NCBI GenBank assembly: GCA_964409875.1
Contig: CAYPEN010000002.1
Coordinates: forward strand, 274,630 to 338,629
DNA length: 64,000 bases
From: an uncultured Gammaproteobacteria bacterium
GTDB lineage: Bacteria; Patescibacteriota; Microgenomatia; Levybacterales; GWA1-39-11
Direction of reading: 5' to 3'
The position numbers were made by a program, and so were the translations under genes. Below the pieces are notes generated by a model. That model searched no databases, was not told the origin of the DNA, and saw only the letters and a program-made list of their open reading frames with translations. Positions 1-64,000 of the stretch are shown in pieces. How positions within the stretch are numbered: the stretch's first letter is position 1; each line of letters begins with the position of its first letter.

Positions 1-1
1 T

Positions 2-862
2 GTAAGCGCCAATGACCTTACTCCTATTGAGCATGCAAAAGTGCAAGCCGTGGCGCAGGATTATATCGACTCGTCAATTTCAAAGACGGTAAATGCCCCC
101 AACACCCACACAATTGATGACGTAAAGACACTCTATATGATGGCATATGACATGGGGCTTAAAGGGATTACGTACATGCGGGATGGGTCGCGTCAGGGAG
201 TTTTGGAGAGGGTGGATGAGAAGAAAAAGGAAGAAGAGGTAAAAATCGCGCAAGCAATGCCGATAAGAAAAAGGCCAACGAGTCTTACCGGTACGACACA
301 TGAAACCCAAACGCCTTTGGGAAACACGTTTATCACGATAAATACGGATAGCCAGAACAATCCTTTTGAGATTTTCATTAACTCTGGAAAGTCGGGCTCA
401 GATGTTATGGCGATGTCTGAGGCGTTGGGACGCATTATGTCGATGGTTTTGAGGATGCAGTCTCCTGTTGAGCCACGGGAGAGGATTCGGGAGATGATTG
501 ACCAGCTGACCGGTATCGGCGGCGGACGTTCGGTCGGATTTGGGCCAAATAGAGTGCGTTCTTTGCCCGATGCTGTGGCAAAAGTTTTGGCGGAGCATTT
601 TGAATTTAGGGTGAATGGGCACGTTGCTGACAAAAATCCGATAAAGCCGGTTCTTGTAGATGCTATAAAACAAGAAGAGGTAACTCCTCAAGTGCAGACA
701 GAACAGGTTAGCGTTGCAACACAAAGCCCGTTGCCCATGATGGCCGCTGCCGGACCCGCGTCTCATGCAAATGCCGATTTATGTCCACAATGCGGAGCCG
801 CTGCCTTCGTACACGAAGAAGGCTGTGCCAAATGCTACGCCTGCGGCCACGCGGAGTGTTAG
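2..862 (+). CDS. nrdJ: Class II (adenosylcobalamin-dependent) ribonucleotide reductase, C-terminal part (5' end lies outside the window)
   Basis: The ORF is open from base 2 in the frame of the ORF-track entry 41..862. Motifs ISKTVNAP and YMMAYDMGLKGITYMRDGSR are typical of B12-dependent RNR. The C-terminal zinc ribbon CPQC...CAKC is followed by the redox tail YACGHAEC. Confidence 0.75.
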   Translation, partial: VSANDLTPIEHAKVQAVAQDYIDSSISKTVNAPNTHTIDDVKTLYMMAYDMGLKGITYMRDGSRQGVLERVDEKKKEEEVKIAQAMPIRKRPTSLTGTTHETQTPLGNTFITINTDSQNNPFEIFINSGKSGSDVMAMSEALGRIMSMVLRMQSPVEPRERIREMIDQLTGIGGGRSVGFGPNRVRSLPDAVAKVLAEHFEFRVNGHVADKNPIKPVLVDAIKQEEVTPQVQTEQVSVATQSPLPMMAAAGPASHANADLCPQCGAAAFVHEEGCAKCYACGHAEC

Positions 863-891
863 CTGTGTGGGAGCCAGGCGCAAGGTTTCCT

Positions 892-1005
892 TATGCTTGT
901 GGTCATGCAGAATGCTGACCACAAGTGAGTGATGCCTGCGGCCATGCTGAATGCTAATTCAGCTGGACGAGGGTGAGTGATGCTTGTGGCCACGCGGAGT
1001 GTTAA
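892..1005 (+). repeat. Three tandem stop-terminated copies (892-918, 931-957, 979-1005) re-encoding the RNR C-terminal heptapeptide ACGHAEC with synonymous codon changes
   Basis: Direct reading gives tat gct tgt ggt cat gca gaa tgc tga, gat gcc tgc ggc cat gct gaa tgc taa and gat gct tgt ggc cac gcg gag tgt taa. All three are in one frame, offset from the nrdJ frame, and each is preceded by gtgagtgat in copies 2 and 3. Confidence 0.8.
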
Positions 1006-1151
1006 TTTGACAACTGAATTTTAGGAAATCACGGTGACCCGCCTAGACTCGACGTCTAGTCGAGGCTGGAATTCCGTGGCTGTGCCGCAACTGTATAGTC
1101 AGAAAACGAATACTCCCGAGCAGGAAAAAAAATTACAGACATAATTTTTGT

Positions 1152-1180
1152 AAAACCTCCTTCTCGCAGGAGGTTTTTTT
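1152..1180 (+). terminator. Rho-independent terminator hairpin (aaaacctcct-tctcgc-aggaggtttt followed by a T-run), 12 nt upstream of the next start codon
   Basis: A perfect 10-bp stem with a 6-nt loop is followed by ttttttt. It could terminate nrdJ and/or act as the expression platform of a leader upstream of the adenosyltransferase gene. Confidence 0.7.
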
Positions 1181-1191
1181 GTAGGAAAAAT

Positions 1192-1746
1192 ATGAGCATA
1201 TACACAAGAAAAGGCGATAAAGGGAGCACTTCTTTAGGAAGCGGTGTACGCGTGTCAAAGGACGACGTACGGGTCGAGGCCTATGGAACTGTGGATGAGT
1301 TGAATGCAGTTCTTGGCGTCGCAGGTTCGGAGCTCGTGCACATAAAAGAGGGATACTCCAAGTATTTATTGGAAATTATCCATCAGGTGCAAGACGATCT
1401 GTTTTGCATCGGCTCTTATTTGTCAAACCCGGCAAACGCAAATCTTGTCGAATTGTTGCCGCAACGGACAACTGTTTTTGAGAGATACATCGATGAAATG
1501 ACAGAAAAAATGCCCGAGCTTTCCAACTTTATACTTCCGGGAGGCGGAAAGGCAGGAGCATTCTTGCAGCTTGCAAGAACCGTAAGCAGGCGTGCTGAAA
1601 GAAGACTTGTTTCGCTTTTGAAAAAAGCAAAGATAAATGAGGGAGTGGTAATGTATATCAACCGGCTTTCCGACCTGCTTTTTACCATGAGCAGGTTCTC
1701 AAACCACAACGAAAAACAAAGCGAGACGATTTGGAAACGAAGATAG
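1192..1746 (+). CDS. pduO: ATP:cob(I)alamin adenosyltransferase, PduO type
   Basis: N-terminal MSIYTRKGDKGSTSLGSG...EAYGTVDELNAVLG matches the PduO/MMAB-family signature (YTRTGDxGxTSL, GxxDELN). Its position next to the AdoCbl-dependent RNR fits. Confidence 0.85.
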   Translation: MSIYTRKGDKGSTSLGSGVRVSKDDVRVEAYGTVDELNAVLGVAGSELVHIKEGYSKYLLEIIHQVQDDLFCIGSYLSNPANANLVELLPQRTTVFERYIDEMTEKMPELSNFILPGGGKAGAFLQLARTVSRRAERRLVSLLKKAKINEGVVMYINRLSDLLFTMSRFSNHNEKQSETIWKRR

Positions 1747-1749
1747 CCA

Positions 1750-1852
1750 TGGGTGAAGTGGGGTGGAAGTCCCTCTCTGTGCCGCAACTGTGAATCCTGA
1801 GCTCGTCGAAGGATAAGTCAGAACCCCGGAAGTCTTTTCGAGCAAAAAGCAT
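1750..1852 (+). ncRNA. Candidate cobalamin riboswitch-like leader upstream of ORF 1853..2926
   Basis: Contains GGTGGAAGTCC (consensus GGUGnAAnUCC), GCCGCAACTGTG (consensus CCGCaACUGUa) and AAGTCAGAACCCCGG (B12-box-like rAGYCMGgAgaCCkGCc) in the canonical order. A related compact version (GGAATTCC...GCCGCAACTGTATAGTCAGAAAAC) lies at 1065-1108. The call rests on remembered consensus and is not computed. Confidence 0.35.
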
Positions 1853-2926
1853 ATGTTAGCAGAAGCATACAATCAAATCCCCCTTCGGACATACGACATT
1901 TCTTTTGACAGCGAGCGTGCACTTGAAGCGGAGAATTTAGAACAATTCACTTCGTATATTGCTACTCAAATGGAAACCCATCTGGGGGAGCGGTTCAATG
2001 TAAGTCTTAGCCGTTACGAATATGACGTAAAAGACGGAAAATTATGGGGGAAAGATATGGGGGGACCATTTCTTAATAGTCTTAAAAAAGGCCGTGATTA
2101 CCGCCTGGTGCATGGGAGTATCGTAGATAGGGAAAGGGAAAGTGCCGAGGTTGAGGGGTTTGAGAAAATAGAAGCGCTTCTTGCCGATGATGATACTCCA
2201 GATGGCACGATGATGCTCTCAATTTCTCCGCCCGGACTTGAGGGGTCGGTCTATACGCATAATTTCTACGATGTATTTGTTGCAAGGAGAAGGGAAGACG
2301 GAGTGAGGTACGTTGAAGCCAGGCGTTATGCTTCCTCTCTTGTCCCCGATCAATATCGGGAAAAAGTAAGTGCATTTGCGTCAATTGAGATTGATGAGAC
2401 CGATGTCTCCGCATCATTTCTAAGGTCGCCTATTCCAATTCAGAATACACTTACTCCTGACGACTTGCATCATTACATGCATAAAGAGCACGATTTTATG
2501 GATGAGGCCGAATTCGAGCGGGTAAAAGCGAGTTGCAACGTTCTAATAACAGCCTATGCACAAGCAGTGCGGGAACAACCCAAAAACGATGTGCTTCACC
2601 GAATACTTTTCAATGCGGTTCTCAATAAAGCGGATGATATTGCTTTCAATAAGGAAAAAATAAATGTAGTGCGGTCGGTACGGGATGAAGTTGAATTATA
2701 TGCTTTTCAGCCGGTTCGGGAGGTTATGACCGGATGCGGCGCTTCGGGCGGGTATGAGATAGGAGTAGAAACGATGAATGCACCTTTTAGTGTATCAACA
2801 TATATTCCCGACAAATATGGGGAACGTACATTCAATTGCCCGTCGTGTAAAAAGGAAAACATCCGGCCATACAACAAGCTTTTACCGCAATGCCTTCATT
2901 GTGGAAGCGACAAAGTAGCGTGTTAA
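1853..2926 (+). CDS. Hypothetical protein with C-terminal CxxC...CxxC zinc ribbon
   Basis: Long ORF with no recognisable catalytic motif. The C-terminus is NCPSCKKEN...CLHCGSDKVAC. It follows the candidate B12 leader. Confidence 0.5.
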   Translation: MLAEAYNQIPLRTYDISFDSERALEAENLEQFTSYIATQMETHLGERFNVSLSRYEYDVKDGKLWGKDMGGPFLNSLKKGRDYRLVHGSIVDRERESAEVEGFEKIEALLADDDTPDGTMMLSISPPGLEGSVYTHNFYDVFVARRREDGVRYVEARRYASSLVPDQYREKVSAFASIEIDETDVSASFLRSPIPIQNTLTPDDLHHYMHKEHDFMDEAEFERVKASCNVLITAYAQAVREQPKNDVLHRILFNAVLNKADDIAFNKEKINVVRSVRDEVELYAFQPVREVMTGCGASGGYEIGVETMNAPFSVSTYIPDKYGERTFNCPSCKKENIRPYNKLLPQCLHCGSDKVAC

Positions 2927-2947
2927 TTTTTTGTATACAATTGATAT

Positions 2948-3655
2948 ATGTTCGATTTTTTTGCCCAACTTTTGTACCCAAAAAGATGTGTGAAATGCAA
3001 AAAAGCGGGGGACTATATTTGCGACACGTGTTTTACGGGAATTGCTTTTTTGGAGAACCAGTTGTGTGGAGTTTGTCAGAAAGGTTCAATTGACGGGCTA
3101 ACCCATCCAAAATGCCGGAGTAAATTTGGTATCGATGGGATAATGTCCGCAATTTCTTATAAGGGAATTGTCAAAAGATTATTGTATCAATTTAAGTATC
3201 CTCCGTATCTTTCCGATTTGAAGGGGATTTTGGGAAGGCTTTTCTATGAGGCGATAGTGCAACAAGAGGTATTCGTAACGTACATATCAGAGAAATATAC
3301 GCTTATTATCCCTGTGCCGCTACATCCTGCACGCTTACGAAAACGGGGGTATAATCAGGCAGAACTTTTAGGAAGAGAGCTGTCAATGCGTTTAAAAATT
3401 CAGCTCGTTGATAATGTTTTAATAAGAACAAAGCAGACAAAACCTCAATTTGAGCTCAAAAAAGAGGAGAGGATTAAAAACATTTTGGGTGCTTTTCAAA
3501 TTTCCACGAAGTTTACAACAAAAATAAAAGGGAAAAATATAGTCCTTGTTGATGACATTACAACAACCGGCGCGACACTCCGGGAGTGTGCAAAAATATT
3601 GAAAAAGAGTGGTGCGGAAAAAGTATTGGGTGTTACCCTAGCACACGAAGCTTAG
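2948..3655 (+). CDS. comF: ComF-family protein (double zinc ribbon plus phosphoribosyltransferase domain)
   Basis: N-terminal CVKCKK...CDTCF and CGVCQ zinc-ribbon motifs. The C-terminal PRTase motif is VLVDDITTTGATLRE. Confidence 0.75.
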   Translation: MFDFFAQLLYPKRCVKCKKAGDYICDTCFTGIAFLENQLCGVCQKGSIDGLTHPKCRSKFGIDGIMSAISYKGIVKRLLYQFKYPPYLSDLKGILGRLFYEAIVQQEVFVTYISEKYTLIIPVPLHPARLRKRGYNQAELLGRELSMRLKIQLVDNVLIRTKQTKPQFELKKEERIKNILGAFQISTKFTTKIKGKNIVLVDDITTTGATLRECAKILKKSGAEKVLGVTLAHEA

Positions 3656-3676
3656 CTTCAAATAGTAAGCCTATAG

Positions 3677-3705
3677 CTTGATATTACTGCAATATTTTGG
3701 TAAAA
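3677..3705 (+). promoter_or_regulatory. Sigma70-like promoter for ssrA (TTGATA - 17 nt - TAAAAT), about 10 nt upstream of the tmRNA 5' GGGG
   Basis: Hexamers and spacing were read directly from the sequence. Confidence 0.45.
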
Positions 3706-3715
3706 TATACGTCCT

Positions 3716-4104
3716 GGGGATGAATTGAATCGACAGGAACTGTACTTTAAAAACTGCAAGCCGGCAATGACTCAAAGCCGTAAAAAAGGGTCAAAAATAC
3801 ATGCTAACAATACTGTTAGCGGTATAAAGCGGTTCTTCGCGGATCGCATTCCGGATGTAAATCCGGGATTAGGTTACGCGGCATTCGCCTAATACCTGTT
3901 TGCTTCCATTCCGCCTCAAGCTCGGGGAAGCAGGCATCAACCAGCTTGAAAACTTAACGGGGCTGACCGAACCGTTTCGCAAAAGGTCTTAGCTGTTTCA
4001 TTCTGCGTTTGGGAGGTCAGAAACGGCAAAATATATCTCAAACTACGCTTGTAGATGTTTTTGAATATGGTTTTTGGACGCCGGTTCGTTACCGGCCATC
4101 TCCA
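3716..4104 (+). ncRNA. ssrA: tmRNA (SsrA)
   Basis: The 5' end GGGGATGAATTGAATCGACAGG parallels E. coli GGGGCUGAUUCUGGAUUCGACGGG. The 3' end GGACGCCGGTTCGTTACCGGC-CATCTCC-A parallels GGACGCGGGUUCAACUCCCGC-CAGCUCC-A, with the acceptor strand complementary to the 5' GGGGATG including a G3-U pair. An internal tag reading frame ends ...PGLGYAAFA followed by TAA at 3890-3892. Confidence 0.8.
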
Positions 4105-5605
4105 CACCAGTGTTTTTTGAAGTTGCTAAATTACCGATTAGCTTGACAGGATAGGCCAAACTTGCGGTTCCAAAGCCATTCTTGTAGTCATATTCAACTT
4201 TTCCGTTAAAATAAGCGTATAGAACAGCTTTCTTATCGTTCACATTTTCACTTTGCCACATATCAATAGGATTTTTTAGCAGTGAAAATAGTTTTTCCGT
4301 AGCGGTTCCAAATCTTTCGTCATTGTAGGGGTTGGATATTAACTCCATATCAATAGACCTAATCTCTTGAGAGTATTTTTCAATTTCGTTTTCATAAACC
4401 TTAATTAAATCTTCACTTGAGGCTTTAGTTATTCGTTCAAGTAGACTTGAAACTTTTGCTTCTAATTCAACTTTTCTATTTAAGTAAAGTTGTCTAATCT
4501 CCTCGTAGCTATTTTTCTTTAAGTTCCATGCTTCTGTTAACACTAATTTTGCAACGTCTAAAATCGTGTTATCTAACCTAACCTTGTATAATAATGCTTC
4601 GAATTGGTCCTCCATGCTTTTCCTTCCTATAACCTTATACTTGTACTTGCAATACTTATTGATACAGAAATAATTGGGATATCTACGACCATGACGACCA
4701 GTGTTCCAAGATGCTGTAAGAGGCTTATTGCACGAAACACAGATAATATGAGTTCGTAATGGAAAATCACTTGAATAGTCGTGTCTTGTCCATTTTTTCC
4801 CTTTTGACCTTATTCTTTGTTGGACTTTTTCGTAGGTTTCAATTGTTATAATGCCTTCATGATGACCTTTTCGCCTCTCTACACTCCATTTAGGGTACTC
4901 CACGTAGCCTGTATATAGTATTTGCCTAAGTATTCGCTGGGTACCGCTTAATGAAAGTTTTTTAGTTATACCATGCTCTTTATATTTGTTGAGAATAAAT
5001 CTCTGAACATCTTCCTGAGTGTTCAGAATACCCACGGCGTAATTTTCTAATGCAGTTTTAATGATAGAAGCGTATGGTTCGACGGGTTTTAATAGCTTCC
5101 CGTGGATAGGGTCTTTAACAGCTGAGAGGCCCAGGGGTGGAAAAAAGGCCCAGTAGCCCTTCTCTAATCGTGCTTTTTGCTTCTGAATAACCTGTCTTCT
5201 ATTGGATTTACGTTGATACTGATTGCTAACGGCTAACATTAGCTCAGCCATTTCGCTCTCATCACTTTCTTCAAAGTTGAAGTTCAAACATTCTAGTCTT
5301 ACCCCTCTAGAGGAAAACTCCGCCCTAAGTTGGATATGAACTTTAACGTCTCTTGCAAACCGTGATAAATCATCAAATATTATTACGTATTCTTCTAATG
5401 TATGGTTATCGATATATTGGATAAGTTGCTTCATGGCAGGCCTTTCAAATAAACCACCGCTTATACCGTCATCAGGAAATACTGCTTCTACGGGATAACC
5501 TTTTTGGACTGCATGAACCCTGCATCTTTGCTCTTGGGAGCTCAAACCATTACCTTCCTTAACCTGCCTCTGACTAGAAACCCTACAATAGATAAGTGCC
5601 TTCAT
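4043..5605 (-). CDS. Large serine recombinase (serine integrase type)
   Basis: N-terminal resolvase catalytic domain (LIYCRVSSQRQ with the Ser nucleophile), a recombinase domain, a Cys-rich zinc ribbon (ICVSCNKPL...CINKYCKYK) and a C-terminal coiled coil. The last roughly 20 codons overlap the tmRNA T-arm and acceptor. Confidence 0.9.
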   Translation of the reverse strand: MKALIYCRVSSQRQVKEGNGLSSQEQRCRVHAVQKGYPVEAVFPDDGISGGLFERPAMKQLIQYIDNHTLEEYVIIFDDLSRFARDVKVHIQLRAEFSSRGVRLECLNFNFEESDESEMAELMLAVSNQYQRKSNRRQVIQKQKARLEKGYWAFFPPLGLSAVKDPIHGKLLKPVEPYASIIKTALENYAVGILNTQEDVQRFILNKYKEHGITKKLSLSGTQRILRQILYTGYVEYPKWSVERRKGHHEGIITIETYEKVQQRIRSKGKKWTRHDYSSDFPLRTHIICVSCNKPLTASWNTGRHGRRYPNYFCINKYCKYKYKVIGRKSMEDQFEALLYKVRLDNTILDVAKLVLTEAWNLKKNSYEEIRQLYLNRKVELEAKVSSLLERITKASSEDLIKVYENEIEKYSQEIRSIDMELISNPYNDERFGTATEKLFSLLKNPIDMWQSENVNDKKAVLYAYFNGKVEYDYKNGFGTASLAYPVKLIGNLATSKNTGVEMAGNEPASKNHIQKHLQA

Positions 5606-5773
5606 GTATTTTGTTTATGTACCTCTGAGTCAATTATATTATTACAAAGCAACCGAAGAGAAAAAAGAAGGTTTTCAATGTCAGTATCAGGCATTTTTTC
5701 TGCCCTGGTACAGAGCGCTTTTCTGACTTCTTGTACAGTGAGTCGTTTTGCGTTACTTTTTTCAGCCACCATA
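5602..5773 (-). CDS. Small HTH protein, candidate excisionase/recombination directionality factor (56 aa, absent from the ORF track)
   Basis: Read on the minus strand as MVAEKSNAKRLTVQEVRKALCTRAEKMPDTDIENLLFSLRLLCNNIIDSEVHKQNT. Its stop TGA overlaps the recombinase ATG (ATGA coupling). The segment LTVQEVRKAL looks like the first HTH helix of Xis/MerR-like proteins. Confidence 0.4.
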
Positions 5774-6038
5774 AACTAGGTACTGAAGTAACGCCGCGTC
5801 AAGTTTGGCTTATTCCTTGTGGAATCCGATACTTACTTACAGGAGTATATTAATATATCTAACCTCAAATATCAAGCCTGTGATTGTTAAAACGTGCCGT
5901 TTTTGAATAAACTTTAATCTTACTTTTTGTAAGAATTGTTAATATTTCTTGAGGCTAATGATTATGTTTATAGTGAGATGTGGTTTAATCTTCAGTATGA
6001 TTACCTCAAAGTAGGAACCCTGGCTACCCCCAAATCGT

Positions 6039-7070
6039 TTACGCAAGGGTCAATAGAAGTTGAATCAATACGAGGAAACAAGCGATAAAAACGACTAGCC
6101 ATAAATCAGCCTGAAAGACTTCTTTTCTTTTAATGCTATTAACAAAACTCCAAATACTTGAGGCCATAAGAATTAGACCCAATAGCACTAAAACCACAAA
6201 TAATATAATGCTCCACATGTGGGAAAATACAACTTTTTTTACACTGAAATCTTGCTGAGAGTTTTCCTCTACCTTTTTTGAGGCTGCAATTAATTGAATT
6301 GCTTGCTGATTTGAATTGTTTAATAACGATGAAAGTCTACTATCGTTTGGTCGCTCTTTTGCAGCTTCTTTATACCATTCGGTATCAGTTGACGTTTTGC
6401 CTGCATAAATTCTAGCCCGAATCATCTGGTCATTTAATTGGTTTCTGTATTCTGGAAAGGCGTTCATAAAAGCGTTATTTCTTAGCGAGAGTAGAATAGC
6501 TTCTGATTGCCGAGATATATTCAATTGTTTTTGATGCATGTCTATTACATCTTGGAATAACCTATTGTTTTTAATGATTGAAGTGTCAATTCTATCCTTT
6601 AAGGCATCAATTGTTTTCTCGTTACTTCCTAACTTCTCAAAATTCTTAAGAAATAATTTCGATAAGTCTGACTGAGATAAGATACTTTGGTTAATAACAA
6701 AGACAATAACAACATAAAGCACACTTACGAATAGTGTCAATAATTTAAGTAACTTTAAGATAAAAGTGCTTTCTTTTTTAGCTGGTTGTTCTATTAATTG
6801 CTGTTCCAAATACACGATGTACACTATGAAGGAAATTAGAGGTACTATAATTGCAAAGATTTGCCATAAACGTGAGTGCTTTGATGGGTGTTTTTTTAGA
6901 GAATAAGTAATTGCAAACCAACTTAAACCCCCCGCTAATATCGAAGCTAAAATTTCATTTTTAATAATACAAACAGACGCTATTATTAAAATTAGCCATA
7001 TAATACGGCCGCTTCTCTTATTTATAAATTGTTCAAATAACTTCATATACGTTAACGAGATATTTCTCAA
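6039..7070 (-). CDS. Hypothetical polytopic membrane protein (island cargo)
   Basis: About 4 N-terminal and 2 C-terminal hydrophobic helices flank a coiled-coil-rich soluble middle domain. No known motif was recognised. Confidence 0.5.
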   Translation of the reverse strand: MRNISLTYMKLFEQFINKRSGRIIWLILIIASVCIIKNEILASILAGGLSWFAITYSLKKHPSKHSRLWQIFAIIVPLISFIVYIVYLEQQLIEQPAKKESTFILKLLKLLTLFVSVLYVVIVFVINQSILSQSDLSKLFLKNFEKLGSNEKTIDALKDRIDTSIIKNNRLFQDVIDMHQKQLNISRQSEAILLSLRNNAFMNAFPEYRNQLNDQMIRARIYAGKTSTDTEWYKEAAKERPNDSRLSSLLNNSNQQAIQLIAASKKVEENSQQDFSVKKVVFSHMWSIILFVVLVLLGLILMASSIWSFVNSIKRKEVFQADLWLVVFIACFLVLIQLLLTLA

Positions 7071-7245
7071 TAATACTTCCAGCCTAGATCAAACGCAAGG
7101 CTATGAGTCCAAATAAATGCTCTTTTAGGCTAGTGGATTGAGCACAATTGGCTTTCAATAATTACCGTATATTACCACCCATAAATACATGTACGAACAC
7201 CAAATTTTTTCAGGTATAATCTAGCAGTCAGAATATAGAAATTCT

Positions 7246-8076
7246 ATGCATAAAACAACACAAAAACGAGTTGATGAGTTGCTTAAAAAGATAAATAGCC
7301 AGCCACCTTCACCAGTCATTACAGGAATATACAAATATCAAGAGGAACACATTACATGGCTAACAAAAAATTACTGGGGATTCACAAAATATTTTGAGGA
7401 AAGTTATGATTTTTTTGTTAATTTAGTAAGTTCGGTTAACTTTATCAATAAAGACAAGTGGAAATGGAATTTGAAATTACCTTATATTTATCTTGGAAAT
7501 TCAACTTATCCATTGTTTAAGTCGTTCACCTTATTGTCCGAAGGATTTTATGATGAGTCGCTTGCACTTTCAAGAGTATCTTATGAGCTCTTAATTAAAT
7601 CGCTGTTTTGCATTCTACATCCAGATGATGCATTTGCAACTTACCAAAAGCCAGAAAAAGGGAAACTAGTATATAACTTAACAAATTTTGTTAAGGATGA
7701 TCTGAAAGTCGATTGGGAATTTCTTTATCGTTTATCATCAGCATCATCTCATGGAAAGCTATATTTTACTAAAATTATAAGTGATAGTAGGGAAAAAGGT
7801 AAACATCAAAACATAGGGTTACAACTAAGGCTTGATGAAAAATCAGCTCAAATTAATATGAACTATCTAACTTTCTTGATTTGGACTCATATTTATTTAT
7901 TCACTGTAATATTTGATGACATTGTTCCTACTAGAAAAATAAATAGTGCTGTTAAAAAAGAGGCGAATGACTACATTAAAATACTAGGGAATATTGTTAA
8001 AGGAACTCCAAATAGTTTTTCTGGAGTCGGAATCGATTTTGAAAGGATTATCAAGAAAGTTAAAGTACAAAAATGA
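7246..8076 (+). CDS. Hypothetical protein (island cargo)
   Basis: 276-aa ORF in AT-rich DNA, divergent from the membrane protein gene. No recognisable motif. Confidence 0.45.
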   Translation: MHKTTQKRVDELLKKINSQPPSPVITGIYKYQEEHITWLTKNYWGFTKYFEESYDFFVNLVSSVNFINKDKWKWNLKLPYIYLGNSTYPLFKSFTLLSEGFYDESLALSRVSYELLIKSLFCILHPDDAFATYQKPEKGKLVYNLTNFVKDDLKVDWEFLYRLSSASSHGKLYFTKIISDSREKGKHQNIGLQLRLDEKSAQINMNYLTFLIWTHIYLFTVIFDDIVPTRKINSAVKKEANDYIKILGNIVKGTPNSFSGVGIDFERIIKKVKVQK

Positions 8077-8158
8077 ACCGTTGCATCAAATCCGTTCCAA
8101 TAGTATCTTTCTATAAAGTCTTGATAAAAGTGAACGCGATGTTAAAAAGTCTTTTTAA

Positions 8159-8578
8159 TTATGCTGGAATTGAAAATGAGATGGAATCTTTTTTTATCAA
8201 CTGAGACAATAATTCTGCTTTTAACACTTCCGATAATAAAATAGCATCTTCTTTGTGCCTATTCTTCAAATAAATTGTATTATCCTTATTGTTAAACAGA
8301 TCTTTGAATCTTTTAAACTTAACATCGTGCGTCGTTAAATTGGTCTTATAATACTCGATGAATAACCCTCCCAGGTTTGAATCTTTATCTATATACATTG
8401 AGAATTCGTTGTTTAATGAAAATAAAGAAAATTCAGGGCTAATTTGTTTGGGCGAAAGACTGAGAGAATCCAAGTCAGCATCATAAGCAAAGTGCCAATT
8501 TTTATTTGTAGCAATAGTTTCTATTTCTGCTATCTGTGATTCTAATTTTTTTGTATTTACTTTTATGGACGTTTGCAT
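8159..8578 (-). CDS. Putative DUF2283-like antitoxin partner
   Basis: HFAYDADLDSLSLS and MYIDKDSNLGGLFIEYY resemble the DUF2283 pattern YDxEaDaLyI...lDlDedGrlvGIEi. It sits immediately downstream of, and overlapping, the DUF4258-like gene. Confidence 0.35.
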   Translation of the reverse strand: MQTSIKVNTKKLESQIAEIETIATNKNWHFAYDADLDSLSLSPKQISPEFSLFSLNNEFSMYIDKDSNLGGLFIEYYKTNLTTHDVKFKRFKDLFNNKDNTIYLKNRHKEDAILLSEVLKAELLSQLIKKDSISFSIPA

Positions 8579-8913
8579 GGTTCTTTAAAATACTTCTCTT
8601 CCTTAATGTTTGTAGGTCTAAAACCCGTGATTATGATATATTTGTCTTTCGTTTTTTGTACTACTACTTTAGTGTATCTCTTTATTCCTTCAATCTCAAA
8701 TTCGTAATAATAGTAACAAAATCTTTGACGGTTATCGTAGGCAGGATAAATGCAGAGCGGGTTGATTATAGCACTTTTCATCCGATCAAGAAAATTCGTT
8801 ATCAATAGTTCGGGATGAATACCCTTGTGTTTATCGTAGTTTTCTTTCGTAAATATATATCTTTTTCCATCGGAATCCTTAAAATCTAAGATAAGTTCAT
8901 CATCATTAATCAT
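8563..8913 (-). CDS. Putative DUF4258-like (RelE-fold) toxin
   Basis: The C-terminal YIIITGFRP resembles the DUF4258 signature (vITvYrP). It overlaps the downstream gene by 16 nt, giving a bicistronic pair. Confidence 0.4.
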   Translation of the reverse strand: MINDDELILDFKDSDGKRYIFTKENYDKHKGIHPELLITNFLDRMKSAIINPLCIYPAYDNRQRFCYYYYEFEIEGIKRYTKVVVQKTKDKYIIITGFRPTNIKEEKYFKEPCKRP

Positions 8914-9050
8914 TTTCCGAGTATATTCCCTCCATTTATTAGTGTCAAATTATATAATGTTTCAAACTCTCTCATGTGTATACTTCTCCTCATTTTTGCA
9001 CGTTATTTCAGGCGTAAATATTCTGATAGCTTCTGGTGATATAATCGTGA

Positions 9051-9683
9051 ATGTGGTTCCAACTTTCTGTAGAGATGTCCACACGTCTTAGATGTAACGG
9101 TAATTTACATTACCTATCTCCAAACAATATGCGTGGTGAAAGAGAGAAGACTCCAGATGTTGATACGGTCCTTGTAGAGGATACCGACCTGTTTTTTAAC
9201 CTTCTAACATTAGCTGATGATTTAGGAGTCGGCTTTAATCACCTAGCTCAAAACTTTATAAATGCAGCCTTATTAGTTAGAGAAATACATGCAGCAGAAA
9301 AGGAGTCTGTTGTGAAACGGACAAGTGACGGACTAACTGAAATTGACCCTTACGAATTATTGGTTCAAGCGATAACAAAACCAATTATTGATAACAAAAT
9401 AAAATATCGCAAAGATTACCAATTGGGGCCATTAACTTTCAGTCCGCCTATATATTTGCATAAGGGTGCAAAGATAATATCGCAAGCCAACTCTTTGGGG
9501 TCACAAAACCATTTGCAAGAATTAAGCTTAGAATTGGGCGTAGGGGTCGATTCCGTAATAGGAGGAATGTTGCATTGGGGATATGAACAGGCAAGAGAAG
9601 AGTTGGGTGGTGTATCAAGCTTAATGATAAAAAGAGATGAGACAAATAATATTATTCTTACCTTAATTCCAATTACTAAATAA
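9051..9683 (+). CDS. Hypothetical protein (island cargo; the true start may be the internal Met at about 9129)
   Basis: ORF-track entry with no recognisable motif. It ends 2 nt before the smpB stop (convergent). Confidence 0.4.
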   Translation: MWFQLSVEMSTRLRCNGNLHYLSPNNMRGEREKTPDVDTVLVEDTDLFFNLLTLADDLGVGFNHLAQNFINAALLVREIHAAEKESVVKRTSDGLTEIDPYELLVQAITKPIIDNKIKYRKDYQLGPLTFSPPIYLHKGAKIISQANSLGSQNHLQELSLELGVGVDSVIGGMLHWGYEQAREELGGVSSLMIKRDETNNIILTLIPITK

Positions 9684-9685
9684 TT

Positions 9686-10126
9686 CTAAATGAGATTTTT
9701 GAGCTCGCGTTCGCGATCCCGCTCAATTGCCTGCTGTTTTACATCTTTTCGCCTTTCGTAGTCTTTTTTTCCTTTTGCAAGTGCAACTTCCAATTTAAAA
9801 CGCCCATGTTTTTCATAAAGGGAGAGTGGGGCAAGGGTATATTTTCCGGTTTCAAGCTTGTTTTTGAGGCTCAGAAGCTCCTTTTTATGAAGCAAAAGGC
9901 GGCGGGTTCTGTCTTCCTGGTAATTTTCTACACGCGAGAATTTATAAGGGAAAATTTTGGCATTGATAATATATGCCTGCCTGGACATTATTTTCACATA
10001 TGAGCCCGAAAGGTCCGCATGGCCAAGACGTATGGCTTTTACCTCAGACCCCAAAAGTTCGATTCCTGCCTCGAATTTTTCTTCAATTTTGAATTTTTGC
10101 GGCGCGGTTTTATTGAAAATTTTCAT
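9686..10126 (-). CDS. smpB: SsrA-binding protein SmpB
   Basis: FEAGIELLGSEVKAIRLG...RRLLLHKKEL...GKYTLAPLSLY...KLEVALAKGKK match conserved SmpB blocks. Confidence 0.9.
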   Translation of the reverse strand: MKIFNKTAPQKFKIEEKFEAGIELLGSEVKAIRLGHADLSGSYVKIMSRQAYIINAKIFPYKFSRVENYQEDRTRRLLLHKKELLSLKNKLETGKYTLAPLSLYEKHGRFKLEVALAKGKKDYERRKDVKQQAIERDRERELKNLI

Positions 10127-10162
10127 AATGTAATTATAGCCTATTTATGTTTTAATCATTTT

Positions 10163-10876
10163 ATGTCCGAAAGCGAAGATAGCGAACTCCAAGGAAAAGA
10201 ACAACAAAAAAAGAGTATTGAGGATACTTTAAGATCAGTTGTTAATGAATATTTATCTTCTCAAGATATTCCATATGAAGAAAGACAAAAAAAATACCTT
10301 CAAGTAGTTAATTTATTTACAACAAAATATATAGAAGATGCGTTGCGGCGAAGTAAAGAGGAAATGGGCCTCTCTGGAGATGAATCTCAAGCTGAAATAG
10401 AGATTCAAGTGGATGATCGCATTCGTGAGCAAACAGGACTTGATGAGCTCATTTTTCGCGAAGAAGAGGGTGGAGCACGATACGCAAGCAGCAGTGTGCT
10501 GCTTCGTTATTTACCTTTATTTAGAGGTGAGGACTATTGTGCGACCTCAAATGGGGTATTGAGAAGGGTAGGATATGACTTTGCGATGTATCCTCAAAAA
10601 GAGAACAATATATCTATGTTTCCAATAATGTACCAACTGGCTGGTGAAGAGCTGGATGCATTCAGGCAAAAATACGATGAGGATAAGCATTTCAAAGAGG
10701 GAGTATTGAGAAGCGAAACAACTGAAGAGGCTGGAGAGAGATTTCGCGGACCCGGAGTTGAGTCAGCCATGGGCCTTATGACTCAGGCTGCTAAAATTGC
10801 CCATCATAAACGACCAGAATTATTTGGAAATTATCAACAGGAATTGCAACAAGTTTTAAATTCCAATGATTTATAA
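10163..10876 (+). CDS. Hypothetical acidic protein
   Basis: The ORF-track entry 10019..10876 overlaps smpB. The internal ATG at 10163 (MSESEDSE...) avoids the overlap. No motif recognised. Confidence 0.45.
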   Translation: MSESEDSELQGKEQQKKSIEDTLRSVVNEYLSSQDIPYEERQKKYLQVVNLFTTKYIEDALRRSKEEMGLSGDESQAEIEIQVDDRIREQTGLDELIFREEEGGARYASSSVLLRYLPLFRGEDYCATSNGVLRRVGYDFAMYPQKENNISMFPIMYQLAGEELDAFRQKYDEDKHFKEGVLRSETTEEAGERFRGPGVESAMGLMTQAAKIAHHKRPELFGNYQQELQQVLNSNDL

Positions 10877-11105
10877 ATATAAAAAAACTTTGAAGTTAAA
10901 TAGGGAGGAGAGTGTGGTAATAAAATTGACAAAACAGCCTCAAATGATATAGTTAGATACAGTTATGTGTGAAAAGTAGTGTGGATAACTTTTCACAGCC
11001 CTATAGTATAATTATATATCAGTAGGTTGCAGTTTTGAGGCTAGGTGGTAAGAAAACGAAAAATAATCGAAAGACTTTGGGGACTGCTAAAGACAAGACC
11101 CATTC

Positions 11106-12983
11106 TTACAGGTCAAAACTAAAAACTGTATTGCCTGATAACACAAATCCTTTTTTATTTTTCTCATCAATTGCAAAAGATGTTGAATTTTTTATAAAAC
11201 TCCCTTCGTATTGAGTTTGATACTCCCCCTTATCATTTAAGACCACTACCCTCTGATTTTTCACATCAAGAATATACACATTATTGTTATCAGAATCGGC
11301 GTATATTTTGGCCTCATCGGCAATGGGTCCTGCGAGGCCGGTTATGGCAATGTCATCATTCTTGCCTTTAGTGAACCGTTCAATAGTGCCACCAGCCTCA
11401 AGAACCCAAATTGGGCCGGAAATACTAATGTCGTACGGCGTGCTTTTGAAGCTGGGTTTGTCTGTAAAGTAAGAAACACCATCGTAGGAAGGAGCTTTGT
11501 ATTTGAGAACGTCATTATCCGCAAGTGTGTAAATATTGCTTCCGAAAATATCAAATGAAGTACCTTTTATGCTCTTTATGATGGTTTGAGTATTTCCGTT
11601 GCCCCTATCAATACTGACCACTCCCCCACCCATCGCATAGATGAACTTATCATCTGCACTTAAATAGGAGGCGTCTTCATTGATGTTGTAGGTTTTTTTA
11701 ATTTTTCCATCAAGAGTTATGGTTGCAACCTGTTTGCCGTCGTGGTCTAGAACAAGCAGTGTCCCTCCTTTGTTGATAATAGCAGTTATGCTTTTTAGTT
11801 TATCCCCTGTTTTTATAAATTCCTTTATATTTTTTGCACTGCTCCCTCCTCCATCATTTGATATTTTGCCTTCCACTTTTTGTTTGAGATCTGTCAATTT
11901 CTGGTATTCAGAGGATCCTTTTGGATATTTTGATAAAGCATCGTCAATCATTTTGGAGACGGCGGAAAAATCTTCAAGCGCAAGTGATTTGTTGAGATTT
12001 TCAAGATTTGTGCCTTCGTCAAATTTGCTTTGGATGGGGGAAAATACTTTCTGGAATTCGGCTTCCTTTTGAGCCTGCCCTTTTTGATACACTTGATAGA
12101 AGATGCTTCCTCCCAAAGCTACCACAAGTAGTGCCACCACCAATACAATTAGCATTTTTTTATTTGCAAAATTGACCTGAGGGATGGTTACAAAAGGAAA
12201 CGCAGGCTTATTCTCTTGTGGTGATTCGTAGCCCTCGTTGGTATCTGAAAGATCTTCAATATTTCTGTTTTCGCGGGGTGGCGTTGTCCACACATGCTCG
12301 GCGATATTTTTCTCCTCGTGCGCTTCTTCAGGCTCATCTTTTACTTCGAGCTCCTCTTCTTCCAAAACGAATTCATTGTGTTCGGAGTGTCCAATTCCGC
12401 TCAAATCTTTATATTGGAGGATGATCGCTCCTTCCGTGCCTTTTGAATTCTCGTGCACAAGAGGTGTTATGTTCTCGGCAATTTGGGAAACATCGGTACT
12501 GGTGAGGTATTCGGAGATGTTTTCCAGCGGTATTTTTTTGGAAAAATCACCTGTCTCAAAAACCACTATGTCATCATGCTGCAGCTTTCCTGAGAATCCA
12601 TGAAGTTCGTTTTCTACTCCATTTGCAATAACCCCAATTTTCCCTTGCCTTTTAATAATTACCTGTCCATTGGACGCGATGACAATATAAAGAACGTCGT
12701 TGACAATAGCGCCTACAAGTATAGAGTATGAGTACCCTTCATCAATGCCCTGCGAAACATTGCCAACTGCTTTTTTAATGTTTTCAAGCGATTTGTCATC
12801 GAGGGCAAAAAATTCCCTTTGTAATTTCTCAAGAAGCTCTTTGCCGTACGGCGTGACATTCCCCTTGCCACCCTCTTTTTCGATACTTAAGGTGATGTAT
12901 ACATTGAGAGTTGTGTAGGCTTGAGTCCATGTCGTATCGGTTGAATTAGGGACAATTTTTGAGAGTAAAATATCTTGGTTCAT
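11106..12983 (-). CDS. Membrane-anchored hypothetical protein with an N-terminal degenerate PP2C-like domain and a C-terminal repeat/beta-rich domain
   Basis: VIASNGQVIIKRQGKI and LQHDDIVVFETGDF resemble PP2C blocks (vanvGDSRavl, gDvlllcSDGl) but lack the DGHGG metal motif. A central hydrophobic helix (MLIVLVVALLVVALGG) is present. Confidence 0.35.
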   Translation of the reverse strand: MNQDILLSKIVPNSTDTTWTQAYTTLNVYITLSIEKEGGKGNVTPYGKELLEKLQREFFALDDKSLENIKKAVGNVSQGIDEGYSYSILVGAIVNDVLYIVIASNGQVIIKRQGKIGVIANGVENELHGFSGKLQHDDIVVFETGDFSKKIPLENISEYLTSTDVSQIAENITPLVHENSKGTEGAIILQYKDLSGIGHSEHNEFVLEEEELEVKDEPEEAHEEKNIAEHVWTTPPRENRNIEDLSDTNEGYESPQENKPAFPFVTIPQVNFANKKMLIVLVVALLVVALGGSIFYQVYQKGQAQKEAEFQKVFSPIQSKFDEGTNLENLNKSLALEDFSAVSKMIDDALSKYPKGSSEYQKLTDLKQKVEGKISNDGGGSSAKNIKEFIKTGDKLKSITAIINKGGTLLVLDHDGKQVATITLDGKIKKTYNINEDASYLSADDKFIYAMGGGVVSIDRGNGNTQTIIKSIKGTSFDIFGSNIYTLADNDVLKYKAPSYDGVSYFTDKPSFKSTPYDISISGPIWVLEAGGTIERFTKGKNDDIAITGLAGPIADEAKIYADSDNNNVYILDVKNQRVVVLNDKGEYQTQYEGSFIKNSTSFAIDEKNKKGFVLSGNTVFSFDL

Positions 12984-12988
12984 ATGAT

Positions 12989-13225
12989 TTACAATGATAA
13001 AACAACCAGTACCAATAGTATAAACGATACAATGGCATGAAGGATAGCGATAAAGCGGAATACCGGTGCAAATGTTACTTGCACCATGAGCCTATTGAAT
13101 GAGAAAACCTGGAATGCAAGCACCAACGCAAAAAGACTATAGATAATAAGAACTAAGAGTAACAGAATCTTTGCGAAAGAATCGGCAGAATTAACAAAAT
13201 GGAAAAAATTAAAAAGTACATTCAT
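12989..13225 (-). CDS. Small hydrophobic membrane protein
   Basis: 78 aa with two hydrophobic helices. It overlaps the upstream gene by 4 nt. Confidence 0.35.
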   Translation of the reverse strand: MNVLFNFFHFVNSADSFAKILLLLVLIIYSLFALVLAFQVFSFNRLMVQVTFAPVFRFIAILHAIVSFILLVLVVLSL

Positions 13226-13875
13226 ACTTGCCCCTCGGTGATGTCGTTTATGATTTCAGCAACTTTTGCTGGCCGCGGAACCCTATCGTATTCTATATTT
13301 TCCTCTTCCCCCGCAGTTTGCATGTGCACATCTCCATAATTAAAAAGAGAGCGGATAAATCCAGCTTGCCGATATGTAACATCTTCAATTTTTTCCATCT
13401 TTGCCTGGGAAATTTGGCGGTAGAGAATTCCTGAAAGGTCGATGTCAATAACGTGCAGATTGGTAACGAGGCCAACGTTGAAATACCACAGCGTAAAATT
13501 GATGAGGACAAATCCGAACACGACAATGTAATAAAAGGCGATATAGAATGTTATTGTTTGGGAAGACGGCAACGGAAAAGGGGAGAAATTGAGAAAAAAA
13601 GGAAATAATAGTGGCAGAAGAATTAGTAAGAAAGATGCGAAAATCCACGGAATGTTGGTAGCAAAATGGCGTCTGATAAGAAGAATAATGTTTTCGTTTG
13701 CTTCCTGCTCTTCAAAAGAGACACCTTCTGGAAAATGTGCAAATGAAGAATAGAAGTGGGGCTTTACTTTAAGATGGTCTCCGGTTTTTGATGTAATTTT
13801 TGCAGAGTTTTCGTGGAGCTGCTCATCCTCATTATCGTGGTTTAATATAAATTCGCCGTTGAGTTCGTTGTCCAT
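13222..13875 (-). CDS. Membrane protein with a bacterial PH (YdbS/YdbT-like) domain
   Basis: Two TM helices flank ...YRQAGFIRSLFNYGDVHMQTAG..., a pattern similar to DUF304/bPH_2. Confidence 0.4.
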   Translation of the reverse strand: MDNELNGEFILNHDNEDEQLHENSAKITSKTGDHLKVKPHFYSSFAHFPEGVSFEEQEANENIILLIRRHFATNIPWIFASFLLILLPLLFPFFLNFSPFPLPSSQTITFYIAFYYIVVFGFVLINFTLWYFNVGLVTNLHVIDIDLSGILYRQISQAKMEKIEDVTYRQAGFIRSLFNYGDVHMQTAGEEENIEYDRVPRPAKVAEIINDITEGQV

Positions 13876-13943
13876 AAATGGTAGCGTTTTTTGGCAGGAA
13901 AAGTAAAAAGTACTTCAATTATACCTCAAACCCAAATTGAGTG

Positions 13944-15725
13944 CTATTTTTTCTCTATGTTGTAAAGAGGACCTACAATCTGAATGTTGGCCGGGGCCCT
14001 TAAATTAAAGTAATTTTTAAAATCGGTTGCGTTAAAACTCTTTGACCCCGCGTCTCCATTAATGGTCACTTGCGTCGTTCTCCCCGAGCCGGTATCCCAC
14101 GAAACCGACACGTCGGACACTGAAGTAAACGCACCGATACCCCTGCTTTGCAATTCCTGCCTGACTCTTCCTGCATCCCATGTGTCGGTCCCGTCAGGAT
14201 TGGGTTTGTCGGGCTGGGACAAATGGGTTTGGGTTCCCGAGTCGGCTTTGGCAAGGAGCAGGACATTTGTGATGTCTGCTATTTCTTCTGACTTTAGCCA
14301 TGCGGTTCCACCATATTGACTGCGGGAGCCCCAGTCGCAATAAAACCATGGGGATGCTTTATCATACGCATTATTTTGAAGGTCGGAAAAGCTGCTAATG
14401 CTATCCGTTGAGGTATCTTTTCCGCTTTTAGTGTATGAGGTGCCGTTCCATCCTATATCGCTTGAGGAAAATACGTAGCCTCCATGAGTTGAGGAAAACC
14501 ATGCCTTGATGGGATTTCCACCTGATGTCATGACCCATCCGCGGGTAGCATCTACTGCTTGTTGCCACGCATCGGAATTTATCTCCTGCTTTACAACCTG
14601 GCATTGTTGACTGGGACAAATATTCCCTGACCCATTGTTGGTGTAAGCAAGTGCATAAGAGCGAGCGGCTATTGCCTGGGCCTTCAATGATTCATTTGGC
14701 CAGTTGGTTGGAATTTCATATACGTGTTTGACATATGTCTCAATATCCCAATTCGTGTCAAAACTCTGGCCATATTCATTGGTGCCAGACACGTGGATAT
14801 TGATTCCAGTGTTATAATCCTTTTTCAATTCATAGCTTTGATAATAGGCAGATAATATTTGCTCGGCACTCTGCCCTGCTTCTGCCCTTCCTTTGGCTCC
14901 GTACTGATTAAGCCCTACTCTATTAGGAACGCCGTAGGTAAAAAATCCGAAGCGGGGAGAAAACCCGGGGTCTTTACCATTGGTAAGGTCTGAAGAGCAA
15001 CCGCCGCCAATGCCCGCATAAGCAGACTGTGGGATATGCAGGCTTCCCAGTTTTTGTGCCAACAGTTCTTGCTGACGGGCAGAAAGAGCTGCAATTTGTC
15101 CTGTCAGCGTATTCTGATACGCAATTGCACCGTCTACTACCTTCTGTACCTCAGCGCGTTCTTTATCTAGTGATACTTTAGCTGTTGCAAGCCGTTGTGA
15201 AGACAGCTCAAGATCTGCTTTTTTTTGCTCCAAATCCACTAATTGAAGTGCGATATTGGTAATAATATTTTTGTCTTGTTCGGTGTTTCTTTTTTGGTAC
15301 GTGAGCATGCTGGTGATGTCAGAAATATTGTTGCCAGACAGAAATATAAGAAGGGGAGAAAAGGTGTATGTTTTGATGTATGATTTTTTGACTGTCGCGT
15401 CAAAAAGTTTTTGTTTGTCGGAAAGTTTTTTGTATCCTTCGTCAATATTCTTTTTCTTAACAATAAGATCTGCTTCTATTTGCGCAACCTGGTTGTCTAT
15501 TGCGGTTAGTTGGGACTTGAGATTTGTCAACTGAGATTGTAGGGGTTTTGTTGCGCTTTGAGATTGTGAGAGCGCATCCTTCAAGTCTGCAATTTTTTTT
15601 GTCAAATCATCGTATTCGTCAGAATATGCGATATTATGGATAAGACTGCCTGACAAAAGAAAAAAGATACCAACAAGCAGTGCAATTGTAGTAAGTCGAA
15701 TATTATTATAGTTAAAAAATTCCAT
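13944..15725 (-). CDS. SpoIID/LytB-domain protein with N-terminal TM and coiled coil
   Basis: RVGLNQYGAKGRAEAGQSAEQILSAYYQ matches the SpoIID/LytB amidase-enhancer signature. The N-terminal half is coiled-coil rich, as in PcsB-like proteins. Confidence 0.55.
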   Translation of the reverse strand: MEFFNYNNIRLTTIALLVGIFFLLSGSLIHNIAYSDEYDDLTKKIADLKDALSQSQSATKPLQSQLTNLKSQLTAIDNQVAQIEADLIVKKKNIDEGYKKLSDKQKLFDATVKKSYIKTYTFSPLLIFLSGNNISDITSMLTYQKRNTEQDKNIITNIALQLVDLEQKKADLELSSQRLATAKVSLDKERAEVQKVVDGAIAYQNTLTGQIAALSARQQELLAQKLGSLHIPQSAYAGIGGGCSSDLTNGKDPGFSPRFGFFTYGVPNRVGLNQYGAKGRAEAGQSAEQILSAYYQSYELKKDYNTGINIHVSGTNEYGQSFDTNWDIETYVKHVYEIPTNWPNESLKAQAIAARSYALAYTNNGSGNICPSQQCQVVKQEINSDAWQQAVDATRGWVMTSGGNPIKAWFSSTHGGYVFSSSDIGWNGTSYTKSGKDTSTDSISSFSDLQNNAYDKASPWFYCDWGSRSQYGGTAWLKSEEIADITNVLLLAKADSGTQTHLSQPDKPNPDGTDTWDAGRVRQELQSRGIGAFTSVSDVSVSWDTGSGRTTQVTINGDAGSKSFNATDFKNYFNLRAPANIQIVGPLYNIEKK

Positions 15726-15838
15726 AATGGAAAAATACGTTCAAAAACAATAACTCAAGTGATATAATGAGACCTCAAGACTTTAGATTTAGTCATGTGT
15801 TCGGCATGTAAGGGTAACCTTGCATACCCTCATAAATT

Positions 15839-15900
15839 TGGGCATGTAGCTCAGGGAATGCTCTTTTTGCTCAAGCAAAAAGTAGAGCGCATTCTTACGT
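15839..15900 (+). pseudogene. Degenerate 5'-half copy of tRNA-Ile with a roughly 27-nt hairpin insertion in the D-loop
   Basis: gggcatgtagctcaggg + aatgctctttttgctcaagcaaaaag + tagagcgcattctta matches the first 37 nt of the downstream tRNA but has no T-arm or acceptor 3' strand. Confidence 0.6.
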
Positions 15901-15951
15901 TAAAAAAAGACTTGAAAACCGCATACAGAACTTAAATTAGTTTATGTTATT

Positions 15952-16023
15952 CGGGCATGTAGCTCAGGGGTAGAGCGCCATTCTTATAAAATGGATGTCC
16001 TTGGTTCGATTCCAAGCATGCCC
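15952..16023 (+). tRNA. tRNA-Ile, anticodon TAT (UAU)
   Basis: A manual cloverleaf fold gives acceptor gggcatg/catgccc, D-stem gctc/gagc, anticodon stem ccatt/aatgg with loop cttataa, and T-stem cttgg/ccaag with loop ttcgatt. No CCA is encoded. Confidence 0.75.
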
Positions 16024-16071
16024 ACAAAAGCCCCACAGCCAACTTCATGATTGTCTTTTTTTAACGAGCTA

Positions 16072-16110
16072 AAAATGGATGTCTTGGGTATCGATTCCAA
16101 GGATGCCCAC
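16072..16110 (+). repeat. Degenerate direct copy of the tRNA-Ile 3' half (anticodon-stem 3' strand through acceptor)
   Basis: aaaatggatgtcttgggtatcgattccaaggatgcccac matches aaaatggatgtccttggttcgattccaagcatgcccac of the tRNA 47 nt upstream. It abuts the stop of the T4CP-like gene. Confidence 0.65.
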
Positions 16111-16117
16111 CGACAAA

Positions 16118-18529
16118 TTATAAATTTCCCCCAAATCCTCCGTCTTTTCCCGGCAATTTATCCTGCGGGCTGTCTCCCAGCACTTCAAATAATCGCGAAC
16201 GCTTTGCAATTTCTTGGTCGACCAAATTCCTATCTCTGCCGTATTTGAGACGGGAGAGCTCGCGGATAAGTTCTGCAACTCTCGGGTTTTCTTTTTTCTT
16301 ATCCTCTTCAATATTGCGGGTCAAATCCAGAGAAAACGGAGGTGTCGGGTCTCCTCCGACAAGCGTTTTAACATACGCATGATACCGCTCTACATTGATA
16401 AGGTCTCCTTCATTGAATGTTGGTTGGAATTCATGCTGCAGATAATTTGCGTCGGTGACTCCTACCCGAAATGAAGCAATTGTTCCGACGTTTCCAAAAA
16501 TAGCGTTTTTGACATCCTCCTCAATTTGTCCTATGAACTGGTTCGCAACCGTCAGGTTGAGCCGGTATTTCCGTGCCTCTGACAAAATCTGAGCAAAATC
16601 AGGGGTGGCAAAATTCTGGAACTCATCAACATAGAGGAAGAAATCTTTCCTGTCTTTCTGCTCCATGTCTTGCCTGCTCATAGCCGCGACCAACAGCTTT
16701 GGTACAAGAATAAGACCCAAAAAGCTTGAGTTCTCTTCCCCGATGCGGCCTTTATTCAGGGAGATAAGAAGAATTTTTTGGTTGTCCATGACCTCTCTAA
16801 AATTGAAAGCGCTTTCCGACTGGCCGATGATATTCCTCATCATCTTGTTGGTTACGAAACGTCCGAATTTACTGACAATATAGTCAAGTGTTTCTGACTT
16901 ATGAAAGTCGGACGTTTGGGCAATTTGGTCCGTCCAGTAGCGCCTGACCATTGGGTCATCAACTTTCGGCAATAATTCCTGGACGAATGACATATCCGTC
17001 AGGGCTCTTACAACCTCAACAAATGTATTCCCCTTCTCAGCCATAACAGTCAGCATCGCATTTCTGACAGAGTGCTCGAAGCGGGGTCCGATGATACCTG
17101 TTTTCTGCGGATCGTACAACTTATACATTAGGTTAATAATTGAGGACGTGACAAAGTGTTTCTGGTCTTCGGTGTCGGCTTCCAACATATTAAGCCCCAT
17201 TGGGCGTTCCGTATCGGACGGGTCAAAAAGTATGACGTCTTCTGCGCGCTGGGGGGGGACAAGAGTCAAAATGTCATCGATAAGGTCGCCATGTGGGTCA
17301 ATAACCGCAACCCCTTTACCGGCGCGAATGTCCTGCATTATCATATCCTTTAAAAATTCTGATTTTCCGACACCGGTCTTTCCGATGATATACATATGCC
17401 TTCTCCTGTCATCGTCTCCGATATACACTGATTTTACTTGTCCACGGAACAGACTTTTTCCAATATATAGTCCCTCTGTTGGAATATTTGCAGGAGCCGG
17501 GGCAGTGCGAGCAGCGAGCCAATTAATATAGGGACTTTCAACACTTTTATTGGGAAAATGGAAAACAGTTGCAAGTTCTTCGGTTGTAAGGACAGTGCCT
17601 TTGTCAAAAAGTGGAAGGTGTCTATAAATAAAATCTACCATCAACATGCTTTTGAAAAATTTAGGCTCCGCCTTGGTAAAGGAATTATAGGGAGAAGAGA
17701 ATTGGGTGAATGAGCCTTCAATATTCGAAAGATGGGCTTCCGCAGCTTCTTTTGTGGATGAGGCGACAACCACACGTATAAAAGTAAGAAAGCCTGGCTT
17801 TGTGATTTTTTGTTCAATTGCCTCCAATTCCTTCGGGTCGGTTGAGTACTTTGCCGTTTCTGGATTTGACTCCTGTTTTTTCTTGTCCGTCACAAATGTT
17901 CTTCCGGCTTTTTTCCATTCGTCTCCTGCATTGGCGATGACAAATTGGACAGCCGCTGACTCACCTTCCTGCATTTTCCCAAGGGTTGCGGTAATTGTAG
18001 ACAGGGGATCGAGCGCAAAATCTTTATAGGTTTTTATCGGTTTGAATCCTTCCTTTTTGAGTGTAAATCCGGCGAATGCGACTTTTCCTTCGTTTTCAAA
18101 AATATTATAATCATCAACTTCTTTTATCTGTGCGTCAGGATATGCTCCATTGATTTGTTTTTCGACCATGTCTTGCAGTTTTCTGGGAACACCAACATAA
18201 AACCTTATGTCTTGCGGTTTGGCAACTATCTCAAATGTAATGCTATCTCCAACCTTCGTGAAAGCAAATAGTCCTTTTGGGGCTTTAAGGGAGGCAAAAC
18301 TGGAAAAAAGTTGTTCAGCAGCATCAATCTTTATTTCGTTATCTCGCGGAAGGCTTATCTCAAGAAGTGTTGAATCAAGCGATTTTTTGTGCCGCTCTTT
18401 TGCACGCCTCCAGATGCCATAAAAATATATTGCAGCAATGCTACCTGCTGCAACCAGGCTTATAACAAGTAGCGACCCCATCCCAACCAGGAGAAGATTC
18501 AAAATTGTTTGTGTATTAATGATATTCAT
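16118..18529 (-). CDS. FtsK/HerA/VirD4(TraG/TraD)-superfamily membrane-anchored ATPase (type IV coupling-protein-like)
   Basis: N-terminal TM helix. Walker A is IIGKTGVGKSEF followed by AVIDPHGDL. Walker B with the arginine region is FLYVDEFQNFATP...ARKYRLNLTVANQ. A roughly 330-aa N-terminal extension precedes the ATPase. Confidence 0.65.
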   Translation of the reverse strand: MNIINTQTILNLLLVGMGSLLVISLVAAGSIAAIYFYGIWRRAKERHKKSLDSTLLEISLPRDNEIKIDAAEQLFSSFASLKAPKGLFAFTKVGDSITFEIVAKPQDIRFYVGVPRKLQDMVEKQINGAYPDAQIKEVDDYNIFENEGKVAFAGFTLKKEGFKPIKTYKDFALDPLSTITATLGKMQEGESAAVQFVIANAGDEWKKAGRTFVTDKKKQESNPETAKYSTDPKELEAIEQKITKPGFLTFIRVVVASSTKEAAEAHLSNIEGSFTQFSSPYNSFTKAEPKFFKSMLMVDFIYRHLPLFDKGTVLTTEELATVFHFPNKSVESPYINWLAARTAPAPANIPTEGLYIGKSLFRGQVKSVYIGDDDRRRHMYIIGKTGVGKSEFLKDMIMQDIRAGKGVAVIDPHGDLIDDILTLVPPQRAEDVILFDPSDTERPMGLNMLEADTEDQKHFVTSSIINLMYKLYDPQKTGIIGPRFEHSVRNAMLTVMAEKGNTFVEVVRALTDMSFVQELLPKVDDPMVRRYWTDQIAQTSDFHKSETLDYIVSKFGRFVTNKMMRNIIGQSESAFNFREVMDNQKILLISLNKGRIGEENSSFLGLILVPKLLVAAMSRQDMEQKDRKDFFLYVDEFQNFATPDFAQILSEARKYRLNLTVANQFIGQIEEDVKNAIFGNVGTIASFRVGVTDANYLQHEFQPTFNEGDLINVERYHAYVKTLVGGDPTPPFSLDLTRNIEEDKKKENPRVAELIRELSRLKYGRDRNLVDQEIAKRSRLFEVLGDSPQDKLPGKDGGFGGNL

Positions 18530-18750
18530 ATATTTTTTTCTTCAAATTGACTTTCATCTATCAGGCGCCCTTCTTCGTGTTGAGCCAATTCGCCTACCGT
18601 TTGTCCTTGGATAAGATGGACGGTTTCCTCAAGGCGTTTGTGGTGTTGTCCCTCATGATGTGTTGTTATTCCAACGATGTCAGTTTTGGGTATTACGGCA
18701 TCCGAAGCGTATGCCACAATTTCACGAAGCGTATCTACGGGCGCATTCAT
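18526..18750 (-). CDS. Small hypothetical protein, possibly co-transcribed with the ATPase (4-nt overlap)
   Basis: ORF-track entry, His/Glu-rich. No motif recognised. Confidence 0.3.
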   Translation of the reverse strand: MNAPVDTLREIVAYASDAVIPKTDIVGITTHHEGQHHKRLEETVHLIQGQTVGELAQHEEGRLIDESQFEEKNI

Positions 18751-18898
18751 ACGTATTTATAATACCATAGTAGCAATCTACCCACAATTTCGTACGCCTC
18801 ATAAATCCATCTCAAGACGCTTCCTTTTGAGCTTAAGTTTGATATAATGATACAACTTTGTAAGGGGCAGGTAGGGAAGCGGTATGGTGAAAATGGTT

Positions 18899-19091
18899 GG
18901 GAGGAGTCGCATGAAATCTCTTTGAGATGTTCTACGACTCTTAGATAAGAAATAAAGGAGGAGTCGCATGAGAAATCTCTTTGAGATGTTCTACGACTCT
19001 TAGATAAGAAACCAAGGAGGAGTCGCATAAGAACCTGGCATAAGACCAGAACCTTGTACGATCCTATTCGTTACACTCGGAGGAGTCGCAT
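18899..19091 (+). repeat. Array of four copies of GGAGGAGTCGCAT (the tRNA-Ser-GCT 5' end) at 58/58/63-nt spacing; the fourth copy is the start of the tRNA itself
   Basis: Copies start at about 18899, 18957, 19015 and 19079. Spacers 1 and 2 are near-identical (gaaatctctttgagatgttctacgactcttagataagaaa); spacer 3 is unrelated. Confidence 0.8.
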
Positions 19092-19169
19092 AGTTGGCCC
19101 ATTGCGGGGGGTTGCTAACCCCCTGAGCTCTTAAACAAGCTCGCGCAGGTTCGAATCCTGTCTCCTCCG
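19079..19169 (+). tRNA. tRNA-Ser, anticodon GCT (type II, long variable arm)
   Basis: Acceptor ggaggag/ctcctcc, 3-bp D-stem gca/tgc, anticodon stem ggggg/ccccc with loop ttgctaa, a roughly 21-nt variable arm, T-stem gcagg/cctgt with loop ttcgaat, discriminator g. Confidence 0.8.
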
Positions 19170-19214
19170 CATGAGTTTGAGTCGACAGGATTTGCTGTTT
19201 ATCAACAGAACGTC

Positions 19215-19231
19215 TCCTGTCTCCTCCGCAC
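19215..19231 (+). repeat. Direct copy of the tRNA-Ser(GCT) 3' end (tcctgtctcctccgca), about 50 nt downstream of the tRNA
   Basis: tctcctgtctcctccgca at 19214-19231 matches atcctgtctcctccgca at 19155-19171. Confidence 0.7.
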
Positions 19232-19233
19232 GC

Positions 19234-20835
19234 ATGAAGCGGATATTCCTACAGACATACGCATTCTTACTTTTCATTTTTCTTGTAGCTATTTTTTTCC
19301 GTCCGGTAACTGCAATCAATGACGATTTGGGGCGGCACATCCTTCTGGGGAATATAATACTTGCCAGTCACGCTGTCCCCTCCATAAATCTCTTGTCGTA
19401 CACGTTCTCCGGTTTTTCATTTATCAATACGACTTGGTTATACGAAGTGATTTCCGCACTTATTGTAAAAAGTTTTGGATTGAATGGCTTGCTTTTTGTA
19501 AGCTGCATTGCTGCAGTAAGCGCTTGTATGTATCAATTTCGTTATGTTGCTTCCCGTTTTCCGAAAATCTCTGTTGTTGCTATATCTACTCTTTTCTTGT
19601 TGCTTTTAAGTTTTCGTACGGACGTGCGTCCTGAAATCTTTAGCATGCTTTTTCTGTCGGTATTTACTGTTTCACTTTATCGGTATTTCGAAAAACCCAC
19701 ACGAAAAATTTTTTTTCTCATTCCCCTCGAAGCATTATGGGTAAATATGCATATTTATTTTTTTGCAGGTCCCCTTATTCTTGCAGTATTTATAATAGGA
19801 AGCTTTGATGGGAAATTGACGAAAAAAACAAAAGAACTGTTGATGGTTTTTGCCGGTGTTATAGCAATAACCCTTCTTAATCCAAATGGCATCAAGGGAG
19901 CTCTGTTTCCGCTGGTCGTTCTTCAGAATTATGGATTTCCCGTTGTTGAGAACCAAACAATTTTTACACTTTTTCGGATATATCAAAATCCTGCAATTTT
20001 CCTTCCATTAATAAGTATATTTTTGGTGGTGTTATTGATGTTTTTGGGAAGAACGAATGTGACAAGAAGGGACGTACTGCTTGTCACATGCTTTGGAATG
20101 CTTGCTCTTCTCAATTTTAGAAACGTCCTTCTTTTTATATTTACAACCTTTATATTTTCAGTTTCCCAACTGGATTTCGTTTTAAAAATATATAAAAAGC
20201 GAATTAAAAAATTCCCCCGAAATTCTTTTATAAGTCTGTACCCTTTAAGCCTCTTTTTTGTCGTGGTTTTAATTCTAAAATCCGTCAGTACTCATGGAGT
20301 TGGTTTTGGGGTGGTTGAGTACGGAAGGGAGAGTGTAAATTTTTTGCTGCAAAATAAAATTTCCGGTCCGATATATAACGATTTTAATATTGGAGGGTAT
20401 CTCTCATCCAGAATGTATCCGCAAAAAGTATTTGTAGACAATAGACCTGAAGCCTATCCAAAGAAATTTTTTACAGACTTTTATTTGCCGATGCAGAAAA
20501 ACCCGAAACTTTTTGAAACGTTGGATAGCAAATATAACTTCAATGCGATTATTGTTTCCCACTATGATGGGACAAATTACCCAAATCCATTGCTTCGGTA
20601 TTTTGCTCAAAACCCGCAATTTTCAATAGTATATTTAGACGGTTACGCAATGGTTTTGGTGAGAAATTCTCCAGACAACAAACAATTCATCGATAAACAT
20701 CAAATAAGAAAGGATACGTTGAATTTCAGCACTATAGTCGACCGCCAAGCCCTGCTTCGGTATCTATTGTTTTTAGAAAAAGAAGGCTGGTCAGATAAAG
20801 AAGAGCAGGTATTAAAACAGCTGGAAAACATGTAA
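19234..20835 (+). CDS. Polytopic membrane protein, possibly a GT-C-type glycosyltransferase
   Basis: At least 10 hydrophobic helices. A DD motif (AINDDLGRH) sits in the first extracytoplasmic loop, as in GT-C enzymes. A C-terminal soluble domain follows. The start was moved to the internal ATG at 19234 to clear the tRNA. Confidence 0.45.
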   Translation: MKRIFLQTYAFLLFIFLVAIFFRPVTAINDDLGRHILLGNIILASHAVPSINLLSYTFSGFSFINTTWLYEVISALIVKSFGLNGLLFVSCIAAVSACMYQFRYVASRFPKISVVAISTLFLLLLSFRTDVRPEIFSMLFLSVFTVSLYRYFEKPTRKIFFLIPLEALWVNMHIYFFAGPLILAVFIIGSFDGKLTKKTKELLMVFAGVIAITLLNPNGIKGALFPLVVLQNYGFPVVENQTIFTLFRIYQNPAIFLPLISIFLVVLLMFLGRTNVTRRDVLLVTCFGMLALLNFRNVLLFIFTTFIFSVSQLDFVLKIYKKRIKKFPRNSFISLYPLSLFFVVVLILKSVSTHGVGFGVVEYGRESVNFLLQNKISGPIYNDFNIGGYLSSRMYPQKVFVDNRPEAYPKKFFTDFYLPMQKNPKLFETLDSKYNFNAIIVSHYDGTNYPNPLLRYFAQNPQFSIVYLDGYAMVLVRNSPDNKQFIDKHQIRKDTLNFSTIVDRQALLRYLLFLEKEGWSDKEEQVLKQLENM

Positions 20836-20885
20836 TTCGCTTCAATAAACTCCCTCGGAATGATATAATCGTTAGACCAAATTAT

Positions 20886-21027
20886 TAGGAGAGGTCGCAT
20901 GAAATTTAGCAATGCTAAATATTCTCCGACCTGTTGTGATAAAAAATTTAGGAGAGGTCGCATAACAACCTTGCTTCGCAAGAACGTTGTCCGACTCTTC
21001 TTATTGCATTAGGAGAGGTCGCATAGT
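20886..21027 (+). repeat. Array of three copies of TTAGGAGAGGTCGCAT (the tRNA-Ser-TGA 5' end) at 64/60-nt spacing; the third copy is the start of the tRNA
   Basis: Copies lie at about 20886, 20950 and 21010. The spacers differ but share cgactctt with the spacers of the other tRNA-Ser array. Confidence 0.8.
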
Positions 21028-21094
21028 GGTCGAGTGCAGCGGTCTTGAAAACCGCCAAGCGAAAGCTTCGAGGGTTCGAATCCCTCCCTCTCCG
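21012..21094 (+). tRNA. tRNA-Ser, anticodon TGA (type II)
   Basis: Acceptor ggagagg/cctctcc, D-stem gca/tgc, anticodon stem gcggt/accgc with loop cttgaaa, long variable arm, T-stem gaggg/ccctc with loop ttcgaat, discriminator g. Confidence 0.8.
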
Positions 21095-21158
21095 CACCTT
21101 CATATTCCCTCCCGTCATTCCTCTTGTGTTTTTCCCATTTTTCTTTTACAGTTGATAT

Positions 21159-21647
21159 ATGAGGCTAAAAATTACGAGAACAGAATTTCCTTTGCTTGTT
21201 TTTTCAATTCTCCTGCCGCAGCTTGTAGGGACCGTTGGCGCTTTTTTTACCTTTTCATCAATTGCCAGTTGGTATATGTATTTGGAAAAACCCGGGTTTA
21301 CTCCCCCCGATTGGGTTTTCGGTCCGGTGTGGTCGACACTCTATATTTTGATGGGTATATCGCTTTTTTTGGTAGTAAGACATTCTATGAATGGGAAAAA
21401 TATCCGTGCGGTACAGATATTTTTTCTACAACTTTTTTTAAACCTTCTTTGGTCGATAGTCTTTTTTGGCTCCCACTCAATAGGTGGTGGATTGGTAGTC
21501 ATTATTGTCATGTGGTTTCTTATTGTTATAACAATTCTTAAATTTGCAAAACATTCAGGTTATGCGGCGCTCCTTCTCCTCCCGTATCTTGCTTGGGTTA
21601 CTTTTGCGACCTATCTTAACTTTGTCATCTTCATGCTTAATTCATGA
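21159..21647 (+). CDS. tspO: TspO/MBR family tryptophan-rich sensory protein
   Basis: PPDWVFGPVWSTLYILMGIS and LPYLAWVTFATYLN are signature TspO blocks. Five TM helices. Confidence 0.8.
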   Translation: MRLKITRTEFPLLVFSILLPQLVGTVGAFFTFSSIASWYMYLEKPGFTPPDWVFGPVWSTLYILMGISLFLVVRHSMNGKNIRAVQIFFLQLFLNLLWSIVFFGSHSIGGGLVVIIVMWFLIVITILKFAKHSGYAALLLLPYLAWVTFATYLNFVIFMLNS

Positions 21648-22849
21648 AGACTAACCGGATCCAATACACACAGGTATATTCCTGCCTTCTCTTTTTATTA
21701 TTTGTATTGTGGTTAGCAATTTCTATACTGCATGGAATTGTTACTTTACCTACTGAAGGTGACAGCGTAAATTTACATATCCCTCTTGCCAAGTCTTTGT
21801 TTAGTAGTCGAATGTTCCACCCTAATCCTCAAGACATCCTTTACCCTGCGGCAATAGAATCTCTATTATTTGTGTTTATAAAATTAAATTTGCCGCTTAA
21901 TCTTTTCAATCTCTGCGGTGTAATAGGTTTATTCATTGGTTCTTTTTTGTTGGGTAGACGATTAAAGTTTGATTCGTCAATGTCCGTTGCATTTGCCACT
22001 TCTGTGGTTTTGCTTCACGGTATTGTGAGGTGGTCTCAAACACAAAAACCTGATATTTGGATGCTCGTTTTTTTCGTATTATTGCTTTGGGGTTTGTTGA
22101 AAGAAAAAAAAGGGCTATGGGACTATCTTCTTCTTGGCATATTTTCTGGTTTTTTTGTAGGTGCAAAATTTACAGCTCCGGTTTTTTTCCTTATAACGCT
22201 TTTTATATTCCGTAAAAATTTTTTTTCATCTATAACCTTATATAAAGGTCTAATATTTTTCCTCCCCCTCTTTGTAATAGGATGTTTTTGGTATATCAGA
22301 AACTATTTCTTTATAGGGAGCCCGGTGTATCTTGAGGGTTACTCATTTATTTCAGGAAAAACAATAACTCCGCTAACAGATCATGCATGGAGGGGATATA
22401 TATTTTTCCCACATCTGGTCTTGAATGCATACATTTCTGAATACTTAATATGGGGGTTCGGTCTTATATTTATTCCTATTTGGCTTTTTTATCGTAAGAA
22501 TGTAAAGGGCCGGTCATTCATTTTCCGTTATTTCTTTATTGCAATTGCTGTTTTATTTATTTCATTCATTTTACCTTTTTGGAGTACTTACTCACAAATT
22601 GTAGGAACAATGAGATACACATTCCCTATGTCTTTTTTGATTATTCTTTGTATGTATATGATTGCCAAAAAGGAAAAAAAGGAGGTTGTTTTGATGCAAG
22701 TTTCTCTGGTTGTTTGCATTATCTCAATATACCCGGATTACCACCCAAAGCTAATATTTGTTTTTGTACCATTAGTAATACTCTATTATTATAGGTATTC
22801 AATATTTAAACTCGTAAGAACTAAGATAAGAGCCTTGAATTTTCTCTAA
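21644..22849 (+). CDS. Polytopic membrane protein (possible glycosyltransferase-like)
   Basis: More than 10 hydrophobic helices. No catalytic motif recognised. Confidence 0.4.
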   Translation: MKTNRIQYTQVYSCLLFLLFVLWLAISILHGIVTLPTEGDSVNLHIPLAKSLFSSRMFHPNPQDILYPAAIESLLFVFIKLNLPLNLFNLCGVIGLFIGSFLLGRRLKFDSSMSVAFATSVVLLHGIVRWSQTQKPDIWMLVFFVLLLWGLLKEKKGLWDYLLLGIFSGFFVGAKFTAPVFFLITLFIFRKNFFSSITLYKGLIFFLPLFVIGCFWYIRNYFFIGSPVYLEGYSFISGKTITPLTDHAWRGYIFFPHLVLNAYISEYLIWGFGLIFIPIWLFYRKNVKGRSFIFRYFFIAIAVLFISFILPFWSTYSQIVGTMRYTFPMSFLIILCMYMIAKKEKKEVVLMQVSLVVCIISIYPDYHPKLIFVFVPLVILYYYRYSIFKLVRTKIRALNFL

Positions 22850-22873
22850 AAAAAGTCTATTCTTAACCTCCTC

Positions 22874-24298
22874 ATGACTTTTGATAATCTTGCGATTCTT
22901 GATGTTGAAACGACTGGGGCAACTGCCTCATACGACCGTATTATTGAAATAGGTCTTCTGAGAATTGAAAATGGAAAAGTAGTCAAAAAGCTCGATACGC
23001 TCCTCAATCCTGAAGTTACTCTTTCTCCCTTTATTGAAGGGCTTACCGGAATTGCCAGCCGGGATTTGGAAAGTGCACCGCTTTTTTCTGACATCAAAAA
23101 TGAGATTGTTGAGATACTTGACGGATGTGTTTTTGTGGCACATAACGCAAGGTTCGATTATTCATTTGTACGGCAGGAGTTAAGACGCATTGGGATTCCC
23201 TATTCTGCAAAACAGCTATGTACCGTCAAATTATCGCGCCTTCTCTATCCTTCTTTTTCACATCACAATTTGGACAGCATTATAGAGCGGTTTGAAATTG
23301 AGTGCAAGAGAAGGCACCGGGCATATGATGACGCATTCGTATTGTGGGAGTTTTTAAATAAATTAGAAGATAGTATAGGGGAGGAAAAATTAGAAAAAGC
23401 GTTTAAGACAATTCTTAAAAAACCCTCTCTTCCCCCTCTTCTTAAAAATAAAGATATTGATGGGTTGCCGGAGCAGGCAGGAGTTTATATGTTTTTTGGA
23501 AAAAGTGAAATACCTTTATATATAGGAAAGAGCATCAATATAAAAGAGCGCGTACTTTCGCATTTTATCAATGACACCGATTCATCAACAGAACTTGAAA
23601 TCAGTCAGCAAGTCGAGCGCATCGAAACGGTTAAAACAGCAGGCGAATTATCCGCCCTACTTCTTGAGTCTGAGCTCATCAAGAAATTACAGCCTATATA
23701 TAATAGGAAGCTACGCTACGCCAGAAAGCTGACTTATCTTAAAAAGCACACTACTCCCGACGGGTATTTTACAGTTGAGTTGCGTCATGGAGAGGAAATA
23801 AAAGCCGATGAGTTGGAAGAGGTATTGGGGATTTTCAAAAGTAAGAAATCTGCCAAAGAACATTTGGCGCATCTGGTCAAAGAGCATTCCCTCTGCGAAA
23901 ATCTTTTGGGTTTACAAAAAACAATAAAGCCATGTTTTTCCTACCGGCTTGGGTGGTGCAAAGGGGCATGTGCAAAAAAAGAAAAGTCCGCGCTGTATAA
24001 CGCACGGTTTATTTTGGCATTTGGCAAAACAAAGTTGCGCGCCTGGCCATTTTCAGGACCCATTGTTATAAAAGAGAAAAGCGAAGACATTGAGGAGGGG
24101 TTAGTTTTTGACAAGTGGTGTTACTTGGGAAAATATTCTGAAGTTATGTATGAAGAGACTCCTGATGCAATTGCTGTTTCGGACTTTGATGTCTATAAAA
24201 TATTAACGTCGTTTTTAAAGGACCCAACTAATCACAAGAAAATTACAACATTAAAGAATTCAAAAGTATTACAAAACACCACAACTCCATTTATATAA
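22874..24298 (+). CDS. DnaQ-family 3'-5' exonuclease fused to a GIY-YIG nuclease domain (Cho/UvrC-homologue-like)
   Basis: Exo I/II/III motifs are ILDVETTG, FVAHNARFD and YDDA. The GIY-YIG block GVYMFFGKSEIPLYIGKSINIKERVLSHF follows. Confidence 0.7.
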   Translation: MTFDNLAILDVETTGATASYDRIIEIGLLRIENGKVVKKLDTLLNPEVTLSPFIEGLTGIASRDLESAPLFSDIKNEIVEILDGCVFVAHNARFDYSFVRQELRRIGIPYSAKQLCTVKLSRLLYPSFSHHNLDSIIERFEIECKRRHRAYDDAFVLWEFLNKLEDSIGEEKLEKAFKTILKKPSLPPLLKNKDIDGLPEQAGVYMFFGKSEIPLYIGKSINIKERVLSHFINDTDSSTELEISQQVERIETVKTAGELSALLLESELIKKLQPIYNRKLRYARKLTYLKKHTTPDGYFTVELRHGEEIKADELEEVLGIFKSKKSAKEHLAHLVKEHSLCENLLGLQKTIKPCFSYRLGWCKGACAKKEKSALYNARFILAFGKTKLRAWPFSGPIVIKEKSEDIEEGLVFDKWCYLGKYSEVMYEETPDAIAVSDFDVYKILTSFLKDPTNHKKITTLKNSKVLQNTTTPFI

Positions 24299-24345
24299 TA
24301 TTGTTTCGCTTTACATCTCAAGTACTCTTTGCTTAACTAAATAAT

Positions 24346-25341
24346 ATGGGGGAAGATGAAAACATATCAAGTGAAGTAACGCAGGAAGACAAAACAAAAG
24401 TTCAAGAAGTACCGGAACTGCCACAGGCTCCTACGGACATTCAAATTAAGTCCGAGCAGGAATCTGCAGAAACATCAACTCCTCTTGAAGATAACGAAGG
24501 GTTAAAAACAGAGGAAGAGAAAGATGCTGAAATTGAAACACTTGTTCAAGATGCTAATGTGATAATTCACGAATATTTTGATGTTGCGACGGGTAGAGTA
24601 AAAGATCTCGATAGTGCTATTGCGGAGGTAGGAAGGAGTGGGAGTTCTTTAGGAGATGCTTTAGAAAAAGTCACGGGTACGTTGCGCGAGTTGGAAGACC
24701 GCCGCATGAGAGGAGAGCGATGTGATTTGATCATCGAAGACTTGCATCAATTAAAAAGGAGACTTGAAAATGCAAAGGAAACAGTAATTCACGACCATGT
24801 CATCCGGGGCGCAAAAGATTTCTCAAATATTGTTCATGGTGATGAGTCTTCGTGGAAAAATAGAGGAGGAACGGAAGCATTCTTGACCGGCTTGCGGGAA
24901 GCTGCTTTATTGGAAGACCCCTCAGCCAAAAGCGCAGCGCTCGGTGCCTTAAAAGAGCAGATAGAGGTGCTTGGGGGAAAGACATCATTTGATGCAAAAA
25001 ACCTTGCGGTAGCGACCGACCTTTTTGTGCGGGAGGTAGGAGAGGAACTCTTAAGAGGGGTTAGTTTAGGGTTTGATATCGATAGCAATGTAAGCCGGTT
25101 GCCGGAGGCAGGTAGGATGAGACGGAGTTTAAATGATGCAATGGAGCAGGCGCAACATACACAACGGCACCTCGGAGAAATTTTAAGGGATACCCCTTCA
25201 GATTATTATGCAATCGCTCGGGCCGGTGAAAGATTAATGTATGAAATGGAAGGAGTACTGATGGCCGCAGAACATCTTGGTGGTGATAAAACGGAGCGAA
25301 ATAATCCACAAGATAACAACTCTTCTTCCGGCAATTTGTAG
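24346..25341 (+). CDS. Hypothetical acidic protein
   Basis: ORF-track entry with a Glu/Asp-rich N-terminus. No motif recognised. Confidence 0.45.
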   Translation: MGEDENISSEVTQEDKTKVQEVPELPQAPTDIQIKSEQESAETSTPLEDNEGLKTEEEKDAEIETLVQDANVIIHEYFDVATGRVKDLDSAIAEVGRSGSSLGDALEKVTGTLRELEDRRMRGERCDLIIEDLHQLKRRLENAKETVIHDHVIRGAKDFSNIVHGDESSWKNRGGTEAFLTGLREAALLEDPSAKSAALGALKEQIEVLGGKTSFDAKNLAVATDLFVREVGEELLRGVSLGFDIDSNVSRLPEAGRMRRSLNDAMEQAQHTQRHLGEILRDTPSDYYAIARAGERLMYEMEGVLMAAEHLGGDKTERNNPQDNNSSSGNL

Positions 25342-25346
25342 CTGCT

Positions 25347-25877
25347 TTACAATACGTTGTATTTCAGAAGAAGCGTTCCATTTTCATTTAATTTTTCTGA
25401 GGAAATAAGTTTTAACGAAATCAATTGTTCCTCTTCGCCGACCAGACCGTTTCCAATGCCTAGAATTTTTGGTTCAAGAGTTTGCCATACTTCTGTCACT
25501 AATTTTTCTTTGAAGAATTCGGTGTTGGTATGGGCACCTCCGACAAGATATCCTTCTGTGTATCCTTGGGACTCCAGTCGTTTTATAAGTTCCGTTGGGT
25601 TTTCATTTGAAAATTCCAACTTCCCGGGAATTTTTTCGTTTTCATATTTTGACGGGTCGCGGGTTACGACAACTCGAAGCCGTCCATCTTTGTGTTGTAT
25701 GCCTCCTCTAGCTGCCTCATAGGTGGAGGAACCCATGATAAGAAGCTTTGCATTCTCAACTACATTTTGGAAATGCTTTTGGTCCTCGGCAGATGTCCAG
25801 TAGTGGATATCAGTCCCGTGCCCTTTTTGTGTCGACCTCCCATCAAGAGAGGTAACCATGACAAGAATTAGTTTCAT
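25347..25877 (-). CDS. Dihydrofolate reductase-family / RibD C-terminal-domain reductase
   Basis: MKLILVMVTSLDGRST...LLIMGSSTYEA...GYLVGGAHTNTEFFKEKLVTEVWQTLEPKILG matches the RibD_C/DHFR-like fold pattern. The start was taken at the internal Met. Confidence 0.6.
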   Translation of the reverse strand: MKLILVMVTSLDGRSTQKGHGTDIHYWTSAEDQKHFQNVVENAKLLIMGSSTYEAARGGIQHKDGRLRVVVTRDPSKYENEKIPGKLEFSNENPTELIKRLESQGYTEGYLVGGAHTNTEFFKEKLVTEVWQTLEPKILGIGNGLVGEEEQLISLKLISSEKLNENGTLLLKYNVL

Positions 25878-25896
25878 TGAATTATATTGAGAATAT

Positions 25897-26667
25897 TTAT
25901 ATCTTTTTACAACACACAATAATGTTATTTGGTAGCCATCTGTTAAAGAGTATATGAGATAGAATTTTTTTTAGTCTGTAATTATTTTGAAAGGCATATA
26001 GTTTTCTTATCTTTTCAATTTTAAAATTTGCTAGTTTTAGCTCAGTTTTTATTATTCTTTCTGTATATTCCCTGACATGTGAGCTTGGGTTCATGTCCAT
26101 AGTTGATAGGCCTTCATTGAGTGGGGTTGAAAGAATGAAAGTGCCATTTGGTTTCAGGCACGCTGAAATTTGTTTGTATAACTTAAAAATCTTGTGAGGA
26201 GGGATATGTTCTATGACTTCAATAGCAACTACCGTATCGACACTTCCCTTCTTAACATGTTTATTTAGATTCATAATATTATCTATGATAAATTTTCCGG
26301 TGAATTTCTGTTTTGCTCGCCTTATGGCAACCCTTGAGATATCAATACCTATAATAGTGAGGTTTATGTTCTTTATTGAAAATAGTTGTTCTAAATACGC
26401 CTGTCCTATTCCCAAATCGAGCAATGTTGCGTTGTTTCGTGGAATTAAGCTTGCAATAATTGATATTTTTTCTTTAGTCATAGAATCTTGCGTATTGAGA
26501 AACTCTTGTTCGCTAAACTTGTCGTCCCAAAACTTACCAGTGTTTAGATTCAAGTATGATTTTTCATAAGTTTTTAGAAATTCTTTTATTTCTCCGTTCT
26601 CTGCATAAAATTGTCGCTTGGTTTCCTCTCTTGCTATTTGTTTATTTAGTTTTTTATATATTGACAT
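25897..26667 (-). CDS. Class I SAM-dependent methyltransferase
   Basis: Motif I LLDLGIGQAYL. The motif post-I/II region is IIGIDIS...VDTVVAIEVIEHI. Confidence 0.7.
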   Translation of the reverse strand: MSIYKKLNKQIAREETKRQFYAENGEIKEFLKTYEKSYLNLNTGKFWDDKFSEQEFLNTQDSMTKEKISIIASLIPRNNATLLDLGIGQAYLEQLFSIKNINLTIIGIDISRVAIRRAKQKFTGKFIIDNIMNLNKHVKKGSVDTVVAIEVIEHIPPHKIFKLYKQISACLKPNGTFILSTPLNEGLSTMDMNPSSHVREYTERIIKTELKLANFKIEKIRKLYAFQNNYRLKKILSHILFNRWLPNNIIVCCKKI

Positions 26668-26698
26668 ATAGAAATTTTTTTGACTAAACTCAGAATAT

Positions 26699-28543
26699 AT
26701 GCTCTTAAAAATTACTGCCTTAATTTTAGCATTATATAGCTATTTCTATTTATTCTCCAGGATATCTTTTGCTAGTGTTAAATTTTCAGATGATTTCAAT
26801 TCCTATGCAGATGGACAATTTCCATCTCGGTGGATCCCAATTCATAATCCAGGTGAGCCTGCCTGTAATGCGTTGTGGAATGTAGAGGGAGGTATTCTTA
26901 AAGTAAAATTACCAAGTCATAGCCCATGCGCTGAAAATATCACACCCTTAGATAGCGCGTGGGGGCAGCTAATTGGAAATTATACGTTAGAAGCAGATGT
27001 TAGATTCATATCAGGTACAGATCATAATTTATCCTTTAGAATAGCGCCTGATGGAATTAATAATAATGAGCTTCACTTTGTGACCCCTGGCGCGGGATTT
27101 TCTATTGGTGTTTATCCGCCAATTTCTCAAAACATATATCAAAGTGATAAATTCTATACCTTCAACGAAGATTACCATATCAAAGTTGTAATTGATAATA
27201 CAAACTTAAAATTTTACACAAATGGAGATCTAACACGTGAGGTTATCTTAGAAAACCCTCTTTTATTAGGTAAAATAGCGCTTAGGATAGGTACAGGTAA
27301 TGGTTCGAATACTGAGACATGGTTCGATAATGTCAAAGTAACAACGTTAGATGATGAAAATAGTAATGATTTGGCGGTACCCTTATTAAAGCAAACTGAT
27401 CCGTTATGGGCTAATGATGTTTATGATTCCGCTAACCTGTGGTCAACGGGCGCTACGGATATTTCAAGATGGGGTTGCGCGATAACTTCTGCAACCATGG
27501 TTTTACAGTACAATAAGATAACTAAATTGCCAAGTGGTCAAGATCTGACTCCCGGAACACTCAATTCCTATCTCTTGACTACCCCCGACGGTTATATGCC
27601 AAATGGCCTTACGAATTGGCATGCAATCTCGGTTATGACAAAAAAAGCAAAAGTAAATAATCCAAATTTTGCGTTCGATGCGCTAAAGGACGATTATAAA
27701 GGAGCCAATGATTCTACAACAATAGAAAACGATTTAAGCAATGGTATGCCCGACATATTGCAAGTGAGTACCGGAAATGGTACGCACTTTGTTGTTGCCA
27801 AGGGTAAAAACGGTACGACATTTAATATCAATGATCCATTTTTTGATAAGAGTGACCTGAGTACTTATGAGAACACTTTTGCATCCGTTAAAAGATTTAT
27901 CCCGACCAATACAGATCTTTCATTTCTGATGTTTCTAGTAGATCCAAATACAGATATTATTTTGAAAGATGAGCAGGGGAATATTATTGGACAATCATCA
28001 CTAGAGAGTCCTATTGGAGATCCATTAAATGTATTGAACAATACTGTGGGTCCTTTAAAACAGGTAATATTCAGTGAGCCACCAAGCGGTAATTATAAAG
28101 TTGAGGTATCATCAACAAACCCAGCATCTTACTTCTTGCATGGTTATTTGTATGACATATATGGGAATGTAAAGATGTTTGAACAAAAAGATATTTTGGG
28201 ACAGAACGATACAGACACTTATCTAATACATTTTAATAAAGATACCATTGCTGATATAAACATAGGTCAGAATGTAACATTGACAACACTTAAGAACGAT
28301 GTTGTCGCTTTGTATTCCTTTGGACATATTAAAAAAGAATTCTATAAAGAATTATTGGAAAAAATTAAAGAAGTGGAGAAGAATCAGAACAAAAAAGGTG
28401 AAAGTTTGTACCATAAATTGAAGGAACTGAGCAAAGAAATAGGAAAAAAGAAAGGGATTGACGCCTATGCTGCAGAAATACTTTCGCATGATATTCAAGC
28501 ATTAATTAATTCATTGCCTCCTGCCAGTAGCAACGAGGATTAA
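26699..28543 (+). CDS. Secreted/membrane-anchored protein with lectin-like and papain-like (C39-like) cysteine peptidase domains and a C-terminal coiled coil
   Basis: N-terminal hydrophobic signal. WGCAITSATMVLQYN resembles the catalytic Cys region of C39/transglutaminase-like peptidases. Confidence 0.4.
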   Translation: MLLKITALILALYSYFYLFSRISFASVKFSDDFNSYADGQFPSRWIPIHNPGEPACNALWNVEGGILKVKLPSHSPCAENITPLDSAWGQLIGNYTLEADVRFISGTDHNLSFRIAPDGINNNELHFVTPGAGFSIGVYPPISQNIYQSDKFYTFNEDYHIKVVIDNTNLKFYTNGDLTREVILENPLLLGKIALRIGTGNGSNTETWFDNVKVTTLDDENSNDLAVPLLKQTDPLWANDVYDSANLWSTGATDISRWGCAITSATMVLQYNKITKLPSGQDLTPGTLNSYLLTTPDGYMPNGLTNWHAISVMTKKAKVNNPNFAFDALKDDYKGANDSTTIENDLSNGMPDILQVSTGNGTHFVVAKGKNGTTFNINDPFFDKSDLSTYENTFASVKRFIPTNTDLSFLMFLVDPNTDIILKDEQGNIIGQSSLESPIGDPLNVLNNTVGPLKQVIFSEPPSGNYKVEVSSTNPASYFLHGYLYDIYGNVKMFEQKDILGQNDTDTYLIHFNKDTIADINIGQNVTLTTLKNDVVALYSFGHIKKEFYKELLEKIKEVEKNQNKKGESLYHKLKELSKEIGKKKGIDAYAAEILSHDIQALINSLPPASSNED

Positions 28544-28581
28544 TCCTTTAGCATTTACACACTGCTCCCCTTTTTGTCATA

Positions 28582-29421
28582 ATGGTAGGTATGCAAGAAA
28601 TGTTTGTGGTCAAAAAATCGGGGGAGAGGGAGGCGTATGACAAAGAGAAAGTTATCCGCTCCATGAACCGGGTGGGGGTGCCTGATAATTTACAGCCGGA
28701 AGTACTCGAGCACATTCAGACTAAATTTCATGACGGACAGATTTCAACGGACGAGATATTCAAGCACGTTTTGGAATATTTAGAGCCGCGCGATAGAAAG
28801 TCCTCATTACGGTTTAATTTGCGCGAGGCGATATTTGAATTAGGTCCGACCGGATTTCCATTCGAGCAATACTTGGCAAAAATTTTCCGGACGATGGGAT
28901 ACCAAGTCACAACGGACAACATTATGAACGGGGATTGCGTTAGACACGAGATAGATTTGGTGTTGGAGAAAGACAAACACAAAGAAATTGTGGAGGTAAA
29001 ATTCCATAATCACCATGTTGTCAAAACCGACGTGCAGGTCGCACTTTACACGTACGCCAGATTTTTAGATGTGAAGGAAAAAAATAATGTCGACAACGTT
29101 TGGTTAGTCACCAACACCAAATTGACGGCTGATGCTATTTCATATGCCAACTGCAAGGGAATGCCGGTTATTGCCTGGAATTATCCGGAGAAAGGAAATT
29201 TGCAGGATTTGGTGGAGGACCCTCAGATGTATCCGATAACTTTGCTTACCTCTCTTTCAGAGCAGGAAAAAAGACGTCTTATTGAGAAGAACGTTGTATT
29301 TTGCCGCGACCTATTGACCAAAAGTGACATTGAGCTTGCCGACCCGCTTATTAGGAATAACAGTTTACAAAAAGCCAAAGATGATGCACAATTGGTTTGT
29401 CCACTGCCCGAGAGACACTAA
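28582..29421 (+). CDS. ATP-cone domain fused to a restriction-endonuclease-like (Mrr-type) domain
   Basis: The N-terminus MFVVKKSGEREAYDKEKVIRSMNRVG matches the ATP-cone signature (V.KRdG..E.Fd..KI). The C-terminal region with EIDLVLEK...EVKFHN resembles PD-(D/E)xK Mrr_cat. Confidence 0.5.
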   Translation: MVGMQEMFVVKKSGEREAYDKEKVIRSMNRVGVPDNLQPEVLEHIQTKFHDGQISTDEIFKHVLEYLEPRDRKSSLRFNLREAIFELGPTGFPFEQYLAKIFRTMGYQVTTDNIMNGDCVRHEIDLVLEKDKHKEIVEVKFHNHHVVKTDVQVALYTYARFLDVKEKNNVDNVWLVTNTKLTADAISYANCKGMPVIAWNYPEKGNLQDLVEDPQMYPITLLTSLSEQEKRRLIEKNVVFCRDLLTKSDIELADPLIRNNSLQKAKDDAQLVCPLPERH

Positions 29422-30479
29422 GTATGGCAACGATAACCCTTCCCGGACTGATAGACATCCACACCCACATGCGTACCCCGGGGCATACGCATAAAGAAGA
29501 TTTTTATACTGGGACACTTGCCGCTCTGAATGGTGGATTTACGACTGTTATTGATATGCCCAATAACGCAATTCCGATAACGACAAAAAAACTTTTGGAT
29601 GAAAAAATAAAAGTGGCTCGTCAGCAGGTAGTCAGTGATATCGGATTTCATTTCGGGAGCCTAGGGAATAATTTAGAAGAATTGAAAAAAGTTTCCAAAA
29701 AAGTTTTTGGTCTAAAGTTATATCTTAATCAAACAACGGGAGGATTTATCATCGGAAAAAAGGAGCTTGCAGATATCTACAATTCTTGGGAGGGTCAGCA
29801 ACCAATCCTTCTTCATGCTGAAGAGGATGTTTTGGATATGGTTTTTGAGATTGTAAAAAAGACAAAGAGGGCAACCCACATCTGTCATGTTTCCTCACAA
29901 ATAGAATTATCAAAAATAGCAAAGGCAAAAGAGAGGGGATTGAAAGTGACATGCGGGGTAACTCCGCATCATCTATTTTTAACTCAGGATGATGAGAAAA
30001 AATTAGGACCATATGGAAAAATGAAACCATTTCTTAAAAGCAAAAAAGATGTGAATTTCCTATGGAGCAACTTTGCATATATCGATATCATCGAGTCGGA
30101 CCATGCTCCACACACGATAAAAGAAAAAGAAAGCGAGGCGCCATTTGGGGTTCCCGGACTTGACACTACCCTCCCCCTTCTCCTGACAAAAGTTGAGGAG
30201 GGAAAATTGACTACTGATGAAATTATACAGTTGTGTCATACAAATCCTGCAAAAATTTTCAATATTCCAACTTCCAATGCAACCAAAATCGAAGTCGACA
30301 TGGAGGAATATGTTTTGACAAAAAAGAATCTGAAAACAAAAGCGGGCTGGTCTCCATTCGAAGGAAGGCGGGTTATCGGAAAAGTAAAAAATATTGCTAT
30401 TCGTGGGAAGAAAGTATTTGAGAATGGAAAATGTATCGAAAAAAAAGGAAACGGAAAAGTGATAACTCCTATTGTTTGA
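29397..30479 (+). CDS. pyrC: Dihydroorotase (cyclic amidohydrolase family)
   Basis: LPGLIDIHTHMRTPG...KEDFYTGTLAALNGGFTTVIDMPN is the metal-binding amidohydrolase block typical of dihydroorotase. Confidence 0.7.
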   Translation: MSTARETLSMATITLPGLIDIHTHMRTPGHTHKEDFYTGTLAALNGGFTTVIDMPNNAIPITTKKLLDEKIKVARQQVVSDIGFHFGSLGNNLEELKKVSKKVFGLKLYLNQTTGGFIIGKKELADIYNSWEGQQPILLHAEEDVLDMVFEIVKKTKRATHICHVSSQIELSKIAKAKERGLKVTCGVTPHHLFLTQDDEKKLGPYGKMKPFLKSKKDVNFLWSNFAYIDIIESDHAPHTIKEKESEAPFGVPGLDTTLPLLLTKVEEGKLTTDEIIQLCHTNPAKIFNIPTSNATKIEVDMEEYVLTKKNLKTKAGWSPFEGRRVIGKVKNIAIRGKKVFENGKCIEKKGNGKVITPIV

Positions 30480-31026
30480 AGTTTATTATTGTGAGAATTA
30501 TAATCCGTGTATGACAGTCGAATTCTCAGAAGTTGCAAATATCTACGAAAGGATGAGTCCTTCTGAGCGACAACAAGAACTTTCGCGATTATTACACACA
30601 TTGCCACACCAACTTATCGAAGGAGACGCACAAATCGTTGAAAATGTGCGGCTGTTAAATGATTTGGCAAAGCTATTACAATTTTCTAAAGGAACCTCCG
30701 AATTTGTTACTCATCAATTGAGAGAAGTAGCATATGCAACGGAATTTGGCGTTGAAGCCTTGAAAGAAAAACCCGAAGCGGTAGTTCCGGAGGCTGCGAT
30801 GTTCCCCGGTAGTGTTTTGGTTGATGTAGGAATGGCTGGACAATTCGATGATGCGACCGTTCAGATACCGGAGCAGCGGGAATTATTGCGTCTTGGGAGA
30901 AGGCGGGCAGCTCAGCGGGTTTCACATGATCATTTGCTTTTTGTAGGGTGGTCTACGTCGTACGAAAATAAGTATCACATGCAGCCAACAGACCTGCTTT
31001 TTTTGGAACGGGAGTTGTCTAGGTAG
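30472..31026 (+). CDS. Hypothetical protein
   Basis: ORF-track entry with no motif recognised. It overlaps both neighbours by 8 nt. Confidence 0.35.
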   Translation: MFEVYYCENYNPCMTVEFSEVANIYERMSPSERQQELSRLLHTLPHQLIEGDAQIVENVRLLNDLAKLLQFSKGTSEFVTHQLREVAYATEFGVEALKEKPEAVVPEAAMFPGSVLVDVGMAGQFDDATVQIPEQRELLRLGRRRAAQRVSHDHLLFVGWSTSYENKYHMQPTDLLFLERELSR

Positions 31027-32134
31027 TTGTTCTTCCGTGCCAATTCTCAATTATATTAAGAGCAGTATTTTCGCTTTCTTTGATTTCTTGCGCTAGATAT
31101 GGATTCCACATTGCGCCCGTTGCGGACATGACGCTATTAGCTCCAGTAGTAATATATTCAAAATAATCTTCCGATTTCATTACTCCACCTACTCCCTCTA
31201 TGGCAAATGAATACCCATTCTTATTTTTTATGTCTTTTAGTTTGCGAACTGTTTCAAGACCAGCCCATTTAATTGTTGCGCCACAAACTCCACTCCTGCT
31301 GCGGTTTTTGCCGGGGAGCGCCTGATTACCGTTTTTATCAATAATCTCGGTTTGCAATGTGTTAATTCCCGAAATGCCATCTGCATATTTATTGGCAATT
31401 TCAGCAAGGCTTGCAAGCTGCATGTCGTCTTTGTAATATCCTATTTTTATAATAAGCGGTGTATTTCCAATAACATTTCGTACTGCGTCACAAACCTTCT
31501 CGGTAACATCTAAGTTGTAGCAGACCAACCCTTCGTTCCCGATATTAGGACATGACAGATTAGTTTCCAAAATCTTTGCTCCGGTTTCTAAAGACAGCTT
31601 TGCTGCAAGGGCGTAATCCTCAATAAATTCCTCCTGTGTCTGATGTTCTCTCACTGTTCCCATAAAACTCAAAACCAATGCTTGGCCATGCCCGACATAT
31701 CCGAGTGCTTTTTTGACATCTGCCTGCCATTCGTCTGGCTTTTTTGATGGGACACCAAATGAATTCGTAATTGATAAGGGTTCCTGGTAATTAGTATCAG
31801 CAATAAGTTTTTCCTGGGTTTTCTCAATAGTTAAATTGCCATCGATGTTTACCGATAATACGTTTGGGAATGGGTGGCAGGGGAAAAAATCAGAGCGTAC
31901 CGTTTTATAGACCACAATATCAAATCCTTTTTCAAAAGCTGCTTTTGCAAAATTGCTGTTAATTATCGGTCCTGCCGGAATGCCGAATGGGAGGAATATT
32001 TTTTGTCCAAAAAAATCATAGGTTGGTGTCCCTTGTTGTTGATAAACGTTTCCGTTGGAGAAATCGCCGAACGGACCGTTTTGGTAATTCTCCTCATAGC
32101 TTTTTGTCGGGTCGTAAAAAGGTTTATGAAGCAT
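31019..32134 (-). CDS. pyrD: Dihydroorotate dehydrogenase-like flavoenzyme (class 1 DHOD / dihydropyrimidine dehydrogenase family)
   Basis: LETNLSCPN (the DHOD class 1 N-SCPN motif) and a C-terminal AIEGVGGV FMN-binding block. Confidence 0.65.
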   Translation of the reverse strand: MLHKPFYDPTKSYEENYQNGPFGDFSNGNVYQQQGTPTYDFFGQKIFLPFGIPAGPIINSNFAKAAFEKGFDIVVYKTVRSDFFPCHPFPNVLSVNIDGNLTIEKTQEKLIADTNYQEPLSITNSFGVPSKKPDEWQADVKKALGYVGHGQALVLSFMGTVREHQTQEEFIEDYALAAKLSLETGAKILETNLSCPNIGNEGLVCYNLDVTEKVCDAVRNVIGNTPLIIKIGYYKDDMQLASLAEIANKYADGISGINTLQTEIIDKNGNQALPGKNRSRSGVCGATIKWAGLETVRKLKDIKNKNGYSFAIEGVGGVMKSEDYFEYITTGANSVMSATGAMWNPYLAQEIKESENTALNIIENWHGRTTT

Positions 32135-32264
32135 GAGGGTAGAGTATCAGAAGGTTTTTCGTTAGTCAAATGTGAAAAATGCGTTATTGAAAGATACGGG
32201 TTTGATAATAATTGGAAATTTCAATTGACGAATCATAAGGTGTTGATATATAGTAGTATAGTCC

Positions 32265-32750
32265 ATGAGATTTTTGAAAAGGTTACTCGGAATACTCCCG
32301 CTATCACACGCTTTTGCTCATTGTGATATCCCTTGTAAGATTTACGACCCATACACTGCACAAGTAGCTGCACATTCGGTTTTGCGGATGACACAAATGC
32401 TTGAAGAGGCAAAAGCAATGCCTGATGATATTGCCCGCGAGCACCATATAGCGCGCATTACAAAAGTCAAAGAAGAACATGCTGAAATTGTAAAACACGA
32501 GGTGAGAGTTATTTGGGGGGATTACTTTAAAGAAGAGCAAATGGCAAAAGTACCACAGATAAATGAATTGGTTCATAACATTATGATGTCTACATCAAAG
32601 ACAAAACAGGAAATAAATAGTGACGAAGCAAAAAAATTACTATCGCTTGTCCAGGATTTTGCAGAAAAGTTCTACATGACAAAAGGATTTGAGACAATGA
32701 GAATTCCTTCCGGTTTTCCAACGGAGGGAGAATTAGTAATTCACAAATAA
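32265..32750 (+). CDS. sodN: Nickel superoxide dismutase precursor
   Basis: After the propeptide MRFLKRLLGILPLSHAFA comes HCDIPCKIYDP, which is the Ni-hook (His-Cys-x-x-Pro-Cys-Gly/Lys-x-Tyr) at the mature N-terminus. Confidence 0.85.
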   Translation: MRFLKRLLGILPLSHAFAHCDIPCKIYDPYTAQVAAHSVLRMTQMLEEAKAMPDDIAREHHIARITKVKEEHAEIVKHEVRVIWGDYFKEEQMAKVPQINELVHNIMMSTSKTKQEINSDEAKKLLSLVQDFAEKFYMTKGFETMRIPSGFPTEGELVIHK

Positions 32751-33025
32751 TGCTTCTCGGTTTTTTTAAAGTCTCCGGACACAGTATGCTGCCGAAATTT
32801 TCTCCAGACGATATAATTATTGTGAGCACCCTCCCCTATCTTTTTACAAGTCCCAAAGTGGGAGATGTCATTTTATTTAAAAAAAACGGAAAAAATTTTC
32901 TCAAAAGGATACGTAATATTCAGGAAAAGAAAATAGCGGTTCAGGGGGACAACAAAAAAGATAGCCTTGTGGTTTCTGACATAGAGAAAAAAGATATCAT
33001 TGGGAAAATACTTATTAAATTATAA
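32750..33025 (+). CDS. sodX: NiSOD maturation peptidase SodX (S26 signal-peptidase-like)
   Basis: The GHSMLP motif resembles the S26 GDSMxPT catalytic serine block. It lies immediately downstream of sodN. Confidence 0.65.
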   Translation: MLLGFFKVSGHSMLPKFSPDDIIIVSTLPYLFTSPKVGDVILFKKNGKNFLKRIRNIQEKKIAVQGDNKKDSLVVSDIEKKDIIGKILIKL

Positions 33026-33525
33026 TGTTGCTAAGTTTTTTTGGAATTATTATTCTTATTGTTCTTTTTACTTTTGTGTGGCCACCGGATAGCCCATGGA
33101 GTCCATGGTGGAGGACTAGAAAGAGGGTTGCAAGAAAGGCATGTAGGCTTGCAGAAATAACAGACAAAGATGTTGTATATGAATTAGGAAGCGGGGATGG
33201 AGAGTTCATTTTAACTGCTGCCAATGAGTTCCGTGCAAAAAAAGCCGTAGGGATAGAAATTGATTATTCCCGTTATTTTATATCTGTCACACGGAATTAT
33301 TTCAAAAAAAGAAAGGTAAAATTTGTAAGAAAAGACTTTAAAAAAGTAAAATTGAATGATGCGACAGTTGTATATTTTTATCTTGTCCCCGCCGTTATAA
33401 AGCGCATCATGCCAAAACTAAAGAAAGAATTAAAACCGGGAACAAAAATCATAAGCTATAGATACGAAGTCCCATTAGAACATAAAAAGCAAGATACGAG
33501 CGGTCTTTTCCTCTATATTATCTAA
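33025..33525 (+). CDS. Membrane-anchored small SAM-dependent methyltransferase
   Basis: N-terminal TM helix followed by motif I VYELGSGDGEF. Confidence 0.5.
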   Translation: MLLSFFGIIILIVLFTFVWPPDSPWSPWWRTRKRVARKACRLAEITDKDVVYELGSGDGEFILTAANEFRAKKAVGIEIDYSRYFISVTRNYFKKRKVKFVRKDFKKVKLNDATVVYFYLVPAVIKRIMPKLKKELKPGTKIISYRYEVPLEHKKQDTSGLFLYII

Positions 33526-34555
33526 ATAGAGTACGTGCCCTTAGATATGCCCAGCGGGTTTTGTCAGCAACTTTATACAATTGATACAGAACAGGATTAA
33601 TTACCAGATCAAAACTTCCGACAAACTCTGTGTGAGTTGCCCCATACCCTTCCTTAAATTTATGGAAGCCGTACCATGGGTCTTTCGTGTTTGGTTCCCC
33701 TCCTAATGCACCCCACATATCAAAATATTTTAAACCCAATTTTTTTCCAAAACGGATAGCTTCCCACATGATAAGATTTGAAGCCATAACGTTCCGGTAT
33801 TTAGATGAAGATGCACCGTACGGATAATATAAATAATCTTTAAAAACAAAAAGTATCCAGGAGGCAAGTGTTTCTTCATTCCCTGCCTCGGTTTTATAAA
33901 TGGCTCGGAGAAGGTGTGCTGAAAGGGAATTTGTATCAATGGTTTTTTTATTACCAAGAGTTTCCCACATTTTGGTGTGATATGTTGGAGTGTGGGCAAA
34001 GAACCGTTGGCGGGTGGTTGTCTCTTTGGTAAGTTGTAAATATTTTTTAAAAGCACTTTCGGAATTTTCAATCTCCACTTTCACATTATGTTTTTTTGCT
34101 ACTTTGATGTTATAACGCGTTTTCGGATGAAAACTTTTTAAAAGTTCTTCTTCTCTTTTCGATATATCAAGGATGAAAGTAAATTTTGTAAAAAGAGGAT
34201 GAAATGAGGGACGCAAATGCGCCATGTTGAAATTGTTTTCGGATGCTTTGATATTTGGTTCGAGCTGTACAAAAATACATTTATTTTCCTTCCCGATTTT
34301 TTGTAGTTCCAAAATAACCTCCTTTGTCGGATTATTTCCTTTCGGTAAATACCCTATTGTGAAGTTTGTTTTTGGAACTTTATGAATTGTAACAGTAAAT
34401 CCATCAACTATTTTTCCTGCCCTGACAAACCCGCGCCGTATCACTCTAACTCCCGTCTTCTCCCGGAATTCTCCCCATTCATATGATTGAAGAGGGTGAG
34501 AAACAACAGCGTTATAGTCGCTTTTTTGTGCTTTTGTTATTTCTACAACATCCAT
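33518..34555 (-). CDS. FemAB-family peptidoglycan aminoacyltransferase
   Basis: Typical FemX/FemAB length. Blocks match YEWGEF...IGYLPKG and YYPYGASS...NLIMWEAIRFGKKLGLKYFDMWG. Confidence 0.75.
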   Translation of the reverse strand: MDVVEITKAQKSDYNAVVSHPLQSYEWGEFREKTGVRVIRRGFVRAGKIVDGFTVTIHKVPKTNFTIGYLPKGNNPTKEVILELQKIGKENKCIFVQLEPNIKASENNFNMAHLRPSFHPLFTKFTFILDISKREEELLKSFHPKTRYNIKVAKKHNVKVEIENSESAFKKYLQLTKETTTRQRFFAHTPTYHTKMWETLGNKKTIDTNSLSAHLLRAIYKTEAGNEETLASWILFVFKDYLYYPYGASSSKYRNVMASNLIMWEAIRFGKKLGLKYFDMWGALGGEPNTKDPWYGFHKFKEGYGATHTEFVGSFDLVINPVLYQLYKVADKTRWAYLRARTLFR

Positions 34556-34556
34556 A

Positions 34557-36410
34557 TCACCAGTATTCGTTATTTATAATGCTCGTGTCAACATTGTTGT
34601 AAGAAAGCACTTCTTCGGGTAATTCAAATATAAACCGGGAAGGAGTTGCAGTGTTCCTTTGTCCAAAAATAACCCTTTGTTTTGCGTACGTAAGATACAA
34701 ATGTTCTTTTGCCCGAGTTACGCCCACATAGCATAGTCTGCGTTCTTCCTCGATATCTCCGTAGTCAAATAGTGCTTGCGCATGAGGAAAAACTCCTTCT
34801 TCGAGCCCGACAATAAATACCATCCGGAATTCCAATCCTTTTGCTGCATGCATCGTCATAAGAGTCACTGCATCATCATTGTCAGATACTCTTTGTCCAT
34901 CCGGCATATATTCTTGCTCAACCAGGGCTACGTTTTCAAGAAATGATATGAGATTTGGAAATTCGATGGCAACGGAACGGAGCTCTTTTATATTTTCAAG
35001 GCGCGCTCTATCCTCAACATCTTCCGGATCATATCTCTCAAGGTACAATGAGCGCTTGAGTACTTCATCAATTATTTCAAGTGTCTCCTTTGTCTCTATA
35101 TAATTTCCCTCATTGAACTCCTGTCTGTAAAACTCAAATTCTTCAAACCGTTTTTTGCCTAATTTTTGAAGCCTTTTAAGAGCTGCCGCATCCATAGGGT
35201 TTGCAAGATACGAAAGGAATGAGAGGACATCCTTTACCTCTTTCCTGTCGTAAAACCGCACACCTCCGACAAGTTTGTATGGGATACCAAAATGCAGAAA
35301 AACCTCCTCAATCGTTCTGGACTGCGCATTCATGCGGTATAAAATTGCAACATCGGAAAGGCTGAACTCAGGATCAAAACGTTTCTTGTTGTTTATCGTT
35401 TTAACAATATATTCGGCTTCTTTATGCTCATTGTCCGCTTCGAAAATGCTGATTTCCTCGCCCGCTTTGTTGTCTGTCCAGAGTTGGAGTACAGGATGAG
35501 ACGAATTATTGGAAATAATAGCATATGCAGCATCCAAAATGGTTTGAGTAGAGCGGTAGTTTTGGGAAAGCTTAAAAACTTTTGCGTTGGGAAAGTCTGT
35601 CCTGAATTTTTCAAGATTTTTATAATCTGCTCCTCTAAATGAATAGATACTTTGCGAGAAATCACCGACGATACAGATATTGTTGTGTTTTCCACCTAAG
35701 TATTTGGTCAAGCGGAATTGGCTTATGTTAGTATCCTGATACTCATCAACAAGGATATATTGAAACCGTTCCTGGTAATATTCGAGAATAGATGGAGCCT
35801 GTTTGAACAATTCAATAACCTTATTTAAAAGATCATCGAAATCAACAGCATTTCTTTCTGCAAGTAGCGTTTGATAAAGCGGATAGATTTTTGCAACCCT
35901 TTCCTGTATGTACCCCCTTGCATATTGTGCGTATTGGACTGGTTCTATCATTTGATTTTTTGCAGCAGAAATTGCCTCAAGAGCAGCTTTGGGACGGATG
36001 TCTTTTGGGGATAATTCCAATTTTTCAAGACAATCCTTAATGGTATCCAGTTGGTCAGCGGTATCATAAATGACGAAATTGTGAGGAATTCCGATAGCAA
36101 CCCCATTTCTTCTCAGAATCTTCGCGCACAGGGAATGAAAGGTCGCAACAGTGGGTTCTTCGGATGTCTTTTTAAATAATTGGAGCACGTTTCGTATCCT
36201 TTCCTTCATTTCTCCTGCAGCTTTATTTGAGAACGTGACCATGAGAATGTTTTGCGCAGGAATCCCCTTTTCGACCATTAGGTACAACACTTTATGCACA
36301 AGCACCCTTGTCTTACCGCTTCCTGCACCGGCCAAAACAATGGTTGGTCCTTCTGTATTGATGACTGCCTCTTTCTGTTCCGGATTTAATTTATTGAGAA
36401 TGTCTTCCAT
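34557..36410 (-). CDS. UvrD/PcrA-type SF1 DNA helicase
   Basis: LNPEQKEAV, Walker A LAGAGSGKT, VTFSNKAAGEM and DEYQDTN motifs. Confidence 0.9.
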   Translation of the reverse strand: MEDILNKLNPEQKEAVINTEGPTIVLAGAGSGKTRVLVHKVLYLMVEKGIPAQNILMVTFSNKAAGEMKERIRNVLQLFKKTSEEPTVATFHSLCAKILRRNGVAIGIPHNFVIYDTADQLDTIKDCLEKLELSPKDIRPKAALEAISAAKNQMIEPVQYAQYARGYIQERVAKIYPLYQTLLAERNAVDFDDLLNKVIELFKQAPSILEYYQERFQYILVDEYQDTNISQFRLTKYLGGKHNNICIVGDFSQSIYSFRGADYKNLEKFRTDFPNAKVFKLSQNYRSTQTILDAAYAIISNNSSHPVLQLWTDNKAGEEISIFEADNEHKEAEYIVKTINNKKRFDPEFSLSDVAILYRMNAQSRTIEEVFLHFGIPYKLVGGVRFYDRKEVKDVLSFLSYLANPMDAAALKRLQKLGKKRFEEFEFYRQEFNEGNYIETKETLEIIDEVLKRSLYLERYDPEDVEDRARLENIKELRSVAIEFPNLISFLENVALVEQEYMPDGQRVSDNDDAVTLMTMHAAKGLEFRMVFIVGLEEGVFPHAQALFDYGDIEEERRLCYVGVTRAKEHLYLTYAKQRVIFGQRNTATPSRFIFELPEEVLSYNNVDTSIINNEYW

Positions 36411-36493
36411 TTACTGCTATAATTTATCTACGTTGAAATACAAGTTTTGGTGTGTATAATTATACGCTACTCAAAACCTGAAACCTATTCCTC

Positions 36494-37156
36494 ATGAACA
36501 AAAAATTCTATATAGCCAATTGGAAATCCCACAAAACAGAGGATGAGGCTTTGTCTTTTTTTGAAACCTTTCAGAATGGGATTTTGGAAAAAAATCTATC
36601 GGATAAAGAGGTAGTTATCGCACCACCTTTCACTTTACTTGCAAAATGCCGTCATCTTGTAGATGAATATAAGCTTCCTATAAGCCTTTGTGGGCAGAAT
36701 GCTTCTTCGTATCCTGAAGGCGCATATACGGGGGAAGTGAGCGCTCGTCAAGTTAAAGAGTTTGCATCATATGTTATTGTTGGACATTCCGAAAGAAGAA
36801 GGTATTTACACGAATCTGAGAGTGATATCGAAAATAAAGTGCGGGAGGCCATAGAACAAGGGCTTACTGTGGTTCAATGTATCCAGGATGAAAATGATGT
36901 AGTGCATCATGGTGTTGGTATTGTAGCGTACGAGCCACCAAGTGCTATTGGCACCGGTAATCCCGATACTCCCGAGCATATAGCGGAAGTGTTTGATGTT
37001 ATAACATCACAAAATCCAACCGTTAGCGTGCTTTATGGAGGAAGTGTAGCACCGGAAAATATTCAGAAATTTTTGCAAATTGAAAAGTTAGACGGATTTC
37101 TTATCGGAGGCGCAAGCCTTGAAGCCGATTCCTTCTTGCAACTTCTTTCATGGTAA
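36494..37156 (+). CDS. tpiA: Triosephosphate isomerase
   Basis: ANWK, VIVGHSERR, AYEPPSAIGTG and YGGSV motifs. Confidence 0.9.
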   Translation: MNKKFYIANWKSHKTEDEALSFFETFQNGILEKNLSDKEVVIAPPFTLLAKCRHLVDEYKLPISLCGQNASSYPEGAYTGEVSARQVKEFASYVIVGHSERRRYLHESESDIENKVREAIEQGLTVVQCIQDENDVVHHGVGIVAYEPPSAIGTGNPDTPEHIAEVFDVITSQNPTVSVLYGGSVAPENIQKFLQIEKLDGFLIGGASLEADSFLQLLSW

Positions 37157-38313
37157 AAGAAACAAAACTCCAGAAAAAAAACATTTTGCTGCTTGTCGGT
37201 GTTGTTGCACTTATTCTTATTGGTATTTTTAGAACCCAAATCAATACGCTTCTTGGGCTTTTTTATGGGGTTGCAATAGACAAAGCAATTCATTTGACAA
37301 AACCGCAAAAAGAATCTTTCAATTTGTTATTAATGGGAATAGGAGGAGGAAAACATGATGGGCCTAACTTAACGGATACAATTATTATGACCAATATAAA
37401 TGTAAAAACCAAGAAGGTGTCAATGTTCTCAATTCCCAGGGACTTATGGATTCCTGATGCTCATGACAAAATAAATGCAATATATGCGTACGCACAAAAA
37501 GATAATAAGGGACTCCAGTCGGCACGGGAAGCACTGCAAAAAGTGACAGGGCAGAGCGCAGATTACATAATAGTTTTGGATTTTGAAGGATTTACAAAAA
37601 TGGTGGATTACCTTGGTGGAATTGATGTAAATGTTGAGCGGACATTTCAGGATTATGAATATCCGATTTCAGGAGAGGAGGAAAATACATGCGGTAAGAA
37701 TGAGGATGAGTTGAAAGCATTAGCGACGGCATCATCGCAACTTGAAGCATTCCCTTGCCGTTATAAGACAATTTCATTTACGAAAGGATTAACAACAATG
37801 GATGGTGAAACTGCGTTGGAGTATGTGAGGAGTAGACACGGAAATAACGGGGAAGGAAGTGATTTTGCAAGGAGTAAGAGACAAGAATTGGTTATAGGTG
37901 CTCTTAAAGAAAAGGCTTTTTCATTAGGGGTAATACTCAATCCTGTAAAGCTCATTGGCATATATAATATTTTGAAAGCTAATATTAATACCGATATAAA
38001 TCCGGATAAAATAGATGATTTTATAAAACTTGCGCAAAAATTAAAGGAGGGACAGATTAAAAGCTATGTTATTGACCAGGGAAATGCATCCGAAAAGCGA
38101 TACGGGCTTCTGATAAACCCTCCGATAACTGAGGAATATGCTTTTAAGTGGGTTTTATCTCCGCGACTTGGAAACGGGAACTTTACCGAAATTCAGCAAT
38201 ATGTATCCTGCAGTATTTTAAGCGAGACATGTTCTGTTGGAGAAAATGGGATTATTACACCAACTCCGACACTTAAGGTTAGCCCGTCAGACACCTCGAC
38301 TATAAAGAGATAA
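37150..38313 (+). CDS. LytR-CpsA-Psr (LCP) family cell-envelope phosphotransferase
   Basis: N-terminal TM. LLMGIGGGKHDGPNLTDTIIM...FSIPRDLW matches the LCP core. Confidence 0.75.
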   Translation: MVKETKLQKKNILLLVGVVALILIGIFRTQINTLLGLFYGVAIDKAIHLTKPQKESFNLLLMGIGGGKHDGPNLTDTIIMTNINVKTKKVSMFSIPRDLWIPDAHDKINAIYAYAQKDNKGLQSAREALQKVTGQSADYIIVLDFEGFTKMVDYLGGIDVNVERTFQDYEYPISGEEENTCGKNEDELKALATASSQLEAFPCRYKTISFTKGLTTMDGETALEYVRSRHGNNGEGSDFARSKRQELVIGALKEKAFSLGVILNPVKLIGIYNILKANINTDINPDKIDDFIKLAQKLKEGQIKSYVIDQGNASEKRYGLLINPPITEEYAFKWVLSPRLGNGNFTEIQQYVSCSILSETCSVGENGIITPTPTLKVSPSDTSTIKR

Positions 38314-40450
38314 GTTTATAAATTCTTGTGTTCCCACTTCGATATACAACTTTTCCTAATTGGGAGAATTTTGCTTCATATAAATTAGGATACTTCGAAC
38401 GTTCCGAATCGCCAACTATAACATAAGATATATGATACTTACGGATGAGCGGAGTTGTTTGTTGGGGACTGCCCTCATACAATGTCTTAATATCTTCTAG
38501 ACGTGATTGGGGAAAACTATAATCTCCTCGCCATAACCACTCATGAACCGTCCATCCAAGCGGGGTCGGGAGACCGGTGTTTGCGGAAATGCGTTCATAG
38601 TCTGTGTAGGAATCTCCTTGTGCCTCAAGAAGTACTGGTTGTCCGGTTATATTTTTTTGTATCCAAAGGACAGCATTATAGTCATCGGGATAAATAGTTT
38701 TAAGATATGATAAACCATCGAGACCCTTATAGGTTTTCAAGTTTCCAAAATAAGAGCTAACAGCAAAATATGAGTACGACAATATAAGTGCCAATAATGC
38801 AAAAGTGATGGGAAGCCAGAGGAACCGTCTTCCTTTATGAAATAGATATGCAATTGAAAAACTGGTGACTAACGAAAGCATTATGAAAGCCTGATACCCC
38901 AGTTTAAACATTGTATTCGCACGGTAGTGTGCGGGGTAAATATCTTTAGCATATATAAATTCCGGTGTGGCAATAAGGATTGTTGAAAGCAATATTAAAA
39001 GGAGCAAAAAAATGAGAGTCGGAGGTGTCTTTTTTAATTTCATAATTTTGATAATTAACGAAATGGAAAAAAAATAAAAGAATCCGTACAAAACAACAAG
39101 CATCCAAAAAGGAGAACGTTGGCAATGGTTTGGCTCGAAGAGGAAGGGACCCAATTTGCCCATGTGTACCAAAAAGTTTGGTGCACACACTACTCCTATT
39201 CCGGAAACAAAAGGCTTGAAATGAAGATTGAATGGAAACACGAACACGAGATACCCAATTGCTGCAAAACCGGTAAGTTGTAATGTTTTAAAAACGTACG
39301 CTTTCTTATGAGTAATAAGGTTAAGCTTTTCTTTGATATGGTACCATTTTATGGAGGTTTTATTTTTTCTTAATTTCAATATATCGCTTTTTAGGAGCAG
39401 CGTTGTGAATGAGAAGAGAACAAAATAAATAATTCCATCCCAAGCATTTGTCATGTACATCACAGCAAGCATAAATGAAATGAGTAATGTTTTTTTATAA
39501 GTAACTTTTTTTGTTAAGAAAACAGAATATAGAAGTGCAAGAGTCAGAAACACAAATGGAATGTCTAACACGTGTCCATGAAGATCAGAAACAACAAATG
39601 AATAAGAGGGAAATTCATGGATGGTAAAAGGAATAAATCTCGTTGCATTCGGATACCAATAATTGTTAGGGAAAGAAAATGGAAGGAATTTAAGTTGCCA
39701 AAAAGGGACTGGATTTTCGGGAGGTGTGTAGGGAGCAAAAAAAGCGTAGAGTGTTTGAAGATTTCCTCCAAAACTGACAATAAGTCCTCCGAGAATCCCC
39801 GTTAAGATACTTGTCCGTCTTATTTTTAAGACATCATAGGTTAGTGTCGACACAATTGAAAAGGCACAAGTCATAGTGAATGCAAAAATGGATACAAGCA
39901 TCAGATTAAAGGAAATGAAAGGTGATATTTGTGTAAGTTTTATGAGTAGTGCAGTTACAAAATGACCGAAATAATAATAGTTAATGGGAAATGGCGGGAA
40001 CCACATATCTTGTGGTGGAAAATAATTGCTTCTGAGAATGGAATTCATAAATCCGAAGTCCATAAATTTTTCTAGACCATGAATATCCGGTTGAAAACTT
40101 TTTACATACGCCCAAAGAAATAAAGATAAAAAGAAGAAAACTTCTTGAAAAATGATAATTCCAACTTCTCTTTTAAGAAGCCGAACTGGTTTTTTTCTTA
40201 AAATAATAATATCTAGTAAGACAAAACAAGCTATTACTAATGCGATGGTAAGACGAGTAAAGGGGAGAATATGAAATGTTCCTAAAATAAATACGAGATA
40301 AGAAATAACGACAAGTCCCAATATTTTAGCGAAGATGTAGCCTCTATCAATAAATTTGCTGAAAATAGGATAACTTATTGGCAGAAAAAGCATTCCTATT
40401 CCAAATAAGAAAAGCCACCATTTCAGAATGTAGAAAAAGTCATTTCCCAT
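38300..40450 (-). CDS. Large polytopic membrane protein (DUF2298/YYY-like, putative glycosyltransferase-type)
   Basis: At least 14 hydrophobic helices. The C-terminal soluble domain has ...WLWRGDYSF...YVIVGDSERSKY. Confidence 0.45.
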   Translation of the reverse strand: MGNDFFYILKWWLFLFGIGMLFLPISYPIFSKFIDRGYIFAKILGLVVISYLVFILGTFHILPFTRLTIALVIACFVLLDIIILRKKPVRLLKREVGIIIFQEVFFFLSLFLWAYVKSFQPDIHGLEKFMDFGFMNSILRSNYFPPQDMWFPPFPINYYYFGHFVTALLIKLTQISPFISFNLMLVSIFAFTMTCAFSIVSTLTYDVLKIRRTSILTGILGGLIVSFGGNLQTLYAFFAPYTPPENPVPFWQLKFLPFSFPNNYWYPNATRFIPFTIHEFPSYSFVVSDLHGHVLDIPFVFLTLALLYSVFLTKKVTYKKTLLISFMLAVMYMTNAWDGIIYFVLFSFTTLLLKSDILKLRKNKTSIKWYHIKEKLNLITHKKAYVFKTLQLTGFAAIGYLVFVFPFNLHFKPFVSGIGVVCAPNFLVHMGKLGPFLFEPNHCQRSPFWMLVVLYGFFYFFSISLIIKIMKLKKTPPTLIFLLLLILLSTILIATPEFIYAKDIYPAHYRANTMFKLGYQAFIMLSLVTSFSIAYLFHKGRRFLWLPITFALLALILSYSYFAVSSYFGNLKTYKGLDGLSYLKTIYPDDYNAVLWIQKNITGQPVLLEAQGDSYTDYERISANTGLPTPLGWTVHEWLWRGDYSFPQSRLEDIKTLYEGSPQQTTPLIRKYHISYVIVGDSERSKYPNLYEAKFSQLGKVVYRSGNTRIYKLISL

Positions 40451-41027
40451 TTGCGATTAGATTCTCCAACTCTTTTAGATTTGTAATTGCAGTAACATTT
40501 TTTGGAAGAGGTCCTTCGTTTTTTCTCCCATCTCTTAGCCAATATATTTTAAGATCTGGGATTTTCCGGGAAAGGTATAGTGCAAGATCCAGGTCATCGT
40601 CAACATAAGTGTCTATTTTTAATTTTTTAATAGTTTCTTCTTTAAATGCGTGGGGTTGTTGATTCAGAAAATTAAAATAGACGCCGTCAAAATATTTTTC
40701 CAATTTGTACTTTTCCATTATGGCTTGTGTTCTTTTATTCAAAAAACCAAAACGGCTTGAAACCAGATAGGTTTTGCTTTTTTTACCGGAGGCAATCCTT
40801 TTGAGGCTGTCAACATTTCCCCTGATAATGTGCCGGAAGATAGGGTAATGAGAAAGAATCCGTATTTTCTGCTCTACCGTTCCGGGAAAGCGGTAATGAA
40901 GTACAACATTTTTTGTTCTATTCTTCCGAAATACAAGAGATCCTTTATATAGATAATCAACGAGTGTATATGGAATAAAGGGAGGATAATCGATGAATAC
41001 CTTATCGAAATCAAAACCTAACGTCAT
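40440..41027 (-). CDS. HAD-superfamily hydrolase
   Basis: The N-terminal GFDFDKVFID matches HAD motif I (DxDx[TV]). Confidence 0.5.
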   Translation of the reverse strand: MTLGFDFDKVFIDYPPFIPYTLVDYLYKGSLVFRKNRTKNVVLHYRFPGTVEQKIRILSHYPIFRHIIRGNVDSLKRIASGKKSKTYLVSSRFGFLNKRTQAIMEKYKLEKYFDGVYFNFLNQQPHAFKEETIKKLKIDTYVDDDLDLALYLSRKIPDLKIYWLRDGRKNEGPLPKNVTAITNLKELENLIANGK

Positions 41028-41029
41028 AG

Positions 41030-42076
41030 TTACTTAAAAAATTTTTGCGCGAAATCAACCAGTTTAAAATTCCAAACCGTTCGGTGGGTGGTACCTTCAC
41101 GCCCGATGAATTCTTTCCGATGGTTTTTGTACCAATCATAGCTTTCAAAAAGAATATCCTGATTGCTCTTTGTTGCTTTGTATCCTAATTTTTTCTCAGC
41201 TTTCTCAATACTTACATAAGAGTCAACCGGAAATGTTTTATAATGCCAAGCAACCAGAGGAGAGAGATTGAAAAATTCCAAAATAGAAAGAGCCAGTTGG
41301 GTCGGAAGCACAGGGAGAGAAATTATTCTTGATTTTGAATTTGCATGTTTTATAAGTGCTCCCAAGTCTTGTCTCCATGTTCCGAATTTTTTAGCTCCTA
41401 TGTTAAATATTTCTCCACTTATCCGTGTTGCAAGGGAGGATTCTATTGCTTTTGCCAAGTCTCCAACTTCAAGAAGCTGATACAGATTGTTCCCATTTCC
41501 CAATATAAAAACTGGTCTGTTGTTATAAATTGCTTCAAACCAAATAGTAAAAACTCCAAGCCTTTCGGGTCCCAAAAAAGACTTTGGTCTTAAAATGTTA
41601 ATTTTCAGTCCTTTTTTTTGGTAAGAAAGACACAGTTTTTCTGCTTGCGCTTTACTTTCACCGTAATGCCCTATCGGATATATTTTATCGGTTTCGGTTT
41701 CCGGCAGGGTCCGTGGGACGCCATACATTGCAGTGGTTGAAATAAATATGAGTTTTTTTATTTTATTCTTCAAAGACGCCTTAAGAACCTGTCTTGTGCC
41801 ATTTACATTTACATCAAAAATATAATTCCTATCATGATGTATTGGTAAAGCTGCGGCTGCATGAACGACGTACGTTATCTGTGCTAATGCCTTTTCAAGA
41901 CTGGTGTAGTCCCTAATATCTGCGTTAACAACATTCACTTTTCCGATGATGTCTTTGGCAGTAAGGGGAGCAGTATCCAGAAGAGTTACACGGTATTTTT
42001 TTTTCAAAAAGTAACGGGCAAGATGTACACCAAGAAACCCTGTACCGCCTGTTATGAGAATGCGTGGTTGTGTCAT
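41030..42076 (-). CDS. NAD-dependent sugar epimerase/dehydratase
   Basis: Rossmann motif ILITGGTGFLG plus YxxxK (HYGESKAQAE). The start was taken at the internal Met (MTQPR). Confidence 0.8.
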   Translation of the reverse strand: MTQPRILITGGTGFLGVHLARYFLKKKYRVTLLDTAPLTAKDIIGKVNVVNADIRDYTSLEKALAQITYVVHAAAALPIHHDRNYIFDVNVNGTRQVLKASLKNKIKKLIFISTTAMYGVPRTLPETETDKIYPIGHYGESKAQAEKLCLSYQKKGLKINILRPKSFLGPERLGVFTIWFEAIYNNRPVFILGNGNNLYQLLEVGDLAKAIESSLATRISGEIFNIGAKKFGTWRQDLGALIKHANSKSRIISLPVLPTQLALSILEFFNLSPLVAWHYKTFPVDSYVSIEKAEKKLGYKATKSNQDILFESYDWYKNHRKEFIGREGTTHRTVWNFKLVDFAQKFFK

Positions 42077-42086
42077 ATATATGAGT

Positions 42087-42185
42087 GTTTTACTCCGTAT
42101 AAGCAGAGCTTTACTCCGTATAAACAAGTTTTACTCCGTATAAGCAGAGCTTTACTCCGTATAAACAAGTTTTACTTTGTATAAT
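42087..42185. repeat. 41-bp tandem repeat (about 2.4 copies; core tttactccgtataa occurs 5 times) in the 5' UTR of the epimerase gene
   Basis: gttttactccgtataagcagagctttactccgtataaacaa is repeated at 42087-42127 and 42128-42168, with a partial third copy. Confidence 0.8.
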
Positions 42186-42236
42186 TCTAGTCGGAAAGTT
42201 CTTTTAAATCAATCTCTTTTGATATATTCAGAACGC

Positions 42237-43985
42237 TTATTGCTGATTGGTTTTTTTGAATATCATAATTTTCGAGTGGTCATTTACGGTAAATGACTCG
42301 TCGGCAGAGTCATCAATAATTGGAATGTTAAGAACGGGAACGGTTGGATATGATGTAAACTCGGCCACTTTTTTGTAGCCCAGTTGCCCCGAGAAAAGCT
42401 TTTTGTAATATTTTGCAGTCTTCGGATAGCATCTATAGAGGGGTAGTTTACTGCAATCGGTCAATTTTTGAAGAGGAACATACAGCCTGTTTGAAGCAAT
42501 AACGATATATTCACTACTTTTAAGTAATTGATTAATATTCTGCCATTTCTGATTGGTATCCGGATCATAAAGAGGAAGGGTAATTTGGATATAGTTTTCA
42601 TATCCGTATACCGGTAAAGAGTCATCCCAGTGCTCCACAGCAAGGCTGCTTCCATGTGGTATATTTTTGTTTATCCAATTTGATGCTTGAATCCTTGTAT
42701 TTAGTTTTGTGTAGATTGTGGTAAAAGAGATAGGATAAATTAGTACGATTATTAAAAACAAAAAAAGCATAAATTTTTTTGTAATATAATTTACAGGTTT
42801 GAAGCGCGTTAATATTTGCTCTGAAATGAGCCATCCACAAAATAACGCAAGAATTGGATATATAGGAAGCATGTATCTCATCCATCCAACAGCAAAACTT
42901 CCGAAGAGTGCAAAATAAAACAAGAAATAGATGAGCACGATGACGGTTTGTATTGCTTGTAATCTTCCTTTTAGTATTGACTGAAAAAGTTTAATAAATC
43001 CCACTAAAAAGGAAATTCCCATAATAGGACCAATTCCCCATAGAAAAATATTAAGAAATTCATGTAGAAAAGGAATCTTCCCGACATACTGCAATGTGTA
43101 AGGAAAAACAAAAGGATCTTTTGACATTTGAGACTGGGCTACGGTCTGTTTTACAAACTCTTGAAAATCAATGATGGTGTATGGTTGAGTAGCAACAAAA
43201 GTTGCAATGGCTGTTGCAAAAAAAAGAAGCATTTTTGTGAACAAGTGTAATTTTATACCTCTCTTTTTAAATGAACGAAAAATAAGTATCAAAAACAGTC
43301 CTATTATAAGGGGCAAAATTACAAGAGCGCTTACTTTTGTCGCAAGCGCGAGCCCGTAAAATATTCCTAACAATACAAACAACATAGTGCTACGGTTATT
43401 AACTAGAGAAACCAACATCAGAAGCACCCCTGTCATAAAAAAGGTAAGCATTGTATCAACCGTGAAGAAATGAGAAGACTGAATGGGAAAAACAAACAAA
43501 GCATAAGAAAGTGCAGCAAAAAGACCTGTCCTTTTTGAAAAAATTGAAGATGCCAATAGAAAAACAGTAAATATGGTAAAAGTATCAAATGATGCGGAAA
43601 TTATCCTCCCAACAACATACATCTGTGAGTACTCTTTAAAAGCAGGATTTATATTGGAGGCAAATTCGGAAAATATTCTTAAGACATATAAGGGAAAATT
43701 TCCATATGCAAAAAAATGTGGGTTAAGAGGACTTTCTGGTGAAAAGAATTCAGCTAAATTTTGGGGTAATTGTATGGGAACCGTAAACATAACAATCGCT
43801 CGTTCATCAGGATGAAAATAAAAACCGCTGTCCCAATTGACATTAAAAGTTCGGAAGTAAAATCCGACAATTATTATGAGAAGCAGATAAATATATGTTG
43901 AAAATTTCCTCTTCAGTACGATTAGAGAATCAGACAACAAGAAACGTTGATTAATTTTTTTCGGATTATTTTTTTTCTTCACCAT
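42237..43985 (-). CDS. GT-C family membrane glycosyltransferase (ArnT/PMT-like)
   Basis: The first extracytoplasmic loop carries FYFHPDERAIV (the DE motif of ArnT/PMT-type GT-C enzymes). More than 12 TM helices and a C-terminal soluble domain. Confidence 0.55.
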   Translation of the reverse strand: MVKKKNNPKKINQRFLLSDSLIVLKRKFSTYIYLLLIIIVGFYFRTFNVNWDSGFYFHPDERAIVMFTVPIQLPQNLAEFFSPESPLNPHFFAYGNFPLYVLRIFSEFASNINPAFKEYSQMYVVGRIISASFDTFTIFTVFLLASSIFSKRTGLFAALSYALFVFPIQSSHFFTVDTMLTFFMTGVLLMLVSLVNNRSTMLFVLLGIFYGLALATKVSALVILPLIIGLFLILIFRSFKKRGIKLHLFTKMLLFFATAIATFVATQPYTIIDFQEFVKQTVAQSQMSKDPFVFPYTLQYVGKIPFLHEFLNIFLWGIGPIMGISFLVGFIKLFQSILKGRLQAIQTVIVLIYFLFYFALFGSFAVGWMRYMLPIYPILALFCGWLISEQILTRFKPVNYITKKFMLFLFLIIVLIYPISFTTIYTKLNTRIQASNWINKNIPHGSSLAVEHWDDSLPVYGYENYIQITLPLYDPDTNQKWQNINQLLKSSEYIVIASNRLYVPLQKLTDCSKLPLYRCYPKTAKYYKKLFSGQLGYKKVAEFTSYPTVPVLNIPIIDDSADESFTVNDHSKIMIFKKTNQQ

Positions 43986-43989
43986 TCTA

Positions 43990-45651
43990 TTAATTATTGC
44001 CCAATTTTTTGAAAATATAAACGGTTGGTCTATCGAATACATTCACTGTTTGCTCATATGTATAAACAGGGTTTCCGATGTATAAAATGTTGCAAAGAAT
44101 GTCGCAGGGTGTTTCGTAAATCTTTGCGAAATTTCGTTTGTCATCAAAAAGCTTTCTATAAAATTGACTGCTTTTTGGGAATAGTTGTGGGCTCATGAGT
44201 CTAGATTGTACAATCCTTTGACTTGGTAAGATAATAAATTGAGCCAGCTTCAATTCTTTTTTTAATTCTTTTTCTTTTTCCTTAGTATCGTCGAGTTGAT
44301 AAAAATCAAATATTTTAACCGCTGAAAAATAAGGGTTAAAAGGAGTAATCCCTAAATCGTAAGGTTCAGTTAAAATCTTTGCTTCGGACCCTATATTTTT
44401 TCTTGCCCAAGAAAGTGCTTGCAGACGTGTGTCGGTATCAATCAACACAACTTTGAAATATACAAAAGAGTAAAAAATTGAGAAGAAGATAAGTATGCAT
44501 GTCAAATAAAAGGAATACCGTTTCTTTTTGAATATTGCCAAAAAATCAAGTCCTTTAGCAAGGAAGATATATATAAAAGGAAGAGTGGGTATATAATACC
44601 TTGTCCATTTGACAAAAAGAAATGTTTGAGAAAAAAAAGACACCAGAAGGAAAAACATAAGCAATAATATTTTTTGATTCTTGTCTTGCCATATATTTTT
44701 AATTACAAAAGGTGAAACAATTAACACAGATATCGCGACAAACGGGTTAAGGAGAAATGGAAAAATGTGTAGAAACTGGAAAAGAACTGGTATTGAGTGA
44801 GCGAAGGATTGAGTGTAGAAAACAACGTATTTACCCAGCGCAACTCCCGATTCGTAGTTCATGCTATTTAAAAAACTTGCATTATCGAACCAATAAAATG
44901 GAGATGTAAAAAACAGGACAATGAAAGGAATGCCAAGAATAAGAGCGAGTTTTAATATGAGCTTTTCGATAAGGAGGAAATTCCTTTTTTTCTTTTTTAT
45001 AATTTTTCCAACATCATAATACAAAACAAGAAAGAAACAGAGTGGCAAATAGATAAGAGATGAAATTTTTATAGAAAATAAAAATCCTAAAATTATACTT
45101 CCGAATATGATATAGACATTTTTGGATGTTTCCTGATATCGCATTAGAACATACATCAAAAGTAGAGTAAAAAAGGTTAGCCATATTTCAAAAGTTCCGA
45201 AGTGCGCATATTGGATGAGCCCAACACTAAATAGTGAAAAAACCAAACTGATTGTTGCTGCCTTTGTGCCCCCCACTTTTTTTCCTACCGCATATACAAG
45301 TTGAAGAATTATGATACTAAGGAAAAGTGAAAAAATCCTGGAGACAATAATTGCATCTTCAAATAGCACAACTTCAGGTTGAGCTGAAGAAATGTGTAGA
45401 AAATTGCGAACCAAATTGGAAGCAACACCCGTAAAATAAATAGAATAAATAGGAAGTGTTCCGTATGCAAAAAAATGAGGGTTAAGCTGCTCCGGATACT
45501 TGAGCCCACTGACCGAGCTTGCAATATTTCTTTCATCCGGATGAAAGAAAAAAGGACTACCCCAGGATAGATTGTAGGCCCTTAAGAGTATCCCGACACA
45601 TACTAATACTACGAGAATTTTCTTTGTGACCAACGGCAGACTATTCCTCAT
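43990..45651 (-). CDS. GT-C family membrane glycosyltransferase, paralogue of the adjacent gene
   Basis: FFFHPDERNIASS motif and the same architecture as its neighbour. Confidence 0.55.
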   Translation of the reverse strand: MRNSLPLVTKKILVVLVCVGILLRAYNLSWGSPFFFHPDERNIASSVSGLKYPEQLNPHFFAYGTLPIYSIYFTGVASNLVRNFLHISSAQPEVVLFEDAIIVSRIFSLFLSIIILQLVYAVGKKVGGTKAATISLVFSLFSVGLIQYAHFGTFEIWLTFFTLLLMYVLMRYQETSKNVYIIFGSIILGFLFSIKISSLIYLPLCFFLVLYYDVGKIIKKKKRNFLLIEKLILKLALILGIPFIVLFFTSPFYWFDNASFLNSMNYESGVALGKYVVFYTQSFAHSIPVLFQFLHIFPFLLNPFVAISVLIVSPFVIKNIWQDKNQKILLLMFFLLVSFFSQTFLFVKWTRYYIPTLPFIYIFLAKGLDFLAIFKKKRYSFYLTCILIFFSIFYSFVYFKVVLIDTDTRLQALSWARKNIGSEAKILTEPYDLGITPFNPYFSAVKIFDFYQLDDTKEKEKELKKELKLAQFIILPSQRIVQSRLMSPQLFPKSSQFYRKLFDDKRNFAKIYETPCDILCNILYIGNPVYTYEQTVNVFDRPTVYIFKKLGNN

Positions 45652-46930
45652 TTTTTAGATAGTCAGATATTTTTTTGCCAAGTTCGACTGCATAATTTGT
45701 TCCCCTATCCCAAGGGTAGACTTGTTGAATGTTGGCAAGATATACATTTTTTAGTGGAGTGCGAAAAGCGGGAATATTCATCGAATAATTTGGAGGAATA
45801 ATCGGTTGGGCAAAAAAAGCCTTGAACACTCTTTCCCCAATTATGGTTTTTTTATAGCCGGGGGATATCTTTTCCAAATACGGATGATATAAATTGAGAA
45901 GTTCATCTTCATTCAATGCAAACTTTTTGTCATCCACTGGATTATAATTTCCGACATACAACAAATGCTCGTTGTTATACTTTTTGGAATCCATGAAATT
46001 TGTGTGTTCGACGACTGCCAGAATTGGGGATTTAATGTCGCACATATTGAGCCAATATGTTCCGTCTTTCATAAATTGTTTTGAGAGACGAAGAACTAAA
46101 TTTATTGCACCTATCCCTTTAAGACGCGTAAGGGAGTCAACATATTTTTTTGGAAGAGAGGGGGCAATTTTAATAAACAACGGTGAAGGGACTGTAACGA
46201 TAATCTTATCAAAGACTTCAGTTTGTTCTCGGTTGTTTCGGAATGTTATTTGCGGCGTTTTTTTTGCATTAATACTAAGTACTTCAGTTTCATGATGGAT
46301 TACAACATTGTTTTTTACCAATACATCTTCCAGATGACTTGCAAAATGTAAAAATCCGCCCTCAGGATAGGCAAGGCTCGGTGTCCGTTTATAAATCCTT
46401 GCCCAGAACCAGGCAAGGGACACTGTTGGAGCATATTTTCCAAGCTTATTTACCATCAACGGCTCCCAAATGGTTTTGTAACTTTTTTCACCCATGAATT
46501 TTTTAAGATATGGAACCGCTCTATATTTTTCTAACGGTTTCCAAATAGGGTTATACTTCAAAAAAGCAAGGGCTACTCCGGTTCGAAGCCTATCAATAAT
46601 AGGAATTTTTGGAAATTTTAACAATGAGACAGGCGAGTCAAGTTGATAAATTCCACCTTCAACAAAAGATGAAGTTTTCGGTCTTTTTACAATAACTTTG
46701 TGATTGATTTCCTCAGCCAATTCAAGAACGCTTTTATCGTTTGTAAACCAATGGTGGTAATGCTGCTCTAAGGTCCAGTCCCATCCTTTTTCCTTATAAC
46801 CTAAGGCAAGTCCTCCGGGAAGCTTGTCCTTTTCAAAAATGGTAACATGATGCCCTTTTTTTTGTAGGTAAAATGCTGCGGCAAGACCGGTAAAACCGGC
46901 TCCGATGATGCCTATTTTCATGTTTTTCAA
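45641..46930 (-). CDS. FAD-dependent oxidoreductase (amine-oxidase/UDP-galactopyranose-mutase-like)
   Basis: GxGxxG IGIIGAGFTGLAAA. EQHYHHWFTNDK resembles the UGM GAHIFHTND block. Its size (429 aa) also fits protoporphyrinogen/phytoene-oxidase-like enzymes. Confidence 0.5.
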   Translation of the reverse strand: MKNMKIGIIGAGFTGLAAAFYLQKKGHHVTIFEKDKLPGGLALGYKEKGWDWTLEQHYHHWFTNDKSVLELAEEINHKVIVKRPKTSSFVEGGIYQLDSPVSLLKFPKIPIIDRLRTGVALAFLKYNPIWKPLEKYRAVPYLKKFMGEKSYKTIWEPLMVNKLGKYAPTVSLAWFWARIYKRTPSLAYPEGGFLHFASHLEDVLVKNNVVIHHETEVLSINAKKTPQITFRNNREQTEVFDKIIVTVPSPLFIKIAPSLPKKYVDSLTRLKGIGAINLVLRLSKQFMKDGTYWLNMCDIKSPILAVVEHTNFMDSKKYNNEHLLYVGNYNPVDDKKFALNEDELLNLYHPYLEKISPGYKKTIIGERVFKAFFAQPIIPPNYSMNIPAFRTPLKNVYLANIQQVYPWDRGTNYAVELGKKISDYLKNEE

Positions 46931-46969
46931 CTATATCAAAATGAGTAAAGAAAACAAGCGTGTAATTGT

Positions 46970-48421
46970 TTACAGTGCAAACAATATCGCAGTACCAGCA
47001 ACAATAAGAATAACGGAAATTCCAGTAAGTATTGCAGTGTTTTCAACGCCGCCTGGTTTTGCAATCGGCGGCAGCTTCGTAGGTGTATAGTATACGGTTG
47101 GTTTCATTGTGGGAAGGGAGGTAGGAGTTGCTGTTGCGACAAGCGTCGGTGTAGGCGATGCTGTCGGAGAGGGGGAAAGCGATGGAGTTACAGTTGTAGT
47201 AACGGTAGGTGTCGGCTTATTAGTAGGTGTGGGTGAAGGGGTTGGTGTTGCTGTTGGTTTTATTGTAGGGGAGGCTGAGGGTGTAGCATTTTCAGTTATT
47301 TGAGAGCCTTGCGGAAATATGTTGAAGTTACGTGTAAGACTTACTTTTGGATTATTGGAATCATTTGTTGTTATGGTTAACGCATGCTTTCCTTGCGGTA
47401 TCCCGTTCGGGGCTTGATATGACCATGAACCATCGGCTTTCACTAAAAGTTGTTGCTCAACTACCCCTGGAATTGTAAGCGAAAGAGTCGAATTAGGATA
47501 GGATGTTCCGGAAAATAAAGGTCGTTGGTCAACGAATGACTCATCTTGTTTTGGACTTATTATGTCGACCGTTTTTCCACTTGTCGGAAATGGTATGTTG
47601 AGTTGAGAGCTTTGCGTTGAGACAACTTCGCTTACCTGAGTAAATACGTATTGCTGTAAAAGCGTTACCGGAGGAAGGTTTTGTCCCGCCTGATAGGTTG
47701 TAGAAACAGACGCTTTCATTGTTTGTCGGAAAACCGTTATGGAGAAAGTCGTTTCATTTTGCAGGATGACATATTCATTTCCTGCAAGCGATCTTAATGA
47801 ATTTGTCGGAAGTATAAACTCGCCTTTCGAATCAGTTACGGCAGATATTATCTCCGATTGCTCGGTTTTAGCAATAATAATTGCATCACTCCCCACTCCT
47901 CCATCCGGTAAGAGCACTTTTCCAAAAAGCGGGTTTTGACTCGGTGGGGCTGAAGATATGGATTTCCCCGTTTTTACCGCATATGAAGAGTTGGCATACT
48001 CTTTCCCTCCTACTAAGAGTTTAAATGAGTATGTTGTTTCGGGTGACAAATTCGGGACCGTTATGTGATGTGAATAATATTTTGCTTGAGCTCCTGTTTT
48101 CTTGTCCCTATCATCTAATATAATGGAGTTCCCTGTTTTTGCATCATTAATGTTTACGACACCATCAACAAGTCCGGCTGTTGTGAAGGCAACCGTAAAT
48201 GAGGTGTCTGTTATATTAGTCACCGAAAAATTTTGGGGTTCCGTATCGGGCGCAGCTTTTCCAACATAAAAAATTCCATTTTTGATAAGAATGGTTGATA
48301 TCCCAATAACAACTACAAGTACGATAATTGCAAAAAGTGTCGGAATTCTTTTATTAAAAAGTCCTTTTTTCATATTGTTATGGACCAGGAGTGACAGGTA
48401 TGATGACTGTCGGTGTCGCAC
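46970..48421 (-). CDS. Cell-surface protein with N-terminal TM, Ig-like beta domains, Pro/Thr-rich linker and C-terminal hydrophobic anchor
   Basis: PTATPTPSPTPTNKPTPT linker, then KPGGVENTAILTGISVILIVAGTAILFAL at the C-terminus. Confidence 0.45.
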   Translation of the reverse strand: MRHRQSSYLSLLVHNNMKKGLFNKRIPTLFAIIVLVVVIGISTILIKNGIFYVGKAAPDTEPQNFSVTNITDTSFTVAFTTAGLVDGVVNINDAKTGNSIILDDRDKKTGAQAKYYSHHITVPNLSPETTYSFKLLVGGKEYANSSYAVKTGKSISSAPPSQNPLFGKVLLPDGGVGSDAIIIAKTEQSEIISAVTDSKGEFILPTNSLRSLAGNEYVILQNETTFSITVFRQTMKASVSTTYQAGQNLPPVTLLQQYVFTQVSEVVSTQSSQLNIPFPTSGKTVDIISPKQDESFVDQRPLFSGTSYPNSTLSLTIPGVVEQQLLVKADGSWSYQAPNGIPQGKHALTITTNDSNNPKVSLTRNFNIFPQGSQITENATPSASPTIKPTATPTPSPTPTNKPTPTVTTTVTPSLSPSPTASPTPTLVATATPTSLPTMKPTVYYTPTKLPPIAKPGGVENTAILTGISVILIVAGTAILFAL

Positions 48422-48728
48422 TCACTGATGCTATCTTGGATGATTGTATGCTTACGGTAGGGCTTGGTGTAGGAGTTGTTCCGGAACCGGTTTCTTTTGA
48501 ATCATCCGAAACAATTTCACTTTTGCCCTGAATGGTAACGTTAATAGGTTTCCTTTTTTTAAGTTCGCTCAATGTTTTTTTATCAAAAGTCCCAGGGATT
48601 GGAACGACGTGGGCTTGTGTAGATTGAGGGAGCGAGGACAAGGAATAATTATGGTAAATATTAAGACCAATAATTATCATAACTGCAAATGTGCTGAACC
48701 CTGAAAGAAGCAGTAGGTTTTTTAACAT
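48378..48728 (-). CDS. Small secreted/membrane protein (Thr/Pro-rich)
   Basis: ORF-track entry with an N-terminal hydrophobic helix. It overlaps the upstream gene by about 44 nt. Confidence 0.3.
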   Translation of the reverse strand: MLKNLLLLSGFSTFAVMIIIGLNIYHNYSLSSLPQSTQAHVVPIPGTFDKKTLSELKKRKPINVTIQGKSEIVSDDSKETGSGTTPTPSPTVSIQSSKIASVSATPTVIIPVTPGP

Positions 48729-48799
48729 AGTAAATTTATTATAATTTGTTCTTTAACCTGCCCATAGCGGAGTAGTCAGACTATGCATTTCTATTAAAT

Positions 48800-49423
48800 C
48801 TACTCCTTGTAAAAATACGCCCGCCCGGTAACAGACGCAGCAAAGGTGCTTGATATTTGTTTTCCGGTCTGTAGTTTTTCTATTTTAATTATCCTTCCCA
48901 TATTTACTAAATCCAGAATGAATTGGTTCACATCCTTTTCTGCGCCTTCCACTCCTATTGTGAAAATGAATGAAAATATCGGCTTGTTGGGATTTTTGGC
49001 CGGATATAGTTCCATAAGTCCTGTATCCAATTTCTTGACGACAAGAGTGTTTTGGATTGACAGATTTTCCAATTGACGGGTAAGTTCTGCAACCTTGGGA
49101 CTTTGGGGAATTGCATTATCAATCAGGTTCAAATCCGGTTGGATTTCAACATACTGGGCGCTTAATGATTTAAGTGCTTCATTTTTATCCTTCAACTCCT
49201 TAAGTGCATCCTTTTCTTCGTTATATTTTTTATTAAGGTCTGAAATAGTTGTGACTGTCGGACCTATTGCAAAAATACCAAAAAATGAGAATGCCAAGAG
49301 AGAAAAGATTACGTACAGATAGGCTGTTGCTCTTTGTTTGTTCTGTTTTGCATTCAGCAAAAGATTGCCTTTGGCTATGAGCTCTTTTATCTCTTGGTTT
49401 ATTTTGTCTGCATTTTTGAACAT
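48800..49423 (-). CDS. PilO-like type IV pilus assembly protein
   Basis: Single N-terminal TM then a coiled coil (KKYNEEKDALKELKDKNEALKSL). It pairs with the upstream PilN-like gene. Confidence 0.4.
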   Translation of the reverse strand: MFKNADKINQEIKELIAKGNLLLNAKQNKQRATAYLYVIFSLLAFSFFGIFAIGPTVTTISDLNKKYNEEKDALKELKDKNEALKSLSAQYVEIQPDLNLIDNAIPQSPKVAELTRQLENLSIQNTLVVKKLDTGLMELYPAKNPNKPIFSFIFTIGVEGAEKDVNQFILDLVNMGRIIKIEKLQTGKQISSTFAASVTGRAYFYKE

Positions 49424-49425
49424 AT

Positions 49426-49995
49426 TTAATTTGAGTTAGCAGGTTGAACTGCAAGAGTTTTTATGTCAATACGGGTTTTGAAGCGGACACCTGCGTCTAC
49501 TGTGTTAATCTCATCTATCGAGATGGCTGCAACAGCCGGGAACTTTTTCAGCTCATTCAGAAAATCCGTGAGTGTAATAATCGAAAACGTTGTACCGTCT
49601 ACCGTTATACTTTTATCACTTATTGAAAGAGTGGTTGAAAAGAAAGTGCCTGCACCTATGGCTTTTATCACTTCATTCATGATTTGAATTTTTTCCGATG
49701 TTTCACCGGTTGTTGTTTTTATGTCTTTCAGCCTTTCTTGTATGCTTCGGTAGGTTTTTTCATCAGCTGATTGTGCTGCAATATATACTTCTTGTGTTTT
49801 TATTTGGTCGTGAAGGTCGACTATTTGCCTATCAATTACAAATCTATATCCAAGCGCACCAAGTGCTACCAGCTCAATACCTACGATGATTGCCCTTCCC
49901 GCATCTATTGTCCACCCGTATACCACTTTCCCAACAGTCTGTTTGCCAGCGGAACTAAGATTTATGTTTATCTTTGGAGATGTTCTTTTTGCCAT
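49426..49995 (-). CDS. PilN-like type IV pilus assembly protein
   Basis: Short cytoplasmic N-terminus, one TM, then a coiled coil. Typical PilN size and topology. Confidence 0.4.
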   Translation of the reverse strand: MAKRTSPKININLSSAGKQTVGKVVYGWTIDAGRAIIVGIELVALGALGYRFVIDRQIVDLHDQIKTQEVYIAAQSADEKTYRSIQERLKDIKTTTGETSEKIQIMNEVIKAIGAGTFFSTTLSISDKSITVDGTTFSIITLTDFLNELKKFPAVAAISIDEINTVDAGVRFKTRIDIKTLAVQPANSN

Positions 49996-50102
49996 ACCAA
50001 AACAAGCGCAACCTTTAATTTTTTACGCTCTGAAATCAGTGTAAAGTTTTTGCGATAGTTTGTCAAAGAAAAACTGACGAAAAATGAGGCTGAAAGAGAA
50101 AA

Positions 50103-50414
50103 TTATTTGGAGGTCTTTTTTGTTGGAGCTTTCTTGGGGGTTGCTGTTGCAGCGGTTTTTTTCGGAACTTTAGAAGCAGTAGGTTTTGCAATCTTCGTAA
50201 GGGTTGATTTCATACGCGCAGCTTTATTTACGTGGATAATTTTGTTTTTTGCTGCTTTATCTACAATGGAAACGGCTTGGGCAACTGCCTTTCCGCTTTT
50301 TGATTTCTTTGCCTTAGAAACGGCTGACTTAAGGCTTGAGCGTAGAGCATCATTTTTCTTTTCGCGCTTACGGTCTTGTCTTAATTTCTTAATAGCTGAT
50401 TTAATGACTGGCAT
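50103..50414 (-). CDS. rpsT: 30S ribosomal protein S20
   Basis: MPVIKSAIKKLRQDRKREKKN...IHVNKAARMKS match S20 blocks. Confidence 0.9.
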   Translation of the reverse strand: MPVIKSAIKKLRQDRKREKKNDALRSSLKSAVSKAKKSKSGKAVAQAVSIVDKAAKNKIIHVNKAARMKSTLTKIAKPTASKVPKKTAATATPKKAPTKKTSK

Positions 50415-50437
50415 ATATTCTTCTGTTTACTTCATTT

Positions 50438-50490
50438 GTTTCGCAACATGCTTTGGACATATTGTTTCGCAACATGCTTTGGACATATTG
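50438..50490. repeat. Tandem duplication (2 x about 27 bp, tttcgcaacatgctttggacatattg) 24-76 nt upstream of the rpsT start codon
   Basis: Exact direct repeat read from the sequence. Confidence 0.85.
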
Positions 50491-50591
50491 TAAACAGAAC
50501 TTGGTTATTCTAACATGGATAATGAGTAAATTCAAGAAAAGAAGCCTCAAAAGTGATTTTGTTTTTAACTTCCAACAATTATAATTAATTC

Positions 50592-52244
50592 ATGGTAAAA
50601 GATATTTTCAAGAAAGGGCTTCAGGCGCTGACTCAAAAACAGTCCAATATCTTTACAGCTGCCTTTTTTATCGTGGCTACCACCATATTTGGACAGATGT
50701 TAGGCATTCTCAAATACCGGCTGTTAGTAGCTCTTTTTGGTGCTTCAAGCGATTTGGGGGTATTTTTGGCTTCTTTTAGAGTTCCTGACTTTCTTTTTCA
50801 AATTTTTATAACCGGAGCATTATCTACATCTTTTATTCCTTTGTTTTCCGATTTTATTTCGCAACACAAAAAAGAGGAGGCAAATAAATTTACATCTGCC
50901 ATACTCAACTATGGAATAGTAGCCTTTGTTATCATTTCACTTTTCATCATCATTTTTGCCCATCCGCTTGCAAAAGCGGTGGCACCGGGTTTTTCCGATA
51001 GCGAGCTTGGGCTTATGGCAAATTTGATGATAATAATTCAACTCTCTGAGGTATTTTTTGTGGTAGGAACTGTGTTTTCTGGCGTGTTGCAGTCCTATCA
51101 GCACTTTCTCGTCCCTGGTATTGCTTCTGCTCTTTACAATCTCGGCATAATACTCGGCATTATTGTTCTTTCCGGAATTTTTCATTTAGGAATATATGGC
51201 GCGACATTAGGAGTTGTTATCGGTTCTTTTTTCTTTTTTGTCACACAGCTGCCGCTTCTTAAAGGAACAGGCTACCGATACCAATTCACGTTTCACCGAG
51301 ACGAAGCGGTAAAAAAAATTGGCAAGCTTATGCTTCCGCGTTCCCTGACACTTCTGGTGACTCAAATTGCTATAACTGCTAATGTCTTTTTTGCGTCTTT
51401 TACCACATCCAGAGGCCTTGTTGTTCTTGAGTTGGCACAAACATTAATGCTTGCGCCGGTACTTTTGTTTGGACAGTCAATCGCGCAAGCATCATTTCCG
51501 TCGTTGTCGATGAAATCAAAAGATCCAAAAGAATTCGTTTCTATTTTTGTTTCATCATTAAACCAAATTATGTACCTTACACTTCCAATTAGTGCTCTGT
51601 TGGTTGTGTTAAGAATTCCAATAGTCAGGCTCTTTTTCGGTGCACAGAGATTTGATTGGGATGCGACCGTTCTGACCGGATTGACGTTAGCACTTTTAGG
51701 AATTTCAATTGCCGCACAAAGTGCGATATATCTTTTCTCACGAGCTTTTTTTGCACTGAAAGACTCCCAAACGCCCTTCTTTATCACCCTGTTTTCAGTA
51801 ATAGTTAATGTTTCCCTATCCTATTACTTCATTTTAATTCTTAAGCTCCCTGTTTATTATTTAGGTATCTCTTTTACAGTCGGAAACATTATGAGTTTTA
51901 TTCTCCTTCTTATTACCCTTAATGCCAAAATTACATTACCAAAGCTTGAAATTGTTATAACGACTATGAAGATTTTAACAGCAACTTTTGTTATGGGTGT
52001 GGCTCTCTATATTCCGATAAAGCTCTTAGACCAACTTGTTTTTGATACAACAAGAACGATTAATTTAGTGATACTGACAGGTATTGCCTCCGGGACGGGA
52101 ATTGTTGCCTACATATTTTTTACATGGCTTCTTGACATAAAGGAGGCGTACTACATTATTGCCGTCGCAAAGCAATTTAAAAATAAAGATAAGATAATAA
52201 AACAGATTGGAGAGCTCCTCGAAGGTTCGAAAGTAAACCCATAA
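50592..52244 (+). CDS. murJ: Lipid II flippase MurJ
   Basis: 14-TM MOP-family protein. The N-terminal block LLVALFGASSDLGVFLASFRVPDFLFQIFITGALSTSFIPLF matches MurJ/MviN. Confidence 0.85.
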   Translation: MVKDIFKKGLQALTQKQSNIFTAAFFIVATTIFGQMLGILKYRLLVALFGASSDLGVFLASFRVPDFLFQIFITGALSTSFIPLFSDFISQHKKEEANKFTSAILNYGIVAFVIISLFIIIFAHPLAKAVAPGFSDSELGLMANLMIIIQLSEVFFVVGTVFSGVLQSYQHFLVPGIASALYNLGIILGIIVLSGIFHLGIYGATLGVVIGSFFFFVTQLPLLKGTGYRYQFTFHRDEAVKKIGKLMLPRSLTLLVTQIAITANVFFASFTTSRGLVVLELAQTLMLAPVLLFGQSIAQASFPSLSMKSKDPKEFVSIFVSSLNQIMYLTLPISALLVVLRIPIVRLFFGAQRFDWDATVLTGLTLALLGISIAAQSAIYLFSRAFFALKDSQTPFFITLFSVIVNVSLSYYFILILKLPVYYLGISFTVGNIMSFILLLITLNAKITLPKLEIVITTMKILTATFVMGVALYIPIKLLDQLVFDTTRTINLVILTGIASGTGIVAYIFFTWLLDIKEAYYIIAVAKQFKNKDKIIKQIGELLEGSKVNP

Positions 52245-52322
52245 TTTTTGTTTTCCTGGTATAATGAACACGCTCCACGGTTTGACTTTTCAGTTGTTGC
52301 CATGGCACAGAGAGGGAATACG

Positions 52323-54083
52323 ATGAATAATATTCGGAATTTTGCCATCATTGCGCATGTTGACCATGGGAAGTCAACTCTTGCTGACCGTTTTTTGGCG
52401 ATGACAGGGACTCTGTCAGGGAAAGATCTTAACCAGGAACAATTTCTGGATAGTAACCCAATTTCGCGGGAAAGAGGAATTACTATAAAACTTGCGCCTG
52501 TTCACATGAAATATACCTTTGGAGGACAGGATTATATTTTAAATCTTATTGATACTCCGGGGCACGTCGATTTTTCGTATGAAGTGGTCAGAACGCTCTA
52601 TGCATGCGAAGGGGCAATATTGGTTGTTGATGCTACAAAGGGAATTCAAGCGCAAACGGTGAGCCATTTCAATGTAGCAAAAAACCTAGGACTTACCATT
52701 ATTCCTGTTGTTAACAAAGTTGACTTGGATAGTGCTGAGGTTGAAAGGGTTGAGAATGAAATTATTGAGTCTTTCGGTTTTGAAAAAAGTGAAATACTAA
52801 GAATTAGCGCAAAAACGGGTCTAGGAGTCGAAAAATTAATTGAAATTCTTATTAAGAAAATCCCTTCTCCAACGGGTAACGACAAAGAAAAAACACAAGC
52901 GCTTATTTTTGATAGCAAATATGATGAACACCGTGGGATTGTCATTTTTATCAGGGTGCGAAATGGTGAAATAAAGAAAGGTGATGAGATACTGTTCACC
53001 TCCGACAACTCTAAAGCACTTGTTATGGATGTTGGGTTCATGAGTCCTAACTTCATGTCATCGGAAATCCTTAAAAGTGGGGATGTAGGATATGTTATAA
53101 CCAACATTAAAGACATTACCCAAGCTAAAGTGGGCGACACAATGACTCTTGCAAAACATCCTGCAGAAAGCCTTCCCGGATACAAAGAGCAAAAACCATT
53201 TGTATACCTTTCGATTTATCCTACTTCCTCACAAGATTTTCAGAATTTACGTAAAGCCATTTATTCACTCAAGCTTACAGACGCAGCGCTTGTTATAGCG
53301 CCTGATTATTCAACGGTTTTTGGATCAGGATTTCGGTGTGGATTTTTGGGACTTTTACACTCGCAAATCATAATGGAGAGACTTGAGCGGGAGTATGATT
53401 TAGATGTTTTTTCAGCGCCCCCATCGATACTTTATTTGGTTGATGGGGAGGAAGTTTCATCTCCCAAGGATTTTGATATTTCTAAAAATGACATAAAAGA
53501 ACCTTTTATTTTGGGGGAAATCTATACTCCGTCCCAGTATTTGGGTGGAATTCTTGATTTGGTATATAAAGGACGTGGACAGGAGGGAGATGTTACGTAT
53601 TTTGGTAGTCAAGTAAGAATTCTTTTTGAAATGCCGTTGTCAAACATCGTATACGATTTTTATGATAAGTTAAAGTCTGCATCTGCCGGATATGCGTCAT
53701 TTGATTATGAGTTCTTGGATTATAGGAATTCGGATCTGGAACGGGTTGATATCTCCGTTAATGACGTTATCGTACCCGAGCTTTCCTTCATCGTTCATAC
53801 ATCCATCACCGAAAGTTTTTCCCGAAAAATTGTTGAGGCACTTTCCAAATCGATTCCAAAACATAGTTTTCAGATTGCGGTCAGAGCTCAGGTTGGCGGA
53901 AGAATTATAGCTTCTGAAAAAATAGGCGCTTATATGAAAGATGTTACTGCAAAATTATACGGGGGAGACAGAACGAGAAAAGACAAACTTTTGGACAAAC
54001 AAAAAGAAGGAAAAAGGAAAATGAAAAGTATCGGACGGGTTAATGTTCCAAAAGAAGCCTTCATGTCTATTCTTAAAGTTTAG
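52323..54083 (+). CDS. lepA: Elongation factor 4 (LepA)
   Basis: IRNFAIIAHVDHGKSTL G-domain and the LepA-specific C-terminal domain. The start was taken at MNNIRNF. Confidence 0.95.
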   Translation: MNNIRNFAIIAHVDHGKSTLADRFLAMTGTLSGKDLNQEQFLDSNPISRERGITIKLAPVHMKYTFGGQDYILNLIDTPGHVDFSYEVVRTLYACEGAILVVDATKGIQAQTVSHFNVAKNLGLTIIPVVNKVDLDSAEVERVENEIIESFGFEKSEILRISAKTGLGVEKLIEILIKKIPSPTGNDKEKTQALIFDSKYDEHRGIVIFIRVRNGEIKKGDEILFTSDNSKALVMDVGFMSPNFMSSEILKSGDVGYVITNIKDITQAKVGDTMTLAKHPAESLPGYKEQKPFVYLSIYPTSSQDFQNLRKAIYSLKLTDAALVIAPDYSTVFGSGFRCGFLGLLHSQIIMERLEREYDLDVFSAPPSILYLVDGEEVSSPKDFDISKNDIKEPFILGEIYTPSQYLGGILDLVYKGRGQEGDVTYFGSQVRILFEMPLSNIVYDFYDKLKSASAGYASFDYEFLDYRNSDLERVDISVNDVIVPELSFIVHTSITESFSRKIVEALSKSIPKHSFQIAVRAQVGGRIIASEKIGAYMKDVTAKLYGGDRTRKDKLLDKQKEGKRKMKSIGRVNVPKEAFMSILKV

Positions 54084-54096
54084 ATAGTAACTTCTC

Positions 54097-55206
54097 TTAG
54101 AGGGCGAGTAAGAAGACTCCGGCAATAATTGCAATTACAACGCCACCAATTATGCCTATTGTTTGTCCAATGCTTCCCGATGGGGCAATTGTCGGGGTTG
54201 CCGTTGGAATTGCTGTTGCTATAGGAGCAAGGGTCGGGGTTGCAGTGGGTGCAATAGTTGCAAGAGCACCGGCAACTGCGATGGGTTGGCTACATACACT
54301 ACTGACGGCTCCTGAATTATCAGTGAATACTGTGGTTGCTGTGAAATTGCCACCGGAAGTATAAGTATGTGCCATCTGAGCAGAAACCGAAGCTGTCCCC
54401 ATCCCAGCTACTACATCTTGCGAAATTCCATCCCCAAAATTAAAGGTAGCTTTTGAAATAGTTCCATCTGTATCACGGCCGGTTGCTGTGAGTGTTACCG
54501 ACAGAGGTGCTGAACCGGAGGAGGTTGATGATGACAAATTAATGCAAACAGGTGACTTATTGGCCGAGAGGGTAGGTGCGGCAGTGGGAGAAACCGTAGT
54601 GGTGACACTGGGTGAGGGGGATGTTGCGGTACACGCCTTTGGAGTAATTGAGAGCTGAAGGCCTGATGAGTTGCCCGCATTGTATACATTTTCCGATGCA
54701 CCGTCTTGTGTTGAGAGTGAGTAGACTTTCGTTCCATTAGAATCAATATCGAGCCTGATTACTCCACCCGAAGGGCTATAAGGTGGTTTTATGGTGATAA
54801 TTGCAAGTTCTGTAGTCGTTTGGATGGCATTTACACTGTCAGCTCCTGAAGTTCCGATACCGATAGTAAGGTTCATTCCGTCAGGTGTTGAGTCGGGGCC
54901 TTTAGTAACTTGAAATTTTGAGCTGGCTGGTGCGATATCGATATCGAACATTTTTTTATCCCATTTCAGCGCAAGCTGTACTCGGCTTACAATATTTTGT
55001 CCGGGATTAACAATAAGTTTGGTGGTTTGGGTATTGCTACATTGGTCAAAAGTAAGGCTTGGTGGATTGAATGAAAGTGTGGTGCTTGGAGCTGCGCTTC
55101 CGCGGGTGGATGTTTGGTTTTTGATAAAGTAGAGAGCTATCGGAATAACAAGAAGCAAGAATGCCAGATTGCCTAAAAGAAAATATTTATTTTTAAATAT
55201 GTTCAT
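54097..55206 (-). CDS. Cell-surface protein with N-terminal TM, Pro/Thr/Ala-rich region and C-terminal hydrophobic anchor
   Basis: C-terminal PTATPTLAPIATAIPTATPTIAPSGS followed by IGIIGGVVIAIIAGVFLLAL, the same architecture as 46970..48421. Confidence 0.4.
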   Translation of the reverse strand: MNIFKNKYFLLGNLAFLLLVIPIALYFIKNQTSTRGSAAPSTTLSFNPPSLTFDQCSNTQTTKLIVNPGQNIVSRVQLALKWDKKMFDIDIAPASSKFQVTKGPDSTPDGMNLTIGIGTSGADSVNAIQTTTELAIITIKPPYSPSGGVIRLDIDSNGTKVYSLSTQDGASENVYNAGNSSGLQLSITPKACTATSPSPSVTTTVSPTAAPTLSANKSPVCINLSSSTSSGSAPLSVTLTATGRDTDGTISKATFNFGDGISQDVVAGMGTASVSAQMAHTYTSGGNFTATTVFTDNSGAVSSVCSQPIAVAGALATIAPTATPTLAPIATAIPTATPTIAPSGSIGQTIGIIGGVVIAIIAGVFLLAL

Positions 55207-55379
55207 GCCACTACATGCAGCAGGCAAATGCCTGCAATACGAGATGATATTAGCGTAGAAGATTTACATTCTTTTTGCAAGTTAACAAAACAAATTAGCA
55301 GACCTCTTGACAAATTGATAATATGTGTTGTATAAATATTGACGATTCATGATAGGAATTTTCAAAAGAGGTTACTAAT

Positions 55380-55682
55380 ATGGCAAAAACGACAGAAAAC
55401 ATCAAACCGCTCTTCTCAAACGTTTTAATAAAGCCTGTTGATGCTGAGGAAAAAACTGCATCCGGCATTATTCTTCCTGATAGTGCAAAGGAGAAGCCGC
55501 AAGTCGGACTCGTGATGGCGGTTGGTGAGGGGCATATTTCACCAAAGGGAGATAAGGAGAAAATGGTGGTAAAAGTAGGAGACAGAGTAATGTACAAGAA
55601 ATGGGGAGGAAATGAAGTAAAAGTTGGCAATGAAGAATGGACAATTGTAGAACAAAAAGATATACTCGCAATTCTCGGATGA
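55380..55682 (+). CDS. groES: Co-chaperonin GroES
   Basis: IKPLFSNVLIKPVDAEEKTASGIILPDSAKEKPQ matches the GroES mobile-loop region. Confidence 0.95.
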   Translation: MAKTTENIKPLFSNVLIKPVDAEEKTASGIILPDSAKEKPQVGLVMAVGEGHISPKGDKEKMVVKVGDRVMYKKWGGNEVKVGNEEWTIVEQKDILAILG

Positions 55683-55684
55683 GT

Positions 55685-55748
55685 TTATACCGATAACTCT
55701 TGTTCAAATGTCCAACTGGCCATTTGAACTGAGACTCTCGGTATAATA
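55685..55748 (+). promoter_or_regulatory. Nested inverted repeat in the groES-groEL spacer (gttcaaatg-N10-catttgaac inside ataccga...tcggtat), ending in a TATAAT-like hexamer
   Basis: Perfect 9-bp arms at 55702-55710 and 55721-55729. The outer arms are at about 55687-55693 and 55740-55746. Confidence 0.5.
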
Positions 55749-55772
55749 TACTCACAAGGACTTAAATTATAG

Positions 55773-57425
<1,653 letters not shown>

Positions 57426-57472
57426 TCACTACTTTTTGACTTCCCATATTTACAAGTTTATAATTCGAATCA

Positions 57473-57916
57473 ATGATAAATCCTGAAGCTCCAAAAAGAA
57501 CAAGATTACCTGAAGCAGGAGAGGCTGAAATGCTGCCAAAACCAACAGAAGGAGATATCTTATATGCTGGTCTTGAGTTTACTCTCCCAACTACACAAGT
57601 AACTGCAATCATTGATCAAAAAAGAGGGGGAGAATTAGATGGTGCGATTGAATCTATTGGTGAATCGTCAGGTATAAAATCAACCCAATTGTTGAGGCTT
57701 CATGTCGAAGATGTTTTAGCCACTCTTCCTGAAAAAGAAAGAAGAGCAGCTGAGCTTGGATTTGGTTTGTTGGATGGTAAGCAGAGATCAACAAAAGAAG
57801 TTGCACAGGAATTAGGTGTTTCAGAACGAACAGCACAAAGAAGAACAAGCTCCGCCATTGCAAAACTCAGAAATCCAGAGCGCGCTCAGAAAATTAGAGA
57901 TTTTCTTCAAGAATAA
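57473..57916 (+). CDS. Sigma-70 region-4-like HTH domain protein (no region 2)
   Basis: LPEKERRAAELGFGLLDGKQRSTKEVAQELGVSERTAQRRTSSAIAKLRN matches the sigma-70 region 4 pattern. No region 2 is present. Confidence 0.45.
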   Translation: MINPEAPKRTRLPEAGEAEMLPKPTEGDILYAGLEFTLPTTQVTAIIDQKRGGELDGAIESIGESSGIKSTQLLRLHVEDVLATLPEKERRAAELGFGLLDGKQRSTKEVAQELGVSERTAQRRTSSAIAKLRNPERAQKIRDFLQE

Positions 57917-57952
57917 TTTTCCAAAAACTGTTCTCCATAGTAAAATAGAGTC

Positions 57953-58795
57953 ATGATAGATGCGCATTGTCACATGCAGTTTCATAAATTCGAAGCGGAC
58001 TCGGATGCTGTTATAAAGGATGCTGTTGAAAAGGGGGTTACGACAATTGTTAACACAGGAACATCAATTGATTCCTCCAACAAAGCTGTCGAATTGGCCC
58101 AGGAATATGAGAATTGCTGGGCAATAGTCGGAATTCATCCTCATCATGCGGATAAAACCGACGAGGAGTTTGAAGGGTTGCCTCCTTCCGATTGGCTTGA
58201 ACAGCTTGAGATATTGGCAAAACAACCGAAAGTGATTGGAATTGGGGAGGTGGGGATGGATTTTTGGAATTACCGCACCAACGGGATTGTACCTGTCGAT
58301 TTGCAAGAAGATGCGTTCAGAAAACAAATAGAATTGTCGATAAAACTTTCACTGCCTCTTCAGATTCATACACGTCTTGCGTGGGATGAAACGCTTGCTA
58401 TTCTCTCGGATTACAAAAACCGACTGCAAAGTCCTCCGGGAATGTTTCATTGCTTTTCGGGGAGCATTGAGTTTACGAAGAAAGTATTGGGTATGGGGTT
58501 TTATGTAGGGTTTGATGGCAACATAACATACAAAGGAATTCCACCCGGCGAAGACACTCCTTTAATTGATTTAGTGCGGTATGTACCTATAGATAGAATC
58601 CTTACAGAAACCGACAGTCCTTTTTTATCCCCTATACCATTACGGGGCGAGCGGAATGCACCGGCAAATATTCGCATTATCTTAGAGTTCATTGCCAATG
58701 CAAAGGGAATTTCATATAATACATTAGAAGCTCAAATTGAGCGTAATTTCCAAGACGTTTTTACAGTGAGAAGCCATGCACCAAACACTCGATAG
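57953..58795 (+). CDS. tatD: TatD-family metal-dependent DNase/hydrolase
   Basis: MIDAHCHM at the N-terminus plus downstream His and Glu/Asp metal ligands (IGEVGMD, FHCF, DGN). Confidence 0.85.
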   Translation: MIDAHCHMQFHKFEADSDAVIKDAVEKGVTTIVNTGTSIDSSNKAVELAQEYENCWAIVGIHPHHADKTDEEFEGLPPSDWLEQLEILAKQPKVIGIGEVGMDFWNYRTNGIVPVDLQEDAFRKQIELSIKLSLPLQIHTRLAWDETLAILSDYKNRLQSPPGMFHCFSGSIEFTKKVLGMGFYVGFDGNITYKGIPPGEDTPLIDLVRYVPIDRILTETDSPFLSPIPLRGERNAPANIRIILEFIANAKGISYNTLEAQIERNFQDVFTVRSHAPNTR

Positions 58796-60275
58796 ACTAT
58801 TTACCCGCTACCCGATAAAATCCCGGCGCGCGCTTGAGATAATTCCCCCTGTTATAGCATTATTTCTTATCACAATGCCGGTGTGGGGAGCCTATTTTTT
58901 TCCGGTCGCTCTTTCTTACTTCATCATTTTTTTTGATGTCTACTGGTTTTATAAATCAGTTCATCTTGTCATAATGTCATTTATTGCGGCGCGCAAAATC
59001 AGAAGTGCGGAGCACACCGATTGGCTTTCAAAGGCAGAAGTCCTTCCCAATTTCTCCAAAGTCGCACATCTTATTGTCATTCCAAGCTATAAAGAGAGTT
59101 ACGAAAAAATAAAAGAAACAATTGATAGCATAGAAAGACAGTCATTTCCAAAAAAGCAGATGTATATCTATATGGCATTTGAAGCAAGGGAAGAAAATGT
59201 CTCACAAAAAGGGGAGCGGTTGAAAAAAGAATATGGCCATATTTTCGGAGGGTTTTACTACACGCTTCATCCTGATTTACCAAATGAAGTGAAGGGAAAA
59301 TCTTCAAATCAGGCATATGCTGCAGCTGATGCTTACCGGACACTTGTTACGTCGGGAAAACTGGATATCAATTACATGACAGTTACCTCATCCGATGCCG
59401 ATGTACTTTTTGACAAGGCATTTTTCTCATACCTTGCGTATTCTTTTTTGACAGTGAAAGATCCGCTCTATACCTTCTGGCAATCGGCAAATGTAACGTA
59501 TAATAATTTCTGGCAAGTACCCTCATTTACGAGGGTTATCTCATTTTTTGGGAGTCTATGGAGAACGTCGGTTCTTGTTCAGCACGCCAGACTGGTTCCA
59601 AATTCCGTTTATTCATTGTCTTATAAATTGCTTATGGAAATTGGCAATTGGGACGTGGATGTTATTCCTGAAGACTACCGTGTATTTTTTAAAGCATTTT
59701 TCAAAACGAAAGGTAGAGTCGTTGTTGAACCTATATTCCTTAAAACATCCATGGATGCTGCGCAGTCGTACTCATACAGAAAGAGTCTTATGAATAAATA
59801 CCATCAGGAAAGACGTTGGTCCTGGGGAGTAGCAGATGATGCGACCTATGTGAAATGGTATTTGACAGTGCCGGGAGTTCCTTTCTGGCGAAAGACTATG
59901 CTCGTTTTTAACGTTCTTATTGACCATATTTTATGGCCGGTTAATTGGTTCATCATTACGGTTTCGGCAAATCTTGTTGCGCTCGTCAATCCGGTATTTA
60001 CAAGAACCAGTCTTGGGTATACTTTGCCACAAATTTCGGCTTTTATCTTAACACTCTGTTTGTTATCAATATTGGCTATGATTTATGTCGATTACACTTT
60101 GGGTCCCAAAAGGAATCAGGAAAAGCATTCGAAATTAAGAAAAATACTTTTTCCATTGGAATTCCTTTTTATGCCGGTTGCAGGTTTTTTCCTCTCCGCA
60201 CTTCCCGCTCTTATCTCACACATCCAGCTTATTATTGGTAAAAGGCTCGAGTACAAAGTGACAGAAAAAGTATAG
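58776..60275 (+). CDS. Membrane-embedded GT2-family glycosyltransferase (processive-synthase-like)
   Basis: VIPSYKESYEKI (GT2 N-terminal motif), SSDADVLFD (DxD) and EDYRVFFKAFFK (Q/ExxRW-like). TM helices flank the domain. Confidence 0.5.
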   Translation: MHQTLDRLFTRYPIKSRRALEIIPPVIALFLITMPVWGAYFFPVALSYFIIFFDVYWFYKSVHLVIMSFIAARKIRSAEHTDWLSKAEVLPNFSKVAHLIVIPSYKESYEKIKETIDSIERQSFPKKQMYIYMAFEAREENVSQKGERLKKEYGHIFGGFYYTLHPDLPNEVKGKSSNQAYAAADAYRTLVTSGKLDINYMTVTSSDADVLFDKAFFSYLAYSFLTVKDPLYTFWQSANVTYNNFWQVPSFTRVISFFGSLWRTSVLVQHARLVPNSVYSLSYKLLMEIGNWDVDVIPEDYRVFFKAFFKTKGRVVVEPIFLKTSMDAAQSYSYRKSLMNKYHQERRWSWGVADDATYVKWYLTVPGVPFWRKTMLVFNVLIDHILWPVNWFIITVSANLVALVNPVFTRTSLGYTLPQISAFILTLCLLSILAMIYVDYTLGPKRNQEKHSKLRKILFPLEFLFMPVAGFFLSALPALISHIQLIIGKRLEYKVTEKV

Positions 60276-60276
60276 A

Positions 60277-61740
60277 ATGGGTGGACTTATTGTTCGGATT
60301 TATCACAGTAGACCGGTTTTCAATCACAGAACTGCTTGGTTTTTGCTTCTCGCATGTTTTCTTTTCATCCTACTTAGACTCCCGTCTCTTATCGAGCCCC
60401 ACTGGTACGGTGATGAGGGAATATATCAAGTTGTAGGAAGAGCAATAGATTCGGGAAGAATTCTCTATAAAGATATATGGGATAATAAGCCGCCTGTATT
60501 GTATTTATATTATGCATTGGTAAATGGGAGCCTTTTTGGTATAAAACTTCTTTCTCTTATTTCAGGCGTTGCGTCAGTCGTCGCTTTTTTCTTTCTCTCA
60601 ACAAAAATATTTAAAACCGGAGCTATCCGATATATAACCACTCTTATATATCTCATACTTTTTGGGCTGCCCTTATTGGAAGGAAATATTGCCAATGCTG
60701 AAAATTTTATGCTTTTCCCCACAATATTAGCTGGATATCTTGTCTATTCATATTCGGAGAAGAAAAGAACCGGTTTGTTGCTTCTTGCCGGCTTGTTGCT
60801 TTCGCTTGCCTTTGTTACAAAAGTAGTCGCACTTTTTGATTTTATGGCATTTTTTATATTCTTAAGCTTTGCAGAAAAAGGAGAATACAAAAAAATGGTA
60901 CGACCGCTTTTATCTTTTTTCCTGGTGTTCGTATCTTTTATGGTAGGATTTGTATGCTACTTTTTTTTGCGAGGTGCTTTTGGGGATTTCGTAGGATCTG
61001 TCTTTTTTCAAAATGTTTCGTATGTAGGAGAGCAGAACCATTTCATATTTCCTTTGGGAACGTTACTTATCAAAACAATTCTTTTGGCTGGAGTTGCTAC
61101 TTTTATCCTCAGTAAGAAAAAGTACCTGTCAAAGCAAACGTTTTTTCTCTATCTATGGTTTGCGTTTTCAGTATATAACGCCTTTTTTTCCGAACGTCCG
61201 TACACGCATTATCTGCTCGTTGCTCTCCCCTCATTTAGTCTTTTGGTAGGCCAACTCATCCATTCAAAAAAGAAGAGAGTTTTCAATGGAATTATGCTTG
61301 GTATATCTATATTCCTAGCTTTTACTTATTTTCAATTGTATAAAAAGACTACTACGTATTATCAAAATTACCTACAGTTTATTACCAACAATAAAAATAT
61401 TGTTGATTACGAATCTTTTTTTGACAACAACACTCCGCGTGATTATGATATTGCAAATTTTATTACGACGAATGTTGCGGCAAATGACAAAATATTTCTA
61501 CTTTCTGATAACGCACAGATATATGCGCTTTCTAACAAGCTGCCAATAGGAAAATATATCGTTGCGTATCACATTACTTTTTACAAAAATGCGGATATAA
61601 TTACAAAGAAGCAGATTGATGAAACACAACCAAGATTCATCATTCAAACAGTCGAAGATCCCTTACTTGATGACTTACTTTCTTCATACCGGCTGAAATA
61701 TATAATGGAGGGAGTAAAAATATATGAAAGAGAAATTTAA
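60277..61740 (+). CDS. GT-C glycosyltransferase, PMT_2/ArnT (GT83)-like
   Basis: EPHWYGDEGIYQVVGRAIDSGRILYKDIWDNKPPVLYLY matches the ArnT/PMT_2 first-loop signature (DE...KPPL). Confidence 0.6.
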   Translation: MGGLIVRIYHSRPVFNHRTAWFLLLACFLFILLRLPSLIEPHWYGDEGIYQVVGRAIDSGRILYKDIWDNKPPVLYLYYALVNGSLFGIKLLSLISGVASVVAFFFLSTKIFKTGAIRYITTLIYLILFGLPLLEGNIANAENFMLFPTILAGYLVYSYSEKKRTGLLLLAGLLLSLAFVTKVVALFDFMAFFIFLSFAEKGEYKKMVRPLLSFFLVFVSFMVGFVCYFFLRGAFGDFVGSVFFQNVSYVGEQNHFIFPLGTLLIKTILLAGVATFILSKKKYLSKQTFFLYLWFAFSVYNAFFSERPYTHYLLVALPSFSLLVGQLIHSKKKRVFNGIMLGISIFLAFTYFQLYKKTTTYYQNYLQFITNNKNIVDYESFFDNNTPRDYDIANFITTNVAANDKIFLLSDNAQIYALSNKLPIGKYIVAYHITFYKNADIITKKQIDETQPRFIIQTVEDPLLDDLLSSYRLKYIMEGVKIYEREI

Positions 61741-62077
61741 TCTTATGTTATCCGACCAGTTCGCGAGAATATCTCTCTTGCTTGGTCTTGTTTCTGTACT
61801 TCCTCTTGTAATTCTTATTTTTATTTCATATGGCAGTCTCCCACCACTTATCCCTTTTTACAATAGTATGCCCTGGGGAGAGGAACGGCTTGTAAACTCA
61901 CAAGTCACTATTTTTCTTCCATTCTTGCTTCTTATTATATTTGTCGGTAATTTGCTATACGCGTTGTTTGCATATAAGAAGAATGTTTTAGTTTCAAGAA
62001 TCGTTTTATTTAATTGTTTTCTGTTCCTACTCCTTGGGTTGTTGGCTTATTTACAGATTTTATTTTTAACATTCTAA
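61724..62077 (+). CDS. Small hydrophobic membrane protein
   Basis: Three to four hydrophobic helices. It overlaps its neighbours. Confidence 0.35.
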   Translation: MKEKFNLMLSDQFARISLLLGLVSVLPLVILIFISYGSLPPLIPFYNSMPWGEERLVNSQVTIFLPFLLLIIFVGNLLYALFAYKKNVLVSRIVLFNCFLFLLLGLLAYLQILFLTF

Positions 62078-63132
62078 TGCAACAAGAACTATTATTGGCA
62101 CCGGTCGTCTCCTGCCTTATTACTCTGCTTACTGTCCCATTTGTCATAAAGTTTGCCAAAAAAACAAAACTTATGGACGATCCCAAAACCCATATCCATC
62201 CGGCTGTTCTTCATAAAAAGCCCATTCCACGGGCTGGTGGGCTTGCCATATATATAGGTATGCTTGTTGCGGCGTTGGTTTTTGTTCCGATGGATAATTT
62301 TGTCCGGACAATTTTCCTAGGAGGACTAATAGTTGTTGTAACTGGAATTCTTGATGATAAATTTGATTTGTCTCCCTATGTCCGTTTTGCAATAAATATC
62401 ATAACTGCGATTATTGCTGTGTATGCAGGCGTTTCTATTCCCTTCATTACCAATCCTGTTGGTGGGATACTGCACTTTACGAATTTTCAATTTTCCTTTT
62501 TATTTTTATCGTTCCATTTAGGGGATGTACTTGCTGTTATATGGATTGTGTGGGTTATGAATATGTTAAATTGGAGCAAAGGTGTTGATGGTCAAATGCC
62601 TGGGATTGCCGCGATATCCTCGTTTGTTATTGGCATTGCCGCCTTTAGATTTCTTCCGGTAGAACAATTCAGTCTTACGACTTCTATGATTTCATTTATC
62701 GTGGGCGGTGCTTCATTAGGTTTTCTTTTTTACAATTTCTACCCGGCAAAAATCTTCCCTGGGTATAGCGCTACAATTTTAGGATATTTTATCGGTATTC
62801 TTTCTATCACTTCGGGAGTAAAATTGGCAACGGCAGTTTTAGTGATGGGTGTACCAAGTGTGGACGCGGCGATAACAATTATCAGAAGAATTCTCTCGAA
62901 AAAATCTCCATTCTGGCATGATAGGGGACATCTTCACCATCTTCTTTTAAATTACGGGATGGGTCACAGGAGTATTGCGGTATTTTATTGGTTAATGTCG
63001 TTGATATTGGGAGTTGTCGCACTGAGCGCGTCAAGTCGTGGAAAGCTTTTTGTTATAATGTTGGTGGTTGTTGTCGTTTTGGGATTTGTATTCATGTTGC
63101 GGATTGCTGGAAAAAAACAGGACTATGATTAA
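62077..63132 (+). CDS. Polyprenyl-phosphate N-acetylhexosamine-1-phosphate transferase (MraY/WecA family, GT4)
   Basis: DDPKTHIHPAVLHKKPIPRAGGLAIY, ILDDKFDLSPY (the DDxxD-like Mg site) and the cytoplasmic loop VDGQMPG. The start is approximate (an internal ATG after the previous stop). Confidence 0.75.
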   Translation: MQQELLLAPVVSCLITLLTVPFVIKFAKKTKLMDDPKTHIHPAVLHKKPIPRAGGLAIYIGMLVAALVFVPMDNFVRTIFLGGLIVVVTGILDDKFDLSPYVRFAINIITAIIAVYAGVSIPFITNPVGGILHFTNFQFSFLFLSFHLGDVLAVIWIVWVMNMLNWSKGVDGQMPGIAAISSFVIGIAAFRFLPVEQFSLTTSMISFIVGGASLGFLFYNFYPAKIFPGYSATILGYFIGILSITSGVKLATAVLVMGVPSVDAAITIIRRILSKKSPFWHDRGHLHHLLLNYGMGHRSIAVFYWLMSLILGVVALSASSRGKLFVIMLVVVVVLGFVFMLRIAGKKQDYD

Positions 63133-63194
63133 TGTAATTAAGCATATGACCTGCGACTGCCAAGAGCAGGGCATACGATTACATACCTGATTCT

Positions 63195-64000
63195 ATGATT
63201 AAGCACGGGTATTATGTCATCAAACTTCTTCGTCCCCGTCAGTGGATAAAGAATTTTGCCCTTTTTGCGGGCGTTACATTTGCGGGTCAACTTTTTAACG
63301 GAGATTTATTTTCTCAAGTGGTGAATGGATTCATTGCGTTTTGTTTGTTCGCTTCTGCTACGTACATATTCAACGATATATTGGATGTAAAAAAAGATAG
63401 ACTACATCCGTTTAAAAGATTGAGGCCTATCGCAAGTGGAAATATCTCTATTCCAGAAGCCGTTGTTATCCTTATTGTGATTCTTTTTATTGCGCTTCTT
63501 ATTGCTCTTAATACCAGTTTACTGTTCACTGTAATTGGTATTTCATATATCGTCCTTCAAATTCTTTATTCAACAATCTTTAAATCCATAACAATCTTCG
63601 ATATCCTTTTTATTGCAACGGGCTATATCTTGCGAATTCTAGCAGGGGAGGCGATTTCAAATTTCCATACATCAATTTGGCTGTTGTTAACTGCGGTTTC
63701 ACTTTCTCTATTTTTGGCTGTTGGAAAACGGCGTTCAGAACTTACCCTCCTTCAAAATGTGAAGGGCGGTGCAAAAATTGATGAAGTGCGAAAAACCCTT
63801 TCGCACTATTCAGAAGCATTGCTTGATTCTTTCTCGACCATTTTTGCCACATCGACATTTGTGTTTTATGGGCTGTTCACCTTTCTAGCAACTCCACGGG
63901 GGCTACATATCGGACTTGACGTTTTGCTTCCTGAATATCTTCCCTCATATTTCAATAGAAAGTGGTTGATGGTAACGATATTACCAGTAATTTATGGAGT
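63195..64000 (+). CDS. UbiA-family prenyltransferase (decaprenyl-phosphate phosphoribosyltransferase-like), 3' end outside the window
   Basis: LLRPRQWIKNFALFAG and the NDILDVKKDRLHP aspartate-rich motif. This open reading frame runs to the window edge and is not in the ORF track. Confidence 0.65.
   Translation, partial: MIKHGYYVIKLLRPRQWIKNFALFAGVTFAGQLFNGDLFSQVVNGFIAFCLFASATYIFNDILDVKKDRLHPFKRLRPIASGNISIPEAVVILIVILFIALLIALNTSLLFTVIGISYIVLQILYSTIFKSITIFDILFIATGYILRILAGEAISNFHTSIWLLLTAVSLSLFLAVGKRRSELTLLQNVKGGAKIDEVRKTLSHYSEALLDSFSTIFATSTFVFYGLFTFLATPRGLHIGLDVLLPEYLPSYFNRKWLMVTILPVIYG

What the first reader, a model, noticed from the sequence alone, without database searches (positions are those of the whole stretch)
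20886..21027. Second, independent array: the 5'-terminal 16-mer of tRNA-Ser(UGA) (TTAGGAGAGGTCGCAT) repeated 3 times at 60-64 nt spacing
Same architecture as the tRNA-Ser(GCU) array but with the cognate sequence of this tRNA. Each array therefore copies its own tRNA's 5' end, so the arrays were generated locally rather than derived from one another. The spacers share a short motif (cgactctt) with the first array. A 38-codon ORF starting at the first repeat reads through the second and stops exactly at the tRNA start (CAT-TAG-GAGAGG), which is probably coincidental.
Basis: seen in the sequence. Interest (0 to 1): 0.7.

Follow-up and report, generated by a model that had tools for sequence, protein, structure and literature searches.

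The report
tRNA look-alike hairpins in tRNA leader
The repeats are real: the stretch just upstream of this serine tRNA gene holds two conserved hairpins, each starting with an exact copy of the tRNA's first 13 bases, and I found no earlier description of the same design, which recurs before many tRNA genes of candidate-phyla-radiation bacteria.

Summary
Observation confirmed. GGAGAGGTCGCAT occurs exactly three times (20888, 20951, 21012), and the last copy is nt 1-13 of tRNA-Ser(UGA).

Each upstream copy is the 5' strand of a conserved hairpin. It pairs with a downstream complementary strand; CGACTCTT is that strand. An 11-18 nt tail follows. The two units are different module types, and both types also occur in the tRNA-Ser(GCU) array, so the arrays are related, not independent.

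Relatives (54-79% protein identity) carry 1-2 units at the same locus. Unit 2 is at least 90% identical between two relatives whose four-fold synonymous sites are 54% identical. Both module types show compensatory base changes.

About 57 metagenomic tRNA-Ser leaders, mostly CPR-like, have 1-4 such units. tRNA-Arg, tRNA-Leu and tRNA-Ile leaders have analogues. tRNA 3'-end copies occur only downstream.

Best reading: these are selected, modular RNA elements of the pre-tRNA leader. They look like truncated tRNAs (acceptor stem plus D stem), arose by partial duplication, and change in number by unequal exchange. They are probably cut by RNase P like the tRNA. Function is inferred, not shown.

The 37-codon ORF is not conserved. 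Rfam and five literature searches returned nothing matching. Closest known analogue: the E. coli tyrT 3'-end repeats.

The parts
20861..20869 (+). Extended -10 promoter-like box TGATATAAT, 18 nt upstream of the first copy. The predicted transcript start is near 20876.
   Evidence: Read from the sequence. The same box precedes the sister array at 18840-18848, and TATAAT-like boxes precede the arrays in L083-L085. Across loci, a -10-like hexamer lies within 45 nt of the first copy in 43 of 62 arrays, most often 10 nt away. This is a consensus match only; the promoter scan tool did not list it because there is no good -35.
20888..20950 (+). Leader unit 1 (type 1 module). Copy of tRNA nt 1-13 at 20888-20900, inner stem-loop at 20901-20925, complementary strand CCGACCT at 20926-20932, tail at 20933-20950.
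   Evidence: Forms a hairpin in the minimum-energy fold, and forms as soon as it is transcribed in growing-transcript folds. In the type 1 alignment A3 (12 sequences) 95% of cells are paired, against 39-51% when partners are slid; 6 pairs change on both sides.
20951..21011 (+). Leader unit 2 (type 2 module). Copy of tRNA nt 1-13 at 20951-20963, inner stem with an AAC/AAC internal loop at 20964-20991, complementary strand CGACTCTTC at 20992-21000, single-stranded tail TTATTGCATTA at 21001-21011.
   Evidence: Fold. Covariance model R1 scores 78.4 bits, E=3e-20. In alignment A2 (19 sequences) 86% of cells are paired against 36-50% when slid; 8 pairs change on both sides; 0 of 500 shuffles reach this. 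At least 55 of 61 nt are identical to L084, while four-fold synonymous sites are 54% identical.
21012..21095 (+). tRNA-Ser(UGA) gene. CCA is not encoded. Its nt 1-13 form the third repeat.
   Evidence: ARAGORN and Rfam RF00005.
18840..19078 (+). Sister leader of tRNA-Ser(GCU). TGATATAAT at 18840-18848. Units at 18900-18956 (type 1), 18957-19015 (type 1, 95% identical to the first) and 19016-19078 (type 2). Each unit starts with GGAGGAGTCGCAT.
   Evidence: R1 scores 63.5 bits at 19016-19078.
19079..19170 (+). tRNA-Ser(GCU) gene.
19215..19230 (+). Exact copy of the last 16 nt of the tRNA-Ser(GCU) region (TCCTGTCTCCTCCGCA), 45 nt downstream of the tRNA and 3 nt before the true ATG (19234) of the 554-aa membrane-protein gene.
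   Evidence: (family D5). Conserved with one mismatch in L003, where the annotated upstream ATG is absent.
15840..15897 (+). Pseudo 5' half of tRNA-Ile(UAU) in that tRNA's leader. nt 1-17 are exact (15840-15856). A 25-nt palindromic insertion in the D loop follows, then a copy of the D/anticodon-stem sequence.
16072..16110 (+). Degenerate copy of the 3' half of tRNA-Ile(UAU), from the anticodon loop to the 3' end, 47 nt downstream of the gene.

Best explanation
The 'array' is the structured 5' leader of the tRNA-Ser(UGA) precursor. It consists of two tandem hairpin modules. Each module starts, exactly at the position equivalent to tRNA +1, with a copy of tRNA nt 1-13: the acceptor-stem 5' strand, U8, C9 and the D-stem 5' strand. 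Each closes on a complementary strand, so each module resembles a truncated tRNA (acceptor-like helix plus D-stem-like helix, then a module-specific stem-loop). An 11-18 nt single-stranded tail follows.

Shown:
- the repeats
- the hairpins, with compensatory base changes
- conservation well above the synonymous-site level
- turnover in the number and type of units
- recurrence in many CPR tRNA-Ser leaders and in tRNA-Arg, tRNA-Leu and tRNA-Ile leaders

Inferred:
- The modules arose by partial duplication of the tRNA gene.
- They expand, contract and stay identical to the tRNA through unequal exchange or slippage between the 13-nt direct repeats.
- They are transcribed from the TGATATAAT promoter as part of the precursor, and each folds on its own as soon as it is made. 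This keeps the decoy 5' strand from competing with the genuine one.
- RNase P recognises each copy as it recognises the tRNA 5' end and cuts the leader into hairpin pieces, finally releasing the mature 5' end.
- The selected benefit is most likely in pre-tRNA processing, folding or stability. Candidates are a 5'-terminal protective stem-loop and a longer single-stranded RNase P landing site than the roughly 4-nt leader of array-less genes. The benefit itself is not established.
For: Exact repeats.

Folding. The minimum-energy fold of 20870-21098 is two hairpins plus a cloverleaf, z = -4.5, and the hairpins form co-transcriptionally.

Covariation. Type 2: 86% of cells paired versus 36-50% when slid, 8 double-sided changes, 0 of 500 shuffles. 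Type 1: 95% versus 39-51%. The conserved U13-G wobble (16 of 19 sequences) is only possible on the tRNA-sense strand.

Purifying selection. Window versus L084: unit 2 at least 90% identical, tRNA 96%, trailer 40%, four-fold synonymous sites 54%.

Orthologous loci carry 1-2 units.

74 unique tRNA-linked units:
- Identity with the tRNA ends at nt 13-14 in 58 of 74.
- 41 of 74 share no base with the tRNA's upstream flank at -1, so the copy starts at +1.
- nt 1-7 are paired as the 5' strand in 60 of 74.
- The tail length peaks at 11-13 nt.

L170. Two paralogous units are identical at 36 of 38 hairpin positions. They differ only by the compensatory pair 3:36, which follows the tRNA's nt 3.

Cleavage-site context. 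The copies share the -4 A, -1 pyrimidine, no-G context of genuine tRNA 5' ends.

Promoter spacing. In array-less genes of the same class a -10-like box lies 9-12 nt upstream of tRNA +1 in 9 of 11 genes. In arrays the distance to the first copy is most often 10 nt (18 of 43 within 8-12 nt).

Localisation. R1 hits only the two leaders in 64 kb.

Persistence. At least one unit is present in all roughly 10 members of this tRNA-Ser(UGA) family, although a precise deletion between the direct repeats would be easy.
Against: - There is no transcript or cleavage data. Promoter, co-transcription and RNase P cleavage are all inferred.
- RNase P does not read acceptor-stem sequence, so it does not by itself explain the exact 13-nt identity.
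- The distance from the helix base to the internal or terminal loop differs between the Ser and Arg modules (about 16 versus 11-12 bp), so there is no constant T-loop-like ruler.
- Copy number varies from 0 to 4, and some tRNA-Ser genes of the same class have no unit. The element is therefore dispensable.
- The metagenome set was selected for exact 13-mers, which inflates the apparent identity.
- The hairpins could be under selection only to neutralise a harmful decoy strand.
Confidence: 0.5

Rival explanations
1. Non-adaptive relics. Replication slippage or partial tandem duplication of the tRNA gene leaves truncated copies: 5' parts upstream and 3' parts downstream. The hairpins are kept only because an unpaired decoy strand would misfold the tRNA. 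The modules have no positive function.
For: - Orientation rule: 5' copies occur only upstream and 3' copies only downstream.
- Some copies extend to 17-26 nt, or carry a D-arm or anticodon-stem remnant (L098, L111, tRNA-Ile).
- Identical adjacent units in L104, L147, L150 and L090 show recent tandem amplification.
- Distal copies are more decayed in L104, L136, L140 and L085.
- E. coli tyrT shows that such repeats arise at tRNA loci.
Against: - Unit 2 is at least 90% identical where synonymous sites are 54% identical.
- Module-specific motifs that are not derived from the tRNA (GAAAT/ATRTTCT, AAC/AAC loop) are conserved across distant lineages and across Ser and Arg leaders.
- A precise deletion between 13-nt direct repeats is easy and CPR genomes are small, yet at least one unit persists in every member of the family.
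Confidence: 0.2
2. A cis-acting conformational switch or folding chaperone. The copy and the genuine 5' strand are identical, so the complementary strand can pair with either one. The precursor therefore toggles between a processable fold and a register-shifted fold, and this gates or assists tRNA maturation.
For: - For the window array the canonical fold is -77.4 kcal/mol. The shifted fold is -76.3 kcal/mol; in it copy 2 forms the acceptor stem with the tRNA 3' strand and the genuine 5' strand pairs with the complement.
- Over 54 arrays the median energy difference is 1.0 kcal/mol, and 31 of 54 lie within 2 kcal/mol.
- Three-way tracking of copy, complement and tRNA (L170) is what shared-strand switches show.
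- A synthetic RNase P riboswitch that works by sequestering the leader exists (PMC7897497, abstract).
Against: - Near-equal energies follow automatically from the sequence identity.
- Co-transcriptional order favours the canonical fold.
- No ligand-binding or sensing element has been identified.
- Arrays of 2-4 units are not needed for a switch.
- The energies ignore tRNA tertiary structure.
Confidence: 0.15
3. Footprints of a mobile or integrative element that targets the 5' end of tRNA genes and duplicates its target (att-site or target-site duplication, MITE-like or REP-like).
For: - The copies always match the local tRNA, even where the complement fits less well (L104; window unit 2 needs a bulge).
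- The same inner module is found at Ser and Arg genes with different flanking copies.
- Newer-looking units lie next to the tRNA.
Against: - The spacers are 35-65 nt and carry no gene.
- No integrase or transposase lies within 8 kb. The only recombinase in the window lies next to the tmRNA gene, 13 kb away.
- The model finds no copy elsewhere in the 64 kb.
- The pattern has no hit in 2.9 million viral contigs.
- Known tRNA-targeting integrases duplicate the 3' part of the gene (my knowledge of the field, not tested here).
Confidence: 0.08
4. Leader-peptide attenuation. GGAGAGG acts as a Shine-Dalgarno site for the ATG in GCATG, and translation of a short Ser-codon ORF controls tRNA-Ser expression.
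For: - Type 1 units have GGAG(R)(R)G, a 4-nt spacer, then ATG.
- Five orthologues keep a TCT codon at codon 9, and one unit in L170 reads MSSSSSVTSS.
Against: - The ORFs are 2-44 codons, with stops at codon 5 in several orthologues. Frame and length are not conserved.
- Type 2 units have ATA in place of ATG.
- No terminator follows the units on the + strand.
- The shared residues come from conserved RNA-stem sequence.
Confidence: 0.03

Closest known systems
E. coli tyrT-tyrV operon repeats (rttR/tpr region)
   Same: These are tandem units in a tRNA operon transcript, each carrying an exact terminal segment of the tRNA. I verified in MG1655 that the last 19 nt of tRNA-Tyr occur 6 times on the tRNA strand, with 4 extra copies at a period of about 178 nt. 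This is directly comparable to the 3'-end copies seen here downstream of tRNA-Ser(GCU), and downstream of tRNA-Ser(UGA) in L084.
   Different: The E. coli repeats copy the 3' end, lie downstream and are 178 nt long; no 5' copies are present. The finding is the mirror image: 5' end, upstream, about 60 nt, each unit a hairpin closed on the copy.
tRNA-like processing signals (plant mitochondrial t-elements)
   Same: They are partial tRNA look-alikes placed in transcripts. According to the paper's title and abstract they contribute to 5' and 3' end formation (PMC1920247, listed). That the tRNA-processing enzymes do this cutting is my own knowledge of the field, not something I read in the paper. 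This is the mechanism I infer for the modules.
   Different: t-elements punctuate mRNAs in organelles. They are not exact copies of the neighbouring tRNA's end and are not tandem leader modules. Cleavage of the present units is untested.
att-site duplications made by tRNA-targeting integrases
   Same: They are direct repeats of part of a tRNA gene flanking inserted DNA, and tandem accretion can give arrays.
   Different: In known cases the 3' part of the gene is duplicated and the repeats flank kilobases that include an integrase gene (my knowledge of the field). Here the 5' end is repeated, the spacers are 45-50 nt conserved hairpins, and no integrase is nearby.
Shared-strand leader switches (attenuators, riboswitch expression platforms, synthetic RNase P riboswitch)
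   Same: One strand has two alternative partners of similar sequence, and the predicted folds are near-isoenergetic. Sequestering a pre-tRNA leader can control RNase P (PMC7897497, abstract).
   Different: No sensor domain, terminator or ligand is evident, and no natural example in a tRNA leader is known to me.
REP (repetitive extragenic palindrome) elements
   Same: They are short hairpin-forming intergenic repeats, often in tandem. About 39 of the 96 metagenome pattern hits were REP-like arrays that contain the same 13-mer by coincidence.
   Different: REPs are dispersed genome-wide and associated with RAYT/IS200-like genes. The present modules are found only in tRNA leaders and copy the adjacent tRNA.

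Membership tests
CRISPR array | Direct repeats of about 23-50 nt separated by unique spacers of similar length | tested here: not met
   The repeat is 13-16 nt. The 'spacers' are conserved hairpin modules shared between arrays and between genomes.
CRISPR array | cas genes nearby | tested here: not met
   Pfam on 17 flanking ORFs between 7.2 and 29.4 kb found no Cas family.
Integrase att-site duplication at a tRNA gene | The repeat is the 3' part of the tRNA and flanks an element that encodes an integrase | tested here: not met
   The repeat is tRNA nt 1-13 and lies upstream. The spacers are 48-50 nt. No integrase lies within 8 kb, and the pattern has no match in viral contigs.
REP / MITE-like dispersed palindromic repeat | Many dispersed copies in the genome, independent of the neighbouring gene | tested here: not met
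   Model R1 hits only 19016-19078 and 20951-21011 in the 64 kb, and nothing in 80 unrelated CPR loci. Of 37 regex motif hits, 24 directly follow a tRNA-Ser 5' copy, most of the rest lie in tRNA-Arg leaders or are a second hairpin in the same unit, and two (L082, L096) are unexplained. The whole genome was not available.
Leader-peptide transcription attenuator | Conserved short ORF enriched in the cognate codon, plus a terminator/antiterminator pair | tested here: not met
   The ORFs are 2-44 aa and are not conserved. No terminator-like site was found on the + strand in 18500-21500.
Any Rfam family (T-box, known leaders and so on) | Match to a curated covariance model | tested here: not met
   Only tRNA and tmRNA hits reach threshold, and nothing covers the units even at E up to 1.
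Terminal-segment repeats of tRNA operons (E. coli tyrT type) | Tandem units next to a tRNA gene, on its strand, each containing an exact terminal segment of that tRNA | tested here: met
   Window; E. coli. The finding differs in using the 5' end, lying upstream and having a period of about 60 nt.
RNase P substrate / tRNA-like minihelix | Helix starting at a G+1 that mimics the acceptor stem, preceded by a single-stranded leader | tested here: met
   nt 1-7 are paired as the 5' strand in 60 of 74 units, with 11-13 nt single-stranded tails. The -4 A / -1 pyrimidine / no-G context is the same as at genuine tRNA 5' ends.
RNase P substrate / tRNA-like minihelix | Actual cleavage by RNase P at the copy's +1 | not testable with these tools
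   Needs an in vitro cleavage assay or 5'-end mapping.
RNase P substrate / tRNA-like minihelix | T-loop-like element at a fixed distance (about 12 bp) from the cleavage site | tested here: inconclusive
   The loop or internal loop lies about 15-16 bp from the helix base in Ser units and 11-12 bp in Arg units.

The most novel reading that the evidence does not exclude
CPR bacteria use a previously undescribed class of cis-acting pre-tRNA leader elements. These are exact mimics of the tRNA's own 5' end built into hairpins. They make the precursor bistable and act as a strand-exchange switch or folding chaperone that gates RNase P maturation. This would be a natural control point at the level of tRNA processing, portable between tRNA-Ser, Arg, Leu and Ile genes.
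Probability: 0.2. Interest if true: 0.85.

Novelty: new variant of a known kind. Interest (0 to 1): 0.66.

Why it matters
Bacterial pre-tRNA leaders are usually treated as short, unstructured sequences that are simply removed. Here a leader carries conserved, covarying modules that copy the tRNA's own 5' end. The design recurs in at least two CPR lineages and upstream of several tRNA species.

If the modules are cut by RNase P, or if they modulate folding, that would be a new layer of tRNA biogenesis in organisms with minimal genomes. It would also provide a natural set of minimal RNase P substrates.

Two practical points follow. The repeats break short-read assemblies at tRNA loci. They are also a candidate for a new RNA family in Rfam.

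Tried and rejected
- Rfam at gathering threshold and at E up to 1: nothing at the units.
- Promoter inside each unit: the tails contain -35-like hexamers (TTGCAT, TTGACT), but no -10 lies at a workable distance, and the scan tool lists nothing on the + strand.
- Terminator function: the only terminator-like hits are on the - strand. They are the inner stems read backwards.
- Coding ORF or leader peptide: not conserved.
- CRISPR, integrase att site and REP/MITE: see the membership tests.
- The metagenome pattern is not specific. About 39 of 96 hits are REP-like palindromes CGACCTCGGAGAGGTCGCATGTTGGTAG, unrelated to tRNAs.
- A simple duplex-energy test of the 13-mer against its spacer was weak, with 17 of 74 units at p <= 0.05, because a G-rich 13-mer pairs with any pyrimidine run. 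I relied on covariation instead.
- aaRS (SerRS) mimicry: attractive for Ser, since the acceptor stem and C11-G24 are kept. It does not generalise to the Arg modules, and the variable arm is absent.
- tmRNA has no flanking copies.
- Trying to reach more tRNA loci of the same genome failed. Only short Logan contigs were returned.
- Literature searches found no description. A search for the old tyrT papers also failed, so I verified the tyrT repeats directly in MG1655.

Full report
**1. Observation**

The 13-mer GGAGAGGTCGCAT occurs exactly at 20888, 20951 and 21012. With up to two mismatches, the only other + strand matches in the 64 kb are the four GGAGGAGTCGCAT copies upstream of and at the start of tRNA-Ser(GCU); 0 of 100 shuffles reach the count. 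The third copy is nt 1-13 of tRNA-Ser(UGA), 21012-21095. With the TTA prefix the 16-mers start at 20885, 20948 and 21009. Two independent assemblies carry the identical array (L001, L002).

**2. Anatomy in the window**

An extended -10 box, TGATATAAT (20861-20869), lies 18 nt upstream of the first copy. The same box precedes the sister array at 18840-18848.

Folding 20870-21098 as RNA gives two separate hairpins followed by a normal cloverleaf: -77.4 kcal/mol, z = -4.5. Growing-transcript folds show that each hairpin forms as soon as it is complete. In each hairpin the tRNA copy is the 5' strand of the basal helix.

- **Unit 1 (20888-20950):** copy, then CATGAAAT-stem-loop-ATATTCT, then the complement CCGACCT.
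- **Unit 2 (20951-21011):** copy, then AAC-AAC-CTTGC-TTC-GCAAG-AAC-GTT, then the complement CGACTCTTC, then an 11-nt tail.

The 'shared motif' CGACTCTT is therefore the strand that pairs with the copy.

The tRNA-Ser(GCU) leader has the same two module types: two type 1 units and one type 2 unit. Similarity between the arrays extends beyond the 13-mer (families D1 and D2). The arrays are related, while each copy matches its own tRNA (GGAGGAG versus GGAGAGG).

**3. Relatives**

The organism is a Levybacteria-like member of the CPR. Contigs whose orthologue of the 554-aa neighbour gene is 54-79% identical carry the tRNA-Ser(UGA) gene at the same place:

| Locus | Units upstream of tRNA-Ser(UGA) |
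|---|---|
| L084 | 2 (type 1 + type 2) |
| L083 | 1 (type 2) |
| L085 | 1 (type 1, one mismatch in the copy) |

L085 also has a degenerate type 1 unit before tRNA-Ser(GCU). Spacing is 59-64 nt. Between orthologues the inner stem of type 1 changes with compensation: TTTAGC/GCTAAA, TCC/GGA, TTTTGC/GCAAAA.

Between the window and L084 the identities are:

| Region | Identity |
|---|---|
| Four-fold synonymous sites | 54% |
| Unit 2 | at least 90% |
| tRNA | 96% |
| 60-nt trailer | 40% |

Unit 2 is under purifying selection.

**4. Wider distribution**

A metagenome scan for two copies of GGAGRRGTCGCAT separated by 35-65 nt gave 96 stretches. About 39 are unrelated REP-like palindromes that contain the 13-mer by coincidence. 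The remaining roughly 57 are tRNA-Ser genes of every isoacceptor (GCU, UGA, GGA, CGA, ACU), each preceded by 1-4 units.

One such contig (L156, 1.04 Mb) has a DnaA whose nearest named relatives are Patescibacteria, Berkelbacteria and CPR2. The design therefore spans more than one CPR lineage.

Among 74 unique units:
- Identity with the tRNA ends at nt 13-14 in 58 units.
- 41 units share no base with the tRNA's upstream flank at -1, so the copy begins at +1.
- nt 1-7 are paired as the 5' strand in 60 units.
- The tail between the hairpin and the next copy peaks at 11-13 nt.

Because the scan required exact 13-mers, identity in this set is partly by selection of the sample. Unselected examples do exist: the GGTGGAG copies in L170, the GGAAGGG copy in L140, and the loci found through protein homology. 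These are also exact or nearly so.

**5. Structure statistics**

| Alignment | Cells forming standard pairs | Same, partners slid | Pairs changed on both sides | Shuffles reaching the covariation score |
|---|---|---|---|---|
| Type 2 (A2, 19 sequences) | 86% | 36-50% | 8 | 0 of 500 |
| Type 1 (A3, 12 sequences) | 95% | 39-51% | 6 | 0 of 500 |

In the type 2 alignment the U13-G pair is a wobble in 16 of 19 sequences. That pair works only on the tRNA-sense strand.

A covariance model of type 2 (R1) finds only the two leader sites in the window. It finds nothing in 80 unrelated CPR loci, so this is not a dispersed repeat.

In L170, a unit of tRNA-Ser(GGA) and a unit of tRNA-Ser(GCU) are identical at 36 of 38 hairpin positions. 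They differ only by the pair 3:36 (A-T versus T-A), matching nt 3 of their respective tRNAs.

**6. Other tRNAs and the 3' side**

The same inner module, AA(G/C)AAC-stem-GAAC(C/G)TT, occurs in tRNA-Arg leaders. There it is flanked by an 8-9 nt copy of the tRNA-Arg 5' end and its complement (L157, L178).

Longer 5' copies followed by a pairing strand precede:
- tRNA-Leu(UAA), 17 nt (L043);
- tRNA-Arg(GCG), 21 nt (L125);
- tRNA-Ile(UAU), 17 nt, in this window.

Copies of tRNA 3' ends occur downstream:
- tRNA-Ser(GCU) at 19215-19230;
- two copies after tRNA-Ser(UGA) in L084;
- tRNA-Pro in L043 and L048.

The controls are clean. Apart from adjacent tandem tRNA-Ser genes and one 8-nt match, 5' copies are not found downstream, and 3' copies are never found upstream.

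The known analogue for the 3' side is E. coli tyrT-tyrV. I verified six copies of the last 19 nt of tRNA-Tyr there, four of them extra, at a period of about 178 nt.

**7. Mechanism**

*Shown:* the modules are conserved sense-strand hairpins confined to tRNA leaders. Their number and type turn over, and adjacent identical units occur in L104, L147, L150 and L090.

*Inferred:*
- **(a) Origin and concerted evolution.** The modules originated by partial duplication of the tRNA gene and evolve in concert with it through unequal exchange between the 13-nt repeats.
- **(b) Transcription.** They are transcribed from the upstream promoter. In array-less genes of the same class a -10-like box lies 9-12 nt upstream of tRNA +1 in 9 of 11 genes. 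In arrays the distance to the first copy is most often 10 nt, with 18 of 43 within 8-12 nt. In this family the distance is 11-19 nt.
- **(c) RNase P recognition.** Each copy has the same upstream context as genuine tRNA 5' ends: A at -4 in 55-65%, pyrimidines at -3 to -1, and almost no G. This fits recognition by RNase P. The role of residue -1 and of the proximal leader in RNase P recognition is described in PMC10465520 and PMC5602109 (abstracts listed).
- **(d) Benefit.** The benefit probably lies in processing, folding or stability of the precursor.

Because copy and tRNA are identical, a register-shifted fold is almost as stable as the canonical one. In the shifted fold the copy forms the acceptor stem with the tRNA 3' strand. 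The energies are -76.3 versus -77.4 kcal/mol in the window; over 54 arrays the median difference is 1.0 kcal/mol. This keeps a switch or chaperone role open, but it is also an automatic consequence of the identity.

**8. Rivals**

- **Pure relics.** These are disfavoured by the conservation of unit 2 and of motifs not derived from the tRNA. They are also disfavoured because units persist although deletion between the direct repeats would be easy.
- **Integrative or mobile origin.** This lacks an integrase, dispersed copies and viral matches. The only recombinase in the window lies next to the tmRNA gene, 13 kb from the nearest array.
- **Leader peptide.** This is excluded by the non-conserved ORFs.
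- **Known RNA families.** Rfam has no matching family. Five literature searches, and a term search within a recent paper on Patescibacteria tRNA genes, found no description.

**9. Caveats**

- No expression or cleavage data exist.
- The wider sample is biased by the search pattern, and the frequency in unbiased CPR loci is low: about 4-6% of 47 tRNAs.
- Only three tRNA genes of this genome could be examined.
- Energies are nearest-neighbour estimates.

Noticed in passing
window 15840-16110: tRNA-Ile with the rare anticodon UAU (15953-16025) is flanked by two partial copies of itself. Upstream is a pseudo 5' half with a 25-nt palindromic insertion in the D loop. Downstream is a degenerate 3' half that begins in the anticodon loop. 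Together the two halves look like an older gene copy split around the present gene.
   Followed up: partly
window 19215-19236; L003 100-136: An exact 16-nt copy of the tRNA-Ser(GCU) 3' end sits 3 nt before the true ATG (19234) of the 554-aa membrane-protein gene, and this is conserved in a relative. The start at 19171 that matches the deposited 554-aa protein, directly abutting the tRNA, is probably wrong. Cleavage at this tRNA-end mimic would leave a nearly leaderless mRNA.
   Followed up: partly
L004 98-183; L038, L112, L124, L131, L153: Several relatives have a tRNA-Ser gene with predicted anticodon ACU (A34), usually in tandem with tRNA-Ser(GCU). An encoded A34 in a Ser tRNA is unusual.
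   Followed up: no
window 3716-5605: A 520-aa serine recombinase (Resolvase domain) on the minus strand (4043-5605) overlaps the 3' end of the tmRNA gene (3716-4107). GC content drops to 0.35 over 4-8 kb. This looks like an element integrated at the tmRNA gene. The tmRNA tag peptide is unusually long (29 aa).
   Followed up: no
L178 3700-3897 (= L094 10605-10731): Five tandem 36-nt AAGAACC..GAACCTT hairpins lie between a 9-nt copy of the tRNA-Arg(CCG) 5' end and that tRNA. The inner module can therefore amplify on its own.
   Followed up: partly
L086, L089, L102, L123, L138, L160 and others: REP-like palindromes CGACC(T/C)CGGAG(A/G)GGTCGCATGTTGGTAG occur in long tandem arrays, some next to an IS200/RAYT-like ORF (judged from its translated sequence only). 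They contain the same 13-mer as the tRNA-Ser 5' end, apparently by coincidence.
   Followed up: no
L001, L002 (start 97 nt before tRNA-Ser GCU); L004: Short-read contigs end inside or next to the repeat arrays. These leaders are therefore likely under-represented or collapsed in metagenome assemblies.
   Followed up: no
window 22874-24298: This 474-aa ORF fuses an RNase T/DnaQ-type exonuclease domain with a GIY-YIG nuclease domain. Just upstream of the tRNA-Ser(GCU) leader lies an 803-aa TrwB/TraG-like coupling-protein homologue (16118-18529).
   Followed up: no
L084 1792-1910; L083 1511-1590: Downstream of tRNA-Ser(UGA), relatives carry one or two units that end in an exact 18-nt copy of the tRNA 3' end and are closed by a T-stem-like helix with two inserted hairpins. 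The window itself lacks these units. In the fold of L084 the tRNA 5' strand pairs with the downstream copy instead of its own 3' strand.
   Followed up: partly
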